A DNA stretch of 64,000 bases from Candidatus Adlerbacteria bacterium (GCA_903884345.1 CAISEE010000046.1:3830-67829), one strand, 5' to 3'. Positions 1-64,000 are shown, counted from the first letter of the stretch. Numbers and translations are program-made. Notes: generated from the sequence alone by a model not told the origin.

Positions 1-897
1 CTCTTGCAATGCGCGCTCGTTGACTTTGATGACCACACCATCGACCCAGTAGCCTTGTGTTTTGCTCTTGTGCTGCCACTCCTTCCAGTACGAAATAATC
101 TCGTCGATTGAGGTTACGACTCGGTAGCCGGGATTCACTTTGAAGCCAAGTTCCTGCAAATAGCCCAACTCGTCGGCCTGCGTGTGCGGCAATGTTTCCT
201 CGGTCTCGGCCACGTCATATATAAAGGTATCGAGCCCGCGTGCGGCGGCCACCTTGGGGTCAAGTTGGCGGATCGAACCGGCTGCGGCGTTTCGCGGGTT
301 TGCAAAGAGTGGTTCGCCCTCTGCCTGCCTCTCTGCATTCACCTTGCGCAAGGCATGCTCGCTCATCCACACCTCGCCTTCGACGACGATGTCGATGGGG
401 CGCTCCAAGAGGAGCGGCACCGATTGAATCGTGCGTACGTTGTGCGTCACATCCTCGCCGATGGTGCCGTCGCCGCGCGTGGCCGCCACGTCGAGCTTCC
501 CATGTTTGTACGTGAGCACGACTTTGAGCCCGTCGATTTTGAGTTCACAGACATATGAAAGCGGCGCTTCAGCAGCAATTCCAAGTTGCTTTTTTACGCG
601 CATATCAAAATCGATTATGTCATTCTCATCGAACGCATCGTTAAACGACCACTGTGGCGTCGTGTGACGGACCTTCGAAAATTGCGTGCGCGCCTCCCCT
701 GCCACGCGCTGCGTCGGCGAGTCGGGCGTCACGAGTACGGGGTACTGGCGCTCGAGCTCGGCCAACTCGTGCATAAGCGAGTCGCGCGCGGCCTCGGGGA
801 TCTCTTCGCGGTCGAAGACATGAAACTGCCGCCGATAGTGATTGATCGACGCCTTCAACTTTTCGTAGCGCAGGCGCAACTCGGGAGGGACGCTCAT
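1..897 (-). CDS. ligA: NAD-dependent DNA ligase LigA, N-terminal part (partial, continues past window start)
   Basis: Manual reverse translation from ATG at 897 gives MSVPPELRLRYEKLKASINHYRRQFHVFDREEIPE...; contains the KxDG adenylation motif (CELKIDGLKV) and other LigA N-terminal signatures. No stop before position 1, so absent from the ORF track. Confidence 0.85.
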   Translation of the reverse strand, partial: MSVPPELRLRYEKLKASINHYRRQFHVFDREEIPEAARDSLMHELAELERQYPVLVTPDSPTQRVAGEARTQFSKVRHTTPQWSFNDAFDENDIIDFDMRVKKQLGIAAEAPLSYVCELKIDGLKVVLTYKHGKLDVAATRGDGTIGEDVTHNVRTIQSVPLLLERPIDIVVEGEVWMSEHALRKVNAERQAEGEPLFANPRNAAAGSIRQLDPKVAAARGLDTFIYDVAETEETLPHTQADELGYLQELGFKVNPGYRVVTSIDEIISYWKEWQHKSKTQGYWVDGVVIKVNERALQE

Positions 898-903
898 ACC
901 CTA

Positions 904-1443
904 TTAATACGACACTTGGAGCTCGCGTTCAAGCTGCGGCGCACCACCCGCGGCACCCGCGCAGTTGATGAATCCGTGCGAGTAGACGATTGTGGTGAGC
1001 GGGACTGCCGTCTTGGCGATTTGAACCTCGACGCAGCGATCGTTTTCAGGAAACGAAATGTAAAAGGTCGTCGTCGCCGCATTCGCGTTTGCCGTCACAA
1101 TCCATGACGTCCAGGTAGAACTGGTAGGTGGCAGATAGACTGCGGGCGGCGTCCCGTTCGCATAGACATTGTAGCCGTTGCACACGACGCTGCCGACGGT
1201 CGGATTACCTGATGCGCTCGAGGTCGCAAACGCACTCCCCGTCCCGTTGTAGTGAAAGTCCCAGTAGAGCGCGCACTCGGCGCCGGTGTCGGCGGCAAAC
1301 ACCGCGTACTGCGACTGCGCCGTCATCGAAGTGACCTGCAACTCGCGCACCGTAAGATCGTAAATCGCCATGCCGATGGCCAGCGCCAAGCTCGACACCA
1401 GTGCCGCGAAGAACATCGTAAATCCTCGTGGGTTCGTTTTCAT
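904..1443 (-). CDS. T4P-associated minor pseudopilin-like protein (GspK/PilX-like, lacks Glu+5)
   Basis: N-terminal RGFTMFFAALVSSLALAIG hydrophobic segment resembling a class III signal; last gene of the pilus operon. Confidence 0.5.
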   Translation of the reverse strand: MKTNPRGFTMFFAALVSSLALAIGMAIYDLTVRELQVTSMTAQSQYAVFAADTGAECALYWDFHYNGTGSAFATSSASGNPTVGSVVCNGYNVYANGTPPAVYLPPTSSTWTSWIVTANANAATTTFYISFPENDRCVEVQIAKTAVPLTTIVYSHGFINCAGAAGGAPQLERELQVSY

Positions 1444-1985
1444 TGCCAGTGGAATATATTCTCTCGCACGATAATAGAGTGTGTCACCCCGCCCATGTCC
1501 GACCAGCTGACCGTCACAATGACCTGCGCTTCGGTCGTCGAGGACCCCGGCGTCACCACCTGTACCTCGCGCCGAAAGAACGACGGCGTGCCGTTGGTGT
1601 ATTGAAAGGTGCCGCTAGTCTGATCGTAGTTCATCACAGGACACGTGCTTGGCGACGCACAGGCGGTCGGGACCGTCGGGTGTTGCTCGAGCGAATCGAG
1701 GTAGCAGGCCACCGACCCGTCCGTACTCACACACGCATCAAGTCCCGTAAGCCACGGCGACACGCCGGCCAGCGCATTGGAGTCGCGCTTAAACCGCACG
1801 TACTCGAGCGCGTCTTGCGCCAAAAAGAGCGCGATCGTCTGATCCTTGGCGATGAGTGCGCTATGCAAACCTTTGGAGGCGATGGTGAGCGGCCCGGCGA
1901 CCGCGGTCGCCAAAATGAGCACCGCGACCAACGTCTCGATGAGCGTGAACCCGGCGGTGGCTGTGCGTCGCAAACTATTGGTCAT
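1440..1985 (-). CDS. Minor pseudopilin with prepilin-type N-terminal cleavage/methylation domain
   Basis: AGFTLIETLVAVLILA motif (G/FTLIE). Confidence 0.75.
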   Translation of the reverse strand: MTNSLRRTATAGFTLIETLVAVLILATAVAGPLTIASKGLHSALIAKDQTIALFLAQDALEYVRFKRDSNALAGVSPWLTGLDACVSTDGSVACYLDSLEQHPTVPTACASPSTCPVMNYDQTSGTFQYTNGTPSFFRREVQVVTPGSSTTEAQVIVTVSWSDMGGVTHSIIVRENIFHWQ

Positions 1986-2559
1986 AGAGGCGTTGTGTTA
2001 CCGAGGTCTCGAGGTTGAAGGTAGTCGATGCGGTACCGCTTGAGGACACGACCCCCGACGCGAGGATGGTCACTTTGGGTTGTACCGAGTTGCCCGTAAT
2101 CGGCGACCCGATCAGGTAGAAGCTCAGCTGCGTGATGGCGATCTCGGGCGAGGTCATTGGGAGGTAGTTCCCGGAGTTAATCTGGCGCAAGATCGAGCAT
2201 CGGCTGCCGACCGCACACGTGGTGGCACTCCCGCAGGAGGCTGCGGCGCCGTTGCTCAGGCAGTACGTCACAGTGTCTCCCCCGAAGGCAGTGAAGGTAA
2301 ATCCGTATCCCGGTGTGGCGGTGCAGTCCGGCGAGGTGCCGCCCGAGCCCCCGACACACGCATACGTCTGACCGGTGCGAATCGTGCGAGACATACTATC
2401 GAACGCGGCGCTGAGGTTGTTGACCGCCGAATTGATCGCCTGCGCGCGACGGTTTGCCTCAGAAAGTGCGAGGAGCGCGCCAAGCGCAATCACCATGACC
2501 GTCGCAAAGATGGCGACCGAGACCAATATTTCGATGAGGGTAAATCCGCGATTTTTCAT
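1975..2559 (-). CDS. Minor pseudopilin with prepilin-type N-terminal cleavage/methylation domain
   Basis: Internal start MKNRGFTLIEILVSVAIFATV at 2559, abutting the upstream gene stop at 2561. The track ORF is extended upstream to 2679. Confidence 0.75.
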   Translation of the reverse strand: MKNRGFTLIEILVSVAIFATVMVIALGALLALSEANRRAQAINSAVNNLSAAFDSMSRTIRTGQTYACVGGSGGTSPDCTATPGYGFTFTAFGGDTVTYCLSNGAAASCGSATTCAVGSRCSILRQINSGNYLPMTSPEIAITQLSFYLIGSPITGNSVQPKVTILASGVVSSSGTASTTFNLETSVTQRLYDQ

Positions 2560-2560
2560 A

Positions 2561-3235
2561 TCAACAATTCGTGTAGGCCGCACTGACGGTATCGTTGAGC
2601 GGACACACGTTAATCTCGCCGGTGGTGGTGATTTTGACGAGGCGACTCGAGCTACCGGCGCTGATGCGCACGTAGGCACTGTCGTACGTCTCGGCCAGCT
2701 TCACACCACTCGAGTAGAACGAGGCATACTTGGCGTCCGGGTTGGGACGCTGAAAGATGATCGACGCGTACGTAATGGTCGCAGACCCGGTCGTATCATC
2801 GGCACCGTTACAGCGAAACGTCGACGGTGGCAGGTGCATACACACCTCGCTGACTGAGTAGCCGTTACTGAGGTTAAAGACCTTCACAACCTCGTTCACA
2901 TCCAGGGCGCTGTTGCCGTTGATATCGGCAAAGAGCGTGTAGTTCTGCGTACTGTTCCCAAAATAAAGGCCGTAGGCAGGCACCGCATTTGGCGAGGCGG
3001 CAGAGCGAAGCACGCTGATGCCGTACACCTGCGTCTGGCGCACCGACAGCGAGACCCCGTAGGCAAGGCTGCGCAATACGGTCGAACTATCAAAACTCGA
3101 CTGCCGAAACACGACGAACGCGGTGATGACGGTGATGATTGCCGCGACCGCCAAAAGTTCGATCAGCGTAAACCCCGCCGTAGCCGAGGTCACGCGCCGG
3201 TTAGAAAAGTGAGAGTGATGAGAAAAAATTGACAT
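2561..3235 (-). CDS. Minor pseudopilin with prepilin-type N-terminal cleavage/methylation domain
   Basis: TAGFTLIELLAVAAIITVITAF motif. Start at 3235 (MSIFSHH) or 3259; overlaps the pilD 3' end. Confidence 0.7.
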   Translation of the reverse strand: MSIFSHHSHFSNRRVTSATAGFTLIELLAVAAIITVITAFVVFRQSSFDSSTVLRSLAYGVSLSVRQTQVYGISVLRSAASPNAVPAYGLYFGNSTQNYTLFADINGNSALDVNEVVKVFNLSNGYSVSEVCMHLPPSTFRCNGADDTTGSATITYASIIFQRPNPDAKYASFYSSGVKLAETYDSAYVRISAGSSSRLVKITTTGEINVCPLNDTVSAAYTNC

Positions 3236-3977
3236 GGAAGAAGTAGACGAGAAACGCACCGAACGCGAGAAACGGCGCGAATGGAATCTCGTTCTTCATT
3301 GTAAACCGCTTCCCTCCCGATTTCCACGGTATCGACGAGAACAACATGAGCAAGATGCCGACCAGAGCGCCACTCCACACGGCAACAAGGAGCGCGGTGA
3401 ATCCTGCGCTGAGCCCCAGGAGCCAGCCCAACGAAATCTCAAATGCGCTATCGCCCCACCCCATCCAGCGACCCATCGAGACGAGCGAAAGGAGGAACAG
3501 TGGCAGTGCCAACAGCGGCCCCGCGTAGAGTGCCGCAAACGACGGCGGCCACGCGAGAGCAATTGTCGCAAGACTAAGTAGCACCAACGTGCCCGAACAC
3601 GACCACGGGATGACGGTGTGGCGCATGTCGTAGACCACGATGAAAAGGATCGTCAGCCACACCAAGAGCGACACGGCATAGGCGAGCGGCGTCGGGTGCA
3701 GCACATAGACCCCTACCGAGAGGCCCGCAGCCAACACCTCGACCAAGGGGTACTGCGCCGAGATGCGGGTCTTGCAGTACCTACAGCGACCAAAAAGAAA
3801 GAGCCACGAAAAAATCGGCACGAGGTCGATTGCCGCGAGGGTGTGACCGCAGCGCATGCAGTGCGAGCGCCCACCCATCCCCTGCCCTGTATTGAATCGA
3901 AATGACAGCGCGTTAAGAAAGCTGCCCAATATGGCACCCAGGCCCGCGGCGCAAATTGCCAAGAAGGGGTCGTACAT
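3201..3977 (-). CDS. pilD: Prepilin peptidase (A24 family, PilD)
   Basis: N-terminal CxxC...CxxC zinc motifs (HCMRCGHTL...CRYCKTRI), conserved GWGD, DLVPIFSW, multiple TM segments. Likely start MYDPFLAI at 3977. Confidence 0.85.
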   Translation of the reverse strand: MYDPFLAICAAGLGAILGSFLNALSFRFNTGQGMGGRSHCMRCGHTLAAIDLVPIFSWLFLFGRCRYCKTRISAQYPLVEVLAAGLSVGVYVLHPTPLAYAVSLLVWLTILFIVVYDMRHTVIPWSCSGTLVLLSLATIALAWPPSFAALYAGPLLALPLFLLSLVSMGRWMGWGDSAFEISLGWLLGLSAGFTALLVAVWSGALVGILLMLFSSIPWKSGGKRFTMKNEIPFAPFLAFGAFLVYFFHVNFFSSLSLF

Positions 3978-4495
3978 TAGTTGGTCATGTCGTCGCAGTT
4001 GTCGCCGCTTGAAGCGGGAGTCGTACCGACGCACAAGGGCGCGTTACCATCGAAGGCTGTCGATCCGCTGCAGGCGTAAAACCCGCTGAAGACGCCGGAG
4101 CCGCCCGCGGCAGGCGCATCGACATCGTCGAGCACGTTGGTGTTAGCCTCCATCGCGGCACCGATGTGGTATTTGACCGGCTTGACGCTCGCGCAGGCGC
4201 CGCCGCTGTCGGTTGTGAGCGCATAGTAGTAGTAGTTGGCGTGCGTCAGCGGATCGGTCGGCAAGGTTGCGATGTAGGTCGGCGAGAGCGTCGTCAGTGC
4301 CGTCGGATAGTAGTAGTAGTCGTTGTAAAATTCCTCGAGCGAGAGTTGGATGGTCTTGAGATCGGCCGTGCGGCGCGCATCGCGACCCTTTTGCTTGGAG
4401 ACCGACACCGACACCATCACGATGGTCGAGAGGATGCCGATGATGGCGATGACTACCAAGAGTTCAATGAGCGTAAATCCTTTTTTGGCATTCAT
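3977..4495 (-). CDS. Type IV pilin (prepilin-type N-terminal methylation domain); contains YYYY repeats
   Basis: MNAKKGFTLIELLVVIAIIGIL class III signal; tandem with two other pilin genes. Confidence 0.8.
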   Translation of the reverse strand: MNAKKGFTLIELLVVIAIIGILSTIVMVSVSVSKQKGRDARRTADLKTIQLSLEEFYNDYYYYPTALTTLSPTYIATLPTDPLTHANYYYYALTTDSGGACASVKPVKYHIGAAMEANTNVLDDVDAPAAGGSGVFSGFYACSGSTAFDGNAPLCVGTTPASSGDNCDDMTN

Positions 4496-4518
4496 GTAGA
4501 TGTTTTATGCGAAACTAA

Positions 4519-5022
4519 CTAAAAGCATGCAGCACCAGTGACAGCCGAAGAGGTCGCATCACTGACACACACATCCCCTGAACCATATGACCCCGAACCA
4601 GTTTCGAGCACAATTTTAAATTGCCACGTGTTGAAATACGGCGCAGCGCTGAAGCTCGTCCGAGAGGTGACAGTATAGTTGCACAAACCGGTAGTACTCC
4701 CTGCGCCGCAGGTAGTCGCCGCGACTGCCGTGACTGGATCGCTAAACATCCCCGAGGCTGGATCGGTACAGGAAGAGGCCAGATTAGCACCAGCGTTCGT
4801 GCATCCTACGAACTGGTTGTTTGAGCCGTCCTTAGGATCAAGCGAAATCAATCGCTGCCATTGACGAAGGTCGGAGATACGTTTGGCGTCGCGACTTTTC
4901 ACACGGGAACTATTGAGTGCCGTAATAACAATCGAAGCCAAGATGCCGATGATAGCGATCACGACCAGGAGTTCGATAAGAGTAAAGCCGCGCTGTATAA
5001 AAAGAGGTCTCTTCGAGTTCAT
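4519..5022 (-). CDS. Type IV pilin
   Basis: RGFTLIELLVVIAIIGILASIV; paralog of 5098..5592 with shared C-terminal SGS(L/Y)G(T/S)G...C motifs. Confidence 0.8.
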   Translation of the reverse strand: MNSKRPLFIQRGFTLIELLVVIAIIGILASIVITALNSSRVKSRDAKRISDLRQWQRLISLDPKDGSNNQFVGCTNAGANLASSCTDPASGMFSDPVTAVAATTCGAGSTTGLCNYTVTSRTSFSAAPYFNTWQFKIVLETGSGSYGSGDVCVSDATSSAVTGAACF

Positions 5023-5045
5023 GCGATAATCATCCCACAGAAACG

Positions 5046-5078
5046 AGAAATCCCCAACCTTCGGTTGGGGATTTCTGC
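5046..5078 (-). terminator. Hairpin between tandem pilin genes (terminator/attenuator)
   Basis: Perfect inverted repeat atccccaacc-ttcg-ggttggggat directly after the pilin gene 5098..5592, flanked by T/A-rich stretches. Confidence 0.6.
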
Positions 5079-5097
5079 TTTTGTGAAGCGAGAGGGA

Positions 5098-5592
5098 TTA
5101 CTTGCAGTTTGCGCCCGAGGCAATCGACGAAGTCGCGTCGCCGAGACAGATAACTCCCGTACCCAACGAACCGGAACCGGTCTCGAGCCAATCACGAACT
5201 GTATAGCCCAAATAGGTGCCGCTGTTTGAGAACGCTGGCGCACCACCGCCTGCGGCGCTGGCGACCGAGTAGTTACATTGCGAGGTCGGTCCGGCGGAGC
5301 AAGCAGTTGGAGACGTACCCGGATCAGCGAAGCCCGTGCCATTCGGGTCCGTACATGCTGAGACGAGTGCATTGGCGGTCGTACAACCGCTGAAGTTCGC
5401 CAACCCGTTCGCGTTGGTGCTCATCGCAACCGCGCGCTGGAACTGCTGGAGGTCGGCGACGCGCTTTGCATCGCGGCCTTTGGCGCGTGCGCTGTTAAGG
5501 GAGACGAGCACGATCGAGGCCAAAATGCCGATGATAGCGATCACGACCAGGAGTTCGATAAGGGTGAAACCGCGTGTAAACGTTTTGCGCAT
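5098..5592 (-). CDS. pilA: Type IV pilin (probable major pilin PilA)
   Basis: MRKTFTRGFTLIELLVVIAIIGILASIVLV; first pilin after pilC and followed by a hairpin, a typical major-pilin arrangement. Confidence 0.8.
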   Translation of the reverse strand: MRKTFTRGFTLIELLVVIAIIGILASIVLVSLNSARAKGRDAKRVADLQQFQRAVAMSTNANGLANFSGCTTANALVSACTDPNGTGFADPGTSPTACSAGPTSQCNYSVASAAGGGAPAFSNSGTYLGYTVRDWLETGSGSLGTGVICLGDATSSIASGANCK

Positions 5593-5710
5593 AAAATGAC
5601 GTTTAGATTAATTATCTGCCATTGATTAATAATTTGTTGCAGACTAGCCCTAGTATACCCTGGTACCTCCTTCCCCATTCCTTCATATGTGGATAACCAC
5701 ATTGCCGCAG

Positions 5711-6931
5711 CTACATGCTGGCGGTGCTGTTGTAGATCGGGAGGAGGACCGAGGCCAAAAGAAAGCCCACGCCGAGCGCCAAGGCGACGATGAGCGCCGG
5801 CTCGATGAGTGAGACGAGGGTGTCGACCGCGGCATTGACTTCGCGGTTGTAGAACTTGGCCAGACGCTCGAGGATGCCGCCCATTTCGCCCGTCTCCTCG
5901 CCGATTTGTATCATTTGCACCACGATCGGCGGCATTTCGTTGGGATAGTGCGCGAGCATCGCCGACATCGGGGTGCCGGCTTTGACGCCCTCGAGCGCCT
6001 CGAGGAGGATTCGCTCGTAGATCTTGTTCTCGATGACCGAGGAGGTGATTTCAAGCGAACGCACCGCGGTGATGCCCGAGGTCAACATCACGTGCATGTT
6101 GTCGGCAAAGCGCGAGAGGTAGAGCTTTTTGTAGAGGTCGCCCACGTACGGCAGCGATATTTTGATGCGACTCATGGCGATCGCTCCCACCGGCGTCTGC
6201 GCGTAGCGCACGAGGAAGAACCCGCCGACGATGAGCGCGATGAGAACGAACACGCCGTAGTCGACGAGGAAATGGCTCATGTCGAGGATGATCTGGGTGT
6301 AGACCGGCAAGGTCTGCCCGTCGCTTGAAAGGATGTCACCGATCTTGGGGATCACGACCGTGAGCATGAGCGTCATCACGGTGACGAAGGTCGCCATAAT
6401 GAATCCCGGGTACACGAGCGCGTTGCGCGCTTTGGACGAAAGCTCGTAGGAACGGTCGATGTAGTCGGCCAAGAAGAGGAAGGTCTGATCGAGCTTGCCC
6501 GACTCCTCACCCGAGCGAACCATGTTGATGTAGAAGGGCGAAAAGGCGCTCGGGTGTTTGGCGAGAGCCTTGGAGATGCTGCTGCCGCCCTGAAGGTCGT
6601 CAGAGACCTCGGTCAAAATGGCGCGCAGGGCCGGCTTCTCGGCTTGGCTCGACAGCAGGCGAAAGACGCGCAGCGCCGACACCTGCGCCTCAAAGAGGGT
6701 CGAAATCTGGCGCGAGAGCACCACGATGTCGCGGCTCGAGACCCCGCCGAAGAAGGACATTTTGCCCTGAAGCACCGCTTGCACGCCGCCCGGATTTTGC
6801 GTGTTAGTGATCGAGGTGATGGTGAGACCCTTCTTTTGCAGCAGGTCGACGGCGCCGCCTTCGGATGCGGAGGAGATGGTGCCGCTCTGCGGCTTGCCTG
6901 CTTGATCAACTGCGTTGTATTTGAATTCCAT
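5711..6931 (-). CDS. pilC: Type IV pilus assembly platform protein PilC (GspF family)
   Basis: 406 aa with duplicated GspF-like halves and three TM regions. Confidence 0.9.
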   Translation of the reverse strand: MEFKYNAVDQAGKPQSGTISSASEGGAVDLLQKKGLTITSITNTQNPGGVQAVLQGKMSFFGGVSSRDIVVLSRQISTLFEAQVSALRVFRLLSSQAEKPALRAILTEVSDDLQGGSSISKALAKHPSAFSPFYINMVRSGEESGKLDQTFLFLADYIDRSYELSSKARNALVYPGFIMATFVTVMTLMLTVVIPKIGDILSSDGQTLPVYTQIILDMSHFLVDYGVFVLIALIVGGFFLVRYAQTPVGAIAMSRIKISLPYVGDLYKKLYLSRFADNMHVMLTSGITAVRSLEITSSVIENKIYERILLEALEGVKAGTPMSAMLAHYPNEMPPIVVQMIQIGEETGEMGGILERLAKFYNREVNAAVDTLVSLIEPALIVALALGVGFLLASVLLPIYNSTASM

Positions 6932-6934
6932 ATG

Positions 6935-7999
6935 TTAGAGGAGGCGTTCGAGGGTCTTGGGGCTCCACGAGCGCGAGTAGGCACTCTCGATTGAAATCTC
7001 GCCGGCACGCACCAACTCCGAGAGCGAGCGGTTCATGTCAATCATTCCATCCTCAAGCCCGGTCTCGATCACGGTCTGAATCTCGTGCGTGCGCTTCTCG
7101 CGGATGAGGTTCGAAACCGCACTGTTGTTAATGAGGAGCTCGCAGGCCGGGATGAGACCGCCCGAGATGCGTGGTACCAGGCGCTGCGAGAATATGCCGA
7201 TGAGCGAGCCTGCCAGCTGCATGCGGATTTGGTCTTGCTGAGCGCCCGGGAAGGAGTCGATGATGCGGTCGACGGTTTGGACGGCGTTGTTGGTATGAAG
7301 CGTCGAGAACACGAGGTGCCCGGTCTCGGCGGCGGTCACCGCGGTGGCGATGGTATCGGGACTGCGCATCTCACCCACCATGAGCACGTTGGCGTCTTGG
7401 CGAAAGACCGAGCGAAGCGCCACCTCAAACGAACTGGAGTCGATGCCGATCTCGCGCTGGTCGATGATGGAGCGTTTGTTCTCGAAGAGATACTCGATCG
7501 GGTCCTCGATCGTGACGATGTGTTCGGTGCGCTCGACGTTGATCTTCTCGATGAGCGACGCCAGGGTCGTCGTCTTCCCCTGCCCCACCGGGCCCACCAC
7601 CAGGAAGAAGCCCTGCTTTTTGGATGCGAACGTTTCGACGACCGGCGGCAGATTCAGTTGCGAGACCGTCTGGATGATTTTGGGAATGAGACGAAGCGCG
7701 ATGCCGGGGCGGCCACGCTCGACGAAGGCGTTGCCGCGAAAGCGCACTTTGTCTTGGTGCGAGTATGAAAAGTCGACCTCCTGGGTCTCGGTGAACTTCT
7801 TTTTGTTTGCGGGCGAAACCATCTCGAAGAGGACACCTAAGACGTCGTCGGCGCTCATGACCGGCTCGGTCAACACCGGCGTCATGACGCTCGAGACGCG
7901 CACCGTCGGCTGGTACCCCACGCCCAAGTGCAGGTCGCTGGCGCCCTCGGCGATGACGATATCAATCAGCGTGTTGAGTTTTTGTTTGTAGTCAGGCAT
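6935..7999 (-). CDS. pilT: Twitching motility / pilus retraction ATPase PilT
   Basis: 354 aa; Walker A GPVGQGKTTT; GspE-family motifs without the N-terminal GSPII_E_N domain. Confidence 0.9.
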   Translation of the reverse strand: MPDYKQKLNTLIDIVIAEGASDLHLGVGYQPTVRVSSVMTPVLTEPVMSADDVLGVLFEMVSPANKKKFTETQEVDFSYSHQDKVRFRGNAFVERGRPGIALRLIPKIIQTVSQLNLPPVVETFASKKQGFFLVVGPVGQGKTTTLASLIEKINVERTEHIVTIEDPIEYLFENKRSIIDQREIGIDSSSFEVALRSVFRQDANVLMVGEMRSPDTIATAVTAAETGHLVFSTLHTNNAVQTVDRIIDSFPGAQQDQIRMQLAGSLIGIFSQRLVPRISGGLIPACELLINNSAVSNLIREKRTHEIQTVIETGLEDGMIDMNRSLSELVRAGEISIESAYSRSWSPKTLERLL

Positions 8000-8014
8000 G
8001 CGTTGGTTGTGTCG

Positions 8015-9871
8015 TTAGATTTGCACTTCTTTGTCGTCGGCGCTGGCCGATGCACCCTCATCGAGCGTAATGACCTTGGGCTCGGCGACCGCAGCATCCT
8101 CGTCTTTGGGAATCTCAAACTCGCCACCCAGGGCGTTGACCTCCTCAAACGGGATGACACCGTTGGCTGATTTTATGATAGCATCTTCCTTCATCGTGAG
8201 CATACCTTGCTTGCGCACAACTGCGGTCATGTCCTCTTCGGATCCGTGACTGAGGATGAGTTTTTCGAGCTCGGGCGACATGTTAAACATCTCGACGACC
8301 GCGACGCGGCCTTTGGTGCCGGTCGGACACTCGGGCGTGGGAGCGAGCCGCGTCACTTCAGTAAGCGACGGGACGCGGGAGCGAAACTCCGCGGGCAGCG
8401 TCTTGAAGCTATCCTCAAACATCGCCTGCATGGTGGCATCAACCGGCATGCGCTTGCCCGAACCCGGGCAGAGCGTGCGGACGAGGCGCTGCGCCATACC
8501 CAAAATCAAGACCGGCGGGATGAGGTACGGTTCAACACCCATGTCGAGGAGACGCGGCACGATGCCCACGGCGTTGTTGGTGTGGATGGTCGAGAGCACC
8601 AAGTGACCGGTGAGTGCCGCTTGGACGGCCAAGTTTGCCGTCTCGGCGTCGCGGATCTCGCCCACCATGATGATGTTTGGGTCCTGACGCAGTGTGGTGC
8701 GCAACCCCGAGGCGAAGGTGTAGCCGATCTCGGGGCGCATCTGCGACTGGGAGACGCCGGGGATGATGTACTCGACCGGGTCTTCGAGCGAGAGCACGTT
8801 CTGGCGCTCGCGGTCGACCTCGTTGAGGATGGCGTAGAGCGATGTCGATTTACCCGAGCCGGTCGGCCCCGAGACCAAAATCATGCCGAAGGATTTCTTA
8901 ATCGCGGTGCGAATCATCTCAAGGTCGTAGGCCGAAAAGCCCAAGGAGTCGAGCTCGACCGCGCGCGAGGAGGATCCCAAGATACGCATCACCACCTTCT
9001 CGCCGTAGTACGTCGGGAAGGTCGAGACACGAAAGTCGACCTTGTTGCCTTTGATGCGCGCCGAGAAGCGGCCGTCTTGCGGTTTGCGCTTTTCGTCCAG
9101 GCGCATGTTCGAGAGCACCTTGATGCGCGCCACGACCGACTGGTGCACCTGAGTCGGCAGCGTGATGTTGGTCGTGAGGACGCCGTCGATGCGGAAGCGT
9201 ACGCGACTCTTGTCGACCAGGGCCTCGATGTGGATGTCGGAGGCGCGCTGCTCGAAGGCGTGGCGCAGGACGGTCGCCACGATTTTGGTGACCGGCGCGT
9301 CGGTCGTGATGGCCGCCGACTCGGTTTCGGTAATTTGATCTTCGGTAAGCAGGCTCTCTTGGTCGGCCGTCTCTTTGTTTGTCTTGCTTTGGGTTTTGAC
9401 CGCCGACTCGGTCTGAAGCTCCGTGAGTGCACTCCCCACCTCGCCCGAGAAGCCCCGGTAGGCATTGAGCATCTTGTCGAAGTCGGTTTGCGAGATGAGA
9501 AAGAGCTTGTACGGCATCCCGATTTTTGCCGAGGTAAACGTCAGCGCGTCGCGCGCCTCAAGGTTGTCGGGGTCGGTGATGCCAATCTCGAGCACGTTGT
9601 CGACGACGCCGATCGGCACGAAGTGGTAGTAGCGCGCCGACTCCTCGGGGATGTAGTGCAACACCTCAAAGGGCACCGTCGCATCCCCCAGTTCGCGCGG
9701 TGGGACGCCATAGTAGGTACCTTTGACGCGCAGAATCTCCGAGAGCGGCACGCCGTTTTTGACGAAGACAGCCTCGGGATTAACCCCGGGCTTGGTGAGT
9801 TCGGCGCGCAGGAGTTGTGCCTTCGCGGCGTCTATGACATTGGCTTCTTCCAGGAGGGCGAGAAGATCCAT
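8015..9871 (-). CDS. pilB: Type IV pilus assembly ATPase PilB (GspE family)
   Basis: 618 aa; N-terminal GSPII_E_N-like region; Walker A SGPTGSGKSTS; C-terminal Cys motifs. Confidence 0.9.
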   Translation of the reverse strand: MDLLALLEEANVIDAAKAQLLRAELTKPGVNPEAVFVKNGVPLSEILRVKGTYYGVPPRELGDATVPFEVLHYIPEESARYYHFVPIGVVDNVLEIGITDPDNLEARDALTFTSAKIGMPYKLFLISQTDFDKMLNAYRGFSGEVGSALTELQTESAVKTQSKTNKETADQESLLTEDQITETESAAITTDAPVTKIVATVLRHAFEQRASDIHIEALVDKSRVRFRIDGVLTTNITLPTQVHQSVVARIKVLSNMRLDEKRKPQDGRFSARIKGNKVDFRVSTFPTYYGEKVVMRILGSSSRAVELDSLGFSAYDLEMIRTAIKKSFGMILVSGPTGSGKSTSLYAILNEVDRERQNVLSLEDPVEYIIPGVSQSQMRPEIGYTFASGLRTTLRQDPNIIMVGEIRDAETANLAVQAALTGHLVLSTIHTNNAVGIVPRLLDMGVEPYLIPPVLILGMAQRLVRTLCPGSGKRMPVDATMQAMFEDSFKTLPAEFRSRVPSLTEVTRLAPTPECPTGTKGRVAVVEMFNMSPELEKLILSHGSEEDMTAVVRKQGMLTMKEDAIIKSANGVIPFEEVNALGGEFEIPKDEDAAVAEPKVITLDEGASASADDKEVQI

Positions 9872-9874
9872 AAG

Positions 9875-10267
9875 CTATTTGGTCTTTGAGGTGCTCGACT
9901 TCGTGGTAGACGTACTCGGGAGCTTCAGCGGTATCGAGTTGAGGGCTTTGGACGAACTCGCCGTGGCGCCCGACTGACCCACAAACACGAACGGGTTGTG
10001 GCGGCCCAACGGCTCGGGTGCGATGACGACACCAAAGTCGGTGAGCGCCACGAACGTCGGATCGGTAAAGATGGTGTTGTCGAGCCGGATGCTCTGGAGG
10101 CTGCTCAGCATCACGAGCATCGGCTGCGAGCCGATTGAAGCATCATCGGTTGAGGTCAGTGCAGCACCCGAGCCGGTCGCCGACCCCGACATCATGTAGT
10201 AGCCGACCGCGAGGACGGCCAGCACCACAACCGCGAGCATGATTTTGTTGTCTTTGATAAAGTCCAT
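9875..10267 (-). CDS. Small membrane-anchored pilus-operon protein (PilP-like position), function unknown
   Basis: N-terminal TM helix; sits between pilO-like and pilB; Ser/Thr-rich tail. Confidence 0.45.
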   Translation of the reverse strand: MDFIKDNKIMLAVVVLAVLAVGYYMMSGSATGSGAALTSTDDASIGSQPMLVMLSSLQSIRLDNTIFTDPTFVALTDFGVVIAPEPLGRHNPFVFVGQSGATASSSKALNSIPLKLPSTSTTKSSTSKTK

Positions 10268-10276
10268 AGCGCGTGT

Positions 10277-10825
10277 TTAGTGAAGCCAGTAGGTGCGAAT
10301 CTCGAGCGAGTAGGACATCAGATCGCCCGCCCCCGCCTTAAACCCGATTTTGTCGACGTCGACGATGCGCAGACTGTGCTCGAGGTCCTGCAAGAACGCC
10401 TGAAAATCATCATAGCTTGCCGTGACCGAGAAGCCAACCTGGACTGACCCCACTGCGTCGCCTGACGACCCGACCGCCGTCGCCGTCTTGGGGTCGCCCT
10501 TGGTGAGACTGCCGATGTTCACGCCCGAAAGAGGCAGGTTGTGTCGCGCCGCGATGTTGTTGACGTCGATGATGAGGCGGATGTTGTCGACGTTGTCAGG
10601 GAGTACGTGCTCGAGTTTGGCGACGTCGTCGTTTGAGAGCGCGTTTCGCTTGTTGAGCAAGGTGTCGCGCACCGCGTGAAGCTGCGCCGCCTGCGCGAGC
10701 GCGGTCGTGTACTTGCTGTCGAGTGCCGACATCGACAAGTCCTTTTGATAGGTCGGGTTGGTGTACACGACGAAGAGTCCGACAGCTGCGATAATGAGGA
10801 GGATGGGTACGAAAAATCTAGCCAT
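10277..10825 (-). CDS. PilO-like type IV pilus biogenesis protein
   Basis: Single N-terminal TM plus periplasmic domain; position after the pilN-like gene. Confidence 0.55.
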   Translation of the reverse strand: MARFFVPILLIIAAVGLFVVYTNPTYQKDLSMSALDSKYTTALAQAAQLHAVRDTLLNKRNALSNDDVAKLEHVLPDNVDNIRLIIDVNNIAARHNLPLSGVNIGSLTKGDPKTATAVGSSGDAVGSVQVGFSVTASYDDFQAFLQDLEHSLRIVDVDKIGFKAGAGDLMSYSLEIRTYWLH

Positions 10826-10830
10826 GGTGA

Positions 10831-11517
10831 TTATGATTGCGGTGTCGCACCTGTGGGCGTCGTCGTGGACGATTGCGTCGTGTCTGAAGCGGGCGCCGCT
10901 GCCGATTGGTCGGTCGAGGCCGCGCTGGTGCCCAAGGTCTTGGCGAAGTTGATGACCGACGGGTCGACTGTCGCGGTGACGTTAAAGGTTACGGCGCCGG
11001 TACTACCCACGGTAATATTGTTGAACGAGACTTCCTTTAGGAGCTTGTTGGCGCCGAACTGGTCGCTCTGGAGCGCCACAGTCGCGAAGCTGTCTGCCTG
11101 CCCGTCGAGGGTAATCTGCGCCGACCCGTCGGCCTGAAGCTCGTAGTCAAAACTGCTGAACTGGACCGCCTGGAGTGTCTGACTGCCCAGGAAGGTAAAG
11201 AGTGCCGAGGGCGCCACGTGCTTTTGCAGCAGCCCCTCTGCGTTTTGGATGCGCAAGTCGAGGCGACTCATCTCGGCGATGGTGTCGGGATTGAACGCGT
11301 CCTGTGCTTTTTTGAGCGAGTCCGTCTTCGTGGCGATCGAGGTCGTGAGCACCTGCGAGTAGCCGAATGCCGCGCCGGCCAATACGATCGAGGCGATGAA
11401 GACGAGCAGCGCGATGATGAAAAAGATGCTGCTGAAGGCGCCTTCACTGCTGGCGTAATAGCTACCGCTATCGAGCGACTGCTTGGGAATGAAAGATGCC
11501 GGAGCCTGAGAATCCAT
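10831..11517 (-). CDS. PilN-like type IV pilus biogenesis protein
   Basis: N-terminal TM helix after a short cytoplasmic segment; immediately downstream of pilM; Ser/Thr-rich C-terminus. Confidence 0.55.
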   Translation of the reverse strand: MDSQAPASFIPKQSLDSGSYYASSEGAFSSIFFIIALLVFIASIVLAGAAFGYSQVLTTSIATKTDSLKKAQDAFNPDTIAEMSRLDLRIQNAEGLLQKHVAPSALFTFLGSQTLQAVQFSSFDYELQADGSAQITLDGQADSFATVALQSDQFGANKLLKEVSFNNITVGSTGAVTFNVTATVDPSVINFAKTLGTSAASTDQSAAAPASDTTQSSTTTPTGATPQS

Positions 11518-11579
11518 TACTCATTAGTATAGCCCGACTTTACAACTCTGTGTGGCGCAATCCACACATGCGGGTGCGT

Positions 11580-12656
11580 CTAATTTTGGAGGAGCCGCAG
11601 CGCGAGCCCGATGGCCACCGTAAACTCCGGCCCCGCCTCCTCGAACCCCTTCTGGAGGAACGCCGGCACGCGGATCTTGCTAAATGGGTCGGACATGCGC
11701 ACCTCGTTTTGGATTTTGCTTTGTGCGAACTCTTTGAGCCCGCGAATGTCGGTGCCGCCACCGGTAAAGACCAAGGCGCTGAGTGATTGGTTGGTGCGCG
11801 ACTCGTACGCCGCCGCCGTGCGCGCGATCTCGGAAAACAGCGGCATGAGCGAGAGCTCGATCGATTTCTTGAGATCCTCGGTGGTCGCCATCTCGGATAT
11901 GCCGGTGAGCCCCACCTTGCGCTTGTACTCCTCGGCCTTGCTGACCGAGATGCCCAGGGCGCGCGAGACCGCCAACGTCAAATCTTGGCTGCCGTGGTTG
12001 ATGATATGACTCTCGTGGATGAGCCCGCGCTCGACGACGTAGAACTTGGTCGTGGCCGCGCCGAGGTCGACCACCGCCACGGGCACAATCCCCCGGTCGA
12101 GCGCCGCACGCACCGCGCTGAAGACCTCGATCTCGAAGAAGCTCACATTGAGCCCTGCTTCGCTCGCGATGGTACGAAACTTTTGTATCGTATCGTTGTG
12201 GATAACCACGAGCAGCACCTCGATTTTGGAGGGGTCTTTTTTGTCGGGGCCGATGACGAACCAGTCGAGCTGCACCTCGTTAATCGGCACGGGAATATAC
12301 TTGCGCGCCTCAAGCGGGATGACTTGCGCCAACTGCTTTTGCACCACCGCGGGCAGACGCAGGATTGAGATAAGGCTCGAGGAGTATGGTATCGAGAGCG
12401 CCGCGTTTTGCGTCGTGACGTTGGCTTCGCGAATCAAATCCTTCAATGCTTCGGCGACTTTTTCGGCCGGCAGTGACGTCGCGCGGCCGATTTCGCTGCC
12501 TGCGTACGGCCCCAGCGCCACCGCGCCGTAGGTTTCGAGCACGACGGTGCCTTTGTCTTTGCGCAGCTGCACTAACTTAATCGACGACGTGCCGATGTCG
12601 ACGCCCAGCGCGCTTTTTTGTTCGGGAGCGAAGAGTGATGCGAAGGAGAATGCCAT
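11580..12656 (-). CDS. pilM: Type IV pilus assembly protein PilM (actin-like ATPase fold)
   Basis: 358 aa; LGVDIGTSSIKLVQL N-terminus typical of PilM/FtsA-like proteins; first gene of the operon. Confidence 0.85.
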   Translation of the reverse strand: MAFSFASLFAPEQKSALGVDIGTSSIKLVQLRKDKGTVVLETYGAVALGPYAGSEIGRATSLPAEKVAEALKDLIREANVTTQNAALSIPYSSSLISILRLPAVVQKQLAQVIPLEARKYIPVPINEVQLDWFVIGPDKKDPSKIEVLLVVIHNDTIQKFRTIASEAGLNVSFFEIEVFSAVRAALDRGIVPVAVVDLGAATTKFYVVERGLIHESHIINHGSQDLTLAVSRALGISVSKAEEYKRKVGLTGISEMATTEDLKKSIELSLMPLFSEIARTAAAYESRTNQSLSALVFTGGGTDIRGLKEFAQSKIQNEVRMSDPFSKIRVPAFLQKGFEEAGPEFTVAIGLALRLLQN

Positions 12657-12702
12657 AGTATCTTGCTATATAGTAGTATATACGAACCCGACGGTTTCAA
12701 CT

Positions 12703-13326
12703 ATGCATTATATCCTGTCGCGCCTCTGCCAACCCCTCGTCGACCTCGTCGCGCCCCCACGCGACACCGAACTCCTCGTTCGCGAGCTGTGCGAGGAAGA
12801 CCTCATGGAGCTCGTGATGCCAAATGAGATCGGCCTCCTCCCCTACCACGACGAGCGCGCACGCGCTCTGGTCTGGGAGATGAAGTACTACGCCAGTTCG
12901 CGCGCCGCCAACCTGGGCGGCATTATTCTTGCTGAAGCGCTCATCGAGTACGCCAGCGATATTTTGGGCGAGCCGCTCCTCATCCCCATCCCGCTCCATC
13001 ACACCCGCCGCCGCGAGCGCGGCCACAACCAGAGCGAACTTTTGTGCAAAGCTGCGCTCGCCCACGCACCCCACTGCGCACAGTACGCGCCGCAACTTCT
13101 CGTGCGCCACAAAGCCACCCCGCACCAGCAAGGTTCGGCCCGCCACAAACGCCTCAGCAATCTCAAAAATTCAATGACCGCCCCTCACCCCGAGCGCCTG
13201 CGGGGTCGCACCGTGATTATCGTTGACGATGTCACCACCACCGGCGCCACCTTCGCCGAAGCCAAACGCGCCCTCTTGGCCGCCGGCGCCGCACACGTCT
13301 ACTGTTTGGCACTCGCGCAATCGTGA
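12703..13326 (+). CDS. comFC: ComF family phosphoribosyltransferase-domain protein (ComFC)
   Basis: C-terminal PRTase motif RTVIIVDDVTTTGATFAEAKRALLAAGA. Start MHYILSR at 12703; divergent from pilM. Confidence 0.8.
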   Translation: MHYILSRLCQPLVDLVAPPRDTELLVRELCEEDLMELVMPNEIGLLPYHDERARALVWEMKYYASSRAANLGGIILAEALIEYASDILGEPLLIPIPLHHTRRRERGHNQSELLCKAALAHAPHCAQYAPQLLVRHKATPHQQGSARHKRLSNLKNSMTAPHPERLRGRTVIIVDDVTTTGATFAEAKRALLAAGAAHVYCLALAQS

Positions 13327-13397
13327 GTTTTGGTGTAGTTTAGTGGAACAGGCGCAGGGCGAAACCCGGTCTGCAGCAGACAAAACAGAATATAAAC

Positions 13398-13484
13398 GGA
13401 GGCGTGGCTGAGCGGTCGAAAGCAGCAACCTGCTAAGTTGTTGACCTGGGAACGGGTCCGAAGGTTCGAATCCTTCCGCCTCCG
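13398..13484 (+). tRNA. tRNA-Ser (anticodon GCU)
   Basis: Acceptor GGAGGCG/CGCCTCC; anticodon loop CUGCUAA; long variable arm; T-loop GAAGG-TTCGAAT-CCTTC. Confidence 0.85.
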
Positions 13485-13563
13485 CTGAGATTTTTAAGGA
13501 GTTTACGACTATAAAAATCCGAGTGCAGTCGCGTCCTCGCGAGCTGCCGCCAAACATTACGAG

Positions 13564-13592
13564 CACCCGCAAGGGTGCCTTTTGGTGTGCGG
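13564..13592 (+). terminator. Rho-independent terminator downstream of tRNA-Ser
   Basis: gcaccc-gcaa-gggtgc hairpin followed by cttttgg. Confidence 0.6.
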
Positions 13593-13612
13593 GAAGGATT
13601 CGAAAGGCGCCG

Positions 13613-13774
13613 CTATCTCAAAAATCGCAAGGCAAATGCCCCAAACACCAACACAATCCCGACGTTCACCATGAGCCGCTCCCACACCCTATCCCGAAAG
13701 AACAACACATCGACACCGACAATAACGGCAATAAGCGCAACAACACAAACTGCAGTGAGTAGTGGTTTAGTCAT
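13613..13774 (-). CDS. Possible small two-helix membrane protein (53 aa), not in ORF track
   Basis: Manual translation gives MTKPLLTAVCVVALIAVIVGVDVLFFRDRVWERLMVNVGIVLVFGAFALRFLR. No clear SD. Confidence 0.25.
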   Translation of the reverse strand: MTKPLLTAVCVVALIAVIVGVDVLFFRDRVWERLMVNVGIVLVFGAFALRFLR

Positions 13775-13928
13775 TACTTAAAACGATAGCACGTATCCGT
13801 CGCCTGAGTCAGAAGACTCACTTATGGTCGATAGACGAACGGCGTAGCTACGTTTTGACAGGCGACAAAACCATGAGTGGACAATAGAATTTACTTACCA
13901 TTCAAATGCTGTAAAATCTGTTTACTCT

Positions 13929-14579
13929 ATGAATTATACAAAAGGGCGCGTGATGGCGTTGGTAACCGGTATCGTAATTATTATCGGCGCAGGGGCTACG
14001 TTTTGGTATCTAACCCACAACACTGCGCAACCGGTACCTGTTTTGACTACTGCGTTACAGACCTCGAACACCACCTTTCCCACTCCGCCGACGGATACGC
14101 GGGTCACACCTGAACCGACACAACCGGCAGCCGCAGGCCTTACACGAACAAGCAATACCTCGACTTCTCGTCCGAATTCGACTTCTGCAACACCCAAGCC
14201 ACAAACACAGCAGACTGCGCGCGTCTCCGCAACAATAGACCAAAGCTCACTTACCTCGACCTCGAACACCGCACCAAAAATACAAGGTGCAGTTTCGGGA
14301 ACTTCGGCGATTTCCGTTTATATATGGCGCAATGTAATTACCCCTCCACAGTCAGAGACCGCTACGTTTCCAAAATCTGTATGGTTCAACTCTTCGGAGC
14401 TCAGAACTTCTGAGATCGTTGTCTCAAAAGGACGATGGAACGCCTACATTGGAAATACAGAGGTAGCTGGAAACGGATTTGATTATTCAGTATTTTCGGC
14501 TGGTGCCTATACTGTAGCGGTCTACGACGATACAACGGGCCAGCTGCTCGCAACAGACTCACTAACAATCAACGGTTAA
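13929..14579 (+). CDS. Hypothetical membrane-anchored protein with Thr/Ser/Pro-rich linker
   Basis: N-terminal TM (VTGIVIIIGAGATFWYL), low-complexity T/S/P region, C-terminal globular part. No recognisable family. Confidence 0.55.
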   Translation: MNYTKGRVMALVTGIVIIIGAGATFWYLTHNTAQPVPVLTTALQTSNTTFPTPPTDTRVTPEPTQPAAAGLTRTSNTSTSRPNSTSATPKPQTQQTARVSATIDQSSLTSTSNTAPKIQGAVSGTSAISVYIWRNVITPPQSETATFPKSVWFNSSELRTSEIVVSKGRWNAYIGNTEVAGNGFDYSVFSAGAYTVAVYDDTTGQLLATDSLTING

Positions 14580-14734
14580 CAACCTACGATTTCTTCCAAT
14601 CAACACTGTGCCTCGGGGCCCCTCCGGGGCATGGCGTATACTTCCCTCATGAGCACCTTCTCCCGATTTTTTAGATGGCGCTTGGGATTGGATGATGCGG
14701 ACGCGCGAGCACATTCTTAATATTGCATAAAAGA

Positions 14735-14786
14735 AAAAGCCGAGCGGGGCGCGATAGTCGCGCACACCACTCGGCTGCAGGCCGGA
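14735..14786 (-). terminator. Rho-independent terminator after small Cys-rich ORF
   Basis: On the minus strand: GCCGAGTGGTGTGCGCGA-cta-TCGCGCCCCGCTCGGC followed by TTTTTCTTTTAT. Confidence 0.6.
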
Positions 14787-14788
14787 GC

Positions 14789-14986
14789 CTAGGACATTCT
14801 TTTCATCTCGCCAAGCTTGGTCAGGCCGTACGGGCCGGCCGGGCCATTACCGTCTTCCCCAAGCCGTTCGGCTTCTGCGGCCTCGGCCAGCCGCGAGGGA
14901 TTGAACTTGCACGGCTCGCAGGGATTCTCGCTAGGAATCGAAGACATCATTCCATCGGCGCAATTGAGGCCGGAACAATTAAGCAT
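14789..14986 (-). CDS. Small Cys-rich protein (65 aa; CxxxxC...CxxC, possible zinc-ribbon-like)
   Basis: AGGTGA SD 4 nt upstream of ATG; intrinsic terminator immediately downstream; divergent from msrB. Confidence 0.5.
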   Translation of the reverse strand: MLNCSGLNCADGMMSSIPSENPCEPCKFNPSRLAEAAEAERLGEDGNGPAGPYGLTKLGEMKRMS

Positions 14987-15157
14987 GGATCACCTACCCA
15001 AAAGATCGTGCATCAACGACGCTCGTCGATGCAAAAACAAGAGTACACCAAAAACTGAATTCGTCAAGGATTCGCCGCATCTCCCCCACCCAAGACTCCC
15101 CTTGGGATTGCGGTTCGTTTTCATATTCACAGACGACACGCTTGATATACTTACCGC

Positions 15158-15562
15158 ATGACAAAACCCCTGCCATCCGACGAGGAGTTGAAGAAGCGGC
15201 TCACGGCCAAGCAGTACGAAGTGCTGCGCGAGGGTGGGACCGAGGCGCCGTTTTCGGGGAAGCTCGTGCATCCCGACCGCGACGGATTCTACCGCTGCGC
15301 GGTGTGCGGGAGCGCGCTCTTTGCAGCCGATGCGAAATTCGACTCGGGCACGGGCTGGCCAAGCTTCGACCAGGCACTCCCCGGCGCGGTCAAAGACGTC
15401 GAGGATACCTCGCACGGCATGGTGCGCACCGAGACTGTGTGCGCCACCTGCGGCTCACACCTCGGGCACCTTTTTAACGATGGCCCCACCAAAACTGGCA
15501 TGCGTTACTGCATGAACTCAGTCTGCTTTGAAAATTTTGATGACGAGGCGAAGGGCGCGTAA
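15158..15562 (+). CDS. msrB: Peptide-methionine (R)-S-oxide reductase MsrB
   Basis: CAVCGSALF...TGWPSF...CATCGSHLGHLF SelR motifs. Confidence 0.9.
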   Translation: MTKPLPSDEELKKRLTAKQYEVLREGGTEAPFSGKLVHPDRDGFYRCAVCGSALFAADAKFDSGTGWPSFDQALPGAVKDVEDTSHGMVRTETVCATCGSHLGHLFNDGPTKTGMRYCMNSVCFENFDDEAKGA

Positions 15563-15566
15563 CGTG

Positions 15567-15968
15567 TTAGCCCAGCAAACCGTAGACGAGGTACATGGTG
15601 TACGAGGCGATGGCGGTAAGCGTCGTACCCCAGGCCATGTCGACGAGGGCGACCTTAAGCGGCCAATCTTTAAGCGTTGCGAGGTTGGTGAGGTCGTAGG
15701 TCATGTAGCACATAAAGCCAAAGAGCGCGCCATACAAAAGTGCGCGCATGGGGCTGTGTGCAACGATCGCCGGGTGCGCAGCGAAGATCATGATGCCAAC
15801 GAGATAGCACGCGTAAAACAAAATCGCGGGTGTTAGTAAAAACGACGGCGCAAGATGGTACCCAAGACCGGCTTTGATCGAATCTTTAGCAATGACCCCG
15901 AGCCACAGACCATCGAGCAGCAACATGACCGGCGCGGTTAATAAAACTGCGTAGAGTAAGCGAAGCAT
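15567..15968 (-). CDS. Small integral membrane protein (DUF2177-like)
   Basis: 133 aa, four predicted TM helices. Confidence 0.55.
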   Translation of the reverse strand: MLRLLYAVLLTAPVMLLLDGLWLGVIAKDSIKAGLGYHLAPSFLLTPAILFYACYLVGIMIFAAHPAIVAHSPMRALLYGALFGFMCYMTYDLTNLATLKDWPLKVALVDMAWGTTLTAIASYTMYLVYGLLG

Positions 15969-15974
15969 GGTGTA

Positions 15975-16006
15975 AGTATACCAGTCATAAAAAAATTCCC
16001 GACCAC
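15975..16006 (-). terminator. Rho-independent terminator after gene 16038..16688
   Basis: On the minus strand: TTCCCGGCC-cactcgt-GGTCGGGAA followed by TTTTTTTAT. Confidence 0.55.
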
Positions 16007-16037
16007 GAGTGGGCCGGGAACGAGGTTACGCACACCA

Positions 16038-16688
16038 TCACCACAGTCGGTGCGAACAGTTTCTGAAGAGGTTCTCGGCGATTCCAAGTTCATGATCCGT
16101 ATTCGCTTCGGACGCGACGACCATCGCCTTCCTTGCGGCATGACTCGCTTCAGCCACCTCACCGAGATGCCAAAATAGGAGTGCCACGGCGTTGAGTACG
16201 CGCGCGAGGTTGCGCTCTGCGTCGCCACTCTCGTCTGCACACCCGACCGGCTTGTTGTCGTTAATGGGCGTGGCTTTGAACAACACGGAGTGCGCCTCTT
16301 GCAAGGCTTCCTGGCGCTCGCCACATAATAATAGGCACTCACCAATGAGCACATACACGAGCGCCCTCTCATACGGTGCGCAGCCTACGAGTGCCAAGTC
16401 GGTCAGGACTGACGTTTCGTATAGTCTATTTCGCAGCACCCAGCGAAGGCCGGGCACGCGCACCACAAGTTCGAGCCCGTCTCGCATCTGCGGGCCGCTC
16501 ATGCCGCGCGCGCCACACGCGACACCGAACGCATCACGCAGTTTCGCAAACGGTCGGCGCGCCACCCACGCACGAAACCCTGTCTGCCACGGGTCACTCT
16601 GGAGTTCCATTTCGCATGTCCTTGTACAATGTAGGCCGACGAAACTGTACAGCAACAACGCGTAGTCGTCAATTACAGACCGAGACAC
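16038..16688 (-). CDS. Hypothetical helical protein
   Basis: 216-aa ORF with a downstream terminator. No recognisable motifs; alternative start MELQ at 16610. Confidence 0.45.
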   Translation of the reverse strand: MSRSVIDDYALLLYSFVGLHCTRTCEMELQSDPWQTGFRAWVARRPFAKLRDAFGVACGARGMSGPQMRDGLELVVRVPGLRWVLRNRLYETSVLTDLALVGCAPYERALVYVLIGECLLLCGERQEALQEAHSVLFKATPINDNKPVGCADESGDAERNLARVLNAVALLFWHLGEVAEASHAARKAMVVASEANTDHELGIAENLFRNCSHRLW

Positions 16689-16796
16689 CCATCCTTTTTT
16701 GATTTACGCCACAGTCGGTATCACTTGCTTGTTTTAGCAAATATGTTATATAGTCGGGCCACAAGCAGTGGTTCTTTCATACGGGAGTCTATATCG

Positions 16797-17561
16797 ATGG
16801 CGCAAGGCCAACCTACACTTGCTCGCTATGCTGCCGAACCGCGAGAGCGTTCGCAGCGCAACTTCTTCTCGAACGTGTTTCTGGTGATGACCGGCGACCT
16901 CGTGCTCACGGCACTGGTCTCGCTCGCGTTGTCGTCCAACCACGCCGTGATGGCGTCGCTGTTCCACCTGGTCACCTACTCCGAAGACGGCGAGACCAAG
17001 ACCACCTTCGAGGCCTCGGGCCTCTACTGGTGCGCGGCTGCGTTCGAGATCTTGCTGGTGATCGTGCTCTCATGGAGCAGCCTCGGCAAACGCCTGAACT
17101 TCGTCGACGGCCTCGTCTTGTTCGGCATCTATGCCGCGCTTAACGGCGTCACGCTCGCGCCACTGCTCTACGCCTACACAGCCGTGAGCATCGTCCGAGT
17201 CTTCTTCATCGCCGCCAGCATGTTCTGCGGGATGGCGATCTGGGGGCTCACGACGAAGGTCAACTTGACGGGCCTGCAGTCGTTCTTCCTGATGGCGCTG
17301 ATCGGCCTTCTGGCGGCGATACTCATGAACGCCGCGTTCGGCTCGGTCGAGAACGAGTTCTACATCAGCGTGGCGGCGGTCGGCCTCTTCGCGGGACTCA
17401 CCGCCTTCGACATGCAGAAGCTTCGCGCCATGCATGACGAGAGCGCCGGCGCCTCGGCAGGGCTCGTGGTCTTCGGCGCACTGACGCTGTACCTCGACTT
17501 CATCAACCTGTTCATCCACCTCCTGCGTATCTTCGGCGTCGCCCGAATCGGCGACGACTGA
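16797..17561 (+). CDS. Bax inhibitor-1/YccA family membrane protein
   Basis: Seven TM helices; C-terminal FGALTLYLDFINLFIHLLRIFG typical of BI-1. Start MAQGQ at 16797. Confidence 0.8.
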   Translation: MAQGQPTLARYAAEPRERSQRNFFSNVFLVMTGDLVLTALVSLALSSNHAVMASLFHLVTYSEDGETKTTFEASGLYWCAAAFEILLVIVLSWSSLGKRLNFVDGLVLFGIYAALNGVTLAPLLYAYTAVSIVRVFFIAASMFCGMAIWGLTTKVNLTGLQSFFLMALIGLLAAILMNAAFGSVENEFYISVAAVGLFAGLTAFDMQKLRAMHDESAGASAGLVVFGALTLYLDFINLFIHLLRIFGVARIGDD

Positions 17562-17579
17562 ATTCCGTTCGCCCTCGCA

Positions 17580-17618
17580 AACCGAGCGGCCAGGCACCCC
17601 CTGGCCGCTCTTTTTCTT
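17580..17618 (+). terminator. Rho-independent terminator
   Basis: GAGCGGCCAGG-caccc-CCTGGCCGCTC followed by TTTTTCTTTTGT. Confidence 0.7.
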
Positions 17619-17684
17619 TTGTACATGCACCACACGCTCCTTAACGTGCCTGCGCTTTTGTGCCACACTTCGTGTACGACACGT

Positions 17685-18734
17685 ATGAAAATGTATCGCT
17701 ATATTACCATCGTCTTTCTTGTCCTTGCCGCACTGGCTGCAGGATTTTTCATGCATCGACCCGCACCGCGCCTGACCCACGAGCCCGAACTCGCCGCGGG
17801 CGCAGCGGTAACACAACCGCAACAAGAGCCGAGTGTATCCATCCTCGCCTTCGGTGACTTGATGCTCGACCGCGCAGTGCGCACCACCATCCTCAACCAC
17901 GGCGCCGACTATCCGTTCGTATCAATCGAACAATTTCTAAACGGTCACGACATCGTGGTCGCCAACGCCGAGGGACCGTTCACAAACAACACGTCGGTCG
18001 CGACGGCCGACCGATTGCAGTTCACCTTCGACCCCGGCGAGTTGCCGACCCTGCACAACCTCGGCTTCACGCTACTCTCGCAAGCCAACAATCACGCGTT
18101 TAACTTTGGCGCGGCAGGGCTGCGCGAATCGCAGGCCAACATTCGTGCGAGCGGCATCGGCACCTTTGGCGACCCGCAAAACGACGACCCTGGGCCGTCG
18201 TTGCAAATCATCCATGGGCAGACCGTCGCCTTCATCGGCTACCATCAATTTTTAGGCACCGACACGAAGGTGCTCGAGGCGATTCGCGAGGCAAAAACGC
18301 TGGGCGCGTTCACCATTCTTTACCCGCACTGGGGCGTCGAGTACAGCACGACCACGTCGGCGTTTCAACGCGCCGAAGCGCATGCCTTCATCGACGCGGG
18401 CGCCGACGCGGTGTTGGGCGCGCACCCGCACGTCATCGAGCCGATCGAGATATATAACGGCAAGGCGATCTTTTACTCGATGGGCAATTTCATCTTCGAC
18501 CAGTCGAATTCCGGGCCGACGTCCGAAGGGCTCGCCATCGAAATTACCCTCACCCCGAGTCAGGCGACGTACACCATCGACCCGCTCGACATTGCACACG
18601 CGCAAGCCTCACTCATGCCAGACCCCGAGCGCACGACCATCCTCCAAACCTTGGCACACACCGCGACGCTTGCGACCACAAGCGAGAGCTTAAGAAGCGG
18701 CATAGCCGACGGCGTCTTTACGCTCGATCGATAG
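17685..18734 (+). CDS. CapA/PgsA-family metallophosphatase-like protein (poly-gamma-glutamate synthesis-type)
   Basis: N-terminal TM anchor; ILAFGDLMLDR, NNHAFNFG, GAHPHVIEPIEIYNGKAIFYSMGNFIFDQ motifs of PGA_cap. Confidence 0.75.
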   Translation: MKMYRYITIVFLVLAALAAGFFMHRPAPRLTHEPELAAGAAVTQPQQEPSVSILAFGDLMLDRAVRTTILNHGADYPFVSIEQFLNGHDIVVANAEGPFTNNTSVATADRLQFTFDPGELPTLHNLGFTLLSQANNHAFNFGAAGLRESQANIRASGIGTFGDPQNDDPGPSLQIIHGQTVAFIGYHQFLGTDTKVLEAIREAKTLGAFTILYPHWGVEYSTTTSAFQRAEAHAFIDAGADAVLGAHPHVIEPIEIYNGKAIFYSMGNFIFDQSNSGPTSEGLAIEITLTPSQATYTIDPLDIAHAQASLMPDPERTTILQTLAHTATLATTSESLRSGIADGVFTLDR

Positions 18735-18813
18735 CATTTAATGAGAACCCTCGATACGTGATAGCTACTCTGATACACTGTTGATTAATTATTTATTACG
18801 CGCGAAACAAACA

Positions 18814-19791
18814 ATGCACTACCACGACCGAGTGTACGGAGATGCCGAGATTACCGAGGACGTGCTTGTGGCACTCATCGAATCGTCATCGCTCCAGCGC
18901 CTCAAAGACATCGACCAGGCGGGCTACCCCGAGCCCTACTACCCCGGGTCGGCACACTCACGCTTCGAACATTCGATGGGCGTGATGCTCTTGCTCCGCA
19001 GATTCGGCGCATCACTGGAGGAGCAGATCGCTGGACTCATCCACGACGTGTCGCACTCGGCATTCTCGCACTGCATCGACTACGCGCTGGCGGGCGTCGC
19101 TGAAGAGAAGCACTCGCACCAAGATGACATCTTCGAGGGATTCGTGCGCACATCCGAGATTCCCGCCATCTTAGAGCGCCACCACATCGACCTCGAGCGG
19201 ATTCTCGACGACGCGAACTTTCCGCTGAAGGAGCGCGACCTCCCCGATTTGTGCGCCGACCGGATCGACTACTCGCTGCGCCAAGCGGTCGTATGTGGGC
19301 ACATACCCGACGGATCACAATTCTTGCAGAGACTGTCGGCCGAGGATGGTCACTGGGTCTTTGCCGATGTCGAGAGCGCCGCGTCATTCGCAGAACTTTT
19401 TCTTTTGTGCAATACGCGTTACTGGGCAGGACTCACCTCGGCCGTCATGTTTCGCACTGTGGGCGACACACTTAGGCACGCGCTCGCGCAAACATACATC
19501 AGCGAGGCGGACCTCTACACCACCGACGAGGCGGTGCTGCGAAAGATACTGCCGCGCGCGACCGAGGACGCGACGCTCGCGCTCCTCCTTGCCCGCATGA
19601 ACGGCGAGGTCGGCTACACCAACGACCCCGACGATTTCACGGCGCGCGTCTCGTGCAAATCGCGCGCCGTCGACCCACTATGCCGCAACGAGGGCGAGGT
19701 GTGCCGACTCTCGGACGTGAGACCAGAATGGAAAAATACACTGACGCAAGAATCCACACCCAAGGAATATTTTCTGAAATTCGAGCGCTAG
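18814..19791 (+). CDS. HD-domain phosphohydrolase
   Basis: HSRFEHSMGV...LIHDVSHSAFSH (H...HD...D metal ligands). Start MHYHDRVYG at 18814. Confidence 0.75.
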   Translation: MHYHDRVYGDAEITEDVLVALIESSSLQRLKDIDQAGYPEPYYPGSAHSRFEHSMGVMLLLRRFGASLEEQIAGLIHDVSHSAFSHCIDYALAGVAEEKHSHQDDIFEGFVRTSEIPAILERHHIDLERILDDANFPLKERDLPDLCADRIDYSLRQAVVCGHIPDGSQFLQRLSAEDGHWVFADVESAASFAELFLLCNTRYWAGLTSAVMFRTVGDTLRHALAQTYISEADLYTTDEAVLRKILPRATEDATLALLLARMNGEVGYTNDPDDFTARVSCKSRAVDPLCRNEGEVCRLSDVRPEWKNTLTQESTPKEYFLKFER

Positions 19792-19800
19792 CGCGATAAA

Positions 19801-19843
19801 AAAAGAAAGCGGCGCGACCCAGGGATAGGGTTGCGCCGCGCAC
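19801..19843 (-). terminator. Rho-independent terminator
   Basis: On the minus strand: GCGGCGCAACCC-tatccct-GGGTCGCGCCGC followed by TTTCTTTTTTTAT. Confidence 0.65.
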
Positions 19844-19846
19844 GCG

Positions 19847-20368
19847 TTACGCCGTAGCAAAGAGCAACTCATTCGATTGCGAGAACAAATTATTGGGCGC
19901 AAAGACAAAGAACCAGGCGCACGTCGCCGCCCGCGCGGACTCGAGCAGCTCGTGCATCTCGTCCTCTCTGACGAGGCGAAACTCGTTATACCGCTCCACC
20001 GCAACATCGCGCGACAGCAAAAACGCCTGCTCAAGTTTCTCGACTGCGAGTCTCTTTGTTTCCGCTTCGAGCCTTGAGACTTCCGCATTCGCCCGTTCAG
20101 CCTTGAAGATTCGTATCATGCGCACAACTCGCCACCGACTCGCCTCAACCTGAGCGAACACCGTTTCACTCACTGCAGTTTGTTTTGACAGACGCCGAAC
20201 CGCCTCGGTCAAATGGCCGTCAACATCATTAATCCGGATGATTGTTTTGATGCTGCTACCGTCGCGTGCACGCTCGTCAGCCTCCCGCGTAATCGCCTCA
20301 ACTGACTTGCCTTGGTAGTGCAGGTGAAAGAATGCGATTTGAACCAGATTTGCCGACATAACACTCAT
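19847..20368 (-). CDS. Hypothetical coiled-coil protein
   Basis: Start MSVMSANLV at 20368 (GGAG nearby). The track ORF extended to 20563 would include the upstream terminator hairpin. Confidence 0.5.
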   Translation of the reverse strand: MSVMSANLVQIAFFHLHYQGKSVEAITREADERARDGSSIKTIIRINDVDGHLTEAVRRLSKQTAVSETVFAQVEASRWRVVRMIRIFKAERANAEVSRLEAETKRLAVEKLEQAFLLSRDVAVERYNEFRLVREDEMHELLESARAATCAWFFVFAPNNLFSQSNELLFATA

Positions 20369-20439
20369 CTCCGGTGGTTTGAGGAAATATTCTGCAACCA
20401 CTATGCCACAAACCGAGCGAAATGGGAAGCTACAAGAAA

Positions 20440-20467
20440 AACGCCACCCGAGAGCCGGGTGGCGTGA
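20440..20467 (-). terminator. Rho-independent terminator
   Basis: On the minus strand: CCACCCG-gctct-CGGGTGG followed by CGTTTTTCTTG. Confidence 0.55.
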
Positions 20468-20481
20468 AGTCGTGGGAACTT

Positions 20482-20955
20482 TTATGCAGTGTTTGTTTGC
20501 CGTGGGAAGATCAGCCGAACCGGTTTCTTCGGGAGTCGCGCAAGGAACCGAAGAGCCGGCCAACGGAGGCGACGCATTGCGCGTGTGCGAAGCGGTTCAC
20601 CTCCCTGCTCGCCCCGCAGGTCGATCTGAAGCGTGACGTACGTCGTCGCCGACGGCGGCACACCCAGATGCTCGGGCAGCGTCTGCACGTGTTTGCGAAT
20701 CCACAGGAACGTTCGCACGAGCAGTCTCGTGTGCCACACCGTCTCCTCATCGATCTCGATGAGCGGACGATGTACGACCACCATCACCTTAACCGCGCCG
20801 ACGCAAGAATGCCGCTCGGCGTTGTAAAGTGCGACACCAAGATAGTGCAGCACCGACACGAGAAACGGCGGGTCATTCCATCCTTGAAAGATGGTGACCA
20901 GCACGATCTTTCGTTTGGCACCGATTCCCAGCTGGTGCTCGGGATGCCGCGTCAC
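20482..20955 (-). CDS. Hypothetical protein (low confidence) between kup and terminator
   Basis: 157-aa ORF with GTG start; balanced hydrophobic composition; ends just before the terminator. No known motif; could be spurious. Confidence 0.3.
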   Translation of the reverse strand: MTRHPEHQLGIGAKRKIVLVTIFQGWNDPPFLVSVLHYLGVALYNAERHSCVGAVKVMVVVHRPLIEIDEETVWHTRLLVRTFLWIRKHVQTLPEHLGVPPSATTYVTLQIDLRGEQGGEPLRTRAMRRLRWPALRFLARLPKKPVRLIFPRQTNTA

Positions 20956-20979
20956 TTGGGGTTGCGCCCAACCGAGGAA

Positions 20980-22846
20980 CTACTCGACCGACAAGCCGTC
21001 TTTAACGCGTTTTGGCGCGATCTCCAGCGCTTTTTTAGCCCAACGTCGAAGCTGGGAGAGCGGCGCCATTTCGGGAGGCAGGTCGCGCAGCGGTATCTCG
21101 AAACTCGACACGAGCTCGTGATTCTCGAAGATCTGAACCTGTGCCACCGGCTTGTCGATCGGCACATGCGCCCGGCGAATCCGGTCGATGTGCACGAAGA
21201 CGGCGGTTTGCGGCATCCCCCTCCAGTCATCCAAGTAGTGATAGAACGCGAGCGGGACGTTACCGTCCATACTGGCGGCCCCGGCACATAGGAAAACGCG
21301 CATGACCGGCGTGTGGACGAAGGGCGTCTTCTCGTCGTGGTTGATGATGTGCGCGAAGGTGTCCACTTTTTCCTTTGCCTCGGCATCATCCACGATCTTT
21401 CGACCCATCCCCCACACCGCCATCGCCGACGTAAACAGCACCATGCTGCCAAGCGGGATGAGGCCCAACGGGCTGTCGAGCAGTTTGGAGTAGGCACCGA
21501 GCGTGAGGATGATGATGAACACCCCGCACACATCGATCAGCCACACGTAGCGACATCCGTGTTCGCGATAGTACCGGCGAACGAGCGTGTAGGTAATGCT
21601 CATCCCCGTCCCCACCGCCATCCCGTACGCGAACGTCATCGCATCAGGGTCGGGGAAGATCAGCACGAAACTGATCGCCCCAATAAGGAGGAACGTGTTG
21701 ATGGTCGGCACGTAGACCTGAGACGCATTCTCGTCGGAAGTGCAAGTGACCTTCGCGCGGGGTGCGAGCCCTAGTCGCACCGCTTGCGCCACGAGACTGA
21801 AGCAACCCGTGAAGAGCGCCTGCGAGGCGATGAACGCCGCCGCCACCGCGAGCGCTACCATGAACGTGAGCACGTACTCATTGTCCTGGTAGAGCGCGAA
21901 GAACGGCGACTCCTTGTAACCGTAGCCTGCAAGCAATGCACCCTGCCCCGCGTAGTTGACGATGAGGCCGCACATGACGAGCGTGCACGCAGCCATGATG
22001 GGGCCGCGACCGAAGTGCCCCATGTCTGCATAGAGCGCCTCGCCGCCGGTTACCGCCAAGAGCACCGTACCGAACACGGCGAGCGAGGCGGTCACCGTCG
22101 CACCAAAAAATGGAGAGCGATTTCCACCACGGCAGATCGTGCGTCAGGAGACTCCACATGCAGTCGAAGCGAAGCGGTGCCTGCAGGATGCCCGGGTGCG
22201 ACATAATCTGCGGCATACCGCCCCACACCAGCATGAAGAACCACCCCAGCATAATCGGGCCGAACATCGTGCCGATCTTGCTACTGCCCTTCTTCTGAAT
22301 CCAGGCAAGCACGATGAGTGCCAGGACAGCGAGCGCCTTGGCGATCGAGTGGCCGATCATGAGACGTTGCGCCTCGACTCCCGTGTCGGTCGCGGGGAGC
22401 GCGAGCCATCCTTCGTCGGTGCCGTAGTGCTGCACCATGACGGTAAGCGCCACGAACGCCGGGACACTGAGGAGCCCCCACCATGCCGACAGAATCGAAA
22501 TGGCCGGGGTGATCTGACCGTCCGAGATGACGCCCGAGATGCCGACGCGCGCCCACCACTTGTCGATTTTACGTTTGGATATGCTGTAGAGCACGGTGAT
22601 GCCACCGTCCCCTTGCTGATTGATTCGCAGCACGACCGCACAGTAAAACCCGACGATGCCAAAGAGTGTCACGAAGATGAGGCCGACTGCCCCGTAGACA
22701 TGCTCCTTGGTGTAGAAGCTGGGGTCGGGCCCCAGCATGGCGGTTAAGACATAGAGCGGTGAGGTGCCGATGTCGCCAAAGACGACGCCGAGCGATTGAA
22801 ACGCGAGCGTAAAGAACGCCGCGAGACATACTGTCTTGTGCGACAT
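20980..22846 (-). pseudogene. kup: KUP/HAK/KT potassium uptake transporter, disrupted by frameshift(s)
   Basis: N-terminal ORF (22846..~22200) has GDIGTSPLYV and PIMLGWFF. C-terminal ORF (22095..20980) has [16 protein letters not shown] and the rest of Kup. The frames join at the A6 run 22105..22110 (ALHFF|GATVTAS) if one base is added. Confidence 0.8.
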
Positions 22847-22949
22847 GCGTCCAACTCCTTATTGTTTTAGAAGGACATGTGCCACACGAATACCGCGTGG
22901 CTCTGCGGGGAGTTTTACCACACAGACGAGCTTCTGACAACGGTCTTTG

Positions 22950-23327
22950 CTACATCGACAGGTACAGGAGTGCGAGGCCGAGGAGAATGCACGCGACCGC
23001 GCTCCAGATGAGGATGCCGCCGCGCACGACACGTGAGTAAAATGAAACGAGGCATTTCGGCGCCGCGAGAATCGCCACACCCTTGATGAGGGCGAGCCAG
23101 CCCAAAACCGTGATAAAGAGCGGGAGCCCGGTAGTCCACACATTGTTGAGCGCGACCATAACGGCACCCATCGACAGAGCGGCGAACCCGGCGAACCACA
23201 GCGACCCTTCGTCCCCCACCGTGCGAGCGATTGCCGAAGCAGCACCCTTTCTGTTAAGCAGCACCGACACCCCGACGAGCGAGAAGAGAATACCGAGCGA
23301 CCGAGCGAGCACAAGCGTTGTATACAT
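22950..23327 (-). CDS. Small integral membrane protein
   Basis: 125 aa, four TM helices, upstream of kup. Confidence 0.5.
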   Translation of the reverse strand: MYTTLVLARSLGILFSLVGVSVLLNRKGAASAIARTVGDEGSLWFAGFAALSMGAVMVALNNVWTTGLPLFITVLGWLALIKGVAILAAPKCLVSFYSRVVRGGILIWSAVACILLGLALLYLSM

Positions 23328-23419
23328 AGCGTGAAATTAGTATATAAAGACACTGTAAGTATACCCCCGACCGCGCGCCAAAAAGGAGTTCTGCACCGCC
23401 CAGAAATTTGCTACCATAG

Positions 23420-24100
23420 GTGGGTATGCTGAAGATTATTTTGGGGATTTTAGCAGGATGCATCGTCGTCTTGGGTGTGTACTTCGCCGAAACCGGCGGC
23501 CCGACGCCAAACGACGCGACACCCACCAACACGACGGTCGTCTCCCCCGCGACCACACGGGCGACGGGCACGAGCACCGCGACGACTACTACTAATAAAC
23601 AGACCAAGAACATGGACACCATATCTCAGGCGACGCTCCACACCAGCATGGGCGATATTACGATCGCGTTTTTACCTAAGCAGGCACCCAACACCGTCGC
23701 CAATTTCATCAAACTCGCGCAGAGCGGATTTTACGACGGCACGAAGTTTCACCGCGTCATTAAAAACTTCATGGACCAGGGCGGCGACCCGCTCACCAAG
23801 GATGACTCAAAGATGGCGATCTGGGGCACCGGCGGCCCGGGCTACCAAATGAGTGATGAGATCGGCCCGACCAACAGCAACCTCGCGGGCACAATCGCGA
23901 TGGCCAACTCGGGGCCCAACACCGCGGGCAGTCAGTTCTTCATCAATGCAGTCGACAACCCCAGCCTCAACAGCGGCTACACCGTCTTTGGCCACGTCGT
24001 CGCGGGCATGAATGTCGTATTGGAGATCAACAACACGGCGACCGACGGCCGCGATCGACCGCTGACGCCGGTCGTCCTCACCAGCGTCACGCTCAAGTAA
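23420..24100 (+). CDS. ppiB: Peptidyl-prolyl cis-trans isomerase, cyclophilin type, membrane-anchored
   Basis: N-terminal TM plus Thr-rich linker, then cyclophilin motifs (FHRVIKNFMDQGGDP, GTIAMANSGPNTAGSQFFIN). Confidence 0.85.
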   Translation: MGMLKIILGILAGCIVVLGVYFAETGGPTPNDATPTNTTVVSPATTRATGTSTATTTTNKQTKNMDTISQATLHTSMGDITIAFLPKQAPNTVANFIKLAQSGFYDGTKFHRVIKNFMDQGGDPLTKDDSKMAIWGTGGPGYQMSDEIGPTNSNLAGTIAMANSGPNTAGSQFFINAVDNPSLNSGYTVFGHVVAGMNVVLEINNTATDGRDRPLTPVVLTSVTLK

Positions 24101-24117
24101 TCGAGAGCGAGACAAAA

Positions 24118-24145
24118 AACCCGACCAGTTGGTCGGGGTTTTTTA
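24118..24145. terminator. Bidirectional rho-independent terminator between convergent genes
   Basis: aaaaaa-CCCGACC-agtt-GGTCGGG-gtttttt. Confidence 0.8.
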
Positions 24146-24152
24146 GTGCTTC

Positions 24153-24656
24153 TTAGCGCAGCAGCATCCACCCGATGAGCGCCCAAATAATGAGCATGAT
24201 GACCACGAGCGCAATCTTGGCCTGAGTCTCGGTCTTGACCAGGTGCGTCTTGAGGAGCAGTCCGATGAGACCGCCCGGGTTCTGCGCGCCGGATTCACCA
24301 AGCGACGCCATGTACTCGGGTGCCCCGGCGTTTGCGTTTTGCTTTTGCGCGTCGCGGTGGCGCTGCATTTCGGCGAGGAACTCCTTCGGATCTTTGGTGT
24401 TAAATGACGAATCCTCGGCCGCAACCTCCTCGTCGCCCTGATGCGGCACCATGAGGCCGATGAGGTTCCCTTCCTCCTCGGCAGCAGCGGGAGCCTCCGC
24501 CTGCGGCGCAGGCGACTCGACGGCGAATGTGGCGAAGGTGTCTGCAACATCGGCATCGGCCCACCCCGCCGCCTTGAGCGACTGTTCGATGTCGGGCCGC
24601 GCGAAGCCTGCCTCTAAATTTTGTTTGATGTAGTCGACTAATTCTTGTCTCACCAT
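24153..24656 (-). CDS. Hypothetical protein with C-terminal TM anchor (ECF sigma operon)
   Basis: Acidic Ala/Glu-rich middle, C-terminal TM KIALVVIMLIIWALIGWMLL; third gene after the sigma factor. Confidence 0.5.
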   Translation of the reverse strand: MVRQELVDYIKQNLEAGFARPDIEQSLKAAGWADADVADTFATFAVESPAPQAEAPAAAEEEGNLIGLMVPHQGDEEVAAEDSSFNTKDPKEFLAEMQRHRDAQKQNANAGAPEYMASLGESGAQNPGGLIGLLLKTHLVKTETQAKIALVVIMLIIWALIGWMLLR

Positions 24657-24668
24657 GGTCGCGACGGT

Positions 24669-25136
24669 CTAGAAGTAAAGCGTATGGATGGTCAGCGTGA
24701 ACGAAAACACCGTACTGATGATCGTGTACCCATAGAGCGCGAGGTACGGGATGCCCCACGTTCGAAGCACGTGTCGGTGGCGCAGCATCTCCTGCCCCGT
24801 CAATACGAACAAATACGACGCCGCGAGGAAGATGACGACGTGGAGCACGAGGTACGCAGTCGCGAGAGCCTCAGCGAGCGAGGATTCGGGTCGATGGACG
24901 AAATAGAAGAAACGCAGACTCAGTACCCAGAGGACAAATACGAGCGCCGCAAGAAACATATCCCGACTCGAGCTGAGTACCTTTTTCATATATGCGTCCA
25001 GTATAGCACGCACGGAGTGTGGTATCGGGAACGTCTGCATCTCCTCTGCGACTCGCGCCCACACGGCCGCGCGCTCCATCGGTGACAGCCGAATCTGCGC
25101 GATTTCATCGAGAAATTGTTCGTCAAATGGATTCAT
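24669..25136 (-). CDS. Membrane protein, candidate anti-sigma factor
   Basis: Immediately downstream of and overlapping the ECF sigma gene; three TM helices. Confidence 0.45.
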   Translation of the reverse strand: MNPFDEQFLDEIAQIRLSPMERAAVWARVAEEMQTFPIPHSVRAILDAYMKKVLSSSRDMFLAALVFVLWVLSLRFFYFVHRPESSLAEALATAYLVLHVVIFLAASYLFVLTGQEMLRHRHVLRTWGIPYLALYGYTIISTVFSFTLTIHTLYF

Positions 25137-25665
25137 GGTGGGATGCAGGCTCGAGCAACGCGCTGAGCTTTTTGAGACCGCGATGGATGCGCACCGACAC
25201 GGCGTTCTCGCGCTCGCCCAGGCACGCCGCTATCTCCTGCGGAGAAAGACCATCAATATAGCGCATGATGAGTGTCTCGCGATATCGCTGGGGCAGGCGC
25301 GCGAGACAGTCGACGGCGCGCCGACCGTCGAGGCGATCAATCGCAGCCTCGAGCGTGTTGGTGTCGTCCTTGGGCAGACGCGAATCGAGCGCCTCGCCGT
25401 CATCCTCCTCAATCATCGCCTCAAGCGAGAGTGTCTTGTGCCGACGGTACTCGTCGATCACCAAATGCCGAAGCGTCATGTAGAGGAATGGTCGATACTC
25501 GCGCACGGGTCTGCCCTGCGCCAGGTGCCGCCAGGTGCGCAGAAACGTCTCTTGCACAAGGTCGAGCGCCCGCTCGCGATCGGACACGCGCAGATACGCG
25601 AAGCGAAACAGCTCGTCCCCATGCCGCCGAAACGCGTCTTCAAATTGCTTTTCGATGTGTGCCAT
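25123..25665 (-). CDS. ECF-family RNA polymerase sigma-70 factor
   Basis: Region 2 (LVQETFLRTWRHL) and region 4 (ETLIMRYIDGLSPQEIAACLGERENAVSVRIHRGLKKL) motifs. Start MAHIEKQ at 25665. Confidence 0.85.
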   Translation of the reverse strand: MAHIEKQFEDAFRRHGDELFRFAYLRVSDRERALDLVQETFLRTWRHLAQGRPVREYRPFLYMTLRHLVIDEYRRHKTLSLEAMIEEDDGEALDSRLPKDDTNTLEAAIDRLDGRRAVDCLARLPQRYRETLIMRYIDGLSPQEIAACLGERENAVSVRIHRGLKKLSALLEPASHHESI

Positions 25666-25778
25666 ACGGTATGACGCACGGAAAGTCATTTTCTTTCTCG
25701 TGCGTCATTAACCTCTACCACAGCTGTCTGAAAGGCAGTTCAGCTACATGAATGGGTCACGCAAAAAGCTGCTCCGTA

Positions 25779-26972
25779 CTACCGAATCGCTTTCGCCACC
25801 GCCTCGGCGATGCCCTTCTCGAACGGCCCGGGGATGATTTTTTGTTTGGTGGGCTTCGGCACCAGTGCCGCCAAATTCTTGGCTGCTTTGAGTTTCATCG
25901 CGTCGGTAATGGCCGACACTTTGTGATCGAGCGCCCCGCGAAAGACGCCCGGGAAGACGAGCGAGTTATTGATCTGATTGGGATAGTCGGAGCGCCCCGA
26001 TGCCACGATTGCCGCCCCTGCCGCCAGTGCCGCCTCGGGAGAAATTTCGGGCGTGGGATTAGCCAGCGCGAAGATGATCGCATCCTTAGCCATGAGCGCG
26101 ATATGCTCGCTTGAAATAAGGTTCGGCCCCGAGACCCCGATGACGACGTCGGCCTCGTTGAGTGCCGCCGCAAGGTCGCCCGAGATGCCGCGCGGATTGG
26201 TCATGCTTGCGAGCTCGAGTTTGTGTTCGGCAAGCCCCGTGCGTGCCTCGTCGAGGATGCCGTGGCTATCGAGCACAATGACGTCTTGAATACCTGCAAG
26301 CACAAGGAGTTTTGCAATCGCCGTCCCTGCCGCCCCGGCACCAAGGATGACGATGCGCAGCCCCGCGAATTTCTTGCCCACAACTTTTGCTGCATTAATG
26401 AGCGCTGCCGTCGCCGCGATCGCGGTGCCGTGCTGATCGTCGTGCATGACCGGGATTGCGAGCCGCTCCTTGATGCGCGCCTCGATCGCAAAGCAGTTGG
26501 GAGCCGCGAAGTCCTCGAGGTTGATGCCGCCGAAGCCGGGCGCAAGCGCACACACCGTCTCGACGATCTGGTCGACGTTTTGCGTGTCGAGCACAATCGG
26601 GAAGGCGTCGACATCGCCGAAGGTTTTAAAAAGCGCGCACTTCCCCTCCATGACCGGGAGCGCCCCATAGGGCCCGATGTTGCCAAGCCCCAAGACCGCC
26701 GAGCCGTCCGAGATGACCGCGACCATCCGCCCTTTTATGGTGTAGTCGCGCGCCGCCTTCATCTGCTCGTGCTCCGAACCTTTAGCGACGAGGAGCGACA
26801 CTGCGGCCACCCCCGGCGTGTAGACGAGCGAAAGGTCGTCGCGGGACTTTACGGCCATGGTAGGCGTGATGCGAATCTTCCCCTGGAGTTTTTTATGGAG
26901 CGCGATGGCAAGCTTCGCGGTGTCGGGTTTTCGAACTGCTGTTTTGATCGGTTTTTTGGGTGTTTTTTTCAT
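25779..26972 (-). CDS. NAD(P)-dependent malic enzyme (short form)
   Basis: LSLVYTPGVAAVSL and GINLEDFAAPNCF; Rossmann GAGAAGTAIAKLL; 397 aa. Confidence 0.85.
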   Translation of the reverse strand: MKKTPKKPIKTAVRKPDTAKLAIALHKKLQGKIRITPTMAVKSRDDLSLVYTPGVAAVSLLVAKGSEHEQMKAARDYTIKGRMVAVISDGSAVLGLGNIGPYGALPVMEGKCALFKTFGDVDAFPIVLDTQNVDQIVETVCALAPGFGGINLEDFAAPNCFAIEARIKERLAIPVMHDDQHGTAIAATAALINAAKVVGKKFAGLRIVILGAGAAGTAIAKLLVLAGIQDVIVLDSHGILDEARTGLAEHKLELASMTNPRGISGDLAAALNEADVVIGVSGPNLISSEHIALMAKDAIIFALANPTPEISPEAALAAGAAIVASGRSDYPNQINNSLVFPGVFRGALDHKVSAITDAMKLKAAKNLAALVPKPTKQKIIPGPFEKGIAEAVAKAIR

Positions 26973-27010
26973 GCCCCCAGTGTAGCAGAATTACTTGGTA
27001 TCATGGAGGG

Positions 27011-29269
27011 ATGGAACTGACCGACTCGGTAACGCAGTACTTCCGCCTTGTGCCCTCGCAAAAAGACGCGCTCCACAAGCTCGGCATCCGCACTGTGCGC
27101 GACCTCCTCTTTCACTTCCCCTTTCGCTATGAGGCCGCCGGCGAGCAATCGACCGTCGCGTCGCTGGAGCCCGGCCAAGAAATCACCCTGGTGGGTGTGC
27201 TTGAAAAGCTAGCGGCGAAAAAATTGTGGCACAGCAAAATGCCCGCGACCGAAGGGTTCTTGCGCGACCAAACCGGCCGCATCAAAGTGCGCTGGTTTAA
27301 TCAACCCTACATCGCCAAAATGTACGGCGAGGGTGCGCTCGTGCAGGCCGTCGGAAAAGTTGCCGGCAAACCCGGCAACCTGTATTTGGCTAATCCAAAA
27401 CTCGAACGAGTGACCTTGAGCGAGAGCGGCCTCTTCGAAAAAACAGAACCCGTCGTGCAGTTGAGCGAGCAGCGACATCCCGCAGAGAACGGTCTGGCCG
27501 AGCGCAGCGAGGAGACCCGAGGACCTTCTCGGAGGGATGGCGCTGCGAGCGATTCTTCATCGAGTGCAGATAAACTTTTCGCGCAGTACCCCGAGAGTCG
27601 CGGTATCACGTCGCTGTGGTTTCGCCACGCAATCGAGCGATTGATCGCCGCCGATATTCTCGACGCAATCGAAGACCCCATCCCCGACGACATCCTCGCG
27701 CGCTACCATCTGCCCTCGCAAAAAGCGGCGCTCCTGTATATGCACGTACCCAAGGCACTGAAAGACGCCGAGGCTGCGCGCAAACGATTTTCCTTCGAGG
27801 AGATTTTTTTGATCCAACTTGCGCGACAAAAAGAGCGCCTCGCGGGATTGCGCGAAATAAGTTTCGCCGTCGACGCACCGCAACGCGACGTCGACTCATT
27901 CGTCTCATCCTTCCCCTTCACCGCAACCCCGGCGCAGACGCGCGCCATCAAAGCCATCCTCACCGACATGCGAACAGGGCACCCGATGTCGCGCCTGCTT
28001 GAGGGCGATGTGGGCTCGGGCAAAACAGCGGTTGCCGCGACCGCCGCCTACGCCGCCGTGCGCACCAAACCCGAGGGCCAAAAATCGGGCACACTCCAGG
28101 TCGCCTACATGGCGCCGACCGAAATCTTGGCCAAGCAACACTTCGAGTCGTTCATCAATTACTTCGAACACTTCCCCATCAACATCGGCCTCATCACCGG
28201 GAGCGGCTGCTACAAATTTCCCTCCAAAGTGAATCGCGAAAAAGCGACGCCGATCTCGCGTGCACAACTCCTCAAGTGGGTGGCCTCGGGCGAGATCGCT
28301 ATCCTCATCGGCACGCACGCGCTCATCGAGGCGTCGGTCCAATTCAAACACCTGGGGCTCGTGGTCATCGACGAACAACATCGCTTCGGCACCAACCAAC
28401 GCCGCAAGCTCGCGCGCAAAGAGGCACGCCTGCCGCACCTCCTCTCGATGACGGCCACCCCCATCCCGCGGACGCTCGCACTCACGATCTACGGCGACCT
28501 TGACCTCACCCTCCTTGACCAAATGCCGCGCGGGCGCAAACCCATCATCACCGAAGTGGTGAAACCCGAGGGGCGCGCGGTGGCCTACGAGCGCATTCGC
28601 GAAGAACTGAGAAACGGCCGCCAAGCCTACGTCATTTGCCCGCGCATCGACGAGCCCGACCCCGAGAAGGCCTTCGCGCTCATGGCAAAGTCGGTCACCG
28701 CCGAGGCGAAACGACTAAAGAAAGATGTCTTCCCCGAATACACCATCGACATTCTCCACAGCAAAATGAAACCCGCCGAGAAAGACGAGGTGATGGCGCG
28801 CTTCGCCGCGCACGAGGTCGACATCCTGGTTGCAACCTCGGTGGTCGAAGTTGGGGTCAACGTCCCCAACGCGACGATGATCTTCATCGAGGGTGCCGAG
28901 CGCTTCGGCCTCTCGCAGCTCCACCAATTGCGCGGCCGCGTCGTGCGCAGCAATCACCAGGCGTACTGCTTCGTCTGCCCCGAGTCGCGCGGCGAGCACA
29001 CGCTCGCGCGCCTCAAAGCCCTAGTGACAGCAAAAAACGGATTCGAATTAGCCGAGCAAGACCTCTTGCAGCGCGGCCCGGGCGAACTGTCGGGTCGCAA
29101 ACAGTGGGGCATCTCAGACGTCGGTATGGAAGCATTAAAGAATCTGAAATTGGTCGAAGCCGCCCGCACCGAGGCGTTGGCGCTCCTTAAAAAAGATGAG
29201 TCACTCGCCAAGCATCCGCGCTTGGCCGCACACCTCGCCAATCAGATGCGCGCGCTTCATTTCGAGTAG
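27011..29269 (+). CDS. recG: ATP-dependent DNA helicase RecG
   Basis: Wedge domain followed by helicase motifs (GDVGSGKTAVA, DEQHRFG, TATPIPRTL). ATG at 27011 after GGAGGG. Confidence 0.9.
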   Translation: MELTDSVTQYFRLVPSQKDALHKLGIRTVRDLLFHFPFRYEAAGEQSTVASLEPGQEITLVGVLEKLAAKKLWHSKMPATEGFLRDQTGRIKVRWFNQPYIAKMYGEGALVQAVGKVAGKPGNLYLANPKLERVTLSESGLFEKTEPVVQLSEQRHPAENGLAERSEETRGPSRRDGAASDSSSSADKLFAQYPESRGITSLWFRHAIERLIAADILDAIEDPIPDDILARYHLPSQKAALLYMHVPKALKDAEAARKRFSFEEIFLIQLARQKERLAGLREISFAVDAPQRDVDSFVSSFPFTATPAQTRAIKAILTDMRTGHPMSRLLEGDVGSGKTAVAATAAYAAVRTKPEGQKSGTLQVAYMAPTEILAKQHFESFINYFEHFPINIGLITGSGCYKFPSKVNREKATPISRAQLLKWVASGEIAILIGTHALIEASVQFKHLGLVVIDEQHRFGTNQRRKLARKEARLPHLLSMTATPIPRTLALTIYGDLDLTLLDQMPRGRKPIITEVVKPEGRAVAYERIREELRNGRQAYVICPRIDEPDPEKAFALMAKSVTAEAKRLKKDVFPEYTIDILHSKMKPAEKDEVMARFAAHEVDILVATSVVEVGVNVPNATMIFIEGAERFGLSQLHQLRGRVVRSNHQAYCFVCPESRGEHTLARLKALVTAKNGFELAEQDLLQRGPGELSGRKQWGISDVGMEALKNLKLVEAARTEALALLKKDESLAKHPRLAAHLANQMRALHFE

Positions 29270-29293
29270 CGAGTGCGGTATAGTCCAGAGCGA

Positions 29294-29365
29294 GGGCGCA
29301 TAGCTCAGCGGTAGAGCAGCCGTCTTATACACGGCCGGTCGTAGGTTCGATCCCTACTGCGCCCA
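29294..29365 (+). tRNA. tRNA with anticodon UAU (predicted tRNA-Ile decoding AUA)
   Basis: Acceptor GGGCGCA/TGCGCCC; D-arm GCTC-AGCGGTA-GAGC; anticodon stem GCCGT/ACGGC with loop CTTATAC; T-arm GTAGG-TTCGATC-CCTAC. Confidence 0.75.
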
Positions 29366-29445
29366 CAAAGATTGCATGCCGCCGACGAATGCGGTATGGT
29401 CAGCCACAGAATAGTCTCCTCAACACACAGAATGGAAAGTTCCCG

Positions 29446-30468
29446 ATGTTGTACCGCCTCATTCTTCGCCCCATCCTCTTCTTGTTCGATGCGGAATGGG
29501 TGCACGACATGACGATCGCGCTCTGCGGCTGGCTCCAAAAAAGTCCCGGTGCGCTCCGCGTTCTTTCGTGGTACTTCCACCCCGTCTATGCACCGGTTGA
29601 GGTTATGGGAATCACATTGCCCAACCGAGTCATGCTCGCCGCCGGGTTCGACAAGGCCGGTAAGATTGCAAACATCATGCAAGCGCTTGGGCTTGGTAGT
29701 GGAGTCGTCGGGTCGGTACCACTGCGTGCCCAGCCCGGGAATCCAAAACCGCGACTGAAGCGCGTACCCAGACGGGACGATCTGCTCAATCACATGGGCT
29801 GCAACTCACCGGGCGCCTTTGCGGTGCGAGATAACCTCGAGGAAGCGAGACGAGGCGGGAGCATTCCCGTCGGCATCTCACTGACATGTAACACCGATAC
29901 CTTGCACGGGCAGGAGGCGACGAATCTGCTTGAGTCGCTCCGGATTCTCTATCTTCTGGGCGACTTCTTCGAAGTAAACATCAGTTGCCGCAACACGCCG
30001 GCGCACCGCTACCTGCAAAATCCGTTAGTTATTGAAAAGGTTTTGCGGGCGCTCGTCGAGCGTGAAAAGGAACTTGCTCACCGACACGGCGTGCAACATA
30101 AGCCCATCTTGCTCAAGCTCGCACCCGACCTTAGCGATGAGCAATTGCTCGATTGCGTTGAGGCGGCTGTACGCGCCGACATCGACGGAGTGGTACTGGG
30201 CAACACGTCGAAGAACCCCCACAGCGTCGACGCGGTGGGCGCACTAAGCGGGCACAGTCTCTTCGACCGCATGCTTGAGATGGTGCGCCTGGTCCACACA
30301 ACGTACCCGACACTCACGATCATTGCGTGCGGTGGCATCGACTCACCCGAGCGGGCAGAGCTGGCACTAGCTGCAGGCGCCGCCCTGGTGCAAATCTTCA
30401 CCGCGCTCGTGTACAAAGGCCCCGGCATCATCCGTCGCATCGCCCATCGCCTTGCACACTATCGCTAA
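29446..30468 (+). CDS. pyrD: Dihydroorotate dehydrogenase (quinone), class 2
   Basis: Class-2 N-terminal extension, conserved Ser-type catalytic region, C-terminal IIACGGI motif. Confidence 0.85.
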   Translation: MLYRLILRPILFLFDAEWVHDMTIALCGWLQKSPGALRVLSWYFHPVYAPVEVMGITLPNRVMLAAGFDKAGKIANIMQALGLGSGVVGSVPLRAQPGNPKPRLKRVPRRDDLLNHMGCNSPGAFAVRDNLEEARRGGSIPVGISLTCNTDTLHGQEATNLLESLRILYLLGDFFEVNISCRNTPAHRYLQNPLVIEKVLRALVEREKELAHRHGVQHKPILLKLAPDLSDEQLLDCVEAAVRADIDGVVLGNTSKNPHSVDAVGALSGHSLFDRMLEMVRLVHTTYPTLTIIACGGIDSPERAELALAAGAALVQIFTALVYKGPGIIRRIAHRLAHYR

Positions 30469-30530
30469 CGCGAAACCGCCGCTCCCTTCAACAAGGAGCG
30501 GCGGTCCTTCTTTTTCGTACAGACGAGCAA

Positions 30531-32480
<1,950 letters not shown>

Positions 32481-32564
32481 GAGAGTTACATAGTACCATT
32501 TTGACAAGTTCAGGACAAAAAAAGGCCGTTGCGGTATTGTACAGGTACGCAGTATATAAATAGT

Positions 32565-33008
32565 ATGAATTTGATCGAACACAAAAAGGCGCACCTCAAC
32601 TTCGAGCTCATCAAAGAGTTCGAGGCCGGGATCGAACTCTTGGGCCACGAGGTCAAAACCCTGCGCAGTCGCCACGGCAAGATCGAGGGCGCACACGTCA
32701 TCGTCCGCGGTGGCGAAGCCTTTTTGGTGGGCGCGTCGCTCCCACCCTACCAGCAGACCAACACCCCCGGCGACTACGACCCCGACCGCACGCGTCGCCT
32801 CTTGCTGACCAAGCAGGAGCTGGCTGAGTTGGCCGAATATGAACAGCAGAAGGGCTTGACAATCATCCCTATTTCTGTCTATAATAAAGGTGCGAAGTTG
32901 AAGGTACGCATCGCGGTCGCCCGCGGTCGTAAGAAGTTCGATAAGCGCGCGGTCCTCAAAGAACGCGATGTGAAACGAGAGATCGACCGCACCTTGAAAA
33001 ATCAATAA
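32565..33008 (+). CDS. smpB: SsrA-binding protein SmpB
   Basis: AHLNFELIKEFEAGIELLGHEVKTLRSRHGKIEGAHV...DPDRTRRLLLTKQELAEL. Confidence 0.9.
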   Translation: MNLIEHKKAHLNFELIKEFEAGIELLGHEVKTLRSRHGKIEGAHVIVRGGEAFLVGASLPPYQQTNTPGDYDPDRTRRLLLTKQELAELAEYEQQKGLTIIPISVYNKGAKLKVRIAVARGRKKFDKRAVLKERDVKREIDRTLKNQ

Positions 33009-33399
33009 CTGAATGAGTGTTCGAAAGTGGTTCAAAAAAACCACGCTCTAGCCCGGCATTACTCGGGCAGAGAATTTGACGAGTATTTGACATGAGTTCG
33101 ACACCGCGTACCAATGACTGCTCGGTAACTCCTCGTACCGAGACTGACGTCCTCTTGTGGACGGAAGCCTTCCTCGCCCTTGGGGTGCCCGCCGTCACCG
33201 CTGTGGTGATTCGCGCACAGGCCGGACGCTTCGGCATCCTGACCGTGATGGAGGAGGACAAACACCGAGGTCTATCCGTGATCCACTAAGCAGCCCCGGC
33301 GCACCGGCATGTACTCCTTACATCGCCGGTCGCCACCACTTTCGAGCACTCAGTCGCTGGCATTCATTTTGAGCGAATATCTTTCGATGTTCTTTCAGA

Positions 33400-33780
33400 G
33401 GGGATGCCAGGCATAGACAATGGGACAGTTCGTCGGATGCGCGAAGTAGAAGACCAGATCTTCTTAAAAAGCTGGAAAACCTACCTGCAGCCAAAACTGC
33501 ATCGCCGTATTTCGCGGCGAACGACTTCCAGTTCGCGCTCGCGCGAGCCTAACGTCGCACTCTCTCCTTCTCGCCTGAGGCTGGAGACCGGGTGTTATAT
33601 ATCAGGACTATAGTCGCGAATCGTCCGCCTTGCGACGCGACCGAACATTAGAGGCTGCAATCGACGCTAGTTTCGTTCGCTTCATATAGCGTCGGTTAAA
33701 GAAACAAAAAAGCGCGACTACACTCCGTAGAAGCTCCGATAGCTCCCCGTTGCACGCGGGTTCAACTCCCGCCATCTCCA
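33400..33780 (+). ncRNA. ssrA: tmRNA (ssrA)
   Basis: 3' end ACGCGGGTTCAACTCCCGCCATCTCCA nearly identical to E. coli tmRNA 3' end. 5' GGGGATG pairs with CATCTCC including a G3:U pair. Internal tag-like frame GCG AAC GAC TTC CAG TTC GCG CTC GCG CGA GCC TAA (ANDFQFALARA*); adjacent to smpB. Confidence 0.8.
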
Positions 33781-33929
33781 CTCGACTCGCCTGCCTTTAT
33801 GGCAGACTCGCTCGTGGCAAGCCACCGATTCGGAATAGCCGACTTGGTGGCTTTTCACGTTGGCGAATCGAGTGTCCCGAGCGAAGTCGAGGGACTTGAT
33901 TTGAATACTAGGCGCGCGAAAATAGAGAC

Positions 33930-34197
33930 ATGTATTTCGTGTACATGATCAAGAATGCGGCAGACGAACTGTATGTTGGCGTAACCGAAAACCCGCAGCA
34001 CAGACTCGCCTACCACAACGAAAAAACGCGGCGCACAGTATACGAAACACTCCTCGACCTACGCTATCGTATTTTTGGAAGAGCACTCTTCCCTCTCCGA
34101 CGCGCGTCAGCGTGAAATACAAATCAAGAAATGGCGGCGAGAAAAGAAAGAGGCGCTTATTGTTAGGTACGCAGCAGGTCTTGAAACTCGACAATAA
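33930..34197 (+). pseudogene. GIY-YIG nuclease superfamily protein (YhbQ/UPF0213-like), frameshifted in an A6 run
   Basis: Frame 0 MYFVYMIKNAADELYVGVTENPQHRLAYHNEK, then +1 frame RGAQYTKHSSTYAIVFLEEHSSLSDARQREIQIKKWRREKKEALI*. Frames join if A6 at 34021..34026 were A5. Confidence 0.7.
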
Positions 34198-34458
34198 AGA
34201 AGCCCGCGGTTCCGATCACGCATTCGCCAAGAAACATTTGTTATAAACGAAACGGTTTGCGTGAAAAAAGTAGAAGTTGTATTCTTACCCATGGGTGGAC
34301 GGGGCAAGATCGCTACGACTCCTCGGAGTTTAAACATATAGCGCACTTCGTCCACCCACCTCGACGTGCCACCCGGCGCGTCGATTTTTTGTATTAGGTC
34401 GCTCGTACATTGACTTTGTGTGCTGTATATGCTATAATAACAATAGTAGGAGGTTCAC

Positions 34459-34863
34459 ATGGACTTTGAACTGGAGAACGTCGGCATCGGCCGTCATCCG
34501 CGATACATTATGACGATCGAGACCAAACGGTTTGGTCGGCATCGCTGGCAGCTCGACGACCTGGTGCCGCGGACTTTGATGAAGCAGGTATGCAACGGCT
34601 CGCACGCGATGTGGTGGCAAGATTCCGACGAGCATTTTTCAATCGAGGTGCCGAGCGAAGACGTCGCGCAGTTGCTCGCCGACGCCATCGAGTCATGGCT
34701 TGAGGCCCAGGTTGTTGCGGACGCGGAGTTCGACGCATCCGTGAAAGCGGCGCAGGAAGCGGAGGACGCACAATCGCATCAAACTTCATTGCGCAAACAC
34801 GTCTATGCCGCTCTCGCGGTAACGGCGTGCATCATCGCAGTATTTGCGCTGATTGTTTGGTGA
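34459..34863 (+). CDS. Hypothetical protein with C-terminal TM anchor
   Basis: Strong SD AGGAGG 5 nt upstream of ATG; acidic helical domain; C-terminal VYAALAVTACIIAVFALIVW. Confidence 0.6.
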   Translation: MDFELENVGIGRHPRYIMTIETKRFGRHRWQLDDLVPRTLMKQVCNGSHAMWWQDSDEHFSIEVPSEDVAQLLADAIESWLEAQVVADAEFDASVKAAQEAEDAQSHQTSLRKHVYAALAVTACIIAVFALIVW

Positions 34864-34942
34864 CGAATGTGGCAGACGCCGCGAAAGGGTTGGCACGAAT
34901 GACTTACCTCATTTCGGGCCAACCTTTTTTTATTCCCCGCCA

Positions 34943-35368
34943 CTACTCCCGTACGAAGTGGGTGGTCTCGTGGTAGGCGTCGTAATTTACCGTGAGCTCT
35001 TCGCCCGCTTTGATGTCGCGCAGCGCGACGAAAGTCTCGCCCCGGTCGTGCGTCACCATGTTGGGAGTCTTCGAGTGATTCAAAAAGTAATTTTTGGTAA
35101 GCGCGTCCATGCCGTAGCTGGGGACGTGGTAGACGCCATCTTGAAGTGCGCAGAAGTCGCGCACCAACTCTTTTGCCGCCTCGTCGCATGGGTACAAGTC
35201 GAGCTCCTCTTTTTTTATCTTGAGTAACGTGCCAAACGGGTCGGCATGTTCAAGCGGGTCGGTGCCCTGGGGTATGGTGCGGATGGCGACGAGCCCCACG
35301 CCGTGTGTCGTGACCCCGAGGCGGCAATAAATTTTCGTGAGTGATTCGAGGAATTCCTTCTTGCGCAT
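34943..35368 (-). CDS. SET-domain protein (putative protein-lysine methyltransferase)
   Basis: FLNHSKTPN (NHSxxPN) and RDIKAGEELTVNYD SET core motifs; 141 aa. Confidence 0.75.
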   Translation of the reverse strand: MRKKEFLESLTKIYCRLGVTTHGVGLVAIRTIPQGTDPLEHADPFGTLLKIKKEELDLYPCDEAAKELVRDFCALQDGVYHVPSYGMDALTKNYFLNHSKTPNMVTHDRGETFVALRDIKAGEELTVNYDAYHETTHFVRE

Positions 35369-35404
35369 GAAACTCTACTCTACCCCACCCACGGCCCCGC
35401 TACC

Positions 35405-35441
35405 AGATAGAAAAATCCCGGGGCCTGGTGGGGCCCCGGGA
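35405..35441 (-). terminator. Rho-independent terminator
   Basis: On the minus strand: TCCCGGGGCC-ccacca-GGCCCCGGGA followed by TTTTTCTATC. Confidence 0.7.
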
Positions 35442-35460
35442 CTAACGAACGAGCTCTGCG

Positions 35461-35595
35461 CTACTCGTTCGTCATGCCTTTCGTCACGAACGCATCGAAT
35501 TGATCGATCGAAAACTTGCCGAGAGTTCGCAGAGCACGTCCGCAACGGGACGCGATCGCAACAGACCGGTAGCACAACTTCTTCAACGTCAGCAT
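35461..35595 (-). CDS. Candidate small protein (44 aa), not in ORF track
   Basis: MLTLKKLCYRSVAIASRCGRALRTLGKFSIDQFDAFVTKGMTNE; AAGGAT SD-like 8 nt upstream; strong terminator directly downstream. Confidence 0.3.
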   Translation of the reverse strand: MLTLKKLCYRSVAIASRCGRALRTLGKFSIDQFDAFVTKGMTNE

Positions 35596-36161
35596 GGTGG
35601 AAATCCTTTCCAAAAGAGCCTGTCACCATGACAGACTCGTGAATGCCAACCGCAATACTACACTCATTGTTTACAGTACGTCAATAGCCCCACATAATTG
35701 ACAAACATGAAGATACGGTGTATTTATGACAGCGGAAGTTCACCAATATGTGTGTTTCGCGTGAATCCATCGAAAACTGGGATACGGTAGACATAATGTG
35801 CACAACAACGACCTACTTGCACCTCATCGCTCAAGACTCACCGAGTGATGTGCGACCGAAGAAAACTCCGAACACAGGACGAAAACAGAAACAGCTCGCG
35901 AAAACGAGAACTTATTGGCTCGAAGGAACCACGGTCGTACGTACGACCTCGAGAATATCGACCTCGTCGGTATTCATGCGCGGGTGTTCCCTTTGAAACC
36001 GCCGATTTCGCTGGCCTGCTCTGCGCCGGCATGCACATGCAGAAACAGGAAATTGCTTGCGATGGACAAGCTCAATCCTGATGAGACGAGACTGTTCTTG
36101 ATTGCCGTCGAGCACGCAATACGAGTGCGCGACGCGCAGAAAGCCGCCGCCTGATTACCGG

Positions 36162-36194
36162 CCGCCCCACACTCTGGGGCGGTCTACTTTTTTA
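36162..36194 (+). terminator. Rho-independent terminator ending a probable noncoding transcript
   Basis: CCGCCCCA-cactc-TGGGGCGG followed by TCTACTTTTTTA. Confidence 0.7.
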
Positions 36195-36249
36195 TACCCA
36201 CTCCCCTTTCACCTCGTACACACGCGTGCTCGTGTATCCTTTGACGCCT

Positions 36250-36447
36250 ATGATGGAACTACAAAAGATGCAGAATCTGCTGGGGACGCTCAAGTACCCG
36301 CTGACCAAAGAGCAACTCCTGCAGGAGATTACCAACCATGGACTCTTGGAGTCGCTCCCACTCGTAAACAGCCTGCCCGATCAGCCGTTTACCAATGCGA
36401 ACGACATCCTATCCAAATTGAAAGACACAATGGGAGAGATGCATTAA
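36250..36447 (+). CDS. DUF2795-like small protein
   Basis: MMELQKMQNLLGTLKYPLTKEQLLQEITNHG...LPDQPFTNANDILSKL resembles DUF2795 layout. The track ORF starts at GTG 36226. Confidence 0.55.
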   Translation: MMELQKMQNLLGTLKYPLTKEQLLQEITNHGLLESLPLVNSLPDQPFTNANDILSKLKDTMGEMH

Positions 36448-36592
36448 CCTCAATATCACGGGAGGCGTGGCATAACAAACCTTGGGTAGTTCTGCACCCA
36501 CGGTTCGCGAAGCGGCTCGGCAAGACGCGGCGTCGCGGCGACATGACAATAAAAAATGGTACGGTAAAACAAACGTAAGGGACAGTGTGGCG

Positions 36593-37438
36593 ATGTCGAA
36601 ATGGCTCACCGTTGATGTCGGGGAAGACGACGTCTCGATAAACGGCAACCCTATCAACTACAACGAGGAGATACAGTGCGGGTTCGGATTCGTCATATTC
36701 AGTCGGCGAAGCGGTGCTTTGGAGGTGACGAGGTATTCACGTGCGGGAAACGAAAAGTACCGCACCGAACTGCGCCGTCGCGGGAAGTGGCGAATCGGTT
36801 CGGATTGCGCGTACCGCATGATTTTGCCGCAGGAGGAATCAAACCTGGTGCGGCGACTCATTCGTCTGTCGTGCCTACCAATGGCGATACTCCACCCCCA
36901 CGAGTTCGGCGAGGAGGTGGTTCTTCACACGATGGACGTGGACAAGCGGCGGAGGCTGCTCGTCGACACTGACGAGTACATCCAGGGCCCCTATGCGGGC
37001 CCGTGGCCGGTCACTCTGTCGACGGCAAGCTACGCCATCGTGTCCGAACACTTCGACCGAGACGGCGCGAACACACGACCCCGCATAAGCGCCGTCCATG
37101 TGTGGGGAGAACCGAACACCACAATCATGAGAAGCATCATCGCAAAGCACCTCTTCGGTGAGGTGGCCAACCACGAGTACCTATGGGTCGCACACAACGA
37201 CTCTAACCGTCCCGAGGCCGAGGCCTGGGTCGCGCGATGGTTCGCGTTCGGCTCGGTGTCGAGCGACCCTCCCACGCGGCGCTTCATGACGATCAACGGG
37301 CAGATCGTCGCCGAGCATCAAAAACATCCGGACTGGATTCGGCGCGGACCCTTCCGCCTGCTCTCTGACCTTAACCGACGATATCCGGGGATTTTGCCCC
37401 ACGAGTTCGACACACCGAAAGGATACCGCAGACGATAA
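36593..37438 (+). CDS. Hypothetical protein (orphan)
   Basis: 282 aa from MSKWLTVDV; no recognisable motifs. Confidence 0.5.
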   Translation: MSKWLTVDVGEDDVSINGNPINYNEEIQCGFGFVIFSRRSGALEVTRYSRAGNEKYRTELRRRGKWRIGSDCAYRMILPQEESNLVRRLIRLSCLPMAILHPHEFGEEVVLHTMDVDKRRRLLVDTDEYIQGPYAGPWPVTLSTASYAIVSEHFDRDGANTRPRISAVHVWGEPNTTIMRSIIAKHLFGEVANHEYLWVAHNDSNRPEAEAWVARWFAFGSVSSDPPTRRFMTINGQIVAEHQKHPDWIRRGPFRLLSDLNRRYPGILPHEFDTPKGYRRR

Positions 37439-37521
37439 CCACTACGTTCATTCGCATATGTGCAACCGAAGCTTCGCGCGGCCTTCCGTGCGGAGCTTCT
37501 CTCGACTATACTTATCGCTGT

Positions 37522-38007
37522 ATGCAACTCTACCGGTGTAGCCCCATCGACAGCGAGGCAGGTTTGCGCGAGGCAATCGCCTACGTCGCCGACGCCTCAT
37601 CGCAGCTGTGCAAAAAAGTCACCGGCGAAGTTTTGCCCATCACGTCCCTCACCGTCTTTTCGCACTACCCAGCTGAGTTCGACTTTTTGAAATCGCTCCT
37701 GCCCACACTTGGCACCCTGGTCGGCGGCATCTTTGGCCCCCGCATCGTTTTAAACGAGCCGATTGTGGCTGGCCCGCACACCATCACCCACCTGCGCATC
37801 CGCGAGCCCGACCCCTACCGCGCACACGTCGGCAGCAACGACTACGACATCCCCGACTACACCGCGTTTAAAGAAACGTATCTTGCCGCGCATCCCGAGA
37901 ACCTGCGCATCATCCCGCGCGAGGGGTACGAATTGCTCGAGTTCTTCGACCCCGATTTCGACGTATTAGGCTACGTCCTCTCGGACCCGGCACGGTCGAA
38001 GAAATAG
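37522..38007 (+). CDS. Hypothetical protein (orphan)
   Basis: 161-aa ORF; no recognisable family. Confidence 0.5.
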   Translation: MQLYRCSPIDSEAGLREAIAYVADASSQLCKKVTGEVLPITSLTVFSHYPAEFDFLKSLLPTLGTLVGGIFGPRIVLNEPIVAGPHTITHLRIREPDPYRAHVGSNDYDIPDYTAFKETYLAAHPENLRIIPREGYELLEFFDPDFDVLGYVLSDPARSKK

Positions 38008-38084
38008 TCACGAGGAGCGTTTGACAAATCGCATGTTTGGTGTATAGTCAGTAGCAGCCGCACACCAAATGAAAGAGGCAACGG

Positions 38085-38285
38085 ATGTCGATTTTCGTAA
38101 CCGACCAACAAGAGATTGATGCTGAAGACCCGAACGAGTACAACAACGCGCGCGGAGGCGACGCGCTGGCGAGCCTCGTGCTGTTTATGCTCTGCATCAT
38201 CGGGGGACTCTATTTCCTCGGGATGGGCATCATCTCGCTGTGTGAGCAGATGACGCCCGCGCTCTCGGTACTCAACGTGATATAA
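38085..38285 (+). CDS. Small membrane protein (66 aa)
   Basis: AAGAGG SD 5 nt upstream; one TM; followed by a terminator at ~38340..38382. Confidence 0.45.
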   Translation: MSIFVTDQQEIDAEDPNEYNNARGGDALASLVLFMLCIIGGLYFLGMGIISLCEQMTPALSVLNVI

Positions 38286-38339
38286 TGACTAAACGATCAC
38301 GGGCCCGTCCCTCCCCCGGACACAAACCTGTGGCAGAAC

Positions 38340-38382
38340 AAACTCGGCGGCGCCCTTCGGGATGCCGCCTTTTTCTTTTTGT
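38340..38382 (+). terminator. Rho-independent terminator
   Basis: GGCGGCGCCC-ttcg-GGATGCCGCC followed by TTTTTCTTTTTG. Confidence 0.6.
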
Positions 38383-38476
38383 CGGCACAATGTTGACAGA
38401 AACGTATAATACGTGTCTTGTAAAAAATAGGTTCGCCGTCACGGAAAGCCGCAAAGTCTTCGAAAAGGTTCACACG

Positions 38477-38722
38477 ATGACATTCACTATTGCGTTGATA
38501 GTCCTCTTCGCAGCAGGCGTACTCTGCGCGAAGTTAAACTCCCGCGGTAACTATACGCTGAAAGAATCCGCGAGAACATGGATTCTTCCGCTGCTCCTCG
38601 GCATTGTATTCGGTATTGTGTATGGTTGGGCCTGGTCGCTGTTGGGCGCCGTCGTCCTCTTCGCTGGCTACGCCTCGTACTATATATTCATCGTTTGGCT
38701 GCTCCAAACGACACCCGAATAA
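38477..38722 (+). CDS. Small membrane protein (81 aa)
   Basis: AAAGG SD; starts MTFTIALIVLFAAG; two TM helices. Upstream TTGACA and TATAAT hexamers at ~38388..38405. Confidence 0.5.
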   Translation: MTFTIALIVLFAAGVLCAKLNSRGNYTLKESARTWILPLLLGIVFGIVYGWAWSLLGAVVLFAGYASYYIFIVWLLQTTPE

Positions 38723-38731
38723 TGCTCGACC

Positions 38732-38768
38732 CGGCGGCGCCTAACAAGCGCCGCCGATTACTTTTTTT
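38732..38768 (+). terminator. Rho-independent terminator
   Basis: CGGCGGCGC-ctaacaa-GCGCCGCCG followed by ATTACTTTTTTTA. Confidence 0.75.
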
Positions 38769-39606
38769 ACTGTGCGTTCGCGTACGCCTCGAACCCGTGC
38801 ATCAATTTTTTCGTCACCTCGCCGACCGCGCCGGTGCCGATTTTTGTATCATCTATTTGAACGACGGGCACGATGTCTTTGAAGCTTGAGGTAAGAAAGG
38901 CTTCGTCGGCCTGGAGCATCTCGTCGACCGAGACGGGGCGCTCCTCGACCGTACCTGCCGCACGCGCCACTTCAAGCGCTACTTTGCGGGTGATGCCTTC
39001 GAGGATGCCGATGTTTGGCGTGATGACAATGCCGTCTTTGACGATGAAGAAGTTGCTGGTGGCGCACTCGTAGACCCCGCCGTCGTGGACGTAGAGGATT
39101 TCGAGCGCCTGCTTTTCTTTGCGCTGCCCCTGGAGCAACACCGCCTCGATGTAGTTGACGGTCTTGTAGCGCGGGAACTGTCGCTCGAACTCGGCGGTGA
39201 TGAGCGAGCAGCCGTCGGTAAAGTTACTCGCCTCGATCGGCTTAAACTCCTCGCACAATATATAGAAGGTGGGCGTGCCTCGGTCGTACTCGATGCCCGC
39301 CTGCGCCGTGCCGCCCGTCAGAATAATGCGGAAGATCGACTCTTTGAATCCGTTCTTGGCATGGAGGTCCTCAAGAATTTGCCCGAACACCTCGTCGGTG
39401 ACGGGAATTGTGAGCTGCATCTCCCGGGCCGACATGCGAAAGCGCGCCGTGTGATCGGCCAGACGGAAGGGTTTGCCGTTTTTGGTCGCCAGCGCCTCGT
39501 AGATGCCAAAGCCGCGCAAGAGACCGATATCGCACACCGAAACCTTCGCCTCCGAAACCGGGATAATGTCGCCGTTGAGATAGCAGTACGTAGTCATGGG
39601 GTTCAT
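38767..39606 (-). CDS. Class IV aminotransferase (branched-chain amino acid / D-amino acid aminotransferase family)
   Basis: Fold-type IV motifs: FGxYE-like GFGIYEAL, catalytic Lys region YKTVNYIE, EGITR, AFLTSS. Possible start at 39597. Confidence 0.85.
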   Translation of the reverse strand: MNPMTTYCYLNGDIIPVSEAKVSVCDIGLLRGFGIYEALATKNGKPFRLADHTARFRMSAREMQLTIPVTDEVFGQILEDLHAKNGFKESIFRIILTGGTAQAGIEYDRGTPTFYILCEEFKPIEASNFTDGCSLITAEFERQFPRYKTVNYIEAVLLQGQRKEKQALEILYVHDGGVYECATSNFFIVKDGIVITPNIGILEGITRKVALEVARAAGTVEERPVSVDEMLQADEAFLTSSFKDIVPVVQIDDTKIGTGAVGEVTKKLMHGFEAYANAQ

Positions 39607-39647
39607 ACTACCACCATCAAACCCACACTTCTATGCACCCTGCTGCA

Positions 39648-41468
<1,821 letters not shown>

Positions 41469-41547
41469 ACTAGTAACGTCGCCCCGCTGCTCCGCGGATT
41501 ATGTGGTTCATACCGTATTAACAAACACCAAGCCGGGTGAGTTTCAG

Positions 41548-42912
41548 ATGATTCTATCGTATACTTTCAACATGATCGAAACCGCGCCCGTGATCGAAAT
41601 TAACATCGAGCCCAAGATCCTCGAAAAAAAGCACTCCACCCGCTTTGGCCGCCTGCTGCGCATTTTGGGCCCGGGCCTCATCACGGGCGCCGCCGACGAC
41701 GATCCATCGGGCATCGCCACCTACTCGCAAACGGGCGCACAATTCGGCTTCGGCCAGCTGTGGACGGCGCTCTACCAGCTGCCGCTCATCATCGCCGTCC
41801 AAGAGGCGTGTGCGCGCATCGGTGTGGTGACCGGCAAAGGTCTTGCTGGCGTCGTCAAAGAGCACTACTCGAAGAGACTCCTTACCGCGGTCGTCATTTT
41901 GGTCGTCATCGCCAACACCATCAACATCGGCGCCGACATCGGAGCGATCGCGAGCGCCTCGCAGCTCGTGTTTGACTTGCCCTTCGCCCTCTACGCCATC
42001 CTTTCGGCCATCCTGGTCGTAGCTCTGGAAATTCTCATCAGCTACAAAAACTACGTGAAGTTCCTGAAGTTCCTCACCCTCTCACTTCTGGCCTACCCCG
42101 TGACCGCACTCATCGTGCACGAGCCGTGGAAGCAGATTTTTGCCGCGACCCTCATCCCACACATGGAGTTTAATTTCGCGTTCTTCTTTATCGTCGTCGG
42201 TGTCTTCGGCACCACCATCACGCCGTACATGTTCTTCTGGCAGGCGTCGGGCGAAGTCGAAGAAGAGATTGCCAATCACCACCTGGCGCAAAAAGGCGGC
42301 ACCCCGCACGGTATCAAAAAGTTTCTCAAGCAAGTGCGCCTGGACACCACCATCGGCATGGTTGCCGCAGAAATTGCGCAGTGGTTCATCATCATCACGA
42401 CCGCGACCATCCTCTTTAGCCACGGCATCACCAACATCACTAGCGCCGCCGACGCTGCCAAAGCGCTCGAGCCACTGGTGCGCTCCTTCCCCAACTCGGG
42501 CCAACTTGCCAAAGACATCTTCGCCGTCGGCATCATCGGCCTCGGCCTCTTGGCGATCCCCGTCCTCGCTGCCTCGACCGCCTACGCCATGTCCGAGGCC
42601 TTCGGCTGGCGCGAAGGACTCTACCGCAAATTCCGCAAGGCGCGCGGCTTCTACGGCGTCATCATCGTCGCGACCTTCATCGGCCTTCTTATGAACTTCG
42701 TCGGCATCAATCCAATTAAGGCACTCGTCTTTGCCGCCGTCTTCAATGGTGTGACTGCCGTCCCCCTTCTCTTCCTCATCAATCGCATCAACGCCAACGA
42801 GGCCATCCTCGGTAAATACAAAGGCGGCGCACTCTCGCAAACCGTCATCTGGATCACCTTCGCCATCATGTCCTTCGGTGCCCTCGGCCTCTTCTACACC
42901 CTGCTGGCGTAG
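41548..42912 (+). CDS. mntH: NRAMP-family divalent metal cation transporter (MntH-like)
   Basis: GPGLITGAADDDPSGIATYSQTGAQFGFGQLW Nramp signature; ~11 TMs; GGGTGAG SD before ATG 41548. Confidence 0.85.
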   Translation: MILSYTFNMIETAPVIEINIEPKILEKKHSTRFGRLLRILGPGLITGAADDDPSGIATYSQTGAQFGFGQLWTALYQLPLIIAVQEACARIGVVTGKGLAGVVKEHYSKRLLTAVVILVVIANTINIGADIGAIASASQLVFDLPFALYAILSAILVVALEILISYKNYVKFLKFLTLSLLAYPVTALIVHEPWKQIFAATLIPHMEFNFAFFFIVVGVFGTTITPYMFFWQASGEVEEEIANHHLAQKGGTPHGIKKFLKQVRLDTTIGMVAAEIAQWFIIITTATILFSHGITNITSAADAAKALEPLVRSFPNSGQLAKDIFAVGIIGLGLLAIPVLAASTAYAMSEAFGWREGLYRKFRKARGFYGVIIVATFIGLLMNFVGINPIKALVFAAVFNGVTAVPLLFLINRINANEAILGKYKGGALSQTVIWITFAIMSFGALGLFYTLLA

Positions 42913-42934
42913 GCACATCAGCAAAATACGCTTC

Positions 42935-42956
42935 CTTGCGGAGGTCAGTCCTCCGT
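42935..42956 (+). repeat. Repeated terminator-hairpin motif (copy 1)
   Basis: ttgcggaggtcagtcctccg is identical over 20 nt to 59495..59514; the stem GCGGAGG/CCTCCGC follows the mntH stop. Confidence 0.7.
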
Positions 42957-42960
42957 ATGG

Positions 42961-43557
42961 CTATTTACCGCACACACCCGGGGCCCACAGGCCTTTTTGC
43001 TGTTGCTTGGCCTCGGCCTGCGCTGCATTAAATTCGGCTTGATACTTGTAGGGCACGTCGTAGGTGTACTCGTGGCCATAACCCTCGCTGATTAAATACT
43101 CGTCGACGAGGAATCCTTGCGGGTCGCTGTTAAGGGGCGCCCAGACATAGGCGAGCGTGCGGCCGTACTTGTCGAGCACTCCCTGCGATGGGTCAAACTC
43201 CAAGTGCACCGACTGGCCTGTAAGAAGGAGTTTGGTCTGCGCCGATGCTTCGCGGCCAAAGCACTGCACAGGCTTTCGCGGGTCGACCACCTCGGGCGTA
43301 TCGACGCCGATGAGGCGCACCGTGGTCGTGGCACCCTGGTGCATCACTACAATGGTGTCGCCGTCGATGACGCGAATAACCGGCTCCCAGACCGGGGTCG
43401 AGGTTGCGAGGGCGGCAGCAGAAACGGGTATTTCAGCCTGCGAGTGCGGGTTGCGGGCGAGAAACGGGTTGTCTCCATATGCCGATAGCTGCTGGGTCAG
43501 CACGGCCGCGCCAAGCACCACCAATGAAACCAGCATCCCGTACGTGCGTCTGCTCAT
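42961..43557 (-). CDS. Staphylococcal-nuclease-like (SNase/thermonuclease) protein, membrane-anchored/secreted
   Basis: RVIDGDTIVV...VRLIGVDTPE...YGRTLAYV SNase motifs. N-terminal TM from start MSRRTYG at 43557. Confidence 0.8.
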   Translation of the reverse strand: MSRRTYGMLVSLVVLGAAVLTQQLSAYGDNPFLARNPHSQAEIPVSAAALATSTPVWEPVIRVIDGDTIVVMHQGATTTVRLIGVDTPEVVDPRKPVQCFGREASAQTKLLLTGQSVHLEFDPSQGVLDKYGRTLAYVWAPLNSDPQGFLVDEYLISEGYGHEYTYDVPYKYQAEFNAAQAEAKQQQKGLWAPGVCGK

Positions 43558-43707
43558 ATCCCTATAATACCCCGCAGCCCTTGCGCTCCAAAACAACCTG
43601 TGATACATTCCTGTGCGGAGAGGCACCCAGAAACATCTAAGGGCGTGGTACCGAGATCGGTAGCCGTACTAGTACGTTCGCCGCCGAGCGGGCCGCCTCT
43701 CCACCCA

Positions 43708-43738
43708 CCACCTCCCCAAAAGGAGGTGTTTTTCTTTA
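43708..43738 (+). terminator. Terminator-like hairpin upstream of infC promoter
   Basis: CCACCTCC-ccaaaa-GGAGGTG followed by TTTTTCTTT. Confidence 0.5.
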
Positions 43739-43740
43739 TA

Positions 43741-43769
43741 TTGCCCGAAAAAGGCTTTGCTGGTATACT
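43741..43769 (+). promoter_or_regulatory. Sigma-70-like promoter for infC-rpmI-rplT
   Basis: TTGCCC-17 nt-TGgTATACT (extended -10). Confidence 0.5.
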
Positions 43770-43786
43770 CAAGGTCAACTAAAACT

Positions 43787-44305
43787 GCTTTGGAAACCCG
43801 AATCAATCACCATATCCGTGCGAAGGAAGTCCGCGTTGTCGGCGCCGAAGGCGAGAACCTGGGCGTTTTGGCCCTGTCTGACGCAATCGCCCGTGCCGAG
43901 GAGCTCAATCTCGACCTCGTCGAGATCTCGCCGAATGCCGTTCCCCCGGTTGCAAAAATCATGGAGTATGGTAAATTCCAGTACGAGCAGGAGAAACGAC
44001 GCCGTGAAATAAAGGCGAAATCTCACACCACCGAGACCAAAAGCGTACAGGTAAAGATCGGAACGGGCGAAAACGACCTTAATCTTAAAGCAAAACGGAC
44101 TGCGGAGTGGCTTCGAGAGGGGCACCGCGTCAAAGTGGACCTCTTCCTGTGGGGGCGGTACAAGTACATGGAATTCGCCTTCCTCAAAGAGCGATTGGAG
44201 CGATTTTTGAAACTCATCCCCGAGGAGTACAAGATCAGCGACCCCATCATCAAGAGCCCGAAAGGTCTCACCACCGTGATCGAGCGAGCAGGAAAGCCAA
44301 AGTAA
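43787..44305 (+). CDS. infC: Translation initiation factor IF-3
   Basis: INHHIRAKEVRVVGAEGENLGVL...EISPNAVPPVAKIMEYGKFQYE. Probably a non-AUG start (TTG 43787, or nearby) downstream of the promoter; the track ORF starts at 43757 inside the promoter. Confidence 0.85.
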   Translation, partial: ALETRINHHIRAKEVRVVGAEGENLGVLALSDAIARAEELNLDLVEISPNAVPPVAKIMEYGKFQYEQEKRRREIKAKSHTTETKSVQVKIGTGENDLNLKAKRTAEWLREGHRVKVDLFLWGRYKYMEFAFLKERLERFLKLIPEEYKISDPIIKSPKGLTTVIERAGKPK

Positions 44306-44315
44306 TCACCATTTT

Positions 44316-44516
44316 ATGAAAACGAACAAATCATTCACCAAGCGTTTGAAGTTGACCAAGACGGGCAAAATCGTCGCTCGCAAGCCGGGCCAAAACCACT
44401 TCAACGCCAAGGAGAGCCGTTCGACCCAGCAGGATGGCCGCCGCACCCAGAACATCGTCGTGACCCCGAAGGTCGCGCAGCGCTTTATTAACACCGCAAG
44501 CACGTTCAAGAACTAA
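44316..44516 (+). CDS. rpmI: 50S ribosomal protein L35
   Basis: MKTNKSFTKRLKLTKTGKIVARKPGQNHFNAKES. Confidence 0.9.
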   Translation: MKTNKSFTKRLKLTKTGKIVARKPGQNHFNAKESRSTQQDGRRTQNIVVTPKVAQRFINTASTFKN

Positions 44517-44525
44517 TTCACCACT

Positions 44526-44876
44526 ATGGCACGCGTAAAAGGAGGAGTCACATCAACAAAGCGACGTCACAATATCTTGGCAATGACCAAGGGTTACCGC
44601 TTTGGCCGCAGCACCAAGAAGAAGCAGGCCCGCGAGGCGATTTTCCACGCCGGCAAGAGCGCGTTTGCGCACCGCCGCGACAAGAAGAACGACTACCGCA
44701 AGCTCTGGAACGTCCGCATCAACGCCGGCCTCGACCAGATCTCGGAGACCTTCTCGTACAGCAAATTCATCGGCGCGCTTAAGAAGGCCAACATCGAGCT
44801 CGATCGCAAGATTCTCTCGACCCTCGCCGAAAAGGCACCCGAGACCTTCGCTCGCGTCGTCAAAAAGGTCTCCTAA
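44526..44876 (+). CDS. rplT: 50S ribosomal protein L20
   Basis: MARVKGGVTSTKRRHNILAMTKGYRFGRS... Confidence 0.9.
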   Translation: MARVKGGVTSTKRRHNILAMTKGYRFGRSTKKKQAREAIFHAGKSAFAHRRDKKNDYRKLWNVRINAGLDQISETFSYSKFIGALKKANIELDRKILSTLAEKAPETFARVVKKVS

Positions 44877-44895
44877 TCCCCTCTTTCCCCGGATT

Positions 44896-44930
44896 ACAAA
44901 AACCCCGTCATCGCGACGGGGTTTTTGTTT
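44896..44930. terminator. Bidirectional rho-independent terminator
   Basis: acaaaaa-CCCCGTC-atcgc-GACGGGG-tttttgttt. Confidence 0.8.
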
Positions 44931-44945
44931 GCACGGTGGGTGGTG

Positions 44946-45542
44946 TTAGCCGACCTTTTCAAAATGCATCTGCGCGCGCGTGATGGTGTCTTTGTTGACC
45001 AGCTCGACGACGCGCTCGACGAGGGCTTTGGGGTCGGAGTCAAAGACGATGCGATCGTTGGGGCGGTGGCCATTGGCGAGGATGTCTTTGATGACCTCGT
45101 CGGTCTCCCAAGCACCTTGCAAGACGCCGATCGGCTTTTGGTCCTCGAAAGCGATGGTGAACTCGTGGATGGTGCCGATGCGGCCGCAGCCAAAGAACAT
45201 CGCGTCGACCGATCGGGTAAAGATGAGGTCGCGGCCCGGGTAGCCAAAGCCCGTGTAGACGATGACGTCCATGTGCTCAATCGGCAGATTGTAGCCCTCG
45301 ATGTGCTCCTTCTCGCATGTGGCCGGTGAGAATCCCAGCGAAAAGCCGCCCGCTTGTTTGGCACCCATGGCAGACCACATCGGGAAGCCGGTCGTGGCGC
45401 CCGAGACGATGATGGCGCCGCTTTTGGCGATTTCTTGACCTAGTTGAATAGCCTGGTCGTAGGCATCGGGGCCGCAGTGGCCGGTTTCGGCGGCGCCCGA
45501 GACGCCGAATTTCATCTGCAAGTGTTGTTGCGGTTGTTCCAT
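44946..45542 (-). CDS. LOG-family / TIGR00725-like Rossmann-fold nucleotide-binding protein
   Basis: GHCGPDAYDQAIQLG...AIIVSGATTG...VIVYTGFGYPG pattern typical of the LOG/SLOG family. Alternative start at 45515. Confidence 0.7.
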   Translation of the reverse strand: MEQPQQHLQMKFGVSGAAETGHCGPDAYDQAIQLGQEIAKSGAIIVSGATTGFPMWSAMGAKQAGGFSLGFSPATCEKEHIEGYNLPIEHMDVIVYTGFGYPGRDLIFTRSVDAMFFGCGRIGTIHEFTIAFEDQKPIGVLQGAWETDEVIKDILANGHRPNDRIVFDSDPKALVERVVELVNKDTITRAQMHFEKVG

Positions 45543-45554
45543 TTTTTTATTGTA

Positions 45555-46955
45555 TCAGAAATTGATCGACGCCTTGTCGCCCGCCGCGGGGACAATCGAC
45601 TTAATACCGAGATAGTCGCGAATGCGCTGCGCCAAAAAGCCCGATGAGGCTGGCTCCCCCATCACCACGAAGACCGTCTCGAGCGAATCCTGCATGCCCG
45701 CGGCAAAGTCCAGAAGCTGTTCGCTGTTCATGTGCGCCGAGTAGCCGTAGATGGTCTCGATCTTCGCACGCACCGCGACGCTGGTGCCGTGGATGTCGAG
45801 CTTCTTCGCACCCTCGATCAACTGGCGTCCCAAGCTCCCGGCAGCCTGATAGCCCGCGATGAGCACCGTTGAATGCTCGTCGGGCAAGACTTCCATCTCG
45901 TGTGCCAACACGCGCCCGCCGTTGCTCATGCCCGAGCCTGCGAGAATAATCTTGGGGCCGGGCTTTTTCATGATGTCGGTCGACTGCGCGGCATTCTCGA
46001 TGAAGTGGAGCTCGTCGAAGGCGAAGATCTTCTCGCCCGCATGAATGCGCGCCTGCATCGCCTCGTTGAAAAACTCCGGGTGTGCGACGTAGGCCTGCGT
46101 TATTTTCTCGGCCAGGGGTGAATCGAGGTAGACCGGCATCGAGGGCACCTTCTTGTTGGTGAACAGTTCGCGGATTTCAAAAAGGATATCCTGCGTGCGC
46201 TCGGTCGAGAACGCCGGGATGAGGAGTACCCCGCCGCGACGTGCCACGTCTTCGATATGATTCTCGAGCTGGTCGAGGCGCGGCTCGCCGGGCGCAGGCA
46301 TCTTGTCGCCGTAGACGCTCTCGGTCACCAAGTAATTGACGTCCTTGGGCTCCTCGGCCAGGGAGAGGAGCGGCGAGTTGCCACCGCCGAGGTCGCCGGT
46401 AAAAAGGACGCTGCGCACCTCACCCTCGCTGGTGCGACGAAAGAGCGCCATAGCAGAGCCCAAGATGTGCCCGGAGTCGAGGAATTCGAGCGTCACCCCG
46501 TCGCCGAGGTCTTTTGGGGCGTGGTAGCCCATGGTTTGCCACTGCGAGAGTGCCTGCGCGATGTCGGCCTCGCCAAAGAGTTCGGGGTGACCGTGGCGCT
46601 TAGCATCCATACGCGAGAGCTCCATCGCATCGTGGAGGAGCGGCTCGGCAATCGCGCGCGTGGCCTCAGTCGAGAGAATAGGCCCGCGGTAGCCCAGGCG
46701 CACGAGGTGCGGGATACGCCCGATGTGGTCGATGTGCGCGTGCGTGTTGACCAAGAGCGCAATCTCGGTCGGATCAAACCCAAACGGCGCCCAGTTCCCC
46801 GCCTCAAGCTCGGCCCCACCCTGAAACATCCCGCAGTCGATTAAAAACTTTTTGCCTGCCCCGAGCCCTGTCGAGGGGGCGCCTGTATCAAGTAAAAAAT
46901 TGGACCCCGTGACCGAACCTGCGCCACCACAGAAGGTAATTGTTGCTGAAGACAT
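45555..46955 (-). CDS. MBL-fold metallo-hydrolase with beta-CASP/RNA-metabolising domain (RNase J/CPSF-like)
   Basis: HAHIDHIG motif 2, GDLGGGNSPLL, C-terminal beta-CASP region; 466 aa. Confidence 0.8.
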   Translation of the reverse strand: MSSATITFCGGAGSVTGSNFLLDTGAPSTGLGAGKKFLIDCGMFQGGAELEAGNWAPFGFDPTEIALLVNTHAHIDHIGRIPHLVRLGYRGPILSTEATRAIAEPLLHDAMELSRMDAKRHGHPELFGEADIAQALSQWQTMGYHAPKDLGDGVTLEFLDSGHILGSAMALFRRTSEGEVRSVLFTGDLGGGNSPLLSLAEEPKDVNYLVTESVYGDKMPAPGEPRLDQLENHIEDVARRGGVLLIPAFSTERTQDILFEIRELFTNKKVPSMPVYLDSPLAEKITQAYVAHPEFFNEAMQARIHAGEKIFAFDELHFIENAAQSTDIMKKPGPKIILAGSGMSNGGRVLAHEMEVLPDEHSTVLIAGYQAAGSLGRQLIEGAKKLDIHGTSVAVRAKIETIYGYSAHMNSEQLLDFAAGMQDSLETVFVVMGEPASSGFLAQRIRDYLGIKSIVPAAGDKASINF

Positions 46956-46985
46956 GCGTTCATTGTACCACTAGGAAGCGTTGCT

Positions 46986-47022
46986 GTGCCGCCACGAAAA
47001 AAGCCCCTCACCCACTAGGGGC
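46986..47022 (-). terminator. Rho-independent terminator after ndk
   Basis: On the minus strand: GCCCCT-agtgggtg-AGGGGC followed by TTTTTTCG. Confidence 0.6.
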
Positions 47023-47186
47023 GAGAGGCATTTTTCGGACTTCGAGAGCAAGCGTCTTCTTGTTGTTACGTGGGTGCTCGCAGCCGGTGCGCCAAGGCGC
47101 ATGGCGATATGAAGCTCCCAAAAAGACACTTAAGGACATTTGCCCCCGCCGTCCTCCTTTAAACTATCGCACAACGAATGTGTTGT

Positions 47187-47771
47187 CTACTCGTCGATGC
47201 CGAAGCGCTTGTAGGAGAATCCGGCGTTTGCGCCGAACCAGTGTTTGATCTCATGCTCGGCCTCTTGCGGGGTTTCGGATGCGTGCAAAATGTTGGCAAC
47301 CGCGCGCTTCTCGCTGTTGGCGATGGCCGGTGAATCAATCGAGAAATCGCCGCGGATGGTGCCGACTTCGGCCGCGTACGGCAGGGTCGGGCCCGCGATT
47401 TTGCGGACGACGTCGACTGCGTGTGCACCTTCGACGACCATGCGGACAAGCGGGGCCGAGGTCATAAAGTCGAGGAGCCAGCCGCGTACCATGGTGCCGA
47501 TTTTATGCGCATCGTCGGTGCCAAGTGCCTCGATGGGGTCAACGCCGTATTTGGCGTAGGTCGAGAGGGTCTTCCCTCCCACGCGCTCGATCCAGGCATC
47601 ATACTTGGGGTAGTGATTGTCAATCATGTCGCGTGACGGCTCAAACATCTCGAGTGCCACGATTTTAAGGTCGCGCTGCTCGAAGCGCTTGATGACCTCG
47701 CCGATGAGACCCTTCTTCACGCCATCTGGCTTAATAAGGACGAACGTGCGCTCCTGTTTCAAATTTGCCAT
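47187..47771 (-). CDS. ndk: Nucleoside diphosphate kinase (long form)
   Basis: ERTFVLIKPDGVKKGLIGEVIKRFEQRDLKIV...HASE (active-site His region). Confidence 0.85.
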   Translation of the reverse strand: MANLKQERTFVLIKPDGVKKGLIGEVIKRFEQRDLKIVALEMFEPSRDMIDNHYPKYDAWIERVGGKTLSTYAKYGVDPIEALGTDDAHKIGTMVRGWLLDFMTSAPLVRMVVEGAHAVDVVRKIAGPTLPYAAEVGTIRGDFSIDSPAIANSEKRAVANILHASETPQEAEHEIKHWFGANAGFSYKRFGIDE

Positions 47772-47783
47772 ACTGCTTCGAAA

Positions 47784-48191
47784 TTATTTATCCGATAAAA
47801 ACATCGCCGTCATGCCCGTGCTTGCCAAGAGCAGCGCCACCGATCCCACAATGAGCGCCCATGCCGAGAGCCCTAAGGGCAAAATCTGCACATGGTAGAT
47901 CACGTCAAGGATCGAGACCGCGATACCCAAGAGGAACGAGGCGAATAACATGACCAACCCAAAGTACACACCCGTGCGCACCGACGGCGCCACGCTGGGC
48001 GAGCGGAAGTACCACAGGGTGCACAGAACCGGCACGATGACCGAGTGCCACAGGAGGTTAATCGGCGCGTAAGCCGCGGCAAACGGCACGATTTTAACCT
48101 CGATGATAAGCCCCAAAACCGTGCCCAAAAGCACTCCCACGGCGGCGATTGACAGGGCGCGGCCCCAACGAATTGTCTGCATAGCTGGCAT
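47784..48191 (-). CDS. Integral membrane protein, unknown function
   Basis: 135 aa, four TM helices. Confidence 0.5.
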   Translation of the reverse strand: MPAMQTIRWGRALSIAAVGVLLGTVLGLIIEVKIVPFAAAYAPINLLWHSVIVPVLCTLWYFRSPSVAPSVRTGVYFGLVMLFASFLLGIAVSILDVIYHVQILPLGLSAWALIVGSVALLLASTGMTAMFLSDK

Positions 48192-48243
48192 TGTACGGCT
48201 CCCCGATGAAATTGCAATGGCCCGATTTACTACCGCTTGCGCT

Positions 48244-49014
48244 CTACAAAAACGGCGTGAGAATCTCGCAGCCGTCTTCGGTGACCAAGAGCGATTGCTC
48301 GAAGTGCGCGGCGCGGGAGTGGTCGAGGGTGAGGTACGTCCACTCGTCGTCGGCGACCCCGACGTCGGGCGAGCCTTCGGTCATAATGGGTTCAATCGCC
48401 AGGACCAACCCCGCGACCAATTTCTCGCCGTTGCCTTTGTGGCCCATGTTGGGAATAAAAGGCTTCTCGTGAACGGTTTTGCCCAACGCGTGGCCCCCGA
48501 GTTCTTCGACGATGCCAAGCTTGTACTTCTTGGCCACCAGCTCGACGGCAGCGCCAACGTCTCCCACGTGTGCGCCCGCTTTGATGACTTTGATCGCCTG
48601 GCGCAACGCCTCGCGAGTGCCCTCGAGCAGGTTCTTGGCTGCGTCGTCACACTCGCCGCCTACGATTACCGTGATGGCGGAGTCCGAAAAGAGACCATTG
48701 TAGGAGAGACCCAAATCGAGCGAGACGATGTCGCCGTCCTCAAGCGTGTGCTCTTCGGATGGAATGCCGTGCACCACCTCGTCGTTAACCGAGATGCACA
48801 GCGCCGCCGGGTAGGCGTAGGCCGCGCCGCGCGGTTTGTAGTTGAGGAAGGCGGGCACGCCACCGCGGGCACGGATCTCACGCTCGGCAACCATGTCGAG
48901 CTCGGCGGTCGTGACCCCCGCTTTGACCGCACGCGCGGTTGCGGCAAGCGCCTCGGCGAGGTACTTCCCCGCCAGGCGCAGATTCTTAATGTCTGATTCG
49001 GTTTTGGCAATCAT
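48244..49014 (-). CDS. map: Methionine aminopeptidase, type I
   Basis: Pita-bread fold metal ligands (DIVSLDLG, HGIP, conserved E/H residues). Confidence 0.9.
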   Translation of the reverse strand: MIAKTESDIKNLRLAGKYLAEALAATARAVKAGVTTAELDMVAEREIRARGGVPAFLNYKPRGAAYAYPAALCISVNDEVVHGIPSEEHTLEDGDIVSLDLGLSYNGLFSDSAITVIVGGECDDAAKNLLEGTREALRQAIKVIKAGAHVGDVGAAVELVAKKYKLGIVEELGGHALGKTVHEKPFIPNMGHKGNGEKLVAGLVLAIEPIMTEGSPDVGVADDEWTYLTLDHSRAAHFEQSLLVTEDGCEILTPFL

Positions 49015-49637
49015 GAGAGTTGGAGCGCTTTGAGAATTTCTTGCTGCACGGCCTCGATCGGCTGCTCGCCGTTGATTTCGACGAAGCGGTAGTCGGGCGA
49101 ATTTTTAAACCACTCGTTTACCGCGGCGGCCTCTTGGTGCGACCAGCGCAGACGCTCCTCGATGCCCTCGGTCGTGTCGTCCTCGCGATGGCGCTTGGTA
49201 AGGCGGTCTTTGGCAACCTCGTCGGAGAGGCCGATGTGGAGCACCACCGGGCGCTCGCGCTCGAAGAACTTCATTGCGGAGTCAAAGTCAGGGATCTGGT
49301 CGGTCGTGCGCGGGAAGCCGTCGATGATGATGTGCTCGTTGCCGTGGATGCTGTTGATGAGGCGCGAGGAAAAGAGCTCGGTTGAGATGAAGGTGGGGAT
49401 GAGCTTGCCTGCCGCGATGAGCGGGCGCACTTTTTCCTGCGCGAACCCCTCGCCTGCCGCGAAGGCGCGAAGCGAAGTCCCGGCCGTGAAGTAGACGATC
49501 GAACGCGTGTCGTTGTTGGTAATGTAGTCTTTGAGTAATGAAACCTGCGTGCCTTTGCCGCTGCCTTGAGGGCCTAAGAAAATGATGGTTTGTTGCGTCA
49601 CAATCCACATTGTACAAGAGCGCTCACCTCTACACAA
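49011..49637 (-). CDS. adk: Adenylate kinase
   Basis: IIFLGPQGSGKGTQ P-loop; NMP-binding and LID regions. Alternative start at 49613. Confidence 0.9.
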   Translation of the reverse strand: MCRGERSCTMWIVTQQTIIFLGPQGSGKGTQVSLLKDYITNNDTRSIVYFTAGTSLRAFAAGEGFAQEKVRPLIAAGKLIPTFISTELFSSRLINSIHGNEHIIIDGFPRTTDQIPDFDSAMKFFERERPVVLHIGLSDEVAKDRLTKRHREDDTTEGIEERLRWSHQEAAAVNEWFKNSPDYRFVEINGEQPIEAVQQEILKALQLS

Positions 49638-49665
49638 ATACTAAAACGAGCTACACTTACTGTAT

Positions 49666-50265
49666 ATGAAACTCCACACCATCACCATCTCGGGCATCCC
49701 GGGGAGCGGCAAATCATCGACCGCAGACACCGTTGCGATGCGCCTGGGCTACTCACGATTCTCCTCGGGCGACTTTATGCGCAAGCTCGCGCAAAGCCGC
49801 GGCGTCTCGGTCGACGGGCTGCGTGCCTTGGCCGAACAAGACCACACCATCGATCAACAGATCGACACCGAGGTGCAGCGCGTGGGCCTCAGCGGCAACA
49901 TCGTCATCGACTCGCGCCTGGGCTACCACTTCCTCCCCGACAGCTTCAAAGTATTTCTGTCGCTTGACCCGGAGACCTCGGCACAGCGCGCGGTCGAGCA
50001 TCTCGTGCAAGTCGGCGCACCGGCAGACGACGGCCAACTCCTGCGCGACACGCTCCAAAAAATCACCGACCGCATCGCGAGCGAAAAACAGCGCCACCTC
50101 GCAACCTACGGCGTCGACTTCACCAACGCCGCCAACTACGACCTCATCGTCGACACCAACGCCCATTCGCTCGACGAGACCGTCGAGATGATTTTGGCCG
50201 CCTACAACGTCTGGAGCAACGAGAGACAGCAGCCTCCTACGCCAACCGGTACCCCTCTCGCGTAA
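49666..50265 (+). CDS. cmk: Cytidylate kinase (short/archaeal-type Cmk family)
   Basis: ITISGIPGSGKSSTA P-loop; (d)CMP kinase-like layout. Its 3' end overlaps gmk convergently by 29 nt. Confidence 0.75.
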   Translation: MKLHTITISGIPGSGKSSTADTVAMRLGYSRFSSGDFMRKLAQSRGVSVDGLRALAEQDHTIDQQIDTEVQRVGLSGNIVIDSRLGYHFLPDSFKVFLSLDPETSAQRAVEHLVQVGAPADDGQLLRDTLQKITDRIASEKQRHLATYGVDFTNAANYDLIVDTNAHSLDETVEMILAAYNVWSNERQQPPTPTGTPLA

Positions 50266-50833
50266 GGATCGCAACCACGTTTGCGACCGCCGCCGCCAAT
50301 TGCTGGTCGGCGTTAATAACCGTGAAGTCACACAGGGGGCGGTCTTCGGCGACCTCTTTGAGTGCGTTTTGTTGGCGCTGTGCCAACTCCTCGTCGCTCA
50401 TCTCGGGGTTGCGGGTGCGCAGGCGCGCGAGCAACTCGGTCATATCGCCCGGCATGATGAAAATCGCGGTCGCGCCGTAGTGTTTTTTGTAAAACGAAAT
50501 GCCGACGCCGTCGGTATTGGCCAACACGACGAAGCCTGCATCGAGTTTACTCTGCAGGTCGGGCGCGTACGTGCCGTAGTAGACGTCACGATTTTCTATA
50601 TGAGTCACTTCAAGCATCTCCCCCGCCGTCTGCTTGGCGAGAAAATCTTCTTTGCTGAAGAAGTAGTAGTCGACGCCGTAGGTCTCGCCGGGTCGGGGCG
50701 CACGCGTCGTGGCCGTCACCAGGCGGCGCACACGGTCTGGAAACTGCGCGAGGATGGCGTTGGTGATGGCGCTCTCACCGCTCCCACTGGGACCCGAGAT
50801 GACGGCAACCTGCTTTATGCTGCCGTCCCCCAT
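50237..50833 (-). CDS. gmk: Guanylate kinase
   Basis: AVISGPSGSGESAI P-loop, GMP-binding YGVDYYF, ATRAPRPGE. Confidence 0.85.
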   Translation of the reverse strand: MGDGSIKQVAVISGPSGSGESAITNAILAQFPDRVRRLVTATTRAPRPGETYGVDYYFFSKEDFLAKQTAGEMLEVTHIENRDVYYGTYAPDLQSKLDAGFVVLANTDGVGISFYKKHYGATAIFIMPGDMTELLARLRTRNPEMSDEELAQRQQNALKEVAEDRPLCDFTVINADQQLAAAVANVVAILTREGYRLA

Positions 50834-50835
50834 GA

Positions 50836-52107
50836 TTAGTATTCGCGGAGCGAGATTTGCGCGTCGATGCGACGTGCGAGGTCGAGAATGACCGAGACGA
50901 CGATGAGGAGTGCGGTGCCGCCCAGGGTCAGCGACTGAATGCCGGTCAGGGATTGCATGGCAATCGGGAGGACGGCGATGACGCCAAGGAAGAGCGCGCC
51001 GACGAAGGTGATGCGGGTGATGATGCGGCCGAGGTACTCGGTGGTCGAGTTACCGGGGCGCACGCCCGGGATGAAAGCGCCATTCTTCTGGAGGTTCTCG
51101 GAAATCTGCTTGGGGTCGAAGGTAACCGCGGTGTAGAAGTAGGTGAAGAGGAAGACGAGCGCGAAGTAGATCGAGCCGTAGATACCGAGGTTCTGGAGGC
51201 CATGGAGGACGACGGTTGCGGCAGCAGCCACGAAGTGGATGTGCGAGGTCGTAAAGAAGGTCGCCACCATCTGCGGGATGAGGAGGAGCGAGAGCGCGAA
51301 GATAATCGGGATCACACCTGCCTGATTGAGGCGCAGCGGGAGGAAGGTCGTGGTGCCGCCATAGGTCTTCATGCCGCGCACGCGTTTGGCGTAGGTCACG
51401 GGCACCGGGCGCTCGGCCTCGGTCACAACGACGACGGCCCACACGATGGCGAAGGTGGCAGCGAGGAAGGCCAGGTAGACCGGGATCTGGCTTGCGGTAA
51501 ACGAGAAGGCAGCCTGGCTGATGTCACGCGGGAGGCGCGCCACGATACCGGCGAAGATGAGGACCGAGACGCCGTTGCCCAGGCCAAACTCCGAGACGAG
51601 TTCACCGAGCCACATAAGCAGCAGCGAGCCTGCGACGACGACCAAGAGGTTGACGCCAAACTGGAAGGCGTTGAGCGTCTGCATGATGCCCTCGCGCTGC
51701 AAGATAAGGAGGAAGCTGATGCCCTGGACGACGGCGATCGGGAGCGTCAAAAAGCGCGTGTACTGGGCGAACTTCTGGCGGCCTGCCTCACCCTCTTCTT
51801 GATAGAGCTGCTTGAGGCTCGGGATCATCATGGTCAAAAGCTGCAGGATGATCGACGCGGTGATGTAGGGGCCCACACCCAAAAGGACGATCGAGAGGTT
51901 CGAGAGTCCGCCGCCCGAGAAGAGGTTGAGGAGGCCGAAGAATTGGTTGTTGCTGAAGAATTGCTGGAGTGCCTGCGCGTTGATGCCCGGAATCGGGATC
52001 GACGCGAGCGCGCGAAAGATCGCGAGCGAGCCCAAGACGAAGAGCAACCGATTGCGGAGCGTCGAGTCTTTGAGCAGTAATGAAATTTTAGCTGCGAACG
52101 AGTTCAT
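50836..52107 (-). CDS. secY: Preprotein translocase subunit SecY
   Basis: 423 aa, 10 TMs, conserved SecY plug/hinge motifs. Confidence 0.9.
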   Translation of the reverse strand: MNSFAAKISLLLKDSTLRNRLLFVLGSLAIFRALASIPIPGINAQALQQFFSNNQFFGLLNLFSGGGLSNLSIVLLGVGPYITASIILQLLTMMIPSLKQLYQEEGEAGRQKFAQYTRFLTLPIAVVQGISFLLILQREGIMQTLNAFQFGVNLLVVVAGSLLLMWLGELVSEFGLGNGVSVLIFAGIVARLPRDISQAAFSFTASQIPVYLAFLAATFAIVWAVVVVTEAERPVPVTYAKRVRGMKTYGGTTTFLPLRLNQAGVIPIIFALSLLLIPQMVATFFTTSHIHFVAAAATVVLHGLQNLGIYGSIYFALVFLFTYFYTAVTFDPKQISENLQKNGAFIPGVRPGNSTTEYLGRIITRITFVGALFLGVIAVLPIAMQSLTGIQSLTLGGTALLIVVSVILDLARRIDAQISLREY

Positions 52108-52113
52108 GAGGGT

Positions 52114-52557
52114 TTACTCGGCAATCGAACCGCCCGCCTTCTCGATCTTCTCTTTAGCCGAGCCTGAAACGACGCAGCCGGCGATGATGAACTTCTTGGT
52201 GACCTCACCGTTGCCGAGAATCTTCACGGCCGGAGTGATGGTCTTGCGTGCGCGAACGAGGCCGCGCTCGACCAAGACTGCCGGCGAGATGGTCTCCCCC
52301 GCCTTGAAGGCGACCTCAAGCGAGCTCACATTCACGACCGCAGGCTTCTCCTGGATGCTGTAGAGGCCCTGGATGCCGCGTCCGCGCATCTTCGGAAGTT
52401 TCTTGAGCTTCTCGCGGACGTCTGGGCGAATCGAGTGACCGGCGCGCGCCTTCTGACCCTTGGTACCACGACCCGAGGTCTTGCCGCGAATACCGCCACG
52501 ACCGACGCGCTTGGCCGATTTCGTTGCTGTCTTTGGTTTGAGTTCGTGGAGTTGCAT
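52114..52557 (-). CDS. rplO: 50S ribosomal protein L15
   Basis: MQLHELKPKTATKSAKRVGRGGIRGKTSGRGTKGQKAR. Confidence 0.9.
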   Translation of the reverse strand: MQLHELKPKTATKSAKRVGRGGIRGKTSGRGTKGQKARAGHSIRPDVREKLKKLPKMRGRGIQGLYSIQEKPAVVNVSSLEVAFKAGETISPAVLVERGLVRARKTITPAVKILGNGEVTKKFIIAGCVVSGSAKEKIEKAGGSIAE

Positions 52558-52562
52558 AAAAG

Positions 52563-53174
52563 TTAGGCTTTGAGCTGCTTAAGCGCTTCGATTGCGGCGC
52601 GCGCGTTGTTAAGACCGTTCTTGCTGCCCGAGTGGATCTTGGCCACCACATTGGTGACGCCACCCAATTCGAGGACCGGGCGAACCGACGAGCCGGCGAC
52701 GAGACCGCGGCCGCGAGCCGGCATGAGCGAGACGCGTGCGGCGCAGTACTTGGCGTCGACCTCGTGTGCGATCGAGGTGTCTTTGGTGAGGTTGATGGTG
52801 ATCATGTGCTTCTTGGCATCGCGGACCGCCTTGTCGATTGCAAGCGTCGTGTCCCCTGCTTTGCCGAGACCCACACCGACTTTGCCCTTCTTGTTGCCGA
52901 TGATGATTGCAACCGAGAATGAGAAGCGGCGACCGCCGGCGACCACACGCGCCACGCGGCGGATGTTGATCATCTTTTGGTCAAACTCGCTTTTCGCGCG
53001 CGGAGGGCGCGGACCGCGATTGCCGCCAGGGCCACCTGGGCGACCGCCGGGGCGACCAGCACCGCCGCGAGCACCGCGTCCGCGCGGCGAAAACGCCGGC
53101 TTTGCCGAAGGAGCAGCGGCAGTGGTTGCCTCTGGTGCCTGTCCTGCGGTGATGTTGTTTTCGATGTCAGCCAT
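52563..53174 (-). CDS. rpsE: 30S ribosomal protein S5 (with Arg/Gly/Pro-rich N-terminal extension)
   Basis: MINIRRVARVVAGGRRFSFSVAIIIGNKKGKVGVGLGKA core; ~60-aa RG-rich extension. Confidence 0.9.
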   Translation of the reverse strand: MADIENNITAGQAPEATTAAAPSAKPAFSPRGRGARGGAGRPGGRPGGPGGNRGPRPPRAKSEFDQKMINIRRVARVVAGGRRFSFSVAIIIGNKKGKVGVGLGKAGDTTLAIDKAVRDAKKHMITINLTKDTSIAHEVDAKYCAARVSLMPARGRGLVAGSSVRPVLELGGVTNVVAKIHSGSKNGLNNARAAIEALKQLKA

Positions 53175-53184
53175 GAATAGATAG

Positions 53185-53538
53185 TTAGAATTTCAAACCG
53201 CCCTCGCGAGCCGCATCAGCCAATACAGCGACCCGTCCGGTGTAGCGGAACCCGCCGCGGTCAAAGACCACCGTCGTGATGCCGAGCGCCGCCGCCTTCT
53301 TGGCGAGTTCGACGCCGAGCGCCTTTGCGGCATCGGTCTTCTTCATGCCCTTGGCAGCCTCTTTGGTCGAGCCTGCGACCAGGGTGACGCGCTTTGCGTC
53401 ATCGATGATCTGCGCGTGCATGTAGCGGTTCGATTTGTAGACCGACAGGCGCGGCTGCGTGGCCGAGCCGATGACCTGGGTGCGGATACGTGCGTGACGT
53501 CGTTCGCGGCCGATTCGTTTGTTGTTGGTAGTAGTCAT
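53185..53538 (-). CDS. rplR: 50S ribosomal protein L18
   Basis: RHARIRTQVIGSATQPRLSVYKSNRYMHAQIID. Confidence 0.9.
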   Translation of the reverse strand: MTTTNNKRIGRERRHARIRTQVIGSATQPRLSVYKSNRYMHAQIIDDAKRVTLVAGSTKEAAKGMKKTDAAKALGVELAKKAAALGITTVVFDRGGFRYTGRVAVLADAAREGGLKF

Positions 53539-53546
53539 AACGGTGT

Positions 53547-54080
53547 TTATGAGGTCTTCTTACCCTGCTTGCGGCGGATAACTTCCCCATCGTAGCGGAT
53601 GCCCTTGCCTTTGTACGGCTCCGGCTTCTTCTGCGCGCGGACGTTTGCGGCAAACTGGCCGACCGCCTCTTTATCAAAACCGGTGATGGTGAGTGCGTTC
53701 TTCTCGGCGACGACAGTGAGCCCTTCGGGGATCGCCATCTTGACCGGGTGCGAGAAGCCGAGCGAGAGGTTGAGCACCTTGCCCTGAACATCCCACTTGA
53801 AGCCGACGCCTTCGACGAGGAGCTTCTTGCTGTAACCCTTGGTCACGCCTTCGAGCATGTTGCGTACGTGCGAGGCGTAGGTGCCGACGGTTGCGCGTGA
53901 CTCGATGGTCGACCCCTTGGCCGAGACCTGGACACCCTCTGGAGTGACCTCGACAGAGACGAGGCGGTTGGCTGCGCGGGTGAGCGTTCCCTTCGGACCC
54001 TTGACCGTGATAAGGCCGCCCGAAACGGTGAGTTCGGTTTGTGCGGGGAGGCTGATTGGGCGTTTAGCAAGACGTGACAT
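53547..54080 (-). CDS. rplF: 50S ribosomal protein L6
   Basis: MSRLAKRPISLPAQTELTVSGGLITVKGPKGTL. Confidence 0.9.
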   Translation of the reverse strand: MSRLAKRPISLPAQTELTVSGGLITVKGPKGTLTRAANRLVSVEVTPEGVQVSAKGSTIESRATVGTYASHVRNMLEGVTKGYSKKLLVEGVGFKWDVQGKVLNLSLGFSHPVKMAIPEGLTVVAEKNALTITGFDKEAVGQFAANVRAQKKPEPYKGKGIRYDGEVIRRKQGKKTS

Positions 54081-54086
54081 AATGAT

Positions 54087-54476
54087 TTACCAAATTTCGA
54101 ACAGAGTCTCGCCGCCGACGCGCTGCTCGCGAGCTTCTTTACCAGTAAGGATGCCTGCCGGGGTCGAGAGGAGCAGAAGGCCGTGACCACGCTTGACCGG
54201 CTGGATGTCGCGCACACCGGCGTAGAGGCGGCGTGAGGGCTTCGAGAGGCGCTTGACGCCCGAGATGACCGGCTTGCCGTCTTTGTAGGCAAGAGCGACG
54301 ATAAGCGAGGCGCCGGCCTTGGACTTCTTGTCGATCGAGGCGACATAGCCCTCGCGGACCAAGACCTCGGCGATGGCACGCTTCATCTGCGAGTACGGCA
54401 AGGTCAAAGTCTCCTTACCAGCGTTGCTGGCGTTCTTGAGACGAATAATGAAATCTGCTGTTGGGTCGGTTACCAT
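54087..54476 (-). CDS. rpsH: 30S ribosomal protein S8
   Basis: [45 protein letters not shown]. Confidence 0.9.
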
Positions 54477-54655
54477 GATGATTTTCGGATGCCCGGAATA
54501 AGACCTTCGTTAGCGGCTTCGCGGAAGCAGGTGCGGCACATACCGAAGTCGCGCATAAACGAGCGAGCGCGGCCGCAGCGGAAACAGCGGTTAACCGCGC
54601 GCGAAGAGAACTTCGGCGTCTTATTCGATCTTGCTACTGTAGATTTTTTTGCCAT
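54470..54655 (-). CDS. rpsZ: 30S ribosomal protein S14 type Z (zinc-binding)
   Basis: 61 aa; [23 protein letters not shown] (C4 zinc ribbon). Confidence 0.9.
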
Positions 54656-54690
54656 TTAGAAAAGAAAAGCCCGAAAAAAGGGCTTCGCAG
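54656..54690 (-). promoter_or_regulatory. Leader hairpin plus U-tract directly abutting rpsZ AUG (terminator-like attenuator/operator)
   Basis: On the minus strand: GAAGCCC-ttttttc-GGGCTT-TTCTTTTCTAA-ATG; no SD sequence. Confidence 0.55.
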
Positions 54691-54719
54691 ATAGTACGCG
54701 AAAGCGGTTAGAAAGTCAA
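54691..54719 (-). promoter_or_regulatory. Near-consensus sigma-70 promoter for rpsZ-secY operon
   Basis: On the minus strand: TTGACT-17 nt-TACTAT, ~7 nt upstream of the hairpin leader. Confidence 0.55.
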
Positions 54720-54771
54720 CAAACTCGCCTGCGCTTCATATAGTTTCCATACCCTGCCCTGTGGAAACCCT

Positions 54772-55515
54772 ATGGTTGCGAGTGGTGGTACAATGGAAAT
54801 ATATATGATTGAAATAGACTCACTGCACAAACAGATTGACGGGCGAACCATCGTGTCCAACCTCTCACTTTCGATACAAAAGGGCTCTGTCTTCGGCTTT
54901 TTGGGCCCCAACGGAGCGGGCAAGACGACCACGATGAAGATTCTGGTGGGACTCAACCACCCCTCCTCGGGGCGGGTCACCATCGACGGGCACGCCCCGA
55001 GCGAGACCCTGACCCGCGAGAAACTGGGCTTTATGCCCGAGGCACCGTACTTCTACGAGCACCTCACGGGGTTGGAGTTCCTGCGCTTTTGCGGCGAGCT
55101 CTTTGCCCGGCCCCGCGGCGAGGCCGCCTACGAGGCACTGCTGCGCAAAGTCGGCATCTTCGAGGCCAAAGACCAGCGCATCACCACCTACTCCAAGGGC
55201 ATGAAGCAGCGCCTGGGGTTTGCGCAGGCCCTGGTGAATGACCCCGAGTACGTCTTCCTCGACGAGCCCTTGGATGGCCTTGACCCCATCGGCCGCCGGG
55301 CGCTTAAATCGATGATCCGGGAACTCAAGCACGACGGGCGCACGGTCTTCTTTAACTCTCACATCCTCTTTGACACCGAGGAGCTGTGCGACGAGATCGG
55401 CATCCTCAACCGCGGCTCCCTCCTGTTTGCCGGCCCTTTGGGCGAGTTTACCCGCGGCCTGTCGCTGGAAGAGCAGTTCGTCGCCACTATTGAGCAACTC
55501 GAAGTAACTGCATGA
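54772..55515 (+). CDS. ABC transporter ATP-binding protein
   Basis: Walker A GPNGAGKTTT, Q-loop, signature-like YSKGMKQRL, Walker B VFLDEPLDGLD. Alternative start at 54793. Confidence 0.85.
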   Translation: MVASGGTMEIYMIEIDSLHKQIDGRTIVSNLSLSIQKGSVFGFLGPNGAGKTTTMKILVGLNHPSSGRVTIDGHAPSETLTREKLGFMPEAPYFYEHLTGLEFLRFCGELFARPRGEAAYEALLRKVGIFEAKDQRITTYSKGMKQRLGFAQALVNDPEYVFLDEPLDGLDPIGRRALKSMIRELKHDGRTVFFNSHILFDTEELCDEIGILNRGSLLFAGPLGEFTRGLSLEEQFVATIEQLEVTA

Positions 55516-56288
55516 AACACTCATTTATCCGCGACACCCTGGTCGTCGCCAAAAATACGTTCAAAGAAAGCGTGCGCGACAAGGTCTTTTACGCCCTCTT
55601 CGCCTTCGCCTTCATCACCATCACCTTTACCCTCTTCTTGGGTTCGATTTCGCTGAGCGAAGACGTCCACGTGATTCGAAGCCTCGGGATGGCCGGCATC
55701 TACCTCTTTAGCATCCTCATCACGGTCTTTTTGGGCACCGCGCTCATGTACAAAGAGATCGAGCGCCGCACGCTCTACTTCATCCTCTCAAAACCAGTCA
55801 CCCACGCGCAGGTCGTGGTCGGCAAGTTCCTCGGGCTCTTTGCGAGTGTCGCACTCTCGACCCTGGGTATGACGGCAGTCTACCTCGCGACCGTGCTCTA
55901 CGCGGGCGGCGGGTTTGATCGATTGGCACTTCTGGCCGTCTTCTTCGAGATTCTCGAGCTCGGCCTCCTCATCGCGCTCTCAATCTTCTTCTCGACCTTC
56001 GCCAAGCCCCTTGCGGGCGCGGTCTACGCCATCCTCGTCATCTACATCGGCCACTCGCTGGGGATGCTCGCTGCGGTCTCCGAAAAGAGCGGCGTTCTCG
56101 CGCACCGCTTCATCCAAGTGCTCTACTACCTTTTGCCCAACCTCGAGAAATTTAACATACGCGATTTGGTCCTCTACAACCAGGCACCCTCGCTCTCTGC
56201 CACCCTGGCGGTCGTCCTCTACGCCGCGGTCTACGCGACGATACTCCTGTGCGGCGGGACACTACTTCTTAAGCGACGCGAATTTTAG
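55512..56288 (+). CDS. ABC-2 family transporter permease
   Basis: 258 aa, six TM helices; overlaps the ATPase stop (ATGA). Confidence 0.75.
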   Translation: MKHSFIRDTLVVAKNTFKESVRDKVFYALFAFAFITITFTLFLGSISLSEDVHVIRSLGMAGIYLFSILITVFLGTALMYKEIERRTLYFILSKPVTHAQVVVGKFLGLFASVALSTLGMTAVYLATVLYAGGGFDRLALLAVFFEILELGLLIALSIFFSTFAKPLAGAVYAILVIYIGHSLGMLAAVSEKSGVLAHRFIQVLYYLLPNLEKFNIRDLVLYNQAPSLSATLAVVLYAAVYATILLCGGTLLLKRREF

Positions 56289-56290
56289 CC

Positions 56291-57121
56291 ATGCCCGAGG
56301 TCGTACGACATAGCAGTACTGCGCGCTGGGCACTCGCGCTGACCCTCCTCATCGCGCTCGTGGGAAGCCAGGTTTTCTTTGACCGCAACGCGCCCCAGGG
56401 CCACGACATTCCACTGAGCACCCTCTCGCCCGACGTCGTGCGCGCCGCAGACCTTGGCCTGCACGGGGCGGCGGCATCTCTGCTGTGGCTTCGTGTCGTG
56501 CAAAACGTCGGTATGTACGTCCTGCAGTCGCCCAAGACCATGTCGAGCGACATGCAGGCGGTCGTCGAGCTGGATCCCAAGTTTAGCTACCCCTACAGCT
56601 TCGCCGTGCTCATGATCCCCGGCATCGATCGCTCGCAGACGCCCCAAGCACTGGCAATCGGCGAGCGCGGCATGGCCGAGAACCTCGGCGACTGGCGCAT
56701 CCCCTACTACCTGGGCTTTACCTACCACTTCGTGCTGCACGACCCCAAAAACGCCCTCGTGTATATGACACAGACGGCGCACACGCCGGGCGTCCCCGAG
56801 GGCATCAAGGTCTCGGCACTCAACTATGGCTCACAGACGAAGGTCGAGGAACAGACGCGCGAGATCTGGACCGCGATTCGCGACAATGCCACCGACGACG
56901 TCACCCGCCAGCAGGCGCAAGATAACCTCGACCACCTCGCCATCATCGACGGCCTAAAAGCCGCGGTGGCAGCCTACAAGGCTCGATACGGCACCTTCCC
57001 CACCCGCCTCGACGCACTCGTCACCTCGGGGATCATCCCGGCGATTCCGCAAGATCCGTTCGGCATCACGTTTGGTATACTGCACGACAACGGCGAGCTC
57101 ACGTTTTCACTCGGCAAATAA
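56291..57121 (+). CDS. Hypothetical membrane-anchored protein; C-terminus with pseudopilin-like YGxFPxxLxxLV...P(Q)DP(F/W)G motif
   Basis: N-terminal TM; C-terminal AAYKARYGTFPTRLDALVTSGIIPAIPQDPFG. Confidence 0.5.
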   Translation: MPEVVRHSSTARWALALTLLIALVGSQVFFDRNAPQGHDIPLSTLSPDVVRAADLGLHGAAASLLWLRVVQNVGMYVLQSPKTMSSDMQAVVELDPKFSYPYSFAVLMIPGIDRSQTPQALAIGERGMAENLGDWRIPYYLGFTYHFVLHDPKNALVYMTQTAHTPGVPEGIKVSALNYGSQTKVEEQTREIWTAIRDNATDDVTRQQAQDNLDHLAIIDGLKAAVAAYKARYGTFPTRLDALVTSGIIPAIPQDPFGITFGILHDNGELTFSLGK

Positions 57122-57130
57122 CATTCCTGC

Positions 57131-58621
57131 ATGCACCACCACGCCGACCTCTACGCGATTCTTCCCCTCTCGGCGCTCGCCCTTCTGACCACCCTCTCGG
57201 CGCTCTCCAACCCCTACAGCCGCATGAGTCGCGTGCGCAATCCGTTTGAGACCAAGCTTGCGCACGGCCGCATCACACTCACGAAACGGTTCGACCTGTC
57301 GGTGCGCCGATCGCTCTTTTGGCGTCTGTTCGCATACGGCAAATGCGGGTGGCACATCGTCTCGAACGTGCGCGCGGGCTCTCGCGCCAAAAGCAAAACC
57401 CGCGAGGGCATCATTCGCGACATCCACCGCGTGCGTTTCAATCCCAAGCGGCCGTACGTCATCTCGGGCGACCACTTCAACGTCTTCTACCCGCGCAACC
57501 TCGGCGTCTTTTACTACGCGATGATCGACCCGCGCACGGCACTGAGCCCCGCCGATTTCGAGCATCGCCAGCGCCTGTACCTGCAGTCGGCGGCCTACGC
57601 CATCGCCGCCTTCGCCGAACATGGCGATTGCACGACGACCATCGTCCCCGTGGGCGAGCGTGCCGTCTGCTGCATCAACTTCTACACCTACCCCTCCGAC
57701 GCCCTCTACGGCATCCTCTTTGCGCTTGCCGTCCTGCGCGACGATCGTGTCTTTTGCGAGCGATTCCCTTTCACCCCCGCTGCCGCCCCTGCGCCCGTGA
57801 CCAAAGATGCCGCCGAGGCGCTGCTTAGCGAGCGCCGCGCGACACTCGAACTGCTCCTGCAAAAGTACGTCGTACATGTTTATGATTTTGAAACCGGCCT
57901 CATTAAAACCAACGTGCGCATCTCGTCGGCCAAAGACATCACCATCCGCGAGGGTGCGTTTTATGACAACGTCATCGTATGGAAGACGCTGTCGCTGGCC
58001 GACGAACTTGGTCTCACTCGACCTGACATTAACCTGCCTCAGCTGAAGGCCCGCATTCTTACGGCCTTCTGGCGCGAGCAAGACGGCTTCTTTCTCGAGG
58101 ATCAATCGCGTGCCGCGGCGAGCGAGGGCTACTACTCGGCCGACTGGCTGACCGCTTTCTTCACCGGATTCCTCGATGCCAACGTCCCCGCCGAAGTAAC
58201 GTACCTGCGCCGCGCGGTCGGCTACACGATGCGACAAAACCTCGACCTCCCCTTCCCGCTGCGCTACCAGGGCGAGGATCGCGCGAGCCGACAGTACCCG
58301 CTCGTGCGCCTCGTCGTCCCCTCCTACGGCGGCACCAGCATCTGGAGCTTTTGGGGCGCCGAGTTCATCAAGCTTTTGGTCGTCCTCTACCGCCACACGG
58401 GAAACGAGACATACCTTGCGCGCGCCGGCCAGCACGTCGAAACGTATGAAAAGAATATGGAACAGTACCGCGGCTACCCCGAGGTCTACAACACCGACGG
58501 CGGCATGCTCAACACACCGCTCTACAAATCCGTCCGCCAAACCGGCTGGGTCGTCGGCTTCGAACAAGCCGCCGCGATGTACCGTGCGGCTACAGAAATC
58601 ACAGAAGCGGCAAAAAATTAA
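57131..58621 (+). CDS. Hypothetical 496-aa protein, Trp/Tyr/aromatic-rich, possibly glycoside-hydrolase-like (alpha/alpha barrel)
   Basis: Signal-like N-terminus; motifs GDHFNVFYPRNLGVFYY, GGTSIWSFWGAEFIKLLVVLYRHTGNETYL, GYPEVYNTDGGML. Family assignment uncertain. Confidence 0.5.
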   Translation: MHHHADLYAILPLSALALLTTLSALSNPYSRMSRVRNPFETKLAHGRITLTKRFDLSVRRSLFWRLFAYGKCGWHIVSNVRAGSRAKSKTREGIIRDIHRVRFNPKRPYVISGDHFNVFYPRNLGVFYYAMIDPRTALSPADFEHRQRLYLQSAAYAIAAFAEHGDCTTTIVPVGERAVCCINFYTYPSDALYGILFALAVLRDDRVFCERFPFTPAAAPAPVTKDAAEALLSERRATLELLLQKYVVHVYDFETGLIKTNVRISSAKDITIREGAFYDNVIVWKTLSLADELGLTRPDINLPQLKARILTAFWREQDGFFLEDQSRAAASEGYYSADWLTAFFTGFLDANVPAEVTYLRRAVGYTMRQNLDLPFPLRYQGEDRASRQYPLVRLVVPSYGGTSIWSFWGAEFIKLLVVLYRHTGNETYLARAGQHVETYEKNMEQYRGYPEVYNTDGGMLNTPLYKSVRQTGWVVGFEQAAAMYRAATEITEAAKN

Positions 58622-58709
58622 CGCTTCATCTTTTCATGTACAAGCACCTCCTGGTTGAGTAAAATGATGCGCAGACGGACTGCGATACCACAACAAACAA
58701 AGGGAAGGA

Positions 58710-59102
58710 TTGCATTGCATGGTCGAGGCGTCACTCATCGCACAGACGTTTTGCACGAACCTCACGTTCTTAGCTGCGCTTATCGAGGCCTTTCACGACT
58801 ATAACGAAAAAGTACCCAACGGAGGCGAAATTTCCAGCACGACATTGACGCTGTACGAGGAGTCGGCCGATACCGAATACCAGATTCGCATTGACTTGAG
58901 TCCGCACCTCAGCCGGGACGGACCCGATCGACTCCTCGACGCCCACGGGCTTACCTTGCGCGAGGATGTGCAACACGTTCTCACTGCGCTCCTCACCCAT
59001 CATCGTGGGCACAAGGATTCACCGAGCATCTTAGTTCTCATCATACTTCTGTCATCAAACGCCGGTCACGGCACCGCGTCTGCTACGATTCCCATCCGCT
59101 AA
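58710..59102 (+). CDS. Hypothetical protein
   Basis: 130-aa ORF; lower-GC region; no motif. Confidence 0.4.
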   Translation: MHCMVEASLIAQTFCTNLTFLAALIEAFHDYNEKVPNGGEISSTTLTLYEESADTEYQIRIDLSPHLSRDGPDRLLDAHGLTLREDVQHVLTALLTHHRGHKDSPSILVLIILLSSNAGHGTASATIPIR

Positions 59103-59172
59103 GTACCAACGATACACGGCCTCACTCGCAAGAGCGGGGCCGTAACTAGTTCGCCCAACGAGCGTTGTATAT

Positions 59173-59489
59173 GTGTATATGACCAAACACCCCATCCTAA
59201 ACGCATTGCTGGCGGCCTTGTATATCGGCCTCATCGCGTCGTTAATGTTCTTCGGGCAGCGATACGTTGACCCGGTCGATAACGTGCTCATGCCGATGAC
59301 CATGCTGTCCTTGTTGACACTCTCGGTCGCGTTTATGGCCTGCGCTTTTTCCTCCAGCCCGTACTCCTGTATTTGGACGGACACAAGGTCGCGGCCGTCA
59401 AACTGATCCTGCACACCATCGCCGCCTTCGCGATCATCACAGCGCTCTTTCTCGCCGCCCTCTTCATCTCGCCGCTACTCTACAAATAA
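59173..59489 (+). pseudogene. Small membrane protein, frameshifted in a T5 run
   Basis: Frame 1 ...LSVAFMACAF then -1 frame FLQPVLLYLDGHKVAAVKLILHTIAAFAIITALFLAALFISPLLYK*. Frames join if T5 at 59346..59350 were T6. Confidence 0.6.
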
Positions 59490-59494
59490 AGAGT

Positions 59495-59517
59495 TTGCGG
59501 AGGTCAGTCCTCCGCAA
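59495..59517 (+). repeat. Repeated terminator-hairpin motif (copy 2)
   Basis: TTGCGGAGG-tcagt-CCTCCGCAA followed by ATTTGTTT; 20-nt identity with 42935..42954. Confidence 0.7.
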
Positions 59518-59584
59518 ATTTGTTTGACAAGACCATGCGTTTAGGTACTATGCAAAATAGCTAAACTAGTTCATGGAGAACGTA

Positions 59585-60031
59585 ATGCTTACGCGACGGC
59601 AGGTATTCATAGGTGCTACTGCTGCTGCAGCAATGGCTCCTGTATTGGCTAACATGATGCTCGATACCAGCGCCGCTTCGGAGCGCGATGCTGCTCTGCG
59701 GTTGATCGCGGCACGGGTGAAGACAGCGCTCAGCACCCCCGTTTCGACGAACGCAACGCCGGACTTCGTACGGATGTGGGAGCAACTCACCGCCGAATGG
59801 AGAACCGCACCAGACCTTGTAGCGATGGTGGAACAGAAGACAAACAGGATTTTCGCCAACGGCTACTCGATCTTGGTGTACGCGCACTTCGGCAGCCTGC
59901 CCTCGCAAGGGATGGTAAGGGATTACTTCTCCGACTACGCTCTCGACCACTTCCCGTTCCACTACCATGAATTACGCGAGCCGGAGATGCTTGCGGCATT
60001 CACAGCGCTTGTGCCCCAACACCTGCGCTGA
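59585..60031 (+). CDS. Hypothetical secreted protein with twin-arginine (Tat) signal peptide
   Basis: MLTRRQVFIGATAAAAMAPVLA (S/T-R-R-x-F-L/I-G plus h-region plus AxA); GGAGAA SD. Confidence 0.6.
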   Translation: MLTRRQVFIGATAAAAMAPVLANMMLDTSAASERDAALRLIAARVKTALSTPVSTNATPDFVRMWEQLTAEWRTAPDLVAMVEQKTNRIFANGYSILVYAHFGSLPSQGMVRDYFSDYALDHFPFHYHELREPEMLAAFTALVPQHLR

Positions 60032-60107
60032 CACCCTTTTGTCTCATTTTGGGAGAGCCGCTTAGTAGCAAACGCGAACAGCGGCTCTTTACTTCTATGA
60101 CCCACCG

Positions 60108-60127
60108 TCTACGGAGGACTGTCCTCC
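60108..60127 (+). repeat. Repeated hairpin motif (copy 3, near-inverted variant)
   Basis: ACGGAGG-actgt-CCTCCGT followed by AAATTTTGATTTT. Confidence 0.5.
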
Positions 60128-60181
60128 GTAAATTTTGATTTTCCCCATCTGGGAAATAGAAACTGTGATAAACTTTGCAGC

Positions 60182-60481
60182 ATGAAGACACCACTATACT
60201 TGCACGCACTAGCTGTGTTTTGTTTGTATGTTATTTGGCATTTTACTATCGGATTGCAATACGGTCTCATGTACTCGTCGTTGCTCGTCGATATCGTCGC
60301 CTTCGCTTTGTATGTAATTTTATTTGCAGCAGGACTCGCGGTTGTGGGATCGATTTGGTTACCGACAAAATTTCGGTTTATCAACAGCCGTAGACGAGCG
60401 TACCTAGCTATAATCGTTGCGGCTTACTTCTTTTTGTCCATCGTTGGATTTATATGGGCGGTTGCAGCAGGAGGCATGTAG
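60182..60481 (+). CDS. Small integral membrane protein (99 aa)
   Basis: Three TM helices; AT-rich codon usage relative to surroundings. Confidence 0.5.
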   Translation: MKTPLYLHALAVFCLYVIWHFTIGLQYGLMYSSLLVDIVAFALYVILFAAGLAVVGSIWLPTKFRFINSRRRAYLAIIVAAYFFLSIVGFIWAVAAGGM

Positions 60482-60519
60482 GCTTGCCCTCGAAGACGCG
60501 TTCTCTGCAGTACCAAACT

Positions 60520-60558
60520 GAAAACCCGCCGCATCGTTTCGAATGCGGCGGGTTTTTC
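60520..60558. terminator. Bidirectional rho-independent terminator (end of rplE operon segment and of inserted cassette)
   Basis: aaaa-CCCGCCGCA-tcgtttcgaa-TGCGGCGGG-tttttcgg. Confidence 0.8.
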
Positions 60559-60568
60559 GGTAAAAAAA

Positions 60569-61108
60569 TTATTTCTTGAACGGGAGACCGAGGTGTTCGA
60601 GGTAGGCCAGGGCAGACTCGCGGGTGGTGGCGGTGGTGACGATGGTGATCGCCATACCGAAAACGTCCTTGAGCTCCTCGTCGGCGGTTTCAGGGAAGAC
60701 CGAGTGCTCTTTGATGCCGAGGGTGTAGTTGCCCATCTCGTCGACGGCGGTCTTGGAGATACCCTTGAAGTCTTTAGTACGCGGGAGGGCGACGTGGATC
60801 AGGCGGTTGAGGAAGTCCTCTTTGCGCTTGCCGCGCAGCGTCACCTGGTAGCCAATGACGTCGCCGATACGGGTCTTGAAGGTCGCGACGGCCTTCTTGG
60901 CGCCGCGGGAAATCGGCTTCTGGCCGGTGATCTTGGCGAGGCGGTCGATGACGAGGGCAATCTTTGCCTTGTCTTTGGTCATTTTGCCCACACCAACCGA
61001 CACGACAACCTTCTCGATCTTCGGGGTCTGCATGACGTTCGTCCACGCAAAGTCACCTTTGAGGGTCGAGTACGCGGTCTTCTGCTGTTCGTGTATAAGT
61101 TGGGTCAT
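60569..61108 (-). CDS. rplE: 50S ribosomal protein L5
   Basis: 179 aa; KIEKVVVSVGVGKMTKDKAKIALVIDRLAKITGQKP. Confidence 0.9.
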   Translation of the reverse strand: MTQLIHEQQKTAYSTLKGDFAWTNVMQTPKIEKVVVSVGVGKMTKDKAKIALVIDRLAKITGQKPISRGAKKAVATFKTRIGDVIGYQVTLRGKRKEDFLNRLIHVALPRTKDFKGISKTAVDEMGNYTLGIKEHSVFPETADEELKDVFGMAITIVTTATTRESALAYLEHLGLPFKK

Positions 61109-61141
61109 AGTGGTGTGTTACTTGTGGTGAGCGTAGTCGAA

Positions 61142-61420
61142 CTACTTCTTCTTGGCGACGCGCGTCTTCTTTGCCTTTGCCTCGGCCTTCACCTCGACGG
61201 TGCTCTTGACCTTGCTTGCGTGGATCGGATGGTGCTTGTCGATAATCTGCCCCTGCTGGCCTTCGCGGCGCGGCTTCTGGTGCTTTTTGTGAAAGCCCAC
61301 ACCCTCGACGACGACTTTGTTCTCTTTGGGGAACACCTCGATGACTTTGCCGGACTTGCCCTTCTCGGATCCCGAGAGGATGATCACGGTGTCACCTTTC
61401 TTTACGTGGAGAGTATTCAT
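61142..61420 (-). CDS. rplX: 50S ribosomal protein L24
   Basis: [29 protein letters not shown] (KOW motif). Confidence 0.9.
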
Positions 61421-61425
61421 AGGCG

Positions 61426-61806
61426 TTATACGACTTCCGGCGCGCGGGAGATGATAGTCTGATAACCAAGCTCCGAAAGCTCGCGCGGGATCGGGCCGAA
61501 GATGCGGCCAGCCTTGGGCTCCTGCGGGCTCCTGCCGGTGCCTTCGATAATCACGACGGCGTTCTCGTCGAAGCGCAGGTACGATCCGTCTTTTCGGCGA
61601 AACGGCTTCTTCTGGCGGACGACGACGGCCTTGAGGATGTCCTTCTTCTTGACGCCCTTGCGCGGCTCGGCGGTCTGGACCGACACGATCACGACCTCGC
61701 CGATCTCGGCGTAGCGCTTGTGGGACGAACCCGGCACCTTGAAGACGCGGGCGATCTTGGCGCCGGTGTTATCTGCAACTACAACGAGTGAGCGGTCTTG
61801 TATCAT
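61426..61806 (-). CDS. rplN: 50S ribosomal protein L14
   Basis: [24 protein letters not shown]. Confidence 0.9.
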
Positions 61807-61807
61807 G

Positions 61808-62053
61808 TTAGTTAAATACGATTTCGAATGACTTCGTCTTCGACAACGGACGGCAGGAACGGATCACCACCTGCTCCCCTTCCTTGGCCTTGTTGCCCGG
61901 ATTGTGCGCGTGGTACTTCTTGGTGATCTTCATGTACTTCTTGTACTTGGGGTGCTTGACGTAGCGAAGCACCGCGACCACGGCCGTGTCCTGCATCTTG
62001 TCCGAGGTGACGACACCGCGAAGGGTTTTTCTGTTGGTGGTAATTGGTTCCAT
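61808..62053 (-). CDS. rpsQ: 30S ribosomal protein S17
   Basis: KTLRGVVTSDKMQDTAVVAVLRYVKHPKYKKY. Confidence 0.9.
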   Translation of the reverse strand: MEPITTNRKTLRGVVTSDKMQDTAVVAVLRYVKHPKYKKYMKITKKYHAHNPGNKAKEGEQVVIRSCRPLSKTKSFEIVFN

Positions 62054-62056
62054 ATG

Positions 62057-62251
62057 CTATTTCGAGTTACGTACGGTGAGCTCGGTCAGGCTGCGCGCAA
62101 TGTCCTTGCGGAGGGTGCGGGCGAGCTTTACGTTACGATTTTTACTCCCTGCGACGGAAAAACGCAAGGTGCGGAGCTCTTCGCGCTTACCGGCGACGAG
62201 ATTGTTGATCTCTTCGACGGAGTGGTTGATAAGGGTAAGTTTCTTTGACAT
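62057..62251 (-). CDS. rpmC: 50S ribosomal protein L29
   Basis: 64 aa; EELRTLRFSVAGSKNRNVKLARTLRKDIAR. Confidence 0.85.
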   Translation of the reverse strand: MSKKLTLINHSVEEINNLVAGKREELRTLRFSVAGSKNRNVKLARTLRKDIARSLTELTVRNSK

Positions 62252-62263
62252 ACAAATGTGGGG

Positions 62264-62683
62264 TTAGGCGCGGGCAACGACCTTAGCTTTCAGCGGGAGC
62301 TTCTTTGACGCACCGACCAAAGCCTTGGTGGCGATGACCTCAGAGACGCCGTCGACCTCGAAGAGGACACGTCCCGGCCAGATCTCGACCTCGTAGCCGA
62401 CCGGATCACCCTTGCCCTTGCCGAGCTTCACTTCAGGCGGCTTCTGGGTAAAGGGCTTGTCGGGGAAGATGCGCACCCAGACCTTGCCGGTCTTGCCCAA
62501 GGAGCGAGCGATCACCTTGCGGGCGCTCTCGATCTGGTTGGAGCGGACGCGAGCGTGAGTCACCGCCTTGAGGCCGTGGCTGCCGAAGGCGACCGTGATG
62601 CCACGCGAGGCGACCATGTCGCGCTTGGTGTTGCGACGCATCGTGTGCGATTTGCGGAATTTAACTTTCTTAGGGAAAAGCAT
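62264..62683 (-). CDS. rplP: 50S ribosomal protein L16
   Basis: MLFPKKVKFRKSHTMRRNTKRD... Confidence 0.9.
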   Translation of the reverse strand: MLFPKKVKFRKSHTMRRNTKRDMVASRGITVAFGSHGLKAVTHARVRSNQIESARKVIARSLGKTGKVWVRIFPDKPFTQKPPEVKLGKGKGDPVGYEVEIWPGRVLFEVDGVSEVIATKALVGASKKLPLKAKVVARA

Positions 62684-62689
62684 GGTAGT

Positions 62690-63358
62690 TTATTTATCTT
62701 TCTTGTCCCCCGCGAAGACCTCGCCGCGGTAGATCCAAACCTTGATGCCGGTGACGCCGAGCGGGAGGTTCGCACGCTCACGAGCGTAGTCGATGTCGGA
62801 GCGAAGCGTCTGGAGCGGAATGCGGCCCTTCTTGAGCTCCTCTTTGCGCGCCATCGAACCGCCGCCGAGCATACCGCCGAGCGCGATACGAACACCCTTG
62901 ACCTCGCGGTTGGCCATCACCTTCTCGATGGTCTGCTTGAGGACGCGGCGAAACGGCATGCGCTTCTCGAGCCCCTCTGCCACCATGTAGGCGACGATAG
63001 CGGCCGAGCTCTCGGGTGAGCGAATCTCCTCGATGTCGAGTTTGATCTCGGGCACCGCGAGTTGCTTTTTGGTAAGGAACGCGACGATCTTGTTGCGGAG
63101 CTTGACCGAGCCTTCACCGGAGCGGCCGATGATGACGCCCGGGCGCGAGGTCTTGATGACGATGCGGAGGGTCTTTTGGTTGCGCTCGATCTCGAGGCCG
63201 CCGATGTACATACCGCGCAGCTCCTTTTGGAGGTACTCGCGCAGGAGGATGTCCGCCTTCAAATACTCCTGGTACTTGCCGTCGTCGGCAAACCAGCGAT
63301 GACGCCAGTCACGGAGGGTTCCCAAACGGTGCGCATATGGATGGACAACTTTAGACAT
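62690..63358 (-). CDS. rpsC: 30S ribosomal protein S3
   Basis: MSKVVHPYAHRLGTLRDWRHRWFADDGKYQEYLKADILLREYLQKEL (KH domain). Confidence 0.9.
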   Translation of the reverse strand: MSKVVHPYAHRLGTLRDWRHRWFADDGKYQEYLKADILLREYLQKELRGMYIGGLEIERNQKTLRIVIKTSRPGVIIGRSGEGSVKLRNKIVAFLTKKQLAVPEIKLDIEEIRSPESSAAIVAYMVAEGLEKRMPFRRVLKQTIEKVMANREVKGVRIALGGMLGGGSMARKEELKKGRIPLQTLRSDIDYARERANLPLGVTGIKVWIYRGEVFAGDKKDK

Positions 63359-63362
63359 AGGA

Positions 63363-63701
63363 TTATTTCGTTTTCGGCGTTTTGCGGGTCAAAGAAAGCG
63401 TGACGTGGCTCGACTTCTTGCGGATGGCCGAGGCGCGTCCGCGAGCACGCGGCATCGAGCGGCGCAGGACGACGCCACCGTTGACCTCGATCTTCGAGAT
63501 GAAAACTTCACCTGCCGAGGCTCCCGAGTTGGCAACCGCCGACGAAATGAGCTTCTGAAGCGGCAGTGACGCGCGCTTCGGGAGGTTGGCGAGAAGTGCC
63601 AGTGCGCGCTCGGCGCTTTTGCCGCGCACGAGGTCAGCGACAAGACGCACCTTGCGCGGAGACTGTCGGTAGCTGTTGAGTGATGCGGTTGCGTCTGCCA
63701 T
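63363..63701 (-). CDS. rplV: 50S ribosomal protein L22
   Basis: SPRKVRLVADLVRGKSAERALALL. Confidence 0.9.
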   Translation of the reverse strand: MADATASLNSYRQSPRKVRLVADLVRGKSAERALALLANLPKRASLPLQKLISSAVANSGASAGEVFISKIEVNGGVVLRRSMPRARGRASAIRKKSSHVTLSLTRKTPKTK

Positions 63702-63707
63702 AAATGT

Positions 63708-64000
63708 TTATTTTTTCTTTGCGGCTGCGCCCTTAACGTCGGTGGCTGCCTTGGCTGCCTGTGCCGAAGCGATCTCAGAGGCCTTGGCCTTCTGTTCCAT
63801 CTCCTTCTGCATCTTACCGCCGTGGCGGAGGAACTTCTTCGTCGGCGAGAACTCACCCAGGCGATGACCCACCATATCCTCGGAGACGAGAACTTCGATG
63901 TGGTTTTTACCGTTGTGCACGCCAAACTTGAAGCCGACCATCTCCGGGGAAATCTGGGAGCGGCGCGCCCACGTCTTAATAACCTCAGTCGTCTGTGGCT
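63708..64000 (-). CDS. rpsS: 30S ribosomal protein S19 (partial; N-terminus beyond window end; Lys/Ala-rich C-terminal extension)
   Basis: The frame continues upstream of the track start: ...[47 protein letters not shown]. Confidence 0.9.

Follow-up and report, generated by a model that had tools for sequence, protein, structure and literature searches.

In the 64,000-nucleotide stretch of Candidatus Adlerbacteria DNA analysed here (the window; coordinates are counted from its first letter), the row of ribosomal-protein genes is split between rplE and rpsZ, and the 5913 bp separating the two hold genes that lie on the plus strand, opposite to the ribosomal-protein genes. This arrangement had been claimed from the sequence alone and is borne out by the ORF and Pfam results. 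The features of the locus are as follows.

54470-54655, minus strand: rpsZ, zinc-type S14 (PF00253; 61 aa, four Cys), which opens the downstream unit
54656-54771, no single strand: divergent promoter region with the predicted rpsZ promoter (minus) and a promoter-like site of the cassette (plus)
54666-54686, minus strand: hairpin and U-run of the rpsZ leader, beginning 4 nt past the -10 hexamer and stopping 10 nt short of the ATG
54772-55515, plus strand: ABC transporter ATPase of the DrrA/ABC-2 exporter type (PF00005, 5e-29, above cut-off)
55512-56288, plus strand: ABC-2 family permease (PF12679, 8.7e-14; 51.9 bits, cut-off 27.2)
56291-57121, plus strand: accessory protein (276 aa) of the ABC module, with a signal-anchor helix, helical TPR-like repeats and, at its C-terminus, a short pseudopilin-like motif
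57131-58621, plus strand: 496-aa protein with an N-terminal hydrophobic helix and an (alpha/alpha)6-barrel, glycoside-hydrolase-like domain
58719-59102, plus strand: 127-aa ORF, lineage-specific, with a gene call in public assemblies
59179-59406, plus strand: small ORF called within the gap
59179-59490, plus strand: gene, now frameshifted, of a small membrane protein with three helices (103 aa if repaired), an old resident of the gap
59494-59518, no single strand: bidirectional terminator-like palindrome 3' of the frameshifted gene (inverted repeat I6, pairing with 60112-60132)
59573-60031, plus strand: 152-aa ORF with a twin-arginine-like N-terminus (TRRQVFIG), a near-orphan
60110-60130, plus strand: terminator-like palindrome 3' of the 152-aa ORF, a copy of a repeated hairpin
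60182-60481, plus strand: 99-aa hydrophobic ORF from the ORF list, of uncertain coding status
60521-60556, no single strand: bidirectional hairpin resembling an intrinsic terminator, located between the 99-aa ORF and rplE
60569-61108, minus strand: rplE, L5 (PF00281 and PF00673), which ends the upstream ribosomal-protein transcription unit

The spc gene order (rplN-rplX-rplE-rpsN-rpsH-rplF-rplR-rpsE-(rpmD)-rplO-secY) is otherwise retained in the window, with L30 absent and S5 and L15 spaced by 5 bp. The genes of the downstream unit, rpsZ-rpsH-rplF-rplR-rpsE-rplO-secY, are tightly spaced, and the remaining junctions from S19 to SecY measure -7 to 33 bp. The L5 protein is 79% identical to an Adlerbacteria L5. 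The row shares its gene order with the E. coli spc operon except for L30, and the genes 3' of S14 are identical in kind. In E. coli, however, only 14 bp separate rplE from rpsN and the two are co-transcribed, whereas in the window a predicted terminator, 5.9 kb of DNA and a predicted promoter stand in between. A classical contiguous spc operon, with rplE directly before rpsN/rpsZ on one transcript, is therefore not what we find, since the gap holds a terminator-like hairpin and a promoter. The boundary known from E. coli, rpsQ|rplN, is closed in Paceibacteria: no operon start was found in the S17|L14 spacer, which measures 1 bp in the window and does not exceed 106 bp in 78 relatives. In the E. 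coli spc operon (rplN...rpmJ), S8 feedback acts at the start of rplE; with the window's arrangement, an S8 operator at rplE would be unable to govern the rpsZ-rpsH block.

Such a split could also arise if the two halves of the ribosomal cluster had been wrongly joined through unrelated DNA during assembly, and two public assemblies do break within the ABC ATPase gene, near 55.27-55.29 kb. Three other assemblies that are 100% identical to the window at the protein level argue against this. L086 (ENA ERZ27229609), which differs in sample and assembler, runs from S8/S14 through the ABC genes to the 99-aa ORF; L081 (Logan ERR4195021) runs from the permease to rplE, rplX and rplN; and L082 crosses the interior of the cassette, reading through the break point as L086 does. 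Together these independent assemblies span both junctions, and relatives with the same architecture exist. We therefore regard the junctions as real and a chimera as extremely unlikely.

The first three plus-strand genes resemble a compact exporter module. The permease gene overlaps the ATPase gene by 4 nt and is separated from the gene of the 276-aa protein by 2 nt. Among NCBIfam subfamilies, the ATPase scores best with drrA, lantibiotic-protection ABC and GldA but reaches none of their cut-offs, and as the NCBIfam matches all fall short, no substrate class or equivalog was assigned to the exporter. With its overlapping ATPase and PF12679 permease genes and, 3' of these, a gene for a membrane-anchored third protein, the module recalls the DrrAB, NosFY and GldAFG types of ABC-2 exporter; the 276-aa protein, however, has no Pfam or NCBIfam match and no sequence-level relation to NosD, NosL or GldG. 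The AlphaFold2 model of this protein has a pLDDT of 91.1, with weak matches to TPR folds (E 0.02-0.1) and weak GspG/EpsG profile matches (E about 0.6). Its 36 homologs always lie 3' of an ABC ATPase and an ABC-2 permease. The complete module occupies the same site in two relatives (L001 and the ERZ1426519 contig, in which the 276-aa homolog stops 53 nt from rplE), and in two other genomes it is flanked by the malic-enzyme and maf genes.

Homologs of the 496-aa protein number more than 240 and are spread over the candidate phyla radiation; they form a family for which Pfam has no model, and those found in other places stand alone. The protein has no sequence match in Pfam, NCBIfam or the PDB and falls outside the described GH families, while its fold qualifies as an (alpha/alpha)6 barrel. 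Identity to its structural neighbours, GH100 invertase, GH15 glucoamylase, GH133/GDE, GH63 and GH116, is 9-15%, and the N-terminal hydrophobic helix sets it apart from them. Among 40 homologs, D114, D133, D190, D269, D279, D324 and E451 are invariant and may include catalytic acid/base residues of the barrel centre. Both this protein and the 276-aa protein had been taken for orphans, a status that the 36-member family of the one and the numerous homologs and GH-like fold of the other refute. The four tightly packed genes are expected to be co-transcribed and probably serve a role at the cell envelope, in glycoconjugate export or remodelling.

The remaining genes of the gap are small. The 127-aa ORF has no Pfam or NCBIfam family match and no homolog in the related loci. 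In the small membrane-protein gene, two reading frames join near a T5 run at about 59340; intact homologs of 101-111 aa share 66-76% identity with it, and two of them (P0157 and P0163) occupy the same gap beside rplE in two relatives (L089 and L090). The same frameshift is present in the independent assemblies L081 and L086, and with the intact homologs this confirms that the frameshift reported earlier is real. The Tat-like signal claimed for the 152-aa ORF is likewise present: its N-terminus, MLTRRQVFIGATAAAAMAPVLA, reads as a twin-arginine motif followed by a hydrophobic stretch, making the product a candidate for Tat targeting as judged from its sequence. An exhaustive HMMER search returned a single real homolog of this ORF (41% identity, 140 aa). 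In the window, the ORF also has a promoter-like site of its own (TTGACA-16-TACTAT, 59524-59551). Three copies of the hairpin sequence CGGAGGWCWGWCCTCCG are present in the window (42939, 59498 and 60112), against 0.09 expected. The 99-aa ORF has no Pfam or NCBIfam match and no homolog in 80 species-level related loci, and it is not called in public assemblies. Only the 127-, 152- and 99-aa ORFs are thus left as near-orphans.

A terminator on one side of the cassette and a promoter with a leader on the other had been proposed, and both are present in the sequence. We predict these signals, and with them the operon limits and the transcription start and stop sites, from consensus matches and conservation. 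The putative rpsZ promoter is sigma70-like, with TTGACT at 54719-54714 and TACTAT at 54696-54691 on the minus strand and a 17-nt spacer; the promoter-like site facing the cassette has its -35 element at 54716-54721 and its -10 element at 54739-54744. At the orthologous position upstream of rpsZ, promoters with at least 9 of 12 consensus matches were found in 43 of 61 loci and with at least 10 of 12 in 23 of 61, compared with a background in random DNA of 11% and 2.4%, respectively, and of 4-25% ahead of other ribosomal-protein genes. Gaps as short as 71-92 bp still contain the promoter. The leader in the window forms a 7-bp hairpin with a U-run, and among the nine strong promoter-like sites of the 64 kb, the rpsZ promoter is the sole one accompanied by such a hairpin. 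The same arrangement recurs 5' of rpsZ in many related loci, with varied stem sequences, and also 5' of rpsS; an Rfam search of the rpsZ leader matched no family. Placed right behind the promoter, a U-run hairpin could terminate transcription by itself. On the other side, the hairpin following rplE is a perfect 14-nt inverted repeat (60521-60534/60543-60556) with an 8-nt loop, flanked by an A-run 5' and a T-run 3'. A comparable hairpin with a T-run lies 3' of rplE in 37 of 68 related loci, as against 23 of 355 control windows (6.5%).

The comparison set comprised 80 Paceibacteria genomes, of the species closest by the window's L5, and is not a balanced sample. In these relatives, the L5-S14 spacer ranges from 26 to 9435 bp (median 889-894 bp); it exceeds 300 bp in 48 of 60 loci and 1 kb in 28, and is 300 bp or shorter in 12. 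In at least nine more genomes, S14 is absent from the 7.7-10 kb covered. None of the other 12-14 junctions between S19 and SecY is longer than 300 bp, except L16-L29, once; a further open junction is rplB|rpsS. The locus had been described as the most architecturally unusual of the window, but its split is not out of the ordinary for this organism: an open junction is the rule among relatives. What fills it differs from genome to genome. Of 310 ORFs in the relatives' gaps, 248 are singletons, a count inflated by spurious ORFs because the longest-ORF rule used to call them is crude; 150 gap ORFs match 119 different Pfam families. Given the conserved rpsZ promoter and post-rplE hairpin, these comparisons indicate that rplE|rpsZ in Paceibacteria is a lineage-wide operon boundary whose contents vary by genome. 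The possibility that the arrangement is an ancient lineage trait holds for the boundary and not for the contents.

The variety of the contents also bears on whether the gap genes act with the ribosome or need co-regulation with it, for instance through a ribosome-associated ABC ATPase. The ATPase has a generic match to the RbbA model (148 bits against a cut-off of 1050), three genomes carry the ABC module at this site, and the module has a divergent promoter region in common with rpsZ. Yet the gap contents over the 80 genomes, which include pilus genes, two-component systems, helicases, LexA and homing endonucleases, are functionally unrelated, in other genomes the same ABC module operates from a site outside the ribosomal row, and the cassette genes lie on the strand opposite to the ribosomal-protein genes. 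We consider such coupling very unlikely.

The sequence-only reading saw instead a single, recent horizontal acquisition, in which one foreign 5.9-kb cassette entered an otherwise intact spc operon. Sliding GC and tetranucleotide analysis upheld its observation that the distal part is AT-rich: among the 2-kb windows of the 64 kb, 58501-60500 has the lowest GC (0.526, mean 0.582) and the most deviant tetranucleotide profile (z +2.85). The ORFs of this part are near-orphans, and the contents of the gap are unlike those of most relatives. The acquisition-like composition is, however, confined to 58.5-60.5 kb, and the other two thirds of the cassette, at 54.5-58.5 kb, are native-like (z -1.1 to +0.3). 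The parts of the cassette also differ in their histories and in the sets of relatives that share them, the ABC module being shared at the site and the frameshifted gene being an old resident, while the junction itself is open in most relatives, with promoter and terminator conserved. Signs of mobility were absent as well: no cassette ORF matches an integrase, transposase or recombinase in Pfam or NCBIfam, no direct or inverted repeats flank the cassette, and no tRNA attachment site lies at it, the tRNAs of the window being found only at 13.4 and 29.3 kb. We thus disfavour a single acquisition as improbable.

We consider it likely that the otherwise universal S10-spc row is, in Paceibacteria, cut into separately promoted blocks instead of forming one or two long operons, that the rplE|rpsZ spacer is a permissive landing site, and that the 5.9 kb in the window was built stepwise. 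According to this model, rplE would close one block with an intrinsic terminator, and rpsZ would open the following one from a strong promoter of the sigma70 type, with a short hairpin/U-run leader. Because the downstream block would have its own promoter, DNA placed between terminator and promoter would leave ribosomal-protein expression undisturbed, and the spacer could therefore act as a permissive site that gains and loses unrelated genes. In the window, an ABC-2 exporter operon (ATPase, permease and membrane-anchored TPR-like partner) would have entered the gap in an ancestor common to at least two relatives; the GH-like membrane-anchored protein and several small genes would later have been set between this operon and rplE; and the older resident gene for a small membrane protein would have decayed by frameshift. 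It is genome comparison that shows the boundary, the conservation of that boundary and this mosaic history.

A related process has been described in Gammaproteobacteria and Bacilli, where genes that invade the regions between operons break up the ribosomal clusters (PMC8046335). In both cases, small sets of unrelated genes enter transcription-unit boundaries of the ribosomal supercluster, and the two sides may later separate fully; Paceibacteria display the same progression, from a spacer of 26 bp to more than 10 kb. The boundaries in the earlier case are classical ones (str|S10 and rpoBC|str), whereas those of Paceibacteria lie inside the S10 or spc operon of model bacteria (rplE|rpsZ and rplB|rpsS). 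The frequency is also far higher in Paceibacteria, where the majority of sampled species are affected.

The locus in the window is normal for its lineage and is hence of less interest as a single case. In it, two former orphans gain fold- or family-level assignments, and the frameshifted gene gains intact homologs. A wider reading, which we offer tentatively as quite possible though short of probable, is that Paceibacteria have re-cut the row into rpsJ | rplC-rplB | rpsS-rplE | rpsZ-secY, with the rpsS and rpsZ blocks starting alike (strong promoter, 5'-proximal GC hairpin, U-run, start codon), and that the open junctions are the main parking sites for accessory genes in these small genomes. 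In one subclade, a conserved structured RNA ahead of rpsZ may be a relocated feedback operator of the S8-containing block. The S10-spc row serves as a fixed syntenic marker in binning, phylogeny and operon prediction. As it is broken at two fixed places across a class of the candidate phyla radiation, rules from model bacteria, such as the operon limits and S8 feedback at rplE, would not transfer. The rplE|rpsZ and rplB|rpsS junctions would be predictable spots at which to look for lineage-specific accessory genes in very small genomes, and the shared promoter-hairpin leader, together with the rpsZ leader RNA, may provide an entry to the regulation of ribosomal proteins in organisms that do not grow in pure culture.

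The ORF listing and Pfam scans recovered both the split between rplE (L5) and rpsZ (zinc-type S14) and the set of plus-strand genes between them, which a sequence-only reading of this locus had described, and that observation is sound. In the ORF listing, rplE and rpsZ stand 5913 bp apart; elsewhere within the window, neighbouring genes of the S19-to-SecY row are separated by -7 to 33 bp.

Genes of the rplE–rpsZ interval in the window
54470-54655, minus strand, rpsZ, zinc-type S14 (ORF listing and Pfam scan)
54772-55515, plus strand, ABC ATPase (ORF listing and Pfam scan)
55512-56288, plus strand, ABC-2 permease, first 4 nt shared with the ATPase gene
56291-57121, plus strand, 276-aa ORF
57131-58621, plus strand, 496-aa ORF
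58719-59102, plus strand, smaller ORF
59179-59406, plus strand, smaller ORF
59573-60031, plus strand, smaller ORF
60182-60481, plus strand, smaller ORF
60569-61108, minus strand, rplE (ORF listing and Pfam scan)

The closest matches of L5 are from Candidatus Adlerbacteria, at 79% identity. The L30 gene is absent between S5 and L15, where a 5-bp gap is found (52557-52563), as expected for the candidate phyla radiation. Between secY and adk, a guanylate kinase gene (50237-50833, minus strand) and a cytidylate-kinase-like gene (49666-50265, plus strand) lie on opposite strands, and this stretch (49666-50833) is a further local deviation from the usual secY-adk-map order; adk and map, located just below 49666, are visible in the public contig only. 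The window also carries a tRNA-Ile (29294-29366) whose UAU anticodon is seldom seen in bacteria, and a tmRNA gene (33400-33783).

An assembly artefact was considered as the cause of the split. The cassette proteins were found in identical form on contigs assembled independently from other samples. The 17.9-kb contig L086 (ENA ERZ27229609) extends from L6, S8 and S14 across the ABC genes as far as the 99-aa ORF, L081 (Logan ERR4195021) reaches from the permease into rplE, rplX and rplN, and L082 covers the cassette interior. Together, these three contigs make an artefact very unlikely. In ERZ1426655 and ERZ27313173, contigs stop at almost identical positions within the ABC ATPase gene (about 55267-55286, or 55.27-55.29 kb), through which L086 and L082 continue, and these ends probably represent a branch of the assembly graph at a motif conserved among ABC genes.

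The same reading had regarded the split as unusual, which was not borne out by synteny. With L5 homologs as anchors, we took 80 species-level loci, which all come from metagenome genomes of the Parcubacteria/Paceibacteria type, and placed 16 cluster genes in them by tblastn. The L5-S14 spacer in these relatives has a median of ~890 bp with a range of 26-9435 bp, exceeding 300 bp in 48 of 60 loci and 1 kb in 28 of 60, and in at least nine additional loci S14 was not found within 7.7-10 kb of L5. Apart from a single L16-L29 case, no spacer among the 14 remaining junctions between S19 and SecY is longer than 300 bp. The rplE|rpsZ locus is thus ordinary for its lineage. In E. coli, by contrast, 14 bp separate rplE from rpsN, and it is rpsQ|rplN, with a 164-bp spacer, that forms the operon boundary, a junction which is closed in the Paceibacteria relatives. 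In an upstream survey with queries from locus L089, L2|S19 (rplB|rpsS) emerged as a second open junction (>300 bp in 36/47 loci, >1 kb in 23/47, maximum 6447 bp), S10|L3 was open in 15/35, and L3-L4, L4-L23, L23-L2, and S19-L22 were closed throughout. The source genome of the window is also split at rplB|rpsS, just past the window end (beyond 64000), and the genes in its gap there are one for a short-chain dehydrogenase and two ORFs of unknown identity.

Both ends of the cassette carry predicted transcription signals. Upstream of rpsZ on the minus strand, TTGACT-17-TACTAT is followed by a GC hairpin of 7 bp, its U-run and then the ATG. At the other end, the last ORF is separated from rplE by a perfect inverted repeat of 14 nt (60521-60556), with an A-run and a T-run at its sides; these features agree with the promoter/leader (54656-54719) and the terminator (60520-60558) that had been proposed from the sequence. 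On the plus strand, a promoter-like site, TCAACA-17-TATAGT, overlaps the rpsZ -35 region and is directed into the cassette. A sigma70-like promoter within 160 nt upstream of rpsZ, matching at least 9 of 12 positions, was found in 43 of 61 loci, and one matching at least 10 of 12 in 23 of 61; at these two thresholds, the corresponding controls gave 4-25% and 0-5% for 12 other ribosomal-protein genes and 11% and 2.4% for random DNA. The rpsZ promoter is kept even where the gap is 71-92 bp, and many copies have an extended -10 with TG immediately 5' of the -10 hexamer. In most loci, the leader has a short GC hairpin and U-run starting 4-9 nt past the -10 hexamer, with the ATG ~32-46 nt past that hexamer, and the stem sequences vary by locus. 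The same design (TTGACA, 16-17 nt, TAnTAT, GC hairpin, U-run, ATG) precedes rpsS in L005, L014, L034, L040-L079, and others, with a promoter of at least 9/12 matches in 52 of 65 loci. Of 68 loci whose gap is at least 150 bp, 37 have a terminator-like hairpin with a T-run in the 120 nt past the L5 stop, versus 23 of 355 control windows. On the strength of these promoter, leader, and terminator results, rplE|rpsZ, and also rplB|rpsS, appear to mark conserved operon boundaries. The leader hairpin may stabilise the 5' end, insulate against read-through, or work as an attenuator. That such a hairpin is a general feature of promoters was rejected, as among the nine strong promoter-like sites of the window that of rpsZ alone has a hairpin with a U-run. 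The lack of a Shine-Dalgarno sequence at rpsZ was likewise rejected as a special trait and is uninformative because no gene in the region carries one.

A conserved RNA motif was found exclusively upstream of rpsZ, at a distance of 10-109 nt, in 17 related loci (L018, L019, L022, L024, L026-L029, L032, L033, L037-L039, L044, L047, L048, and L052) and 41 metagenome contigs (L092, L102, and L126 are examples). It reads GAUUGG-A-AGC, a variable hairpin, and AGCU-AA-CCAAUC, that is, GAUUGGAAGC-variable hairpin-AGCUAACCAAUC, and shows covariation in the outer helix and the apical hairpin. The pattern used for the metagenome scan was loose, and 79 of 120 matches were chance occurrences in unrelated coding DNA, which served as the control: the apical insert folds at -7.0 kcal/mol versus -2.2 kcal/mol in these chance matches (p = 6e-13). 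The motif is not present in the window and is without an Rfam match. It is a candidate ribosomal-protein leader. Its A/A-U/G-C core is like that of the S8 site in 16S helix 21, but with different bulges, and no relation between the two is proposed. Five Adlerbacteria-like loci (L009, L010, L011, L012, and L016) have a different and longer rpsZ leader with ~70 extra nt, AGGU-hairpin-ACC..CAGAAUCAUA-hairpin, placed between the promoter-proximal hairpin and rpsZ. Rfam scans of the window and seven related loci returned no known leader or riboswitch. Neither an S14 leader nor any leader from these lineages is described in a published ribosomal-leader survey (PMC7247131).

The contents of the gaps appear to be mostly unrelated from genome to genome. 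All-against-all clustering left 248 of 310 crude gap ORFs as singletons, and 150 gap ORFs of at least 130 aa match 119 Pfam families, including type IV pilus genes, two-component systems, PIF1 helicases, LexA, LAGLIDADG endonucleases, and sigma factors. In some related genomes, the genes directly 3' of rplE are LAGLIDADG homing-endonuclease ORFs (two in all) or, in L040, L051, L054, L058, and L070, type IV pilus operons (PilM, PilB, PilC, PilO). Ribosomal clusters broken by genes invading inter-operon regions have been reported (PMC8046335). The present gaps resemble that pattern in being filled by invading genes at inter-operon regions but differ from it in that the Paceibacteria boundaries are operon-internal in model bacteria.

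We then asked how far the cassette itself is foreign, as had been suggested. Its composition is native-like over 54.5-58.5 kb, whereas no part of the window deviates more than 58.5-60.5 kb. Horizontal acquisition would apply at most to the last 2 kb. Pfam, tRNA, and repeat scans of the cassette found no mobility genes, tRNA, or boundary repeats. The ABC ATPase, permease, and 276-aa genes form a conserved module, found in the same gap in L001 (74/72/56% identity) and on a contig of ERZ1426519, in which 53 nt lie between the end of the 276-aa homolog and rplE; in two other genomes, the module lies between malic-enzyme and maf genes. The 3.4 kb at 57131-60568 would therefore be a later addition, inserted between the module and rplE. 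The small frameshifted ORF noted from the sequence is indeed one: the gene at 59179-59490 encodes 103 aa when repaired and has intact homologs, two of which adjoin rplE in the same gap (L089 and L090), and it appears to be a long-standing resident of the gap that is now decaying. The claim that the gap genes are orphans nearly held for three small ones, with no tblastn match of the small ORFs in the 80 related loci, from which homologs of the 127- and 99-aa ORFs are absent, and one real homolog of the near-orphan 152-aa ORF among 1.8 billion representatives; it failed for the frameshifted gene with its intact homologs, for the 276-aa protein, part of the conserved module, and for the 496-aa protein, a member of a large family. 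A palindrome, CGGAGGWCWGWCCTCCG, occurs three times in the window (42939-42955, 59498-59514, and 60112-60128; 0.09 expected), and two copies in opposite orientation bracket a promoter and the 152-aa ORF.

Close spacing of the four larger genes suggests a single operon. The ATPase is DrrA/ABC-2-exporter-like, without an equivalog-level assignment. The model of the 276-aa protein (pLDDT 91) shows a signal-anchor helix, TPR-like repeats, and a short alpha-beta-beta C-terminal motif with a weak likeness to pseudopilins. The 496-aa protein (57131-58621; homologs P0002-P0120) belongs to a well-conserved family across the radiation with a glycoside-hydrolase-like (alpha/alpha)6 fold and without a Pfam model, a candidate new GH-like family. 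Profile searches with both of these large proteins against PDB sequences gave nothing significant. A defence system was rejected, as PADLOC yielded generic ATPase matches only. In locus L085, the ABC module stands with an ECF sigma factor, a YkuD/PBP-type protein, and VanW, a context that suggests a cell-envelope role for the module.

In the searchable literature, we found no account of the rplE|rpsZ split in the radiation and none of internal breaks at fixed sites that share a promoter-leader design. It is this lineage-level pattern of fixed internal breaks and a shared promoter-leader, rather than the cassette itself, that is the interesting part.
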